A program made the translations under genes and the position numbers. 14,492 bases of DNA from Candidatus Omnitrophota bacterium (lineage in GTDB: Bacteria; Omnitrophota; Gorgyraeia; B26-G9): contig JACQZH010000054.1 of the NCBI GenBank assembly GCA_016213925.1, forward strand, positions 1 through 14,492, read 5' to 3'. Of this stretch, positions 1 to 14,492 are shown piece after piece (positions within the stretch are counted from its first letter, which is position 1; the number at the start of each line of letters is the position of its first letter). The notes beneath the pieces are model-generated. The model searched no databases, had not been told where the DNA came from, and saw nothing but the letters and a program-made list of their open reading frames with translations.

Positions 1-893
1 GGCAGCATTATAAGTAACAACCTGCTTCAGTGTCCCATCTGTTCTATATGTGTATTTACTACTGCCTGTTTTTTCGCCGTCAGCCCCGTACATAACCTGC
101 AGTGTTACTTTACCGGATGAGTTTATATAACTAATTGAAGTGAGGCCGCCTTCGCTGTTATAACTTTTTGTTTTGATTAATTTATTCTGCGAATTATAGA
201 CGCAGACAATAGTACTCGTCATACCCCCTTCACTATCAAACGATTCTATTTTTTCAAGCTTCCCCCCATCAGGACTATATGATGGGTTCTCTTCGCTGTA
301 ATGATAATTTGAATATCCGCTTATTGTTCCCTCTTCAGACAAAAAGATTGATTTAATGGTATCTCCTGAATTATTAACAATACGTTTTTCAACTATTTGG
401 CCTATCTCGTTCTTTATATCCTGGATTTCATAGCCCTCTGCCGTAGTACTTAATAATGCCATCAACGATCCCTCACCGCCAACCTCTCCAAGCACAGCAA
501 TAACTAACCCCCTTACAATTTGATTGCTGCTATTAAGACCCTCCAGTAAAGCCGGCTCTGCCTGCTCACCCATAGTTATCAAACTCTGATATGCGCTATT
601 TTGAACAGTTAAATCTTCGCTGCCTAATGACTCAACCAGAGACTGTGCTTGAGAGTTTGAACTTTGCTCAAGAGAAGATTGAGAATCTTCAGCAGGCAGC
701 TGTAAAGAAGAAAATGGAACAGTAGTAACCAGTGATGAATCTATCATCAACTGGCCATTTCTCTGATTAGTAGTGTCAGGTAATATTATTTCCTCATCCA
801 AAGCAAGAATGTTAGGCGAAACGCAAAAAAATATCGTGCACATTACCCCTGTAATAATTACCCATTTTAAGAAAAATAAATGATTGCTTTTCA
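1..893 (-). CDS. Secreted repeat protein, 5' portion only (runs off the window start). N-terminal signal peptide, a PBS-lyase/HEAT-like repeat, then YD-like repeats.
   Basis: Own minus-strand translation from ATG at 893-891: MKSNHLFFLKWVIITGVMCTIFFCVSPNILA... with a hydrophobic leader. 'AEPALLEGLNSSNQIVRGLVIAVLGEVG' resembles a HEAT/PBS-lyase repeat. The C-terminal part visible here (SYNSEGGLTSISY, KYTYRTDGTLKQVVTY) resembles YD repeats. SD-like AGAGGG lies 5-6 nt upstream. It is open to position 1, so it is truncated by the window. The ORF track omits it because it is incomplete. Confidence 0.55.
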
Positions 894-1142
894 TATAGAT
901 ACCCTCTTTTTTTACTAATTGGTTAAAATAAATTAACTAAAATAATATAAATATGAATATAAATTATAAATATTAATGTGCACATAAAGAATAACTTAAA
1001 ATATTCAATTTTTTTAAAACAAGTAAAATATCACCTCCTTATTTTATTCTTTTTAACAAAACTTCTAAATCAAACTTCTAGTTCTCCTTTTATAAAGCAT
1101 ACCACAAGTTACTGCTTCTTTCAACTTTATCAAAAGTAAGCA

Positions 1143-1180
1143 AAAAACCCGCAGAAAGATTAATCCACTACGGGTTTTTT
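1143..1180. terminator. Bidirectional rho-independent terminator-like hairpin
   Basis: AAAAACCCG (1143-1151) is the exact reverse complement of CGGGTTTTT (1171-1179). It is flanked by an A-run on one side and a T-run on the other, so it reads as a stem plus U-tract on both strands. It lies about 60 nt downstream of the flotillin stop (minus strand). The loop is about 19 nt, which is long and lowers confidence. Confidence 0.5.
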
Positions 1181-1242
1181 GCTTACGGACTATAGCTTCT
1201 CCTGAATGAATCAGCCAATTTTTTTATAAATTAGGTATTTGA

Positions 1243-2514
1243 TTATTTAGTACCCTTATCTAAATTTAAGATGTTTTTAAGTTTTTCTAAATCCAACCCG
1301 CTCTCTTGAATAAACTGCTGGATATTAGCCCCTCCTTCAGCATCAAGATTGAGCCCGAAAAATTTCTGCGCGTTTGTTCCGCTCATAATCCATTTCACAT
1401 CCGCTTTCTGGATCGCCTGGGCCAGCGCATTAAATTTCGCGATCATTATATCTTTTTGGATATCAAGAACCTTTACATTAATTGCTACATCATTAAACTC
1501 TTTCAATGCCTCGGCCAATTTCAAAGTACCTGCCGCTTCCGCTTCTTTCTTAATCTGTATAATATTTGCCTCGGCCTTACCTACATTTTGTATCTGGTTA
1601 GCCTGGCCTTCAGCTTCGATGGTATATTTTAACTTCTGCCCCATGGCAAGTTGTTCCATTTTTTGTTTTTCAATTTCAGCCTGGCCCACTTCCAGCTTTC
1701 TTATCGCTTCAATTTTCTGGATATTCGCCTCTGCTTCTTTGTTAGCGATTTCCTGATTTTTGAATTGATCAGCCATGCCTATCTGCCTATCTTTTTCTAT
1801 CTGCCTTTTGCGGTAAGTCTCTTCCGCTTCAGCTTTAATAAGCTCCGCTTCTTTGGTGGTAGTAGCAACTCTTATCTCCGCGTCCCGCCTGATTTCCGCC
1901 GCTATTTTTCTTTCAATATCAGCGATAATTGTACTTCCCGCCGCGTCCTTAATATCCTTTAATTCCAAATCAACAAGCTCAATGCCCCACTTTGGAAAAA
2001 CAACCTCAACTTCCTTGGTAATTGCCTGGTCTAATAACGACCTGTTCATATATATATCCAGAATAGTTTGCTTAGTCGTAACTGTCCTTCCAACGCTTTC
2101 CATAATCGCCCGCAAATCCTCGGAAAGTTTAACAAAATCAAAACCCAACTCCTTTTCCGTATTTGTAAGGATTAAACGTTCGACCGCCAAATCTATATTA
2201 TTTATATTTATGAAACACATTATATCAGAAACAAATTTAGCCATATTTTTGTCGTTAAGTTTTATATCATTAACCGGTATAGCTAAATTACAAAGCGGTA
2301 ATTTATGCAGTTTAGTTATAAAAGGAACCACCCAATACGCGCTTTTACCTTGACGGGAAGAAAACGTCATCTTCGAATTTTGCAATATACGGATATGCGC
2401 CTCATTCACCGGAACAACCCTGTATAACCCAAGAAGCCCGCCAAGAATATGCCTGCCCAGAGAAATGACAACCAAAACAATAACCCCGATAACCGCAAGT
2501 AATATTGGATTCAT
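1243..2514 (-). CDS. Flotillin / SPFH (band-7) domain protein, FloT/YqiK-like
   Basis: 423 aa. N-terminal TM helix (ILLAVIGVIVLVVISLG), then an SPFH-like core (YRVVPVNEAHIRIL...), then a long Ala/Glu-rich coiled-coil (AEIRRDAEIRVATTTKEAELIKAEAEE...). This architecture is typical of bacterial flotillins; the similarity to B. subtilis FloT/YuaG is recalled from memory. Strong SD AAGGAG sits 5-6 nt upstream of the ATG. Confidence 0.85.
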   Translation of the reverse strand: MNPILLAVIGVIVLVVISLGRHILGGLLGLYRVVPVNEAHIRILQNSKMTFSSRQGKSAYWVVPFITKLHKLPLCNLAIPVNDIKLNDKNMAKFVSDIMCFININNIDLAVERLILTNTEKELGFDFVKLSEDLRAIMESVGRTVTTKQTILDIYMNRSLLDQAITKEVEVVFPKWGIELVDLELKDIKDAAGSTIIADIERKIAAEIRRDAEIRVATTTKEAELIKAEAEETYRKRQIEKDRQIGMADQFKNQEIANKEAEANIQKIEAIRKLEVGQAEIEKQKMEQLAMGQKLKYTIEAEGQANQIQNVGKAEANIIQIKKEAEAAGTLKLAEALKEFNDVAINVKVLDIQKDIMIAKFNALAQAIQKADVKWIMSGTNAQKFFGLNLDAEGGANIQQFIQESGLDLEKLKNILNLDKGTK

Positions 2515-2729
2515 CTTATCTCCTTTTTTTATAATTCATTAACCGTTTCTTTACAACACAACTATCCTGTTTTGCGAAACTCTTCATCTATTCCTGATTT
2601 TTTTCACCTTCCTTCTTTAGAATTACGCCTTTTCAAAATAATGGATTAATAATACTGTCAATGCCGCTTTTTTTCAAGAAAAAAGTCTAAACTTCAAAGA
2701 TTGCGTAGAAATAATTACTCCTTAAAAAA

Positions 2730-3575
2730 TTAGTCCCTGATTAACTTTTCCGTCGTTCCAATCGGAGTAGGGAAATTAAGCACAACAACATAACTGGAAA
2801 TTATAAAAGTAGCAATCGTAACCAGCTGAATAAGCTGAAAAGCCGGGCTGCTAATGTGCCCAAGTTCCAGAGCCAGAATGGCAATAAGCAGAGAAAATTC
2901 GCTTGATTGCCCCAATCTGAATCCTATTTCTCGGGCAAATAACGGTTTTTCTCCTGTGAAAACAAAAAGCTTTTTGAATACCCAGGGTTTTAATATTATA
3001 CATACCAGCGTTAATATTATTGCCGGAACAATTATCTCTTTCATTATCAAAAAATCCAATTTGGCCCCTAAGGAAAAGAAAAACAATACCAGAAAAAAAT
3101 CTCTCAACGGTTTGAGTTTCTCTGAAATAAAAAATGAAATCCGGTTCTGGGCAATAACCACCCCTGCAAAAAAAGCGCCGGTTTCGTAAAATAGCCCCAT
3201 GCTATTGGAAATCCCGGCAATGCCAAAACACCAAGCCAGCCCCAGGATAAACAATGCTTCCTGCAAACGATCCATATAAGTCATTATCCTGAGCAATACA
3301 AACTGCTCTAGCATTACTAAAACTCCGATAAATAAAATAAGCTTAAGCAGCAGCAAGCCAAAGCTTATCACTGCGCCCTGGGGAGAACCCAGGCAACGGA
3401 TAAAAGCCAGTACTGCTATTGCCATTAGATCCTCTAGGATTAAAACTCCAATACAAATCGCTCCCATTTTCTCCTGGTGCAGCCTGGTTGTCGGCAATAA
3501 TTTAATTGTCAATATTGTGCTCGAAAACATCATAGCCAAGCCAATACTTGAATAACAAGGCAAACGCAAAAGCAA
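2730..3575 (-). CDS. CPA2-family monovalent cation:proton antiporter (KefB-like membrane domain), C-terminal portion. Out of frame with the upstream fragment (frameshift).
   Basis: 'SIGLAMMFSSTILTIKLL...ILEDLMAIAVLAF' matches the KefB/KefC core region (GIGLAMSSTA...LFQDLAVIPALAL, recalled). It is polytopic and hydrophobic throughout. The ORF track starts it at a TTG, and the same frame is open upstream of that to a TAG at about 3599. It overlaps the 3502..3870 ORF by 74 nt in another frame. Confidence 0.75.
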   Translation of the reverse strand: MLLRLPCYSSIGLAMMFSSTILTIKLLPTTRLHQEKMGAICIGVLILEDLMAIAVLAFIRCLGSPQGAVISFGLLLLKLILFIGVLVMLEQFVLLRIMTYMDRLQEALFILGLAWCFGIAGISNSMGLFYETGAFFAGVVIAQNRISFFISEKLKPLRDFFLVLFFFSLGAKLDFLIMKEIIVPAIILTLVCIILKPWVFKKLFVFTGEKPLFAREIGFRLGQSSEFSLLIAILALELGHISSPAFQLIQLVTIATFIISSYVVVLNFPTPIGTTEKLIRD

Positions 3576-3870
3576 TAAAAAATGAAGCTGACGAATTGCC
3601 TAGCGTTACTAAACTGGTTTTTTTAAATAATTCCATCAGTTTTTGCGGATGCAAACACAGCCCGGCAAGAAAAAGAAGCAGGGTTATTCCGATGTGAGAA
3701 ATCGCTTCAATAGATCCGGAATTTTTAATCCAGCCTAACCCCCACGGCCCAGCCAAAATGCCGCAGATAATATAAGCAATTATTATTGGCTGCTTGAATA
3801 ATACCATGACGCATGACAAAACCGCGGAGCCTACCAGGATTATCCCTAATTCGAAAATAAATTTTTCCAT
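3502..3870 (-). CDS. CPA2-family cation:proton antiporter, N-terminal portion (fragment or pseudogene partner of 2730..3575)
   Basis: 'IICGILAGPWGLGWIKNSGSIEAISHIGITLLLFLAGLCLHP' matches the KefB N-terminal signature (LLAGIAIGPWGLGFI...LGVVFLMFIIGLEL, recalled). It ends at a stop inside the next fragment. An A6 homopolymer (plus strand 3577-3582) lies in the region where the frames must switch. It starts 9 nt after the thiM stop, so it is probably co-transcribed with thiM. Confidence 0.7.
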   Translation of the reverse strand: MEKFIFELGIILVGSAVLSCVMVLFKQPIIIAYIICGILAGPWGLGWIKNSGSIEAISHIGITLLLFLAGLCLHPQKLMELFKKTSLVTLGNSSASFFIAFAFALLFKYWLGYDVFEHNIDN

Positions 3871-3878
3871 GGAATAAG

Positions 3879-4688
3879 TTATGTTTTATTTAAAAAAAAT
3901 TCAACCTTCTGCATAGCCTTGATTGTCTTTTTATCCAGATTATACAGGCAATCAAACATCTTTTCTTTAAAAGTCGCAGGGCCTTTGGAAATTTTAGCCG
4001 CACATTCAGCCGCCACTTCAAAACAAACTAAGGCGCTTGCCGCGGCCAAAACTAAATCTTTTTCCACAGCGCTGAAAGCGCCGATAACCGAAGCTGCCAT
4101 GCAGCCGGTGCCTACCACATGGGCCATCATGGGATGTCCGTTTTTCACGATAAAATGTTTTTCGCCATTAGTAATCATATCTTCTTTACCGGTTATCACC
4201 ACCGCGCACTTGCGGTTTACAGCCAATTTTTTTGCCAGGCTAAGTAAATCCGCGTTTACCTGCGCGGAATCCACGCCTTTGGTCTTTACTTTTTCTCCGC
4301 TGATTCTGGCTATTTCCGAAGCATTGCCCTTGATAATATTTATTTTTACTGTATCCAGCAGCTCAAAACTTTTTTTATCGCGCAGCTCTGTCGCTCCGGC
4401 GCCGCAGACATCAAGAATAACCGGTATGCCTTTTTCATTAGCGCTGAAAGCCGCTATTTTCATTGCCTCAACAAAATCAACAGTAAGCGTCCCGATATTA
4501 AGCACCAGCGCTGAAGCGATCCTTGCCATTTCAGCTACTTCTTCCTTAGCGTGAGCCATTACCGGAGAAGCGCCGAGTACCTTTACCACATTAGCGCAGT
4601 CATAAATAGTAACCCAATTAGTCAGATGATGCACCACCGGCTTTTGCGCCCTTACTTTTTCTAATATTTTATAAACCTCAACTTTCAT
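3879..4688 (-). CDS. thiM: Hydroxyethylthiazole kinase ThiM (thiamine salvage)
   Basis: 269 aa. Extended near-identity of motifs to B. subtilis ThiM/ThiK (recalled): HHLTNWVTIYDCANVVKVLGASPVMAHAKEEVAEMARIASALVLNIGTL, ANEKGIPVILDVCGAGAT, IKGNASEIA, VVGTGC. SD GAGGAG lies 7-8 nt upstream of the ATG. Confidence 0.93.
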   Translation of the reverse strand: MKVEVYKILEKVRAQKPVVHHLTNWVTIYDCANVVKVLGASPVMAHAKEEVAEMARIASALVLNIGTLTVDFVEAMKIAAFSANEKGIPVILDVCGAGATELRDKKSFELLDTVKINIIKGNASEIARISGEKVKTKGVDSAQVNADLLSLAKKLAVNRKCAVVITGKEDMITNGEKHFIVKNGHPMMAHVVGTGCMAASVIGAFSAVEKDLVLAAASALVCFEVAAECAAKISKGPATFKEKMFDCLYNLDKKTIKAMQKVEFFLNKT

Positions 4689-4745
4689 TATCTATCTCCT
4701 CTATATATTCATATTTTCTATAAATAAACTTAACCATATCAATCG

Positions 4746-4774
4746 ATTATAACCGTAACAAATCACTGTAGCAA
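4746..4774 (-). promoter_or_regulatory. Sigma70-like promoter for thiM: TTGCTA, 17-nt spacer, TATAAT
   Basis: Minus-strand read: TTGCTA (plus 4769-4774) - 17 nt - TATAAT (plus 4746-4751), about 58 nt upstream of the thiM ATG. Hexamers and spacing were read directly from the sequence. No THI-box (CUGAGA core) is visible in the 139-nt leader. Confidence 0.45.
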
Positions 4775-4827
4775 GGATTTTAAAAGACAAGCATTTTTAC
4801 GGCCAATGTGCGGAGTTAAGCGCAAGG

Positions 4828-6012
4828 CTATAGGTAATTGGGGTTAGGGGGGATAGGAGTATCGATTCTTTTTTCTAGGACTACGGTATTCTTTCCTTCT
4901 CTCTTGGCTTGAAGCAGGGCGTTATCAGCAGCCCTAATCAATCCCTTAAGGTCTTTCGCATTATGCGGAAAAGCTGCTATTCCTGCGCTAAATTTTACTG
5001 CAACATCTGTTCCCTCTGCCAAATGCATTGAGGTTATTTTTGTCTTTTCAAAGCTTTCCTTAATTCTTCCCAGGACGACTAAAACATGCTGTACATCTGT
5101 TTCAGGAAGAATTATAATAAACTCATCGCCGCCGTATCTGCCTACGCTGTCAATAGCTCTGAGACTTTTTTTAATAACACCGGCAAAAGCCACCAAAATA
5201 TCATTGCCTGCCTGATGTCCATATTCATCATTCATGCTTTTGAAATCGTCGATATCAATCATAACAACAATAAACTGTTTTTGATGGCGCAGGGAGCGGT
5301 GGATTTCTTTCTCTAAAAGCTCCATTATCAATCTGAAATTTATACAGCCAGTAAGATCATCGTAACTAGCTAAGGTTTTTAATTTCTCTTCCAATCTCTT
5401 ATGCTCAGTGACATCCTCCATCGCAAGTAAGATAAGCTGTGTGTTATTAGACTTCTGATAAATTTTACGCGCATTCAAAAGCATTATTCGTTTGCCGATA
5501 TCAGGAAAAACATGCACTACCTCAAAGCCTTCAAAGCTTGTGGTATTAGGCAAGATATTTTCCAGCAACTCTCGTAATTTCGGAATATCCCATTGGCGGT
5601 TTCCTAAATCAAAGATATGCTGCTTCTCGGTATCTTCGGGTTTTACCTTAAAGCTTTGATAGAAGGAACGGCTGGCCGAAATCACCTTTAAATCTGCATC
5701 TAGGACCAATAACGGTTCACGCACTGTATCGACTATATTTTCGGCATAGATACGGGCATCCTGCGCTTTTTGCTCTGCTTTCTTGCGGTGTTCAATTTCT
5801 TGATGAAGCTGCTTAATAACCATTCTTTCCGCGAAAGTGCGGATTTCTACCTGACTATGTAGTTTTTGGGGAAATTTTTTTAATTCTGCCTGACTATGTT
5901 TGAGTTTGGATTTTAAATTTACTAACTCTGCTATCTGCTTCTGCCAAAACTTTATTCCCTCAAAAAACTTTTTCCCTTTGAGGAATTCCTTATCTTTTTT
6001 CTTATCTTGCAT
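4828..6012 (-). CDS. PAS-GGDEF diguanylate cyclase (cytoplasmic, N-terminal coiled-coil)
   Basis: 394 aa. Canonical GGDEF active site (RYGGDEFIIIL). An RxxD I-site (RAID) lies 5 residues upstream of GGDEF, as in PleD-type cyclases. A PAS-like segment precedes it (IVDTVREPLLVLDADLKVISASRSFYQSF). No TM segment. The N-terminal about 90 aa is K/E/Q-rich and coiled-coil-like. Confidence 0.88.
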   Translation of the reverse strand: MQDKKKDKEFLKGKKFFEGIKFWQKQIAELVNLKSKLKHSQAELKKFPQKLHSQVEIRTFAERMVIKQLHQEIEHRKKAEQKAQDARIYAENIVDTVREPLLVLDADLKVISASRSFYQSFKVKPEDTEKQHIFDLGNRQWDIPKLRELLENILPNTTSFEGFEVVHVFPDIGKRIMLLNARKIYQKSNNTQLILLAMEDVTEHKRLEEKLKTLASYDDLTGCINFRLIMELLEKEIHRSLRHQKQFIVVMIDIDDFKSMNDEYGHQAGNDILVAFAGVIKKSLRAIDSVGRYGGDEFIIILPETDVQHVLVVLGRIKESFEKTKITSMHLAEGTDVAVKFSAGIAAFPHNAKDLKGLIRAADNALLQAKREGKNTVVLEKRIDTPIPPNPNYL

Positions 6013-6269
6013 GGCTTCGCCTTAATTGACGATAATTGAGCAACAATCATCTACTTTTATTATACTACTTCCATTACAAAATGATAGCTGATTATTGAGC
6101 AAAATTATTTAAATTAAATTTGAGGTATAAGCTATGCAATTATTTACGGTTTCTGATTCTTGATTTTCGCAGCCCGCAAATTCTCAATTCCTGATTTTTA
6201 GCTTTGAAAGAGCCCTCTCGACTGCTTGCTGCCATTTTTCATAAAACTTTTGATACTACCTTTGGTTTT

Positions 6270-6331
6270 ATTTTTGCTTCGTCCCTCGGTCTTCTATATT
6301 GACTGGGCAATAGCATCTATAGTCTCGATAT
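6270..6331. repeat. Third copy or variant of the mosaic repeat, spanning the giant-gene stop codon
   Basis: It contains cttcgtccctcgg (6277-6289), identical to 14308-14320 but with one TTCGTCC unit instead of two. It also contains ggcaatagcatctatagtctcgat (6306-6330), which resembles ccaatagctatc plus the ctatagtct and tagtcgatgg units of the 10945-11014 tract. The 3' part lies inside the last 12 codons of the giant ORF. Confidence 0.35.
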
Positions 6332-9300
6332 CCGCGTCCTTACGCACAGAAAACTCGTTTTGTTTGAGTATTTCAATCCGCTTTTTCAGGTTAATTCCAA
6401 AATCAAATATCAAAGCATACATCTGCCTGGCAAAACCGCTTTTTGAGTCAAGAGTCAGCGCTTCTAAGGTTTTCCGGTTACCGATAACCGCAGTTTTTTC
6501 CTTAGCCCTGGTAAGGCTTACTAAAAGCAACGCCGGATTAGCAATGATCGTCTCTTCATCAAACAAAAACTGCCGCGTCCTTCCATTGACAAGAGTTCCG
6601 TTACCGCTCTTTTCATTTTTCTTTTTATAAATGTCAGCTTCGTTACTGCGGACCAAAGAAACCAGAGTAATTTTATTTTCTCCTCCCTGGATTTGCTGGG
6701 ATGTAACAACATTTTCTTTAAGAAATTCAATCTCTTCATGAGTAAACTCCGGATCATACTCAATGAAGGATTTGATCAGCTCTATTTGACTGCGGTATGG
6801 CGTAATTATTGTAATATCCTTTACCGTATACGGATTACCATCCTTATTTTTCTTGGTCAAAAATTCCTTTATTTTTCCAAGGATCCAAAGTGCTTCCCCT
6901 GTATTTGAATAACTGCCGGTAACCGGATCCTGTTTTTCAAAAGCCGTATCTTTCCATAAAGAAGTATCGGCTATTTCTAAAGTGTCTTCTTCAAAGGGAT
7001 CATTTTTTTCTTTACTTAAACTTTCAAGCTTAAAATATCCCGCATACCATTTTTGGACCAATTCCACGATTATCCAATGATTACGAAAATTTTTAATTAT
7101 GCTCATTTGAGCATATAATGGGTTATTGATCAGCTGTTCAAAGATGCTCTTTTCGTAACGCGCGATACTGCTTCTCAAATATTTGCCCCCTTCCTGCCTG
7201 AACTTTATCCTTTGGCTGGTGTTAAACTTCGAGATAAGAGAAAAAGGCTTATACTGGATATGGTCTCCGATAAGAAAAAGCGCTTTAGGTTTAAGCAAAT
7301 AAACCGCTGCTATTAATTCCGGGTAATTTATCAGTGCCGCTTCATCGATTACCAAAGTTACGTCTCTTAAATAAACCCGCGACTGCGGGTCATCAAGCAT
7401 GGAGATCAGCCCGTCTAAAGCGCCGCCCATAACTGTTGCCGTTAATATACAGCCGTTTTCATTTGGCTGAATATTAAGCGCGGAAAATCTCCGCTCAAAT
7501 TCTTTTTTCGCTTTTTTCGAATGCCTCGAATAATTTTCCTGGATTTCTTTTTTAAATCTATCCGGCGAGTTCCCGCATCTTAAAACAGGTATGCCCTTAC
7601 TTCCAGTGCGCAAAGTGATCTCGTCGGCAATAACATGCTGGGGAGCGAAAATCAGAACCGGTTTTTTTCTCTCCAGGGCTATTTTTTCAGCAGCGCCGAG
7701 TAAAACTGTTGTCTTTGCCGTGCCTACTCCTCCGTGCAGTAATCCAATACTGTTATTCAGCATAAGATCATTTACTGCTTCCTGACTAAATTCTGCAACA
7801 TTGCTTTTTACCGGTGCATTAAGCCGCAGTATATAATCTAAAACTTCAACTCCTGTTTGTTTGCTTTTTTCAAGTTCCTTCTTTATTTCTTCAAGCGCCT
7901 GCACCTGTATTTTTTCTGACATCGCGTTATACTGCAGGAAAAACCGGGCGGTTCTTAATTTTTCCGGTGTGATCTCAAGAAATCTAATCTTCTGCGTGGC
8001 TGTTCCGGCAGGGACTAAAGTAAGCTTATCACTGCCGATGCCATGAGATATTTTTAACACAAAAGATTCGTCGTTTCCCAAATACATCAAGATCCTGCTG
8101 TAAGCGTCAAACCTTCCGTTTCCATTACTCATTTTAAGAGTAGCCTGAATGCTGATGGGAAATCTTTCAACATTACCGGCTTCTAAAGGCACCAGTTCAT
8201 CCTCTAAACTAATAATTTCCTTAAGCAGCCTAATTTGGCCTTCCAATTCAGCGATCACCTGTCCTGCTTCCAAAAGGTATTTGTTTTTAGCTTCAAAAAC
8301 TTCCCTTTCAGCTTCTGTCTTATCTTCTCCCGCTCCCACCACTGGCTCATTAGCGCCATTTTCTTGTTTCTGGGAATCACCCGGTAAATTATCTTTATTT
8401 TGTTTTGCTTTAGGCAATGCCGGCTCTTCTCTGACGGCTTCACCTAAACTTGTTACCTGCCTGCGTATCTTAGGATACTCCTTTCCCCTAACGCTGAAAA
8501 TTTTTACCTCAGCACGCAAGTCATTAACAGCTTCAAGCAAAGTCCTGTAAGCTTCAGGGTCTATTTCTTGTTTTCTAGACTCCAGCTGCGAGTACACATT
8601 ATCAACCAATAACCTCTCCAATTTCTGTCCTTTTACTTCCTGATCCTTTCTAAGACGAAACTCAACTCTAACTTTTTCAGGATTGTCATCTTGTGTGTTA
8701 TGCACAATGGGCGAAGCAACCGGTATTGTATTTTCTTTTGGCGCGGCAATAACAGATACTTCCGGTTTTTGAAGCACAACAACTGGGATTTCCTGTTTTT
8801 TGGACAGTTCTTTAACTGAAGGTTTAGATTTTTTCTTTTTGTGAGTTACTGCTTTTTTCTCTGTAGGGGGTTTCCTGGATTTTTCAATCTTTAAGATAAA
8901 CTCAGCGAATTTTTTCTTAAAATCATTTATTATCAGATTCCTGCGGACATCTTTATTCTCGGATAAATCGTCAACCCTGTTAAGTGTTTCTTTTAGCAGT
9001 ACTTTCGGGCTCGGCACTAAGTTCGGCTTGAATTTTTTATGTTTAAATAATTTCTGAAGCGCTATTCTTGCTTTAAACTCATTTCTTGCCAGAATTTTAG
9101 CCAGTGTATATATCTCTTCATCGGTTATCTTTTCCCGGAAATCTTGATTCAAACGCTCATTCAAAACCTGAGTCAACACTATAGTCATAACACGCTGCAC
9201 AGCGAGTTTTCTGGCTGTAAGCCAGCCGAATATTCCCATAGCGCCTAAAACAACCAGTGCCGTTGAACTGCTGACAAGTTTTTTATTTTTCTTTGCCCAG

Positions 9301-10829
9301 TTGGAAAAGTTTTTCGACTCAAAAAACTCTTTAATATCATAGAAGAAGGAAAGCCTCTTTCTATCCTCGCGCTGGATATTATACGCCTGCTCTGCGATCC
9401 GGATTATTTGCTCATAATCCAGCGTAAAGAACTGGCCGGCGATCTGAGCCCTAGGTTCAATATATGACAACGGACTTATTCTAATATCAGGAAATTCAGC
9501 AATATGACGTTCAATATAATCGATCATATTATTAAGAATAGTTATTTTTGCTACTGTTTCTTCAGGTAGGATTTCTGTTGATTCAGGGACGCTTATTAAA
9601 TGCAGCATTTCAATGTCAATGAATTCTTCATCGCAGTAAAGCATAGCATCAAGCCTGGCCTCGACTTTCAATCCTGCGCTTTCACGGGCCTGCAGGTCAT
9701 TGACTCTTGAGCCATTCCATAGCGCTACTCCGCTCTTATCCTCGGCAATTAAACCCTGCTGATACCGGTTCCGGGAGCGCATCCAATTAATAATATCCTG
9801 CTTGGTAAAATAGTGGTTTTTTACTCTGCTTAATATTTTTACCTGGCAGAAAGTCAACGGGGTCAAATGCTCTTTATTGCCTAGCAAAAGATACTTATCC
9901 CACGGTATTTCCTGGGCATTCTTGACAAATTCCCAGCTTGTTTGGTTTAATTGATCAATAAAATCCTGAGCATTTTCTTCGACCCTGGACATGCAGACAG
10001 CCACGTTCCCATGGATCACCTTGCCTATAGCCGGATAAATTTCAAGTGACATAACCTCTTTGTCCTCTGTCTCAACCGGTATTATAAGCAGCTCATCCAT
10101 AGTTACAGATCCGTCTTGTTTATCTAAGCTAAAAGGCACGACATCTTTGACCTGGTAAAGTTCAAAATTCCCTACAATCATCGGAGCAAGCTTTCCTTTT
10201 TTCCAAATCGGTATAAATTCAGAATGTAAGATAACCCCGTATCCGGCCAAATATTCGGGCACCAGCTCAAACATCAGTTTTCTCCAAAGAGCTTCCTGAT
10301 CCTGTGCTATTGCCTCAGGCAATAGAGCCTTAAAATCAGTCCCTGATAATTCAAGAATTTTCTTAACTAAATTATTTTTTAATTCAGTAAAAGCTTCTGT
10401 TTTAGGACGGGCAATAGTTTCTTCATCTTTTCTTACTAGTTTTTTATATTTCAAAATAAAATCAGAAATTGACTTAACCACCTGAACCGCCTGTTCATTT
10501 TGAAAAAAACAATCCTCATCAAACGCCTTGTATTTAATACGCAGTTGAGCAATGCTATTACCCTGTTCCTTTGATTCGGACTTTTTCTCGGCTAAAGCGG
10601 GGATAAATAAGGATAAGAACTCTCTGCGGGATCTTGAAGCTAAATCTTCTCTTTTATCCTGGCTAAAAGAAGTAAATACCTGCCTAATATAGGCATTATC
10701 GATTTGCACAGTAGGGGCAAGAAAACTATCCGCGTTAGAGCAGAGTTTTCCGTTTGCCGCCTGAGCAATATCAAGCACCAGGAAAGCCTGTATCAATAGT
10801 ATTGAAATTAGTTTTAATAATCTATTCAT
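6294..10829 (-). CDS. Giant multidomain protein (1511 aa). Domain order: signal peptide, unknown N-terminal domain of about 490 aa, one TM helix, Lys-rich and coiled-coil linker, then a C-terminal Upf1/DNA2-like superfamily-1 helicase.
   Basis: A continuous 4.5-kb ORF in AT-rich DNA. Residues 1-27 (MNRLLKLISILLIQAFLVLDIAQA|ANG) are signal-peptide-like with an AxA site. The TM helix is about residues 519-541 (ALVVLGAMGIFGWLTA). A K-rich tract runs over residues 655-690. SF1 helicase motifs are present: I LHGGVGTAKTT (1031-1041); II VIDEAA (1160-1165); III FLIGDHIQYKPF (about 1185-1196); V ITPYRSQ (1342-1348); VI LLLVSLTRAKEKTAVIGN (1434-1451). Motif spacing and sequence match the Upf1-like AAA_11/AAA_12 arrangement (recalled consensus GPPGTGKT, DEAxQ, GDxxQLPP, TxxxYQG, VALTRAR). 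No SD precedes the ATG. Confidence 0.8.
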   Translation of the reverse strand: MNRLLKLISILLIQAFLVLDIAQAANGKLCSNADSFLAPTVQIDNAYIRQVFTSFSQDKREDLASRSRREFLSLFIPALAEKKSESKEQGNSIAQLRIKYKAFDEDCFFQNEQAVQVVKSISDFILKYKKLVRKDEETIARPKTEAFTELKNNLVKKILELSGTDFKALLPEAIAQDQEALWRKLMFELVPEYLAGYGVILHSEFIPIWKKGKLAPMIVGNFELYQVKDVVPFSLDKQDGSVTMDELLIIPVETEDKEVMSLEIYPAIGKVIHGNVAVCMSRVEENAQDFIDQLNQTSWEFVKNAQEIPWDKYLLLGNKEHLTPLTFCQVKILSRVKNHYFTKQDIINWMRSRNRYQQGLIAEDKSGVALWNGSRVNDLQARESAGLKVEARLDAMLYCDEEFIDIEMLHLISVPESTEILPEETVAKITILNNMIDYIERHIAEFPDIRISPLSYIEPRAQIAGQFFTLDYEQIIRIAEQAYNIQREDRKRLSFFYDIKEFFESKNFSNWAKKNKKLVSSSTALVVLGAMGIFGWLTARKLAVQRVMTIVLTQVLNERLNQDFREKITDEEIYTLAKILARNEFKARIALQKLFKHKKFKPNLVPSPKVLLKETLNRVDDLSENKDVRRNLIINDFKKKFAEFILKIEKSRKPPTEKKAVTHKKKKSKPSVKELSKKQEIPVVVLQKPEVSVIAAPKENTIPVASPIVHNTQDDNPEKVRVEFRLRKDQEVKGQKLERLLVDNVYSQLESRKQEIDPEAYRTLLEAVNDLRAEVKIFSVRGKEYPKIRRQVTSLGEAVREEPALPKAKQNKDNLPGDSQKQENGANEPVVGAGEDKTEAEREVFEAKNKYLLEAGQVIAELEGQIRLLKEIISLEDELVPLEAGNVERFPISIQATLKMSNGNGRFDAYSRILMYLGNDESFVLKISHGIGSDKLTLVPAGTATQKIRFLEITPEKLRTARFFLQYNAMSEKIQVQALEEIKKELEKSKQTGVEVLDYILRLNAPVKSNVAEFSQEAVNDLMLNNSIGLLHGGVGTAKTTVLLGAAEKIALERKKPVLIFAPQHVIADEITLRTGSKGIPVLRCGNSPDRFKKEIQENYSRHSKKAKKEFERRFSALNIQPNENGCILTATVMGGALDGLISMLDDPQSRVYLRDVTLVIDEAALINYPELIAAVYLLKPKALFLIGDHIQYKPFSLISKFNTSQRIKFRQEGGKYLRSSIARYEKSIFEQLINNPLYAQMSIIKNFRNHWIIVELVQKWYAGYFKLESLSKEKNDPFEEDTLEIADTSLWKDTAFEKQDPVTGSYSNTGEALWILGKIKEFLTKKNKDGNPYTVKDITIITPYRSQIELIKSFIEYDPEFTHEEIEFLKENVVTSQQIQGGENKITLVSLVRSNEADIYKKKNEKSGNGTLVNGRTRQFLFDEETIIANPALLLVSLTRAKEKTAVIGNRKTLEALTLDSKSGFARQMYALIFDFGINLKKRIEILKQNEFSVRKDADIETIDAIAQSI

Positions 10830-10868
10830 AACAGAGGGTAAAGTATACCTGATTTTAATATTATATGC

Positions 10869-10904
10869 AAAAAAAGAGGAGTCTCCTCAGAAACCCCACT
10901 CCTC
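10869..10904 (-). terminator. Rho-independent terminator (minus strand) ending the upstream membrane-protein/esterase operon, about 40 nt before the giant-gene start
   Basis: Minus-strand read: GAGGAGT-ggggtttct-GAGGAG-a-CTCCTC-TTTTTTT. Two alternative stems (7 bp with a 15-nt loop, or an inner 4-6 bp stem) are followed by T7. It lies between the 7-bp-periodic repeat tract and the candidate giant-gene promoter. Confidence 0.5.
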
Positions 10905-10944
10905 AAAATTATGAGAATAATTATATAAAAGAATAGGTTGCAGT

Positions 10945-11014
10945 TCTATAGTCTATAGATTATGGCCGATGGATAATAGTCGATGGCCAATAGCTATCAG
11001 CTATTAGCTGATTT
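10945..11014. repeat. Degenerate heptamer tandem tract (10 units, consensus about nYnATrG) containing a perfect palindrome ATCAGCTA-T-TAGCTGAT
   Basis: Phased 7-mers read directly: tctatag|tctatag|attatgg|ccgatgg|ataatag|tcgatgg|ccaatag|ctatcag|ctattag|ctgattt. The G at position 7 is present in 9/10 units, the T at position 5 in 9/10, the A at position 4 in 8/10. It contains the palindromes CTATAG, ATAGCTAT and the 17-bp ATCAGCTATTAGCTGAT (10996-11012). It is intergenic between the P1 stop (11081) and the giant-gene start (10829). Confidence 0.55.
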
Positions 11015-11080
11015 ATGTCTTAAGTCTTATTCTAATATCTGATTGTCTAACTACGCCCCTACGCCTAGAGCCCCTGAATG

Positions 11081-11872
11081 TTACACTGATATTTGTTTTT
11101 TGGAAACAATCCGGTTTAAAAGAAGTCCCAGCGCAGCAAGCGTCGTAATAATAACATGCGGCCTAACTGCCTTTCCACTGACAAACAAGGGATGTATATT
11201 GTGGCCCGTTCCAGGTAAAAAGAAAAATAAAACGAGAAAAAACAAAACCATGAAACACGCCAGCACATCAAGAAACTTATTAGGCTTAAAAGGCGCAGGC
11301 TCAACTTTATTTTTTATATTTGACGTAATAATACTACGAAAAAAGCGAGCAAAAATTAACGTAAGAGTCAACATAACAAAAAACTGCCAAGCAGTAACCG
11401 GCGGCCTAGCAAGAAGCCTAAAACTGGTGCTAATTAAAACATAGGCTGTAAAAAACCAAAATATGCCCGGCTTAGATAATAGCGGTTTAGACCGGTCAAC
11501 ATCCGGATTAAGCCGATGGCCTATATATAAAGCAAAGACCGTTTGCAGCGTTGTCCACCAAACCAGATTATTTATGAATAAGATCCTAAAGCTTATCCCA
11601 ACGATAACAGGCGGAATAGGATAATAAACGCCTGCAACACTTATCAATTGCCAAAGCAGGCCGAAAAATTGAGCCACAATCCAAACCTGATAATCTTTAA
11701 GTTTAAACCGTCCTATAAAGTCTTCGATAAGGACAAGATAAGTAAAATAATTTAAGAAAACAAGCAAAGATATAAAAGGGAATCTCAAGAAATGATTACA
11801 TCCTCTTAGCGCATACTCCGCCAGAAAAGCAAAACATGAAGCGATAAAAATCACTCTCCAACGCTTGTCCAT
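11081..11872 (-). CDS. Polytopic membrane protein, paralog of the adjacent upstream gene. Family uncertain; weak CPBP/Abi-like 'EYxxRG' motif.
   Basis: Hydrophobic multi-TM protein, paralogous to 11887..12564 (LVLIEDFIGRFKLKDYQ vs SIVEDLIRRFKITNLQ; LFINNLVWWTTLQTV vs LFINVVWWGSLQSV; C-termini KKQISV vs KKQISI). The track ORF extends to 11956 but would then overlap the upstream paralog by 70 nt. The internal ATG at 11872 (MDKRWRVIF...) has an SD-like AAGGGGAAG upstream and lies 14 nt after the upstream gene's stop, so it is the more likely start. Confidence 0.65.
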   Translation of the reverse strand: MDKRWRVIFIASCFAFLAEYALRGCNHFLRFPFISLLVFLNYFTYLVLIEDFIGRFKLKDYQVWIVAQFFGLLWQLISVAGVYYPIPPVIVGISFRILFINNLVWWTTLQTVFALYIGHRLNPDVDRSKPLLSKPGIFWFFTAYVLISTSFRLLARPPVTAWQFFVMLTLTLIFARFFRSIITSNIKNKVEPAPFKPNKFLDVLACFMVLFFLVLFFFLPGTGHNIHPLFVSGKAVRPHVIITTLAALGLLLNRIVSKKQISV

Positions 11873-11886
11873 TTTCTTCCCCTTTT

Positions 11887-12564
11887 TCAAATCGAAATTT
11901 GTTTTTTGTTTTTCAAATAATATAAAAGCATGCCCATGAAAACAACCAGCGTCCAAGCGGCTGAAAGCTTAATTGCCAAAGGACTTCCCAATGAGCCGGA
12001 CACAAGAACTTGCCTTACGGCGACAAAAGTTCCCAAGAACATGAATACACATACACTAAAAAATGAAAGGCAGTCCAAAAGAAAAGATTGCTTAAAATCC
12101 CAGGGTTCTCTCTTATTTTTATTTATGGAATATATTAAATAAATCAGGGCGACTAAAAAAATAATAACGGACATAAAATAGCCATGCGCTGTGCCCTTGA
12201 GCGGAATCTTGCTTTTAAACAACATAAACACCGCAAGCCATACGATATAACCTACGCTTAATATCCATCCTAAAGGCCCCATCGGCTTTTCCGACCAATC
12301 GCGCTTACAGAAGCGATTAGCAAAATAAAAAGTCAATACGCTCTGAAGAGAACCCCACCAGACCACATTTATAAAAAGCATAGAGCCAATATTTATACCA
12401 AAACAAAAAGCCACGAGTATTAACTGCAGATTAGTAATCTTAAACCTTCTGATTAAATCCTCGACAATCGAACAATAGAAAAAATATAAGAAGAAATTAA
12501 AGAAGAAAAATATGCCATGCAAAGTCATGCCCTTTAACCCGCGCATAGAATACTCAAAGAGCAT
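11887..12564 (-). CDS. Polytopic membrane protein, tandem paralog of 11081..11872; family uncertain
   Basis: 225-aa hydrophobic ORF with 5-6 predicted TM segments. It shares conserved blocks with the downstream paralog. No SD before the annotated ATG. A later in-frame Met (MRGLKGMTLHG or MTLHG) cannot be excluded as the start. Confidence 0.65.
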   Translation of the reverse strand: MLFEYSMRGLKGMTLHGIFFFFNFFLYFFYCSIVEDLIRRFKITNLQLILVAFCFGINIGSMLFINVVWWGSLQSVLTFYFANRFCKRDWSEKPMGPLGWILSVGYIVWLAVFMLFKSKIPLKGTAHGYFMSVIIFLVALIYLIYSINKNKREPWDFKQSFLLDCLSFFSVCVFMFLGTFVAVRQVLVSGSLGSPLAIKLSAAWTLVVFMGMLLYYLKNKKQISI

Positions 12565-12724
12565 ATTAAAAAATACCGCCGCTAGAATAATCTTTGTTTT
12601 TCATACCCTTGCTATCTTTTAAGTTAGGATACAACTAACTATAATTTAATTCGATGGCTCTGATTTTTTACACAAAAACCTAATTCCTACGGCATCAAAA
12701 GCAGAACCCTGGCACTTCGCTTTC

Positions 12725-13792
12725 TCATTTAGGATCTCCGTAAGAGAGAGCCCCTCTGTTATTCTTTGATTTAAAAAATCCCCAAATCTCATCAGCCGCT
12801 TCAATGTCATTATTTTGGTTTCCGACTAACGCCAGAAATAGTTTGGAATAATGTTCTTTAATGCTTGGCTCCGTATGCCCTCCCCCTCTTATTTCATAAA
12901 GCACGACATCAGTATTAGTCTTATTATTCCTATAAGTTTTGCATACAACTGTACTGCCATCAATTTTTGTTTTATCAGGAAATTCCTTTATCAGAAAATT
13001 AGAATCGCAATTATTCTGTTCCACCCAATAGCGGATTGACTCTTCAGTTGACAAAACTTCTCCGCGGTTACCCGCCATTTTCCCTCCACTGTAAGGACAG
13101 AGTTTATCCTTTGTCCCATTCATCAATAATACAGACACTGGCATGGATGGCTTTTTCTCAAAATTAGGATATGGATTAGAAGCAGCTATTGCAGCCACGG
13201 CACAAAATGTTTCTGAAGCATCAGAGGCAAGCTGGAGTGCCATATGCCCGCCATTTGATGTGCCCATTGCATAGATTCTTTTACGGTCCACAGGGTATGA
13301 TTTTGCTGTAACTTCAATAAGATGTTTTAAAAATCCAATATCATCATTACTTTCTATATTTCGGGCATCGTTCCAGCCTCGTTTGCCATCCGATCCGACG
13401 ACCCCGTTTGGTATGATTAAAATAAGCTTCTCTCTGTCTGCAATGGATAGCCAAAGCTTATAGGGGGATTTATATCCCGTTTTACCAAACAATTGGCCGG
13501 CATTTCCATTATGCCCATGAAGCAAAAATACAACTGGGCGAGGGGTATCATTTATCCCTTGTGCAATATAAAGGTCATATTGGCGCTGTAATCCGTCAAC
13601 ATTTAGTTGAAGATTCATAAAAAGCTTCCCTGTTTCAAGGCTGTCTTGGGCCATTGTAGTTTGAGCTTGTCTCTTTTTCCAGAAATTTCTCAACTGTTCC
13701 CTTTTTATCCCAAATTCCTCTTGAGCAATAATATGCTGTGTAAAATTTACAGATAAAATTATAATGATAAAAATAACTTTTAGAATTTTCAT
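12725..13792 (-). CDS. Secreted alpha/beta-hydrolase, LpqC / poly(3-hydroxybutyrate)-depolymerase-family esterase
   Basis: 355 aa. N-terminal signal peptide (MKILKVIFIIIILSVNFTQHIIAQ). VVFLLHGHNGNAG oxyanion-region block. Nucleophile elbow GTSNGGHMA (GxSxG). C-terminal GGGHTEP block with a candidate catalytic His. This is the pattern of COG3509/LpqC-type esterases (recalled family features). It lies 25 nt downstream of the small membrane gene, so the two likely form an operon. Confidence 0.75.
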   Translation of the reverse strand: MKILKVIFIIIILSVNFTQHIIAQEEFGIKREQLRNFWKKRQAQTTMAQDSLETGKLFMNLQLNVDGLQRQYDLYIAQGINDTPRPVVFLLHGHNGNAGQLFGKTGYKSPYKLWLSIADREKLILIIPNGVVGSDGKRGWNDARNIESNDDIGFLKHLIEVTAKSYPVDRKRIYAMGTSNGGHMALQLASDASETFCAVAAIAASNPYPNFEKKPSMPVSVLLMNGTKDKLCPYSGGKMAGNRGEVLSTEESIRYWVEQNNCDSNFLIKEFPDKTKIDGSTVVCKTYRNNKTNTDVVLYEIRGGGHTEPSIKEHYSKLFLALVGNQNNDIEAADEIWGFFKSKNNRGALSYGDPK

Positions 13793-13817
13793 TTTTTCTA
13801 TTCACTCCCAAACGCCG

Positions 13818-14252
13818 TTATTTAATGAACAATGAAACAATACTCACAGTAAAGCATAAAATACTCATTAGAGAAAAAATAACTATGCCCATATCAAACG
13901 TCGAGAAAGAAAAATTACCGATCTTGCAACAATAAGCGATGTCTGACTCTGCGGGATTTAAAGGGTTAAATAGGATTTCAATAACATCGCCCTTTTTATA
14001 CTTATTCGGATTTATCCCAATAGACGGAGTTCCGCTGTATTGCCTGCCCTCATAGGAGTATTTATATTGGGGATAGTAGGCGCTGCCGCTTTCAATAAGC
14101 GGTTCGCAAGAGATTTCGCAGACAACAGCTTGGGCTTTTTCCCACTGGCTTAGTTTTTTCTTTTTATTTTTAAAATAATTTACCAGGATAAGCGGCATAA
14201 ACCCGCCGAAAAAAAACATTACAAAAAAGATTGTTTGTGTTGACTGGTTCAT
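13818..14252 (-). CDS. Small two-TM membrane protein, DUF3592-like (assignment tentative)
   Basis: 144 aa. N-terminal TM (IFFVMFFFGGFMPLILV) and C-terminal TM (MGIVIFSLMSILCFTVSIVSLF) flank a domain of about 90 aa that is probably beta-rich (QWEKAQAVVCEISCEP...GDVIEILFNPLNP). This architecture is recalled for DUF3592. A weak SD AGGT sits 9 nt upstream. The heptamer-periodic repeat with an ATCAGCTA half-site lies immediately upstream. Confidence 0.55.
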   Translation of the reverse strand: MNQSTQTIFFVMFFFGGFMPLILVNYFKNKKKKLSQWEKAQAVVCEISCEPLIESGSAYYPQYKYSYEGRQYSGTPSIGINPNKYKKGDVIEILFNPLNPAESDIAYCCKIGNFSFSTFDMGIVIFSLMSILCFTVSIVSLFIK

Positions 14253-14262
14253 ATTAATTACC

Positions 14263-14346
14263 TAGTATAGTCGATGGATTATCAGCCATCAGCTAATTTT
14301 CGTCCTTCGTCCCTCGGGTTACTATGAACTCATGAACTATGAGCTC
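14263..14346. repeat. Heptamer-periodic intergenic repeat related to the 10945-11014 tract. Shares ATAGTCGATGG and ATCAGCTA, and carries an exact tandem TTCGTCC duplication.
   Basis: agtatag|tcgatgg|attatca|gccatca|gctaatt|ttcgtcc|ttcgtcc|ctcgggt, then ATGAACTcATGAACT. The 11-mer atagtcgatgg plus ATCAGCTA 9-10 nt later matches 10975-11003. cttcgtccctcgg matches 6277-6289. It starts 10 nt upstream of the 13818..14252 start codon. Confidence 0.45.
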
Positions 14347-14492
14347 GCTCTACATTTGCTTCAAACACGCCTTTGACAAGCTCACTAGAGAAATACTGCA
14401 AATCAACTTTATACTTTTCTGCTTTCATAAAATAAATATTTCTTTGTCTTCTAATATCTTTACATTTTTAAACAAGCCGGGATATTTTGGGG

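Follow-up and report, generated by a model that had tools for sequence, protein, structure and literature searches.

Introduction

The described Upf1-like SF1B helicases (UPF1/NAM7, DNA2, IGHMBP2, SEN1, and ZNFX1) are soluble proteins. The 1511-aa protein analysed here, encoded in a window of 14492 bp that is a whole contig, has a core homologous in sequence to theirs and shares with them motifs Ia, II (DEAA), III, V, and VI (TRA); it differs from them in that the motor comes after two hydrophobic helices and a predicted peptidase-fold domain, Ala replaces Gly in Walker A, a clade-specific pre-helicase domain and C-terminal tail are present, and the CH, nuclease, and R3H accessory domains are absent. 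The Upf1-like core is also shared with MkoA of the Mokosh defence system (PADLOC PDLC03920), but the match covers only profile positions 677-1082 of 1112 and leaves out the N-terminal region; neither an adjacent MkoB/PLD partner (PADLOC and Pfam on the neighbours), nor a fused PLD, nor an island context accompanies it.

For the N-terminal domain, the closest described proteins are DPP III (MEROPS M49) and the DPP III-like DUF6421 (PolE, Fe/pterin oxidase), to which the likeness lies in the predicted fold, with no sequence-level Pfam or PDB family match. Characterised DPP III enzymes are soluble and mostly cytosolic, whereas the module described here is bracketed by hydrophobic helices; its relatives carry HExxH instead of HExxGH, with another spacing to the Glu, and in the 1511-aa protein the His, Glu, and His are all replaced. 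FtsK/SpoIIIE and RNase Y resemble the 1511-aa protein in layout only: in both, a membrane anchor at the N-terminus is joined by a long linker, of low complexity or coiled, to a nucleic-acid enzyme or motor at the C-terminus. They are not homologous to it and lack a large ectodomain; FtsK pumps dsDNA as a hexamer with a RecA fold, and RNase Y is a nuclease.

In Omnitrophota, the phylum to which the present protein belongs, giant proteins in which cytoplasmic enzymes are fused to many transmembrane segments are a documented habit (West-Roberts et al., bioRxiv 10.1101/2023.11.21.568195). In these giants, ATPase or other enzyme domains are joined to transmembrane segments and exported modules; they have SecA_DEAD (SF2-like) domains and 10-85 thousand aa, whereas the present protein is compact and carries an SF1B motor. 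One protein of this giant multi-transmembrane kind, the 3068-aa multi-helix L006, has the same helicase embedded in it.

The architecture of the 1511-aa protein is new, an unusual lineage-specific fusion. The reading that we favour, at about an even chance, is that of a membrane-tethered Upf1-like SF1B helicase specific to Candidatus Omnitrophota, with an extracytoplasmic module gained in its long variant. A preliminary description of the locus had regarded a transmembrane-sensor helicase as undescribed, in agreement with a literature search that returned no account of this fusion and, for membrane-anchored or transmembrane helicases, nothing relevant.

Results and Discussion

Gene and Transcription Signals

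The single uninterrupted reading frame announced in the preliminary description is real, as are its features (Table 1), and its product is identical to a MAG protein that NCBI lists as 'AAA family ATPase [Candidatus Omnitrophica bacterium]'; all sequences compared in this work are MAG- or metagenome-derived. The -10 element of the putative promoter ends 12 nt upstream of the ATG and no Shine-Dalgarno sequence lies ahead of it, so that the helicase gene seems to be transcribed on its own and nearly without a leader. No Rfam family and no tRNA was detected in the window. The genes neighbouring the helicase gene encode a flotillin, a Na+/H+ antiporter, ThiM, a PAS-GGDEF protein, membrane proteins, and an esterase.

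Table 1. Features of the helicase gene, its upstream region, and the encoded protein (nucleotide positions refer to the window).
Feature	Amino acids	Nucleotides	Strand	Remarks
Intrinsic-terminator-like hairpin and T-run		10876..10897	minus	GGGGTTTCTGAGGAGACTCC / GAGGAGACTCCTC, then TTTTTTT; terminates upstream gene
Sigma-70-like promoter		10842..10871	minus	TTTGCA-18-TATACT or TTGCAT-17-TATACT; consensus match only
Complete ORF		6294..10829	minus	Uninterrupted, 4.5 kb, ATG start; 1511 aa plus stop
N-terminal hydrophobic helix, signal peptide or signal anchor (MNRLLKLISILLIQAFLVLDIAQA)	1-24	10758..10829	minus	KD 2.29; basic n-region, conserved Gln14, A-Q-A site
Motif [FN]-L-[AS]-P-x-x-x-[IL]-[DN] (FLAPTVQIDN) after first helix	36-45	10695..10724	minus	L37 and P39 invariant in alignment A8
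Predicted DPP III-like (gluzincin-fold) domain without metal site, pseudo-peptidase module	87-500	9330..10571	minus	
QQGLI, aligned with HExxH of homologues	357-361	9747..9761	minus	Site within model helix 257-277
Second hydrophobic helix (STALVVLGAMGIFGWLTA), putative transmembrane, part of module	519-541	9207..9275	minus	KD 1.66
Lys-rich linker	542-860	8250..9206	minus	14% K, 11% E; a few conserved helices common to short forms (A7)
Clade-specific pre-helicase domain (GQIRLL ... VERFP ... TGVEVLDY)	861-1015	7785..8249	minus	Conserved in six of six clade members (A5); P0005 match
Upf1/DNA2-like SF1B helicase core	1016-1453	6471..7784	minus	Pfam AAA_11, AAA_12, AAA_19
Walker A / motif I, GGVGTAKT	1033-1040	7710..7733	minus	Ala1038 replaces canonical Gly; Lys and Thr kept
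Motif Ia				FAPQH
Motif II	1160-1165			VIDEAA
Motif III	1188-1192			GDHIQ
Motif V	1381-1386			QGGENK
Motif VI	1437-1443			VSLTRAK
C-terminal extension	1454-1511	6297..6470	minus	Conserved tail: here ...AIAQSI, relatives ...[QS][SC]AI (A5, A7)

Helicase Core

The assignment of the C-terminal third to the Upf1-like helicases is based on Pfam AAA_12 (aa 1225-1453, E 1.8e-22, 80.3 bits against a cut-off of 27) together with AAA_11 (30.1 bits, cut-off 27) and AAA_19 (30.7 bits, cut-off 25.1), both over aa 1016-1194. Matches of the core in the PDB comprise UPF1, DNA2, NAM7, ZNFX1, IGHMBP2, and SEN1, with E about 1e-14 for UPF1 and DNA2 when a clade profile is used. Across the six clade members (alignment A5), motifs II, III, and VI show no variation in their core residues, and motif V varies only by an E-to-Q change in P0005. 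A complete set of Upf1-like motifs had been placed at nt about 6450-7832; the Pfam positions agree with this, and motifs II, III, V, and VI are present, but motif I is non-canonical, as GGVGTAKT does not match the Walker A consensus GxxxxGK[ST]. In the same alignment the long-form relatives have GGFGTIKT and GGFGNAKT, and the short and giant forms GPFGTGKT and GFFGTGKT, the change from Gly to Ala or Ile in the P-loop being exclusive to the sub-clade that bears the ectodomain. This pattern of residues suggests weakened or regulated nucleotide binding in the long forms. No PLD, HNH, or other nuclease match was obtained with Pfam, in line with the earlier remark that no PLD, HNH, or obvious PD-(D/E)xK motif was found in the protein.

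Relatives and Gene Context

Members of the helicase clade were found in Omnitrophota MAGs only, and the long architecture in just two or three sequences. Short-form relatives of about 1070 aa keep the N-terminal helix and are devoid of the DPP III-like domain and the second helix; the region that follows their N-terminal helix is extremely rich in Lys and Arg. On three or four contigs the short forms are flanked by miaB-like/miaA genes on one side and by ksgA-pdxA-surA-mfd on the other, while the neighbourhoods of the long form differ between the two genomes with usable flanking sequence. Conserved synteny with housekeeping genes, which had been named as an observation that would speak against a defence role, therefore holds for the family in its short forms and not for this particular gene.

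These data bear on the proposal that the protein is a candidate for defence, acting as a single-protein anti-phage sensor-helicase in which a periplasmic domain senses phage and activates the cytoplasmic Upf1-like motor against phage nucleic acid. Upf1-like helicases are common in bacterial defence systems, the top PADLOC match is the Mokosh helicase MkoA (E 2.8e-21), followed by weak matches to PbeA, NCBIfam returns a PLuB helicase-like match far under its cut-off, and the neighbourhoods of the two long-form genomes differ. Nevertheless, the PADLOC matches are confined to the generic helicase core, and Pfam detects neither a PLD nor any other nuclease in the protein. Apart from a generic GGDEF/Cas10-palm similarity, no neighbour matches a defence model, and a variable neighbourhood rich in defence or mobile genes, as expected of a defence island, was not found. 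No phage relatives were recovered, the only plasmid matches being two weak ones to the helicase core. The GC content is unremarkable, the clade is limited to one phylum, and the short forms occupy the miaA and ksgA-pdxA-surA-mfd setting described above. A defence function is thus unsupported and, in our estimation, very unlikely; the gene is not part of any recognisable defence system, and the 1511-aa protein adds no new one.

Predicted Pseudo-Peptidase Module

The preliminary description had left the N-terminal domain of about 490 aa with no motif that could be placed, and this has been superseded by the prediction of a DPP III-like fold from which HExxH has been lost. The fold assignment is a model obtained from a 4-sequence alignment, in which the N-domain adopts the two lobes of DPP III; Foldseek searches with this model gave no match in the PDB and no significant match in BFVD, and single-sequence AF2 of aa 1-549 gave a pLDDT of 37. 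At the HExxH position three homologues carry HEANH, HEASH, and HEMTH, within a pattern HExxH-x(29-35)-E; in the 1511-aa protein all three metal or catalytic residues are replaced, and the orthologue has QYAVH at the aligned position. The column of the downstream Glu ligand is retained as Glu390, the zinc motif HExxGH/HExxH being otherwise absent. Because the metal site is lost, the N-domain would be a catalytically dead peptidase-like module.

An exhaustive phmmer search with aa 1-1000 against 1.84 billion representatives recovered only P0002, P0004, and P0006, over aa 78-499, and fragments of the orthologue. All five copies of the module are collinear, including the helix that follows it (A..G..FG..W..R). 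Pfam, NCBIfam, PADLOC, and PHROGs gave no match for aa 1-975, and neither Pfam nor the PDB gave a sequence or profile match to the N-domain for any of the five copies. A word-indexed homology search with the full protein recovered only itself, similar searches with the N-domain alignments A2 and A6 recovered nothing, the alignments' own members included, which makes them uninformative, and a metagenome scan with alignment A3 gave no match. The C-terminal module of the giant protein L006 was also considered as a homologue of the N-domain and was discarded, having gone undetected with the A2-derived HMM.

Hydrophobic Segments and Topology

The first hydrophobic segment (aa 4-22, Kyte-Doolittle 2.29) has the features of a Sec-type signal, namely basic R3 and K6, an h-region from L7 to L19 broken by Q14, and A22-Q-A24, and both the orthologue and three of the short forms share the helix (alignment A8). 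A classical Sec signal peptide with a 16-residue core had been proposed here; the segment lies where it was placed, and its n-region and AQA site were confirmed, but the core is interrupted by Gln14 and Asp20. Position 14 is Gln or Glu, conserved in five relatives, which is atypical of cleaved signal peptides. A type IV pilin-like leader was rejected by inspection, as the N-terminus lacks a Gly-Phe cleavage site accompanied by Glu at +5, and so was an N-terminal lipobox, as the conserved lipobox Cys is absent.

The second helix, which had been described as strongly hydrophobic, does occupy the expected position, but its hydrophobicity is borderline: aa 519-537 give a KD value of 1.66, against 1.65 for a buried segment of the helicase core, and a crude Hessa-scale sum of +2.2. 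A530, G532, and W536 are invariant in the five module homologues (alignment A2). Four of the five copies, that of the 1511-aa protein among them, have a strongly basic flank after helix 2, and the flank before it is neutral or acidic in relatives; in the 1511-aa protein the latter is KKNKK, basic and contrary to the positive-inside rule. The Lys-rich linker that had been noted behind the helix was confirmed (18.7% Lys over aa 546-700). In relatives, TRRGLFRTV or SRRGFFRRV and a hydrophobic stretch precede the module, with twin-arginine-like motifs in P0004 and P0006, and each of the five homologues has the module enclosed between hydrophobic segments.

An extracytoplasmic N-domain, as put forward in the preliminary description together with a cytoplasmic helicase, stands as the best-supported topology because the domain and its helix recur as a module, with hydrophobic, twin-arginine-like segments before it and a Gly/Ala-rich helix with a basic C-flank after it. 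Most likely, a short N-terminus would lie inside, the pseudo-peptidase in the periplasm, helix 2 would recross the membrane, and the linker and helicase would be cytoplasmic. What is weakened is a simple type I arrangement, owing to the short forms that are without the second helix: with the same orientation of the N-terminal helix, their helicase would be extracellular, so that either the orientation differs between the forms or the N-terminal helix is no simple signal or anchor.

The single hydrophobic segment of the short forms is awkward for any transmembrane model and favours a soluble or peripheral cytoplasmic protein, in which neither stretch crosses the bilayer and the helicase has the DPP III-like domain as an accessory or regulatory part. 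The near-identity of helix 2 to a buried core segment in KD value, and the similar Hessa sum of a helicase-core segment in L003, point in the same direction, as does the cytoplasmic nature of characterised DPP III and PolE. Transmembrane predictions have, moreover, been noted to be unreliable for Omnitrophota proteins (West-Roberts et al., bioRxiv 10.1101/2023.11.21.568195). Such a cytoplasmic protein is nonetheless rather unlikely, considering the hydrophobicity, basic n-region, and AxA site of the N-terminal segment, the bracketing of the module in every homologue, the twin-arginine-like motifs of P0004 and P0006, and the conserved small-residue spacing and basic C-flank of helix 2.

The opposite extreme, an exported or secreted helicase, would make the N-terminal segment a Sec signal peptide throughout the clade, with the short forms exported whole, for instance as effectors into prey or host, and the helicase of the long form retained inside by helix 2. 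In its favour, a segment resembling a signal peptide, flanked by basic residues on its N-terminal side, opens every stand-alone member of the clade, no other hydrophobic helix occurs in the short forms, and a predatory or symbiotic life, with giant proteins associated with secretion, has been proposed for Omnitrophota (bioRxiv 10.1101/2023.11.21.568195). Outside the cell, however, an ATP-dependent motor would be deprived of an energy source, the Gln/Glu in the middle of the helix and the motif that follows are conserved beyond what is usual for cleaved signal peptides, the Lys/Arg-rich region of the short forms disfavours translocation, and these forms lie in housekeeping synteny, all of which makes export highly improbable.

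Proposed Mode of Action

For the membrane-tethered helicase that we favour, the order of parts would be the N-terminal helix, a DPP III-fold domain of about 415 aa without HExxH, the Gly/Ala-rich helix, a Lys-rich linker of about 320 aa, the clade-specific pre-helicase domain, and the full SF1B motor with its conserved C-terminal tail. The motor would most likely work on RNA or single-stranded DNA on the cytoplasmic side of the membrane, with the long linker giving it reach, an arrangement comparable by analogy to that of FtsK or RNase Y, and the ectodomain would be a non-catalytic binding or anchoring module and no enzyme. Control of the motor by a ligand or partner is conceivable from the Gly-to-Ala/Ile change in the P-loop. 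Taken further, this becomes a one-polypeptide transmembrane transducer, in which the periplasmic pseudo-DPP III recognises a peptide or a ligand of the cell envelope, which may come from prey or host, and acts through the single membrane helix and the linker to switch a cytoplasmic motor whose detuned P-loop (Gly to Ala or Ile) makes it dependent on this input; although we consider it decidedly unlikely, such a protein would link a signal from outside straight to the remodelling of RNA or DNA.

If the proposed topology is correct, this would be the first SF1B (Upf1-like) helicase in the literature searched that is wired across a membrane to an exported domain, and the first DPP III-fold domain reused as a non-catalytic ectodomain. 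The analysis also defines a previously unannotated module, consisting of a hydrophobic/RR segment, a DPP III-like HExxH domain, and a Gly/Ala-rich helix, which uncultured bacteria shuffle among their large membrane proteins, and it offers a concrete, tractable case of the poorly understood habit of Omnitrophota to join cytoplasmic motors to membrane or exported parts. Identity to the orthologue is 24% in the N-part against 47% in the motor, a comparison of sequences that points to a much faster evolution of the N-part, and the orthologue has an in-frame TAA within the N-domain.

The helicase gene and its motor

The window is the complete 14,492-bp contig of a Candidatus Omnitrophica MAG, and its minus strand carries every sizeable gene. 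The helicase gene looks like its own, nearly leaderless transcription unit, since an intrinsic-terminator-like hairpin followed by a sigma-70-like promoter lies upstream of the ORF, the −10 element stops 12 nt short of the ATG, and no Shine-Dalgarno sequence precedes this codon; in GC content the gene does not stand out from its flanks. Protein-level conservation of the first ~45 residues in four homologues, taken from other MAGs or metagenome contigs (alignment A8), supports M1 as the true start.

Features of the window, the three architectures of the helicase clade and the homologues of the N-terminal domain
Feature or protein	Position or length	Strand	Remarks
Partial gene	1-936	-	leaves left contig end; 312 aa visible; signal-peptide-like start (MKSNHLFFLKWVIITGVMCTIFF...)
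Split Na+/H+ exchanger	2730-3870	-	overlapping ORFs 3502-3870 and 2730-3575
PAS-GGDEF diguanylate cyclase	4828-6012	-	immediately downstream of helicase gene
Helicase ORF	6294-10829	-	uninterrupted, 1511 aa
Conserved C-terminal tail of helicase protein	6297-6308	-	...AQSI
Two paralogous multi-helix membrane protein genes	11081-12564	-	adjacent, slight overlap, 29% identity
(a) Long form			helicase protein and S2.42 orthologue
(b) Short forms (L005/L009, L007, L008)	1062-1074 aa		helix 1, linker, motor; canonical P-loop
(c) Giant form (L006)	3068 aa		same helicase embedded between membrane/exported regions
P0002	1518 aa		JGI metagenome
P0004	4929 aa		MAG labelled Bacteroidales
P0006	1771 aa

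The motor matches Pfam AAA_12 at aa 1225-1453 (E 1.8e-22) and AAA_11, AAA_19 and AAA_30 at aa 1016-1194, and the nearest solved structures by sequence are all Upf1-like SF1B enzymes; a single-sequence query retrieved those of IGHMBP2 and UPF1, and a clade profile those of UPF1, DNA2, NAM7, ZNFX1, IGHMBP2 and SEN1, with E down to 3e-14. Motifs Ia, II, III, V and VI were found where the preliminary description had located the helicase motifs (nt ~6450-7832). Across the six aligned clade members (A5), motifs II, III and VI do not vary in their core residues, and motif V shows one E-to-Q change, in P0005, a piece of the long-form orthologue. Motif I is GGVGTAKT, with Ala1038 at the Gly position of the P-loop consensus GxxxxGK[ST]; the equivalent residue is Ala, Ile and Ala in the three long-form sub-clade members, two of whose three contigs in A5 end upstream of the helicase region, and Gly in the giant forms and the shorter ones. 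To judge from Ras G15A-type mutants, the Gly-to-Ala replacement should weaken nucleotide binding. The stand-alone clade members (L005, L007, L008, L003, L001) share a C-terminal tail, ...[QS][SC]AI-COOH, which in the helicase protein takes a variant form and might be a docking or degradation signal.

Architectures of the clade

Pattern scans of 185,579 species-representative genomes returned five loci, all from Candidatus Omnitrophota, and JGI metagenomes contributed three more. The pre-helicase domain and motor are common to three architectures; L003, cut by a contig end, is probably a long form too. In the giant form, a signal peptide, a ChaN/Tiki-like region and five hydrophobic helices stand on one side of the helicase, while the opposite side holds an RR-helix, another large region and additional helices. 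As the three architectures share the motor and the N-terminal region of the giant form is homologous to that of P0002, helicase and exported modules are shuffled within this group of organisms. This agrees with an account in which Omnitrophota giant proteins are many-transmembrane fusions with motor domains (bioRxiv 10.1101/2023.11.21.568195).

The N-terminal domain

Residues 1-975 match no Pfam, NCBIfam, PADLOC or PHROG model, and when aa 1-1000 were run by phmmer, exhaustively, against 1.84 billion cluster representatives, only five other proteins came up. P0003 and P0005 are pieces of one orthologue, on two contigs of MAG GCA_022013205.1 (Omnitrophota bin S2.42); P0002, P0004 and P0006 match aa 78-499 at ~20% identity. 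The domain is collinear in all five proteins (alignment A2); a hydrophobic segment lies ahead of it, and after it comes a hydrophobic, Gly/Ala-rich helix in which A, G and W positions are invariant. The preceding segment of P0004 and P0006 carries a twin-arginine-like motif. Such motifs lie deep within very large proteins, at aa ~3432-3450 of P0004 (TRRGLFRTV), ~73-95 of P0006 (SRRGFFRRV) and ~2012-2035 of the L006 ORF (TRRTFIKIL), directly preceding exported-looking modules and not at the N-terminus, where Tat signals normally act.

P0002, P0004 and P0006 contain HExxH (HEANH, HEASH, HEMTH), with a conserved Glu 29-35 residues on. PolE (DUF6421), itself described as DPP III-like, has the metal motif HE/DxxH-x(21-23)-E (PMC12614342). 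In the predicted model, helix 257-277 contains the HExxH-equivalent position, and the long helix after it contains the conserved Glu390, as in the gluzincin arrangement. Since the aligned position reads QQGLI in the helicase protein and QYAVH in the orthologue, the metal and catalytic residues are, as judged by alignment, gone from the helicase-linked copies. The domain is concluded to be a divergent module of DPP III-like gluzincin fold, predicted to be catalytically dead in the helicase protein. It evolves much faster than the motor (24% vs 47% identity to the orthologue). In this orthologue, the only full one of the long form, an in-frame TAA falls within the domain (L002, JAKLQT010000254.1, 1340-1342), aligned with Ile333 ('QVKIL') of the helicase protein and with same-frame homology on both sides; it may reflect a pseudogene of recent origin, variation in the population or a sequencing error.

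Membrane topology and possible function

The N-terminal segment (KD 2.29; basic R3 and K6; A-Q-A site) looks like a Sec signal or signal anchor. The conservation of Gln14 (Glu in the orthologue) in the core of helix 1 in all five relatives, and of the [FN]L[AS]P motif after it, points to a functional helix, not to a signal peptide that is discarded. The hydrophobicity of helix 2 (aa 519-541) is only borderline (KD 1.66, crude Hessa sum +2.2). Comparative evidence favours an outside N-domain: hydrophobic helices always bracket the module, RR-type motifs and basic residues lie ahead of helix 1, and the flank before helix 2 is neutral or acidic in most copies and that after it strongly basic. Against a simple topology, however, the former flank is KKNKK in the helicase protein, and the short forms keep helix 1 and have no helix 2, so that the same orientation would put an ATP-dependent motor outside the cell; such an exported helicase is highly improbable. 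Either the orientation flips where the Lys/Arg-rich linker comes straight after helix 1, or this helix is something other than a plain anchor.

The preferred reading, about as likely as not, is a membrane-tethered SF1B helicase/translocase that would act on RNA or ssDNA at the inner face of the membrane. In the long sub-clade it would have acquired an exported DPP III-fold module that binds but does not catalyse and, along with it, a detuned P-loop. Regulation of the motor by the ectodomain, the sensor-helicase idea of the preliminary description, is possible but quite unlikely. A non-membrane cytoplasmic protein is a rather unlikely alternative. Neither the helicase family nor the DPP III fold is new; there appears to be no earlier description of their fusion via a membrane helix, of the pseudo-peptidase state or of the recurring unannotated module. 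The architecture is unusual and offers a testable case; it is known from two or three MAG sequences, of which one carries an in-frame stop, and its topology is predicted.

Gene neighbourhoods

The neighbours in the window encode a flotillin-like SPFH protein, the split Na+/H+ exchanger, ThiM, the PAS-GGDEF cyclase, the two paralogous membrane proteins, an esterase and a DUF3592 protein, and match no defence model beyond generic GGDEF/Cas10-palm similarity. As tblastn yielded no relatives in phages and just two weak matches in plasmids, both to the helicase core, and the PADLOC MkoA match is confined to the core of that model, the defence role also proposed earlier is not supported. Core-genome synteny holds for the family, in its short forms, but not for the long form itself: on 3-4 contigs, miaB-like radical SAM, SPOR/TPR, miaA and helicase genes are followed by ksgA, pdxA, surA and mfd on the opposite strand. 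This synteny, too, speaks against a defence protein, which is very unlikely. Other genes, NMT1-like, VWA, OmpA and ABC transporter, lie downstream of the orthologue.

At L005 (11941-14778), two inserted genes separate the helicase gene from ksgA, one for an HTH_8/Fis-type regulator and the other for a HATPase_c histidine-kinase-like protein; the gene order otherwise matches that of L007 and L008. An HTH_17-PilZ protein and an IS200-like Y1 transposase ORF (4898-6009) directly precede the giant L006 gene; the c-di-GMP genes near clade members (PAS-GGDEF in the window, PilZ beside L006) may be a coincidental recurrence. Because the partial gene crosses the contig end, the first 1.2 kb hold no complete ORF. 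The exchanger ORFs cover consecutive parts of Pfam Na_H_Exchanger (positions 10-104 and 109-367); the gene is frameshifted, whether as a pseudogene or through an assembly error. The paralogous membrane proteins, for which no Pfam family was found, both terminate in KKQIS[VI].

Follow-up and report, generated by a model that had tools for sequence, protein, structure and literature searches.

A degenerate, partly inverted heptanucleotide array and two related copies in the intergenic spacers of an Omnitrophota gene cluster

Results

Gene context of the heptamer tract

The window, that is the whole stretch of 14,492 nucleotides analysed here, is a single contig of a Candidatus Omnitrophota metagenome-assembled genome. 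At positions 10945-11014 it carries a tract of ten in-phase heptamers with the consensus nYnATrG (70 bp, referred to as the main tract), in agreement with the sequence, coordinates and column counts given in the first-pass annotation. The tract is located in an intergenic spacer of 251 bp, and its + strand is antisense to all of the neighbouring genes. The features of the locus are listed below; transcription, the terminator and the promoter are predictions.

6294-10829, - strand: giant gene for a 1511-aa orphan protein whose N-terminus resembles a signal peptide and whose C-terminal part carries SF1 helicase domains (AAA_11/AAA_12)
10842-10871, - strand: predicted sigma-70-like promoter of the giant gene, TTGCAT-17-TATACT
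10868-10897, - strand: predicted terminator-like hairpin GGGGTTTCTGAGGAGACTCC (GAGGAGT...ACTCCTC), followed by T7
10930-10943, + strand: weaker units AGAATAG GTTGCAG, one base out of the array phase (read directly)
10945-10993, + strand: seven contiguous direct heptamers nYnATrG, reading CYATnRn on the gene-sense (-) strand
10980-10986, - strand: end box B, CCATCGA (TCGATGG on the + strand), common to all three copies in the contig
10994-11014, + strand: three in-phase units of inverted type, CTATCAG CTATTAG CTGATTT (reverse complements CTGATAG, CTAATAG and AAATCAG)
11014-11008, - strand: end box A, AAATCAG, opening the inverted segment on the - strand
11015-11028, + strand: flanking heptamer pair ATGTCTT AAGTCTT, whose counterpart next to the second copy is TCGTCCT TCGTCCC
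11081-11872, - strand: upstream gene encoding a 263-aa uncharacterised membrane protein, its stop codon 66 nt before the main tract
12651-12666, - strand: third, minimal copy AAATCAG-AG-CCATCGA, in the spacer that separates the esterase gene from the gene for a 225-aa membrane protein
14262-14311, - strand: second, shorter copy, GGACGAA GGACGAA AATTAG CTGATGG CTGATAA T CCATCGA CTATACT

The tract had earlier been described as lying upstream of a giant helicase gene. This holds physically, with 115 nt between the tract and the ATG of the giant gene, but the predicted terminator and promoter intervene and the helicase domains are confined to the C-terminal third of the 1511-aa protein. On the gene-sense strand the predicted terminator hairpin follows the tract at a distance of 47 nt. 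The predicted promoter of the giant gene ends 12 nt before the ATG, no Shine-Dalgarno sequence being present, and its -35 element lies about 75 nt downstream of the tract, which was judged to be outside this promoter.

The giant protein stands alone in the collections searched. The N-terminal 486 aa found no relative in 185,579 species genomes; the giant protein and the DUF3592 protein each matched only themselves amongst 5.8 billion proteins; and exact-protein look-ups for the giant ORF and for a long 291-aa ORF returned nothing. A look-up with the DUF3592 protein led to one Logan contig, 100% identical, that adds 1.2 kb to the present contig. The 263-aa membrane protein has 25 homologues with 48-68% identity, and the four contig sets carrying such homologues showed unrelated gene contexts, little or no downstream spacer and no heptamer tract. 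The product of the 225-aa ORF was considered as an encoded regulator and rejected, as it is a membrane paralogue of the neighbouring 263-aa protein.

Sequence and phase of the main tract

Units 1 to 10 of the main tract read TCTATAG, TCTATAG, ATTATGG, CCGATGG, ATAATAG, TCGATGG, CCAATAG, CTATCAG, CTATTAG and CTGATTT. Across the ten units A is found at position 4 in eight, T at position 5 in nine and G at position 7 in nine, with a pyrimidine at position 2 in every unit. The phased information score of this 70-bp window (68-72) is the maximum of the contig, against 18.4 +/- 6.3 for all contig windows, and the best 70-bp window in about 93 kb of contigs bearing homologues of the neighbouring membrane-protein gene scored 54. 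When periods of 3 to 15 were compared, none was prominent but 7 (z = 8.5) and, as its harmonic, 14 (z = 6.4), the 7-bp periodicity of the tract being by far the strongest in the contig. The pattern YNATRGN repeated five times matched the main tract alone in the contig and had no match in 200 dinucleotide shuffles. The proposal that the phasing exceeds chance is thus upheld, a strict 7-bp phase being unique to this tract within the contig.

The ten units had been read as direct repeats. The phase was right, the direction only in part: the reverse complements of units 8 and 9 (CTGATAG and CTAATAG) fit the consensus better than the forward reading, and the tract is made up of about seven direct units and two to three inverted ones rather than ten direct ones. 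In the seven direct units there is no variation in columns 4, 5 and 7; column 2 is confined to Y and column 6 to R, these two varying by transitions only, while positions 1 and 3 are free. Under an equal-decay model such column-specific conservation has a P of about 0.02, falling to about 0.003 once the second copy contributes its two direct units, values obtained with units that are not independent and a register picked post hoc.

The units follow one another head to tail without spacers, as in a heptanucleotide simple-sequence repeat, but are not near-identical to one another as the units of such a repeat are. Only units 1 and 2 are identical neighbours, giving a perfect repeat of 14 bp; units 8 and 9 differ by one base, and a 14-bp duplicate (ATTATGGCCGATGG versus ATAATAGTCGATGG) retains 11/14 identity. 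The tandem-repeat-finder check suggested earlier did detect a repeat, although with period 14 only (72-84%) and none at 7.

All of the nested palindromes noted before are present, namely CTATAG at 10946-51 and again at 10953-58, ATAGCTAT at 10990-97, and a perfect 8+1+8 palindrome, ATCAGCTA-T-TAGCTGAT, at 10996-11012 within the inverted segment. The hairpin potential of the tract is mildly higher than the heptamer columns alone predict (p about 0.01-0.03), and stop codons occur in all six of its frames.

Several ready-made explanations were examined and set aside. No Rfam model matched the whole window at its gathering score, the best permissive hit (E = 0.11) reaching 23.5 bits where 228.9 are required, and folds of 103-215 nt were no better than those of shuffled sequences (z between -1.0 and -1.3). 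Neither a tRNA nor a tmRNA was found. A small ORF or leader peptide was rejected, there being no ORF of at least 30 aa and no ribosome-binding site in the tract, as was a replication origin, the GC skew being monotonic. Reading by eye gave no match to a sigma-54 promoter, a Fur box or a dif site.

Related copies in neighbouring spacers

Two further copies in the same orientation were newly recognised in the contig, both overlooked by the first-pass annotation. They occupy the next two spacers upstream of the main tract in the same gene cluster; location in spacers and recurrence at several loci therefore both apply to the main tract within this contig. The second copy aligns to the main tract with 37/51 identity (blastn within the window, E = 0.002) in the same orientation. 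It stops 11 nt short of the ATG of the DUF3592 gene (14252), its forward units lie 25-39 nt before that ATG, where the Shine-Dalgarno sequence is weak, and it overlaps a promoter-like CTGATG-17-TATACT pair. The one other assembly that covers part of the contig (L252) overlaps the second copy and is identical there.

The pattern AAATYAG-N(0-30)-CCATCGA has exactly three matches in the contig, all on the - strand and all in spacers, against a chance expectation of 0.02. The three copies share these end boxes, AAATYAG and CCATCGA, enclose 0, 2 or 3 heptamers between them, and also differ in the number of heptamers that follow. The copies agree in heptamer phase but not in the 8+1+8 palindrome, which in the second copy has three of eight pairs broken with no compensation; a conserved hairpin was rejected for this reason. 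That three copies have one orientation and conserved end boxes points either to a dispersed element whose ends are defined or to a constraint acting on all of them, and would not be predicted by independent neutral slippage at three sites. A search of JGI metagenomes with the strict composite pattern ATAGTCGATGG...ATYAGCTRATTT gave no match.

Heptamer repeats in other genomes

Heptanucleotides are described in two reports as being, in the majority of prokaryotic genomes, the long simple repeats of greatest abundance, as enriched in spacers, and as having slippage for their proposed origin (PMC4679880; PMC4692102). The scan with five YNATRGN units returned at least 120 matches each in genome and viral collections, this broad pattern matching mostly ordinary 7-bp repeats and being uninformative on whether the CYnATrG family is favoured. 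Among the matches listed, 230 of 258 arrays have three or fewer distinct units, and none of the 89 arrays of at least seven units has more than five, compared with six distinct units out of seven in the main tract. Public genomes and metagenomes contain abundant arrays of the CYnATrG family, which includes the published TAACTGA (= CTGATAA), and most of these arrays are near-perfect 7-bp repeats. Four units of the main tract (CCGATGG, TCGATGG, CCAATAG and ATAATAG) were found as near-perfect repeats in other genomes.

In the array loci that were fetched, 7 was by far the commonest TRF period, with 522 rows where periods 6 and 8 had 94 and 96, and 276 of the 522 lay outside the arrays for which the loci had been selected. 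Other period-7 arrays fitted the CYnATrG family in 20% of cases against 4.8% expected, in fetched loci that are biased by selection. A 20-mer from the main tract had 38 distinct metagenome matches, 17 of which run on into longer in-phase arrays. In a rough survey the ORFs around such arrays were co-directional in 81 cases, convergent in 26 and divergent in 10.

In a Campbellbacteria genome, 9 kb of spacers contain four CYnATAG arrays, all of them short and degenerate. All 12 of their units have a fixed C-Y and ATAG and a free position 3, which was not forced by the search. One Campbellbacteria genome has a gene for a 112-aa four-helix-bundle protein between inverted CYnATAG arrays; in a sister that is 97-99.6% identical, a 64-bp spacer with a different short array stands in place of this gene.

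Discussion

On balance it is probable, if modestly so, that the main tract is a degenerate, partly inverted 7-bp array which belongs to a small family of heptanucleotide repeats dispersed in intergenic spacers, and which has little or no sequence-specific function at this locus. It is of the same general kind as the cyanobacterial STRR, the Xanthomonas GGGAATC and the Beggiatoa TAACTGA repeats. Such an array would have arisen, and changed in length, in steps of 7 and 14 bp through slipped-strand mispairing or unequal exchange, and would have diverged afterwards. Of the slipped-strand module proposed earlier, it is this origin by slippage or local duplication that is borne out, by the identical adjacent units, the 11/14 duplicate, the TRF period of 14 and the perfect 7-bp repeats elsewhere. 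The tract is probably transcribed on the - strand, within the 3' untranslated end of a DUF3592-esterase-membrane-protein operon and before the operon terminator. In the operon RNA it would form three small hairpins and close each of the three frames with stop codons, and at most it may contribute in a generic way to stabilising or insulating the 3' end of the mRNA.

Contiguous 7-bp spacer units at several loci, both direct and inverted, and slippage as the presumed origin are shared with the heptanucleotide LSSR, STRR and GGGAATC repeats of Xanthomonas and Nostoc (PMC4679880; PMC4692102). Unlike those repeats, the main tract is highly degenerate (six of seven units being distinct) and has no period-7 TRF call, its conservation resides in four columns, and its copies share end boxes that are not repeats. 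REP and BIME elements are likewise dispersed in spacers, often at operon 3' ends, with hairpins possible in the mRNA, but REP are imperfect palindromes of about 35 bp, whereas phased 7-bp units are seen here and the palindromes are not conserved between copies.

Some observations count against the slippage-derived family favoured here. The units of the main tract differ among themselves far more than those of ordinary heptamer repeats do, its conservation is column-specific with a free position 3 that recurs in the Campbellbacteria arrays, and its hairpin potential is mildly high. The conservation of A4, T5 and G7 is compatible with, and leaves room for, a protein-binding role. The protein-binding array suggested in the first-pass annotation is compatible with three invariant columns amid others that vary freely, although no binding protein could be identified. 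The 7-bp phase was there called unlike classic iterons or OmpR-type direct repeats; as an argument against any known binding array this is wrong, omega/ParB of pSM19035 being a proven case of a protein that reads such a phase (PMC9499535) and HutP a second user of it (PMC2425495).

Whether prokaryotic heptamer repeats act at all is a long-standing puzzle, on which there are few studies with hints of regulatory effects only. The present locus offers a strongly eroded array that still has a four-base core in strict phase, together with two co-oriented, end-boxed relatives in one operon, and such repeats were previously undescribed in Omnitrophota. If the core has been kept by selection, this would point to a binding factor and provide a testable handle on the heptamer puzzle; if not, the tract would be ordinary spacer debris, irrelevant to the adjacent giant gene.

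An array that works in RNA is unlikely. In this reading CYAU, recurring every 7 nt on the operon mRNA, would be bound by an oligomeric protein and might tune read-through of the terminator, or translation or stability. All copies are oriented with the genes and lie in spacers predicted to be transcribed, at the 5' end, between cistrons, and at the 3' end before the terminator. The second copy precedes a start with a weak Shine-Dalgarno sequence by 11 nt, as the TAACTGA repeats of Beggiatoa mostly precede starts lacking a ribosome-binding site, and its unit CTGATAA is a rotation of TAACTGA (PMC4679880). In Nostoc and E. coli, the output of a reporter changed when heptamer repeats were deleted (bioRxiv 10.1101/2022.06.06.494920). 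On RNA, HutP recognises XAG triplets at intervals of 7 nt, with the A and G essential (PMC2425495), and the likeness to HutP and TRAP sites extends to a short core, a fixed spacer (4 nt for HutP, hence the 7-nt phase) and the vicinity of a terminator. The triplets that keep the exact 7-nt phase here (UAG five times, CAG once and UGG three times) are, however, on the + strand, which is antisense to all of the genes around it, and one third of them, the UGG, are without the essential A. Nor is there a 3+3 layout or a position in a sense-strand leader. The sense strand offers CYAU only, which has no known binder; no antiterminator is predicted and the folds equal those of shuffles; and no gene of HutP, TRAP or CsrA type was seen in the contig. 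The function of the TAACTGA repeats, for which a role of this sort was put forward, is itself hypothetical.

The comparison with these repeats, which are TAACTGA direct repeats in marine Beggiatoaceae and some Cyanobacteria and Bacteroidetes (MacGregor 2015, PMC4679880), can be taken further. The CTGATAA register occurs in the second copy, one base from the CTGATAG and CTGATGG units; sets are short (2-6 units) and sometimes 'split' by related heptamers, the location is in spacers, and the unit contains stop codons (PMC4679880). The second copy may resemble them in lying just before a start codon with a poor ribosome-binding site, its forward units being 25-39 nt from that codon where TAACTGA repeats stand in forward orientation a few nt upstream. 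Against this, there is no tandem TAACTGA in the contig, the single TAACTGA (8813) being in coding sequence, and the main tract follows a gene and precedes a terminator instead of adjoining a start codon. The majority of units in the tract are reversed relative to the genes, and they are heterogeneous with no one favoured heptamer.

An operator or centromere-like array is a distinctly doubtful reading, suggested by the way in which omega sites are laid out. A small multimeric DNA-binding protein would bind cooperatively, one dimer to each heptamer, and might co-regulate the operon, the giant gene, or both. The sites of omega/ParB of pSM19035 consist of 7-10 contiguous 7-bp repeats that face either way and have the consensus 5'-WATCACW-3', and the protein needs at least four of them contiguous (PMC9499535); the main tract likewise offers at least four contiguous, unspaced 7-bp units, direct and inverted. 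Further points in favour are the ATRG core conserved column by column, three arrays of 1-10 units that differ in unit number and lie upstream of three gene groups, and the overlap of the second copy with its promoter-like pair, ending 11 nt before the DUF3592 start. The units nevertheless differ from WATCACW, no ATCAC occurs in the tract, and they are very degenerate for a specific operator. Omega sites overlap promoters and their plasmid encodes the binder (PMC9499535), whereas no such protein or plasmid context was seen here: neither a ribbon-helix-helix or other DNA-binding domain nor a partition ATPase was found in the 13 proteins scanned, and the gene content is chromosomal rather than plasmid-like. 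The main tract is off the giant-gene promoter, upstream of a terminator, and the third copy has essentially no heptads.

A broader proposal, improbable as a whole, would make the phased core C-Y-n-A-T-r-G a cis-element used across phyla. An oligomeric protein would recognise it on DNA or on the operon mRNA. Termination, read-through, translation or cassette exchange would then depend on how many heptads a spacer has and which way they face, and here the array would govern read-through of the terminator into the giant gene. Carriers of the core are the Omnitrophota MAG, the CPR Campbellbacteria genome and, in the form CTGATAA, the TAACTGA repeats of Beggiatoa, Cyanobacteria and Bacteroidetes.

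It is very unlikely that the arrays are the ends or targets of mobile or recombining cassettes, marking boundaries of insertion or exchange as att-like sites or rearrangement hot spots. The second and first copies do flank a four-gene block in direct orientation, which the third splits into two gene pairs, and the 112-aa gene of Campbellbacteria sits between inverted arrays in one genome and is replaced in its sister. That spacer was, however, replaced whole and not cleanly interrupted, and a further pair of arrays there shows 100% conservation. In the contig and its 1.2-kb extension neither an integrase nor a transposase nor a tRNA was found, and there is no target-site duplication. The core sites of integron attC are complementary (RYYYAAC ... 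GTTRRRY), unlike AAATYAG and CCATCGA, and both an attC and an integrase att site were rejected. The recombination or att-like site put forward earlier is hence unsupported as an att site, though heptamer arrays may serve as rearrangement hot spots.

A promoter within the tract (CTGATA-16-TATTAT, 11000-10973, - strand), which would drive a short non-coding RNA of about 100 nt to the terminator at 10868, is highly improbable. The terminator is at a suitable distance and the second copy has a homologous pair, CTGATG-17-TATACT. The score of the pair in the tract, 9/12, is nonetheless the minimum of the scan, and shuffles give such hits about as often (five found against 2.6 expected); the arrangement is missing from the third copy, and the putative RNA folds with z = -1.0 versus shuffles, its best Rfam hit (E = 0.11) being far below the gathering score.

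A phase-variation switch, in which slippage by 7-bp units would toggle the giant gene, is hardly credible in spite of the tandem layout upstream of a large, probably surface-exposed or secreted protein: slippage requires long near-perfect tracts and only two adjacent units (14 bp) are identical, the tract lies outside any ORF and not between -35 and -10, a terminator separates it from the promoter, a 7-bp change would have no obvious effect, and the sole other assembly is identical at the second copy.

Returning to the degenerate array favoured above, its left end may have extended further than the ten units, the weaker heptamers AGAATAG GTTGCAG at 10930-10943 being possibly an eroded extension.

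Periodicity and anatomy of the tract

The metagenome-assembled contig, listed in the protein database as 'Candidatus Omnitrophica bacterium', makes up the entire 14,492-bp window, has a GC content of about 38% and carries every sizeable gene on the minus strand. The first-pass annotation had described ten phased heptamers (nYnATrG) at 10945-11014, and this observation is confirmed: the sequence, coordinates and column counts (A at position 4 in 8/10 units, T at position 5 in 9/10, G at position 7 in 9/10) are exactly as reported and the palindromes it named are all present. Position 2 is C or T in all ten units. The phased information score at the tract (68-72) is the contig maximum, compared with 18.4 +/- 6.3 for 70-bp windows contig-wide. 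In the range 3-15 the one unusual period besides 7 (z = 8.5) is 14 (z = 6.4), its harmonic; autocorrelations are 0.60, 0.57, 0.53 and 0.52 at lags 7, 14, 21 and 28 and about 0.2 at other lags. The tract is also the sole match in the contig to the five-unit pattern YNATRGN, which was matched by none of 200 shuffles. TRF gives only a 14-bp period (72-84%).

The phase proposed for the ten units stands, but they do not all have one orientation. Units 1-7 are direct copies, whereas units 8 and 9 (CTATCAG, CTATTAG) match the consensus as the reverse complements CTGATAG and CTAATAG, so that some seven direct units run in phase into two or three inverted ones. The palindromes ATAGCTAT and ATCAGCTA-T-TAGCTGAT result from this arrangement. 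Traces of local duplication were observed in TCTATAG (twice), in ATTATGGCCGATGG and ATAATAGTCGATGG (11/14 identity) and in the CTATCAG/CTATTAG pair; slippage or duplication of 7 and 14 bp probably built the tract. Folded as single-stranded DNA, it yields three small hairpins, with z = -3.5 relative to dinucleotide shuffles; relative to shuffles preserving the heptamer columns, the hairpin excess is mild (p ~0.01-0.03).

Related copies in the contig

Inspection of start-codon contexts revealed a shorter second copy at 14262-14311, just upstream of a DUF3592 gene. It aligns with the tract in the same orientation (blastn 37/51 identity, E = 0.002 within the window) and matches its right-hand part unit by unit, including the flanking pair nnGTCyT nnGTCyy. 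This copy preserves the 7-bp phase but not the 8+1+8 palindrome, in which uncompensated changes break three of the eight pairs. Two end boxes, AAATYAG (A) and CCATCGA (B), separated by 0-30 nt have exactly three matches in the contig (0.02 expected by chance), all on the minus strand and in spacers:

11014-10980, minus strand: copy 1 (the tract)
12666-12651, minus strand: copy 3 (AAATCAG-AG-CCATCGA), between an esterase gene and a 225-aa gene
14299-14271, minus strand: copy 2

The gap between the boxes is 21, 15 and 2 nt in copies 1, 2 and 3 (3, 2 and 0 heptamers), with six, one and no clear units past box B, respectively. Tandem pairs border copy 1 (AAGACnT twice, 11028..11015, minus strand) and copy 2 (GGACGAA twice, 14311..14298, minus strand), the latter followed by a period-8 repeat, ATGAACTC three times, at 14324-14346.

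Gene setting of the tract

Read along the minus strand, the surroundings of the tract are as follows:

11083-11081, minus strand: stop codon of a 263-aa membrane-protein gene
11014 to 10945, minus strand: the array, beginning 66 nt past this stop
10897-10868, minus strand: predicted terminator-like hairpin with T7 run (consensus match), 47 nt past the array
10871-10842, minus strand: predicted sigma-70-like promoter TTGCAT-17-TATACT (consensus match), overlapping the hairpin
10829, minus strand: ATG of a 1511-aa gene, 12 nt past the promoter

Given this order, the tract is most simply assigned to the 3' untranslated region of the operon upstream rather than to the promoter of the 1511-aa gene, the signals concerned being predicted; the predicted operon transcript would carry it. 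A perfect TATAAT also lies near the start of this gene (10865-10860, minus strand).

Heptamer arrays in other genomes and metagenomes

Most prokaryotic genomes are described as having heptanucleotides as their most abundant long simple repeats, with enrichment in spacers and a proposed origin by polymerase slippage (Mrazek et al. 2007, cited after PMC4679880 and PMC4692102). The five-unit pattern had at least 120 matches in each of the species-genome and viral collections. Among the matches listed, 230 of 258 arrays consist of no more than three distinct units and represent the ordinary, near-perfect type of 7-bp repeat; many come from Cyanobacteria, Chloroflexota and Bacteroidota. The tract units CCGATGG, TCGATGG, CCAATAG and ATAATAG recur among these matches as pure arrays. 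Period 7 was by far the commonest at these listed loci (522 TRF rows, compared with 94 for period 6 and 96 for period 8), 276 of the 522 rows lying outside the arrays selected for. A crude ORF-based survey placed 81 arrays between co-directional, 26 between convergent and 10 between divergent ORFs, with no strand preference (44 vs 37).

The 20-mer TATCAGCYATYAGCTRATTT from the tract matched 43 metagenome contigs, and 17 of 38 distinct matches extend as longer in-phase arrays, some in inverted blocks. One match, L277 (Candidatus Campbellbacteria GW2011_OD1_34_28), has four short degenerate arrays within 9 kb, every one in a spacer; in a search leaving positions 1-3 unconstrained, all 12 units have C-Y at positions 1-2 and ATAG at 4-7, position 3 being free. 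In a sister genome 97-99.6% identical to it, one array pair is unchanged and another spacer is wholly different: L277 7727-8180 holds a gene for a 112-aa four-helix-bundle protein between inverted CYnATAG arrays, whereas the sister contig (L296 2919-3000) lacks this gene and has a 64-bp spacer with a short array of another kind. By eye, the product resembles 23S rRNA intervening-sequence proteins.

Interpretation

The tract is classified among dispersed intergenic heptanucleotide repeats, as a degenerate copy. Simple neutral decay of such a repeat does not fit three features. None of 89 comparable arrays among the matches listed is as heterogeneous as the tract. Three of its columns are invariant, two transition-only and two free (P ~0.02, or ~0.003 once copy 2 is included, for non-independent units in a register picked post hoc). 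The three copies have end boxes and orientation in common. These features keep alive the explanation that the tract is a binding array, on DNA or RNA, although no candidate binder was found among 13 proteins scanned. Two proteins are proven readers of a 7-unit phase: omega/ParB of pSM19035, whose targets are 7-10 contiguous WATCACW heptads in either orientation (PMC9499535), and HutP, which recognises XAG triplets spaced by 4 nt (PMC2425495). The tract unit does not match WATCACW, and its HutP-like phase lies on the antisense strand, where three triplets are defective. MacGregor (PMC4679880) described 169 TAACTGA repeat sets in the genome of a Beggiatoa, most of them immediately before start codons, and proposed a post-transcriptional role; tandem TAACTGA can be read as CTGATAA, a single base off the CTGATAG/CTGATGG units of this contig. 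For heptamer repeats in Nostoc, modest effects on reporters are described in a preprint (10.1101/2022.06.06.494920).

A small-RNA promoter inside the tract is a weak proposition. The phase-variation-like module suggested earlier is unlikely as a switch, since the tract contains a perfect repeat of just 14 bp and stands insulated from the promoter. There is no support for an att site.

Neighbouring genes

Logan contig L252 (SRR12113406), identical to the window over their overlap, adds 1.2 kb beyond 14492; its positions 1-1440 hold, directly upstream of copy 2, a gene for a 421-aa metallo-beta-lactamase/RMMBL protein (RNase J/CPSF-like) and a 32-aa ORF. The minus-strand layout is thus MBL/RMMBL hydrolase gene, copy 2, DUF3592, esterase, copy 3, two membrane-protein paralogues, copy 1, predicted terminator and the 1511-aa gene. 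The tandem paralogues (225 and 263 aa; 11081-12564, minus strand) have a common C-terminal KKQIS[IV]. Their uncharacterised family has no match in Pfam and about 25 homologues at 48-68% identity, around which no conserved gene neighbourhood was found. An unrelated metagenome contig carrying one homologue (L248-L251) has a degenerate array of other heptamers in a spacer at ~786-830 (CAAATGA CAAATAA CCAATGA CAAATTC CAAATTG).

The 1511-aa protein (6294-10829, minus strand), previously called a giant helicase, does have SF1 helicase domains, but only near the C-terminus, in the last ~500 residues. Its signal-peptide-like N-terminus is accompanied by an internal hydrophobic segment and a lysine-rich middle, a combination odd for a helicase, and in a set of 5.8 billion proteins it matched itself only. 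At this gene and the DUF3592 gene a TATACT box ends 11-12 nt before the ATG (10830-10871 and 14253-14270, minus strand) and no good Shine-Dalgarno is seen; GGAG-type sites occur at most other contig genes. Both transcripts may have very short leaders.

Elsewhere, a Na+/H+ exchanger gene (2730-3870, minus strand) is split into two overlapping ORFs of 122 aa (Pfam profile positions 10-104) and 281 aa (109-367), which suggests a frameshift, pseudogene or assembly error. In the spacer preceding the leftmost gene, at 944-994, TRF also identified an AT-rich tandem repeat with periods of 6 (AATATA) and 25.

Follow-up and report, generated by a model that had tools for sequence, protein, structure and literature searches.

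Heptanucleotide period in two intergenic spacers of a Candidatus Omnitrophica contig and its bearing on a proposed dispersed repeat family

Introduction

Short blocks of identical sequence recur in several intergenic spacers of the DNA analyzed here (the window), a stretch of 14,492 nt that is one entire contig of a Candidatus Omnitrophica (Omnitrophota) metagenome-assembled genome (MAG). An inspection of the letters alone (the sequence-only reading) had taken these spacers for a mosaic family of dispersed repeats at three or four sites and had suggested that they share a regulatory role, or that they are mobile or recombinogenic boundary elements bracketing a giant helicase gene. Are the spacers related at all, and if so, does their likeness call for such an element? 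We address this at four sites, referred to as A (10944-11013), B (6277-6331), C (12651-12666) and D (14253-14346, the extent over which it was compared). The reading that we favor, with a probability of about 0.55, is that A and D are short, decayed heptanucleotide tandem arrays in spacers between co-directional genes.

Gene context of the sites

The minus strand carries every sizeable open reading frame (ORF) of the window, and "sense" denotes that strand in all gene-sense readings (Table 1). Site A is non-coding, preceded by the upstream ORF, which stops at 11081, and followed by a terminator (10897-10869), whereas D occupies a non-coding spacer directly upstream of the DUF3592 start codon. 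A presumably belongs to a 3' untranslated stretch ahead of the terminator, and D would stand directly before the start codon in the transcript. The 32-aa ORF that precedes D is a gene call in an identical Logan contig (L001), and its translation confirms it; its final 17 nt fall inside the interval 14263-14346 that had been assigned to the repeat.

A search of 5.8 billion proteins gave no homologue at E<1e-30 for the helicase that the proposed elements were thought to bracket. Residues 978 to 1458 are the only part matching a known model, that of the helicase portion of MkoA, a Mokosh defence protein, and the N-terminal ~970 residues have no match in Pfam or PADLOC. The GC content of the gene resembles that of its neighbors. 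Relatives found through ThiM (75 to 79% identity) have no gene order in common with the window. Because synteny is not shared, the helicase has no close homologue and the best esterase match is only 59% identical, no orthologous spacers are available for comparison. Two short Logan contigs of the same strain are both identical to the window; the sole overlapping one, L001, comes from another run and matches over 881 nt at 100% identity, and no length polymorphism was seen.

Table 1. Genes and sequence features of the window, listed in the direction of transcription
Feature	Position	Strand	Remarks
Partial gene off the right end	first in transcription order	-	3' end overlapped by the 32-aa ORF
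32-aa ORF	14330-14428	-	ATGA overlap with the 3' end of the upstream gene
Site D	14253-14329	-	77-nt spacer from the 32-aa ORF to the DUF3592 ATG (14252)
DUF3592 gene	ATG at 14252	-	after the 32-aa ORF in transcription order
Esterase	12725-13792	-	PHB-depolymerase-like; after the DUF3592 gene
Site C, TCGATGG and CTGATTT, 2 nt apart	12651-12666	-	sense AAATCAG AG CCATCGA
Two proteins without Pfam match	between esterase and helicase	-	
Perfect palindrome 8+1+8, ATCAGCTATTAGCTGAT	10996-11012	.	inside A, from AGCT-containing units
Site A, ten degenerate heptamers	10944-11013	-	period-7 scan
Intrinsic-terminator-like hairpin GAGGAGACTCCTC, then TTTTTTT	10869-10897	-	between A and the helicase ATG (10829)
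1511-aa SF1-type (AAA_11/AAA_12) helicase/ATPase	6294-10829	-	accession MBI4846524.1
CAATAGC and CTATAGTCT	6306-6330	-	within the part of the 1511-aa ORF that encodes the C terminus
Site B block CCGAGGGACGAAG (sense)	6277-6289	-	4 nt 3' of the TAG stop (6296-6294) of the 1511-aa ORF
PAS-GGDEF protein, then ThiM	after the helicase in transcription order	-	
Split Na+/H+ exchanger	2730-3870	-	after ThiM
SPFH protein, then gene off the left end	last in transcription order	-	

Shared blocks and their chance level

All blocks quoted in the sequence-only reading are present in the window, at offsets of at most 3 nt. ATAGTCGATGG occurs at 10976-10986 in A and at 14267-14277 (plus strand) in D, and ATCAGCTA, which is also found twice on the minus strand, follows at 10996-11003 and 14288-14295, with gaps to ATAGTCGATGG of 9 and 10 nt; the pair can be written TAGCTGAT-N9-10-CCATCGACTAT. 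CTTCGTCCCTCGG lies at 6277-6289 and at 14305-14317 (previously placed at 14308-14320), and CTATAGTCT at 6317 and 10946. Among the shorter blocks, TCGATGG is at 12651 and CTGATTT at 12660, the window contains 8 copies of CAATAGC and, on the two strands together, 11 of CTGATTT, and TTCGTCC stands at 14299 and again at 14306, as opposed to one occurrence at 6278. Direct exact matches of at least 11 nt number 95 in the window, and its dinucleotide shuffles contain ~80 identical 11-mer pairs and ~6 identical 13-mer pairs; with base rates this high, no single block is remarkable alone.

Pairwise local alignment of the true intergenic regions in sense orientation, compared with 3000 dinucleotide shuffles, separates the proposed links more sharply. 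A and D align with a score of 33 over ~39 nt, which none of the 3000 shuffles reached (maximum, 30; Gumbel p of 6e-5), and B and D with a score of 28 over ~30 nt (p of 3e-4 to 6e-4, uncorrected). After correction for ~42 comparisons, these two are the only survivors (~0.002 for A-D and ~0.02 for B-D). The A-B alignment (p of ~0.06) and those of A-C and C-D (p of ~0.6 to 0.7) are at chance level. Exact matches from spacer to spacer number 5 at 11 nt or more and 2 at 13 nt or more in the window, against 0 to 1 and 0, respectively, in seven comparison loci, and this excess gives the earlier general impression of related spacers some basis. The claim that the links go beyond chance thus stands for A-D and B-D and falls for A-B and for every link to 12640-12670.

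A family of three or four sites does not emerge from these comparisons. The stretch 6297-6331 lies inside the 1511-aa ORF (6294-10829), and its two blocks in common with A (6306-6330) come in reverse order relative to A; they are chance matches. Site C lacks period 7 and aligns significantly with neither A nor D, and for its two 7-mers the intergenic excess is only marginal. What remains of B is the 13-mer at 6277-6289, identical to 14305-14317 in D. The best B-D alignment consists of this 13-mer and a 2-nt gap with weakly similar flanks that diverge right after the 13-mer, which contradicts the earlier view that the two copies differ by exactly one heptamer. D is nevertheless mosaic in the sense first proposed, one part of it resembling A and another the sequence just after the stop codon of the giant gene, both above chance. 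The family is therefore partly confirmed, in that it shrinks to two heptamer arrays that share units and one 13-mer of uncertain meaning; the remaining proposed links are chance.

Some sense motifs are many-fold enriched in spacers compared to coding DNA, namely, AAAATCAG in four spacers and CCATCGA in three. The four copies of AAAATCAG in sense orientation (2588-2602, 6187-6199, 10842-10858 and 12656-12669, all on the minus strand) read as AAAAATCAGGAAT in two cases, and the motif is found once only in 13 kb of coding DNA. Measured against shuffled spacers, an 8-mer in at least four regions has a p of ~0.05, and GC-containing 7-mers in at least three regions have a p of ~0.08; a bipartite motif of AAAATCAG and CCATCGA linking A, C and D is only marginal by this measure, and we do not claim it. 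Two other candidates were set aside. A tetranucleotide bias cannot be the cause, as none of AGCT, TCGA and GGCC is unusual in the window, and a read-through or coding role of CCGAGGGACGAAG fails because the 13-mer, judged from the sequence, sits in different frames relative to the two upstream stops.

Period-7 structure of sites A and D

Site A gives the strongest period-7 signal of the whole window. Its units read, in sense orientation, AATCAGC TAATAGC TGATAGC TATTGGC CATCGAC TATTATC CATCGGC CATAATC TATAGAC TATAGAA, and at lags of 7, 14 and 21 nt the identity between positions reaches 0.55, 0.52 and 0.49, respectively, compared to ~0.2 at other lags (p<0.001). Phasing of the units reveals a conserved lattice, with C in column 7 (10 of 11 units), A in column 2 (9 of 11) and T in column 3 (8 of 11), a count that includes CTGCAAC (10937-10943), just outside the site. 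Tandem Repeats Finder (TRF) reports a period of 14 with 2.8 copies at 10948-10986, i.e., a 14-nt higher order. No unit of A is perfectly repeated, and identity from unit to unit is ~55%. Perfect 8+1+8 palindromes such as that at 10996-11012 are expected about 0.2 to 1 times by chance in 14.5 kb, by estimate. Folding of A is not better than that of shuffles (z = -0.95), and a BLAST search of spacer A against plasmids gave no match.

Site D (lag-7 identity, 0.43; p<0.001) consists of three tandem duplications of 7 to 8 nt plus CCATCGACTAT. On the plus strand these are ATCAGCC ATCAGCT (14281-14294), one mismatch apart; TTCGTCC TTCGTCC (14299-14312), the only perfect repeat, in two copies; and ACTATGA ACTCATGA ACTATGA (14321-14342), of which only the start lies within the 14253-14329 spacer. 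It is because D is a string of three separate small duplications that it looks mosaic. TRF reports a period of 8 at 14324-14346, and its scores at A and D are 32 to 43. The folding of D (z = -2.4) reflects a local hairpin only.

Both sites thus combine a head-to-tail period of 7 nt with a non-coding location. Replication slippage, which the sequence-only reading had named from the doubled TTCGTCC, may have produced them: the tandem duplication of this heptamer in D (two copies, against one at 6277-6289) is real, and tandem heptamers dominate A. Under this model, slippage would duplicate 7-nt units, plus 14-nt double units in A, and point mutation would then blur them. A and D would draw on a related set of units (in sense orientation, AGCTGAT or TAGCTGA types together with CCATCGA or CGACTAT types), and such a set would account for exact blocks of 8 to 11 nt in common at similar spacing. 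In the A-D alignment, AAATCAGCTAATAGCTGATAGCTATTGGCCATCGACTAT stands opposite AAATTAGCTGATGGCTGATA---AT---CCATCGACTAT with the indels inside repeated AGCTNAT units, which would amount to two kinds of unit in common with a differing amount of repeat between them. Any effect of the arrays on the expression of the flanking genes is equally a matter of inference. The model does not explain the B-D match, as there is no array at the B 13-mer and the B spacer shows weak period 7 at 6141-6200 only; the 13-mer reflects either a short stretch of shared descent or a fortuitous match.

Searches for further copies

Within the contig, the A/D blocks occur at no other site at up to 2 to 3 mismatches, the extra matches being reiterations inside arrays A and D. 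We searched for the composite ATAGTCGATGG-N8-11-ATCAGCTA in 596 Gb of species-representative genomes, a collection that does not include the source MAG, and obtained three matches, none from Omnitrophota. The first is coding, the second, with a borderline lattice, is intergenic in a Saccharibacteria MAG, and the third belongs to a clear heptamer array in a Ferruginibacter MAG (AATAGTC AATAGCT GATAGAC CATAGTC CATCGAC TATGATC) that runs across a stop codon and takes up most of a 53-nt spacer. A slightly relaxed composite had 29 matches in the JGI metagenomes, 25 of them in long open frames and none with period 7, so that essentially all are chance or coding. As no copies of the composite turned up beyond chance matches and arrays, public data give a dispersed A/D element no support.

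Nor do the sites read as known RNAs. A covariance scan of the window against Rfam 15 returned a single match at E<=1, an irrelevant miRNA model at 1127-1193, and no tRNA or tmRNA was found in the window. RNA readings of the sites were accordingly rejected, there being no Rfam family, no tRNA and no fold of A beyond shuffles.

Weighing of alternative explanations

One alternative is that the blocks share neither origin nor function, being the tail of oligomers common to similar AT-rich spacers and picked post hoc. The counts of exact matches in the window and its shuffles, the chance level of C and of the A-B link, the marginal motif tests and the lack of further copies in large collections all favor it. 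We nevertheless consider it unlikely, given the significance of the A-D and B-D alignments and the excess of spacer-to-spacer matches over the comparison loci; the period-7 structure of A cannot be chance. A common promoter or operator is quite unlikely. It would make A and D sigma-70-type promoters whose spacer block binds a common regulator, with the downstream units co-regulated, and both sites do have, in sense orientation, CTGAT(A/G), a 16- to 17-nt spacer ending in CCATCGAC and then TATTAT or TATACT. A consensus scan reads CTGATA-16-TATTAT at 11000-10973 on the minus strand (9 of 12 matches), D by eye has CTGATG-17-TATACT ending 11 nt before the DUF3592 ATG, the helicase gene has a similar TATACT 12 nt before its ATG, and the 17-nt palindrome in A could be an operator. 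Yet promoter matches in the window show no excess (46 versus 39 +/- 8 in shuffles), the -35 hexamer of D fits at only 3 of 6 positions and the scan does not report it, and a transcript from A would meet the terminator after ~70 to 100 nt, before the helicase gene. Moreover, the same composite occurs in the Ferruginibacter array, and promoters of Bacteroidota have a different consensus. The period-7 lattice, which extends well beyond two hexamers, would be left unexplained. Upstream of both the helicase gene (10842-10871) and the DUF3592 gene (14252-14269), on the minus strand, TATACT ends 11 to 12 nt before the ATG and there is no clear Shine-Dalgarno sequence, which, if the hexamers are -10 boxes, would imply near-leaderless mRNAs for both genes.

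Highly improbable, in our view, is a decayed mobile or recombinogenic element of the miniature inverted-repeat (MITE), REP or BIME kind that marks the boundaries of gene cassettes, the orphan helicase among them. The location of the blocks at gene boundaries agrees with it, and a helicase without homologues at E<1e-30, matching MkoA with its C-terminal part only, fits an acquired gene, although the GC content of that gene is like that of its neighbors. Like A and D, REP, BIME and MITE sequences are short, intergenic and found at gene ends inside operons. However, elements of that kind are imperfect palindromes or have terminal inverted repeats, measure 30 to 300 nt between defined ends and number tens to hundreds of copies, and none of these traits is seen here. 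Neither terminal inverted repeats nor target-site duplications are visible by eye at the sites, the longest 25 of the 232 listed inverted-repeat pairs include none that brackets A, B or D, the shared blocks do not exceed 13 nt, and Rfam has no match in the region. A and B, which were supposed to bracket the helicase, are not significantly similar to each other, and copies of the composite in the 596 Gb of genomes and the JGI data are limited to chance or coding matches, the one Ferruginibacter array and the one borderline Saccharibacteria spacer. A/D is probably not a transposable or REP-like element. The main result for this contig is in that respect negative, and annotation need not invoke a mobile or boundary element around the orphan helicase.

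Relation to known heptanucleotide repeats

Heptamer repeats have, to our knowledge, not been described before in Omnitrophota; so far the class has been recorded in cyanobacteria, giant sulfur bacteria and Bacteroidetes. The arrays at A and D appear to fit known heptamer repeats in period, location and mixed composition, and they are far more degenerate than the published examples: D has two-copy duplications only, and the units of A are ~55% alike. Mazel et al. in 1990 reportedly described the cyanobacterial short tandemly repeated repetitive (STRR) heptamers CCCCAGT, TTGGTCA and CAACAGT. Like A and D, STRR sequences have a period of 7, are intergenic and come in several unit types, and AATAGTC differs from the rotated STRR3 unit AACAGTC at a single position. 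Unlike A and D, they are long, near-perfect, very numerous per genome and known only from cyanobacteria, and we do not claim that A and D belong to the STRR family.

Another parallel is offered by intergenic TAACTGA direct repeats, which are found in Beggiatoaceae, Cyanobacteria and Bacteroidetes, often mixed with other units and often just before start codons; strains differ by indels in 7-nt steps, and a role in translational regulation was put forward (PMC4679880). These repeats (MacGregor 2015, PMC4679880) resemble A and D in being tandem 7-nt units in spacers, often mixed. Like many of them, D ends a few nucleotides before a start codon, as does an array in a relative (see below). The units TAGCTGA and TGGCTGA of the window are one and two mismatches, respectively, from TAACTGA, and TAGCTGA itself has not been found as a direct repeat in the Beggiatoa genome (PMC4679880, Table 3). 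In TAACTGA arrays a single unit is repeated perfectly 2 to 43 times, and a genome has tens to hundreds of such sites, whereas no unit of A or D is perfectly repeated more than twice, two sites are known in the contig and the host is a member of Omnitrophota. More generally, heptameric repeats are abundant in bacteria (PMC4692102), and heptanucleotides are the commonest long simple repeats in prokaryotes, with slippage proposed as the cause, according to the account of Mrazek 2007 in PMC4679880. Long simple sequence repeats (LSSR) with 7-nt units, as described there and in PMC4692102, share with A and D the unit length, the preference for non-coding DNA and the slippage model; LSSRs are, by definition, runs longer than statistical expectation, and A and D, degenerate or short as they are, would not qualify. 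Heptamer repeats near start codons in Nostoc have effects on the expression of recF and recO (bioRxiv 10.1101/2022.06.06.494920).

Similar arrays in relatives and viral contigs

We scanned ~92 kb of Omnitrophota DNA, reached through the ThiM homologues, for period 7. Three regions exceeded the threshold, one of them coding, and the two intergenic ones were A and a stretch of an Omnitrophota relative (L006:893-969; ENA contig k141_229160); with only three such regions, these arrays are not abundant in Omnitrophota. In the relative, the array fills a 72-nt spacer between two pstB-like ABC ATPase genes. Its units read AATAGTC GATAGTC AATAGTC TAT..., followed by the partly complementary TATCGAC CATAGAC AATAGAT, so that it could form a hairpin, and it ends 7 nt before an ATG.

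Viral contigs supply more examples. In IMG/VR, stretches of three tandem units number 86 for ATAGTCN, 105 for ATAGCTN and 48 for ATCGACN, compared to 21, 31 and 46 for three composition-matched control units, so that units of the window type are only 1 to 5 times commoner than control heptamers. Tandem heptamers are common in viral contigs in general, and those of the ATAGTC and ATAGCT types are moderately more so. Among 48 non-redundant ATAGTCN contexts, 11 have at least two heptamer classes side by side, and 28 are not covered by any open frame of at least 80 aa. In one group of gut phages, a ~200-aa ORF and a rho-independent terminator flank (GACTATC)n, which sits exactly between the stop codon and the terminator; site A has the same order of stop codon, array and terminator. 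The end of this ~200-aa ORF already has a degenerate CGACTNT periodicity. The repeat (ATAGTCG)n, equivalent to (GACTATC)n, is present in dozens of the viral contigs (L047-L132), for example at L048:10181-10200, L050:4662-4688 and L055:11311-11330. A further contig (L126), which contains HIP1, has three copies of CAACGGT beside three of CAATAGT.

These occurrences bear on another reading, in which A and D, and perhaps AAAATCAG...CCATCGA at 12651-12669, are the local members of a NATAGTC/NATAGCT/NATCGAC family spread across phyla and phages that acts on the transcript. Located between stop codons, terminators and start codons, the arrays might then, for example, provide a platform for a protein that binds RNA or DNA. 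We regard this as very doubtful. If it held, Omnitrophota would have a regulatory device in common with Bacteroidota, Cyanobacteria and many phages. For the heptanucleotide arrays that we favor, the wider interest is more modest: should ATAG- and ATCG-type arrays prove frequent in Omnitrophota, a puzzling repeat class would extend to another phylum. The phage arrays between stop codon and terminator, which are frequent, may be the more useful lead.

Other features of the contig

Several observations concern the rest of the contig. The Na+/H+ exchanger is represented by two overlapping ORFs (3870-3502 and 3575-2730) that match consecutive parts of PF00999, which indicates a frameshift, due either to a pseudogene or to an assembly error. 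Named homologues of the esterase are 36 to 54% identical and the best unnamed matches 59%; the named ones come mainly from Bacteroidota (Maribacter, Aurantibacter) and a Leptolyngbyaceae cyanobacterium, not from Omnitrophota, with a few from Proteobacteria and one from an Acidimicrobiia MAG. Bacteroidota and Cyanobacteria are also phyla with documented heptamer repeats. The palindromic tetranucleotides ACGT (9 observed versus 49 expected), GTAC (12 versus 49) and CTAG (16 versus 49) are strongly depleted in the window, possibly through restriction avoidance. Directly 3' of the SPFH gene, at 1136-1186, lies an inverted repeat of 19 nt with 95% complementarity (GTAAGCAAAAAACCCGCAG / CTACGGGTTTTTTGCTTAC) that resembles a bidirectional intrinsic terminator and coincides with the sole, spurious Rfam match.
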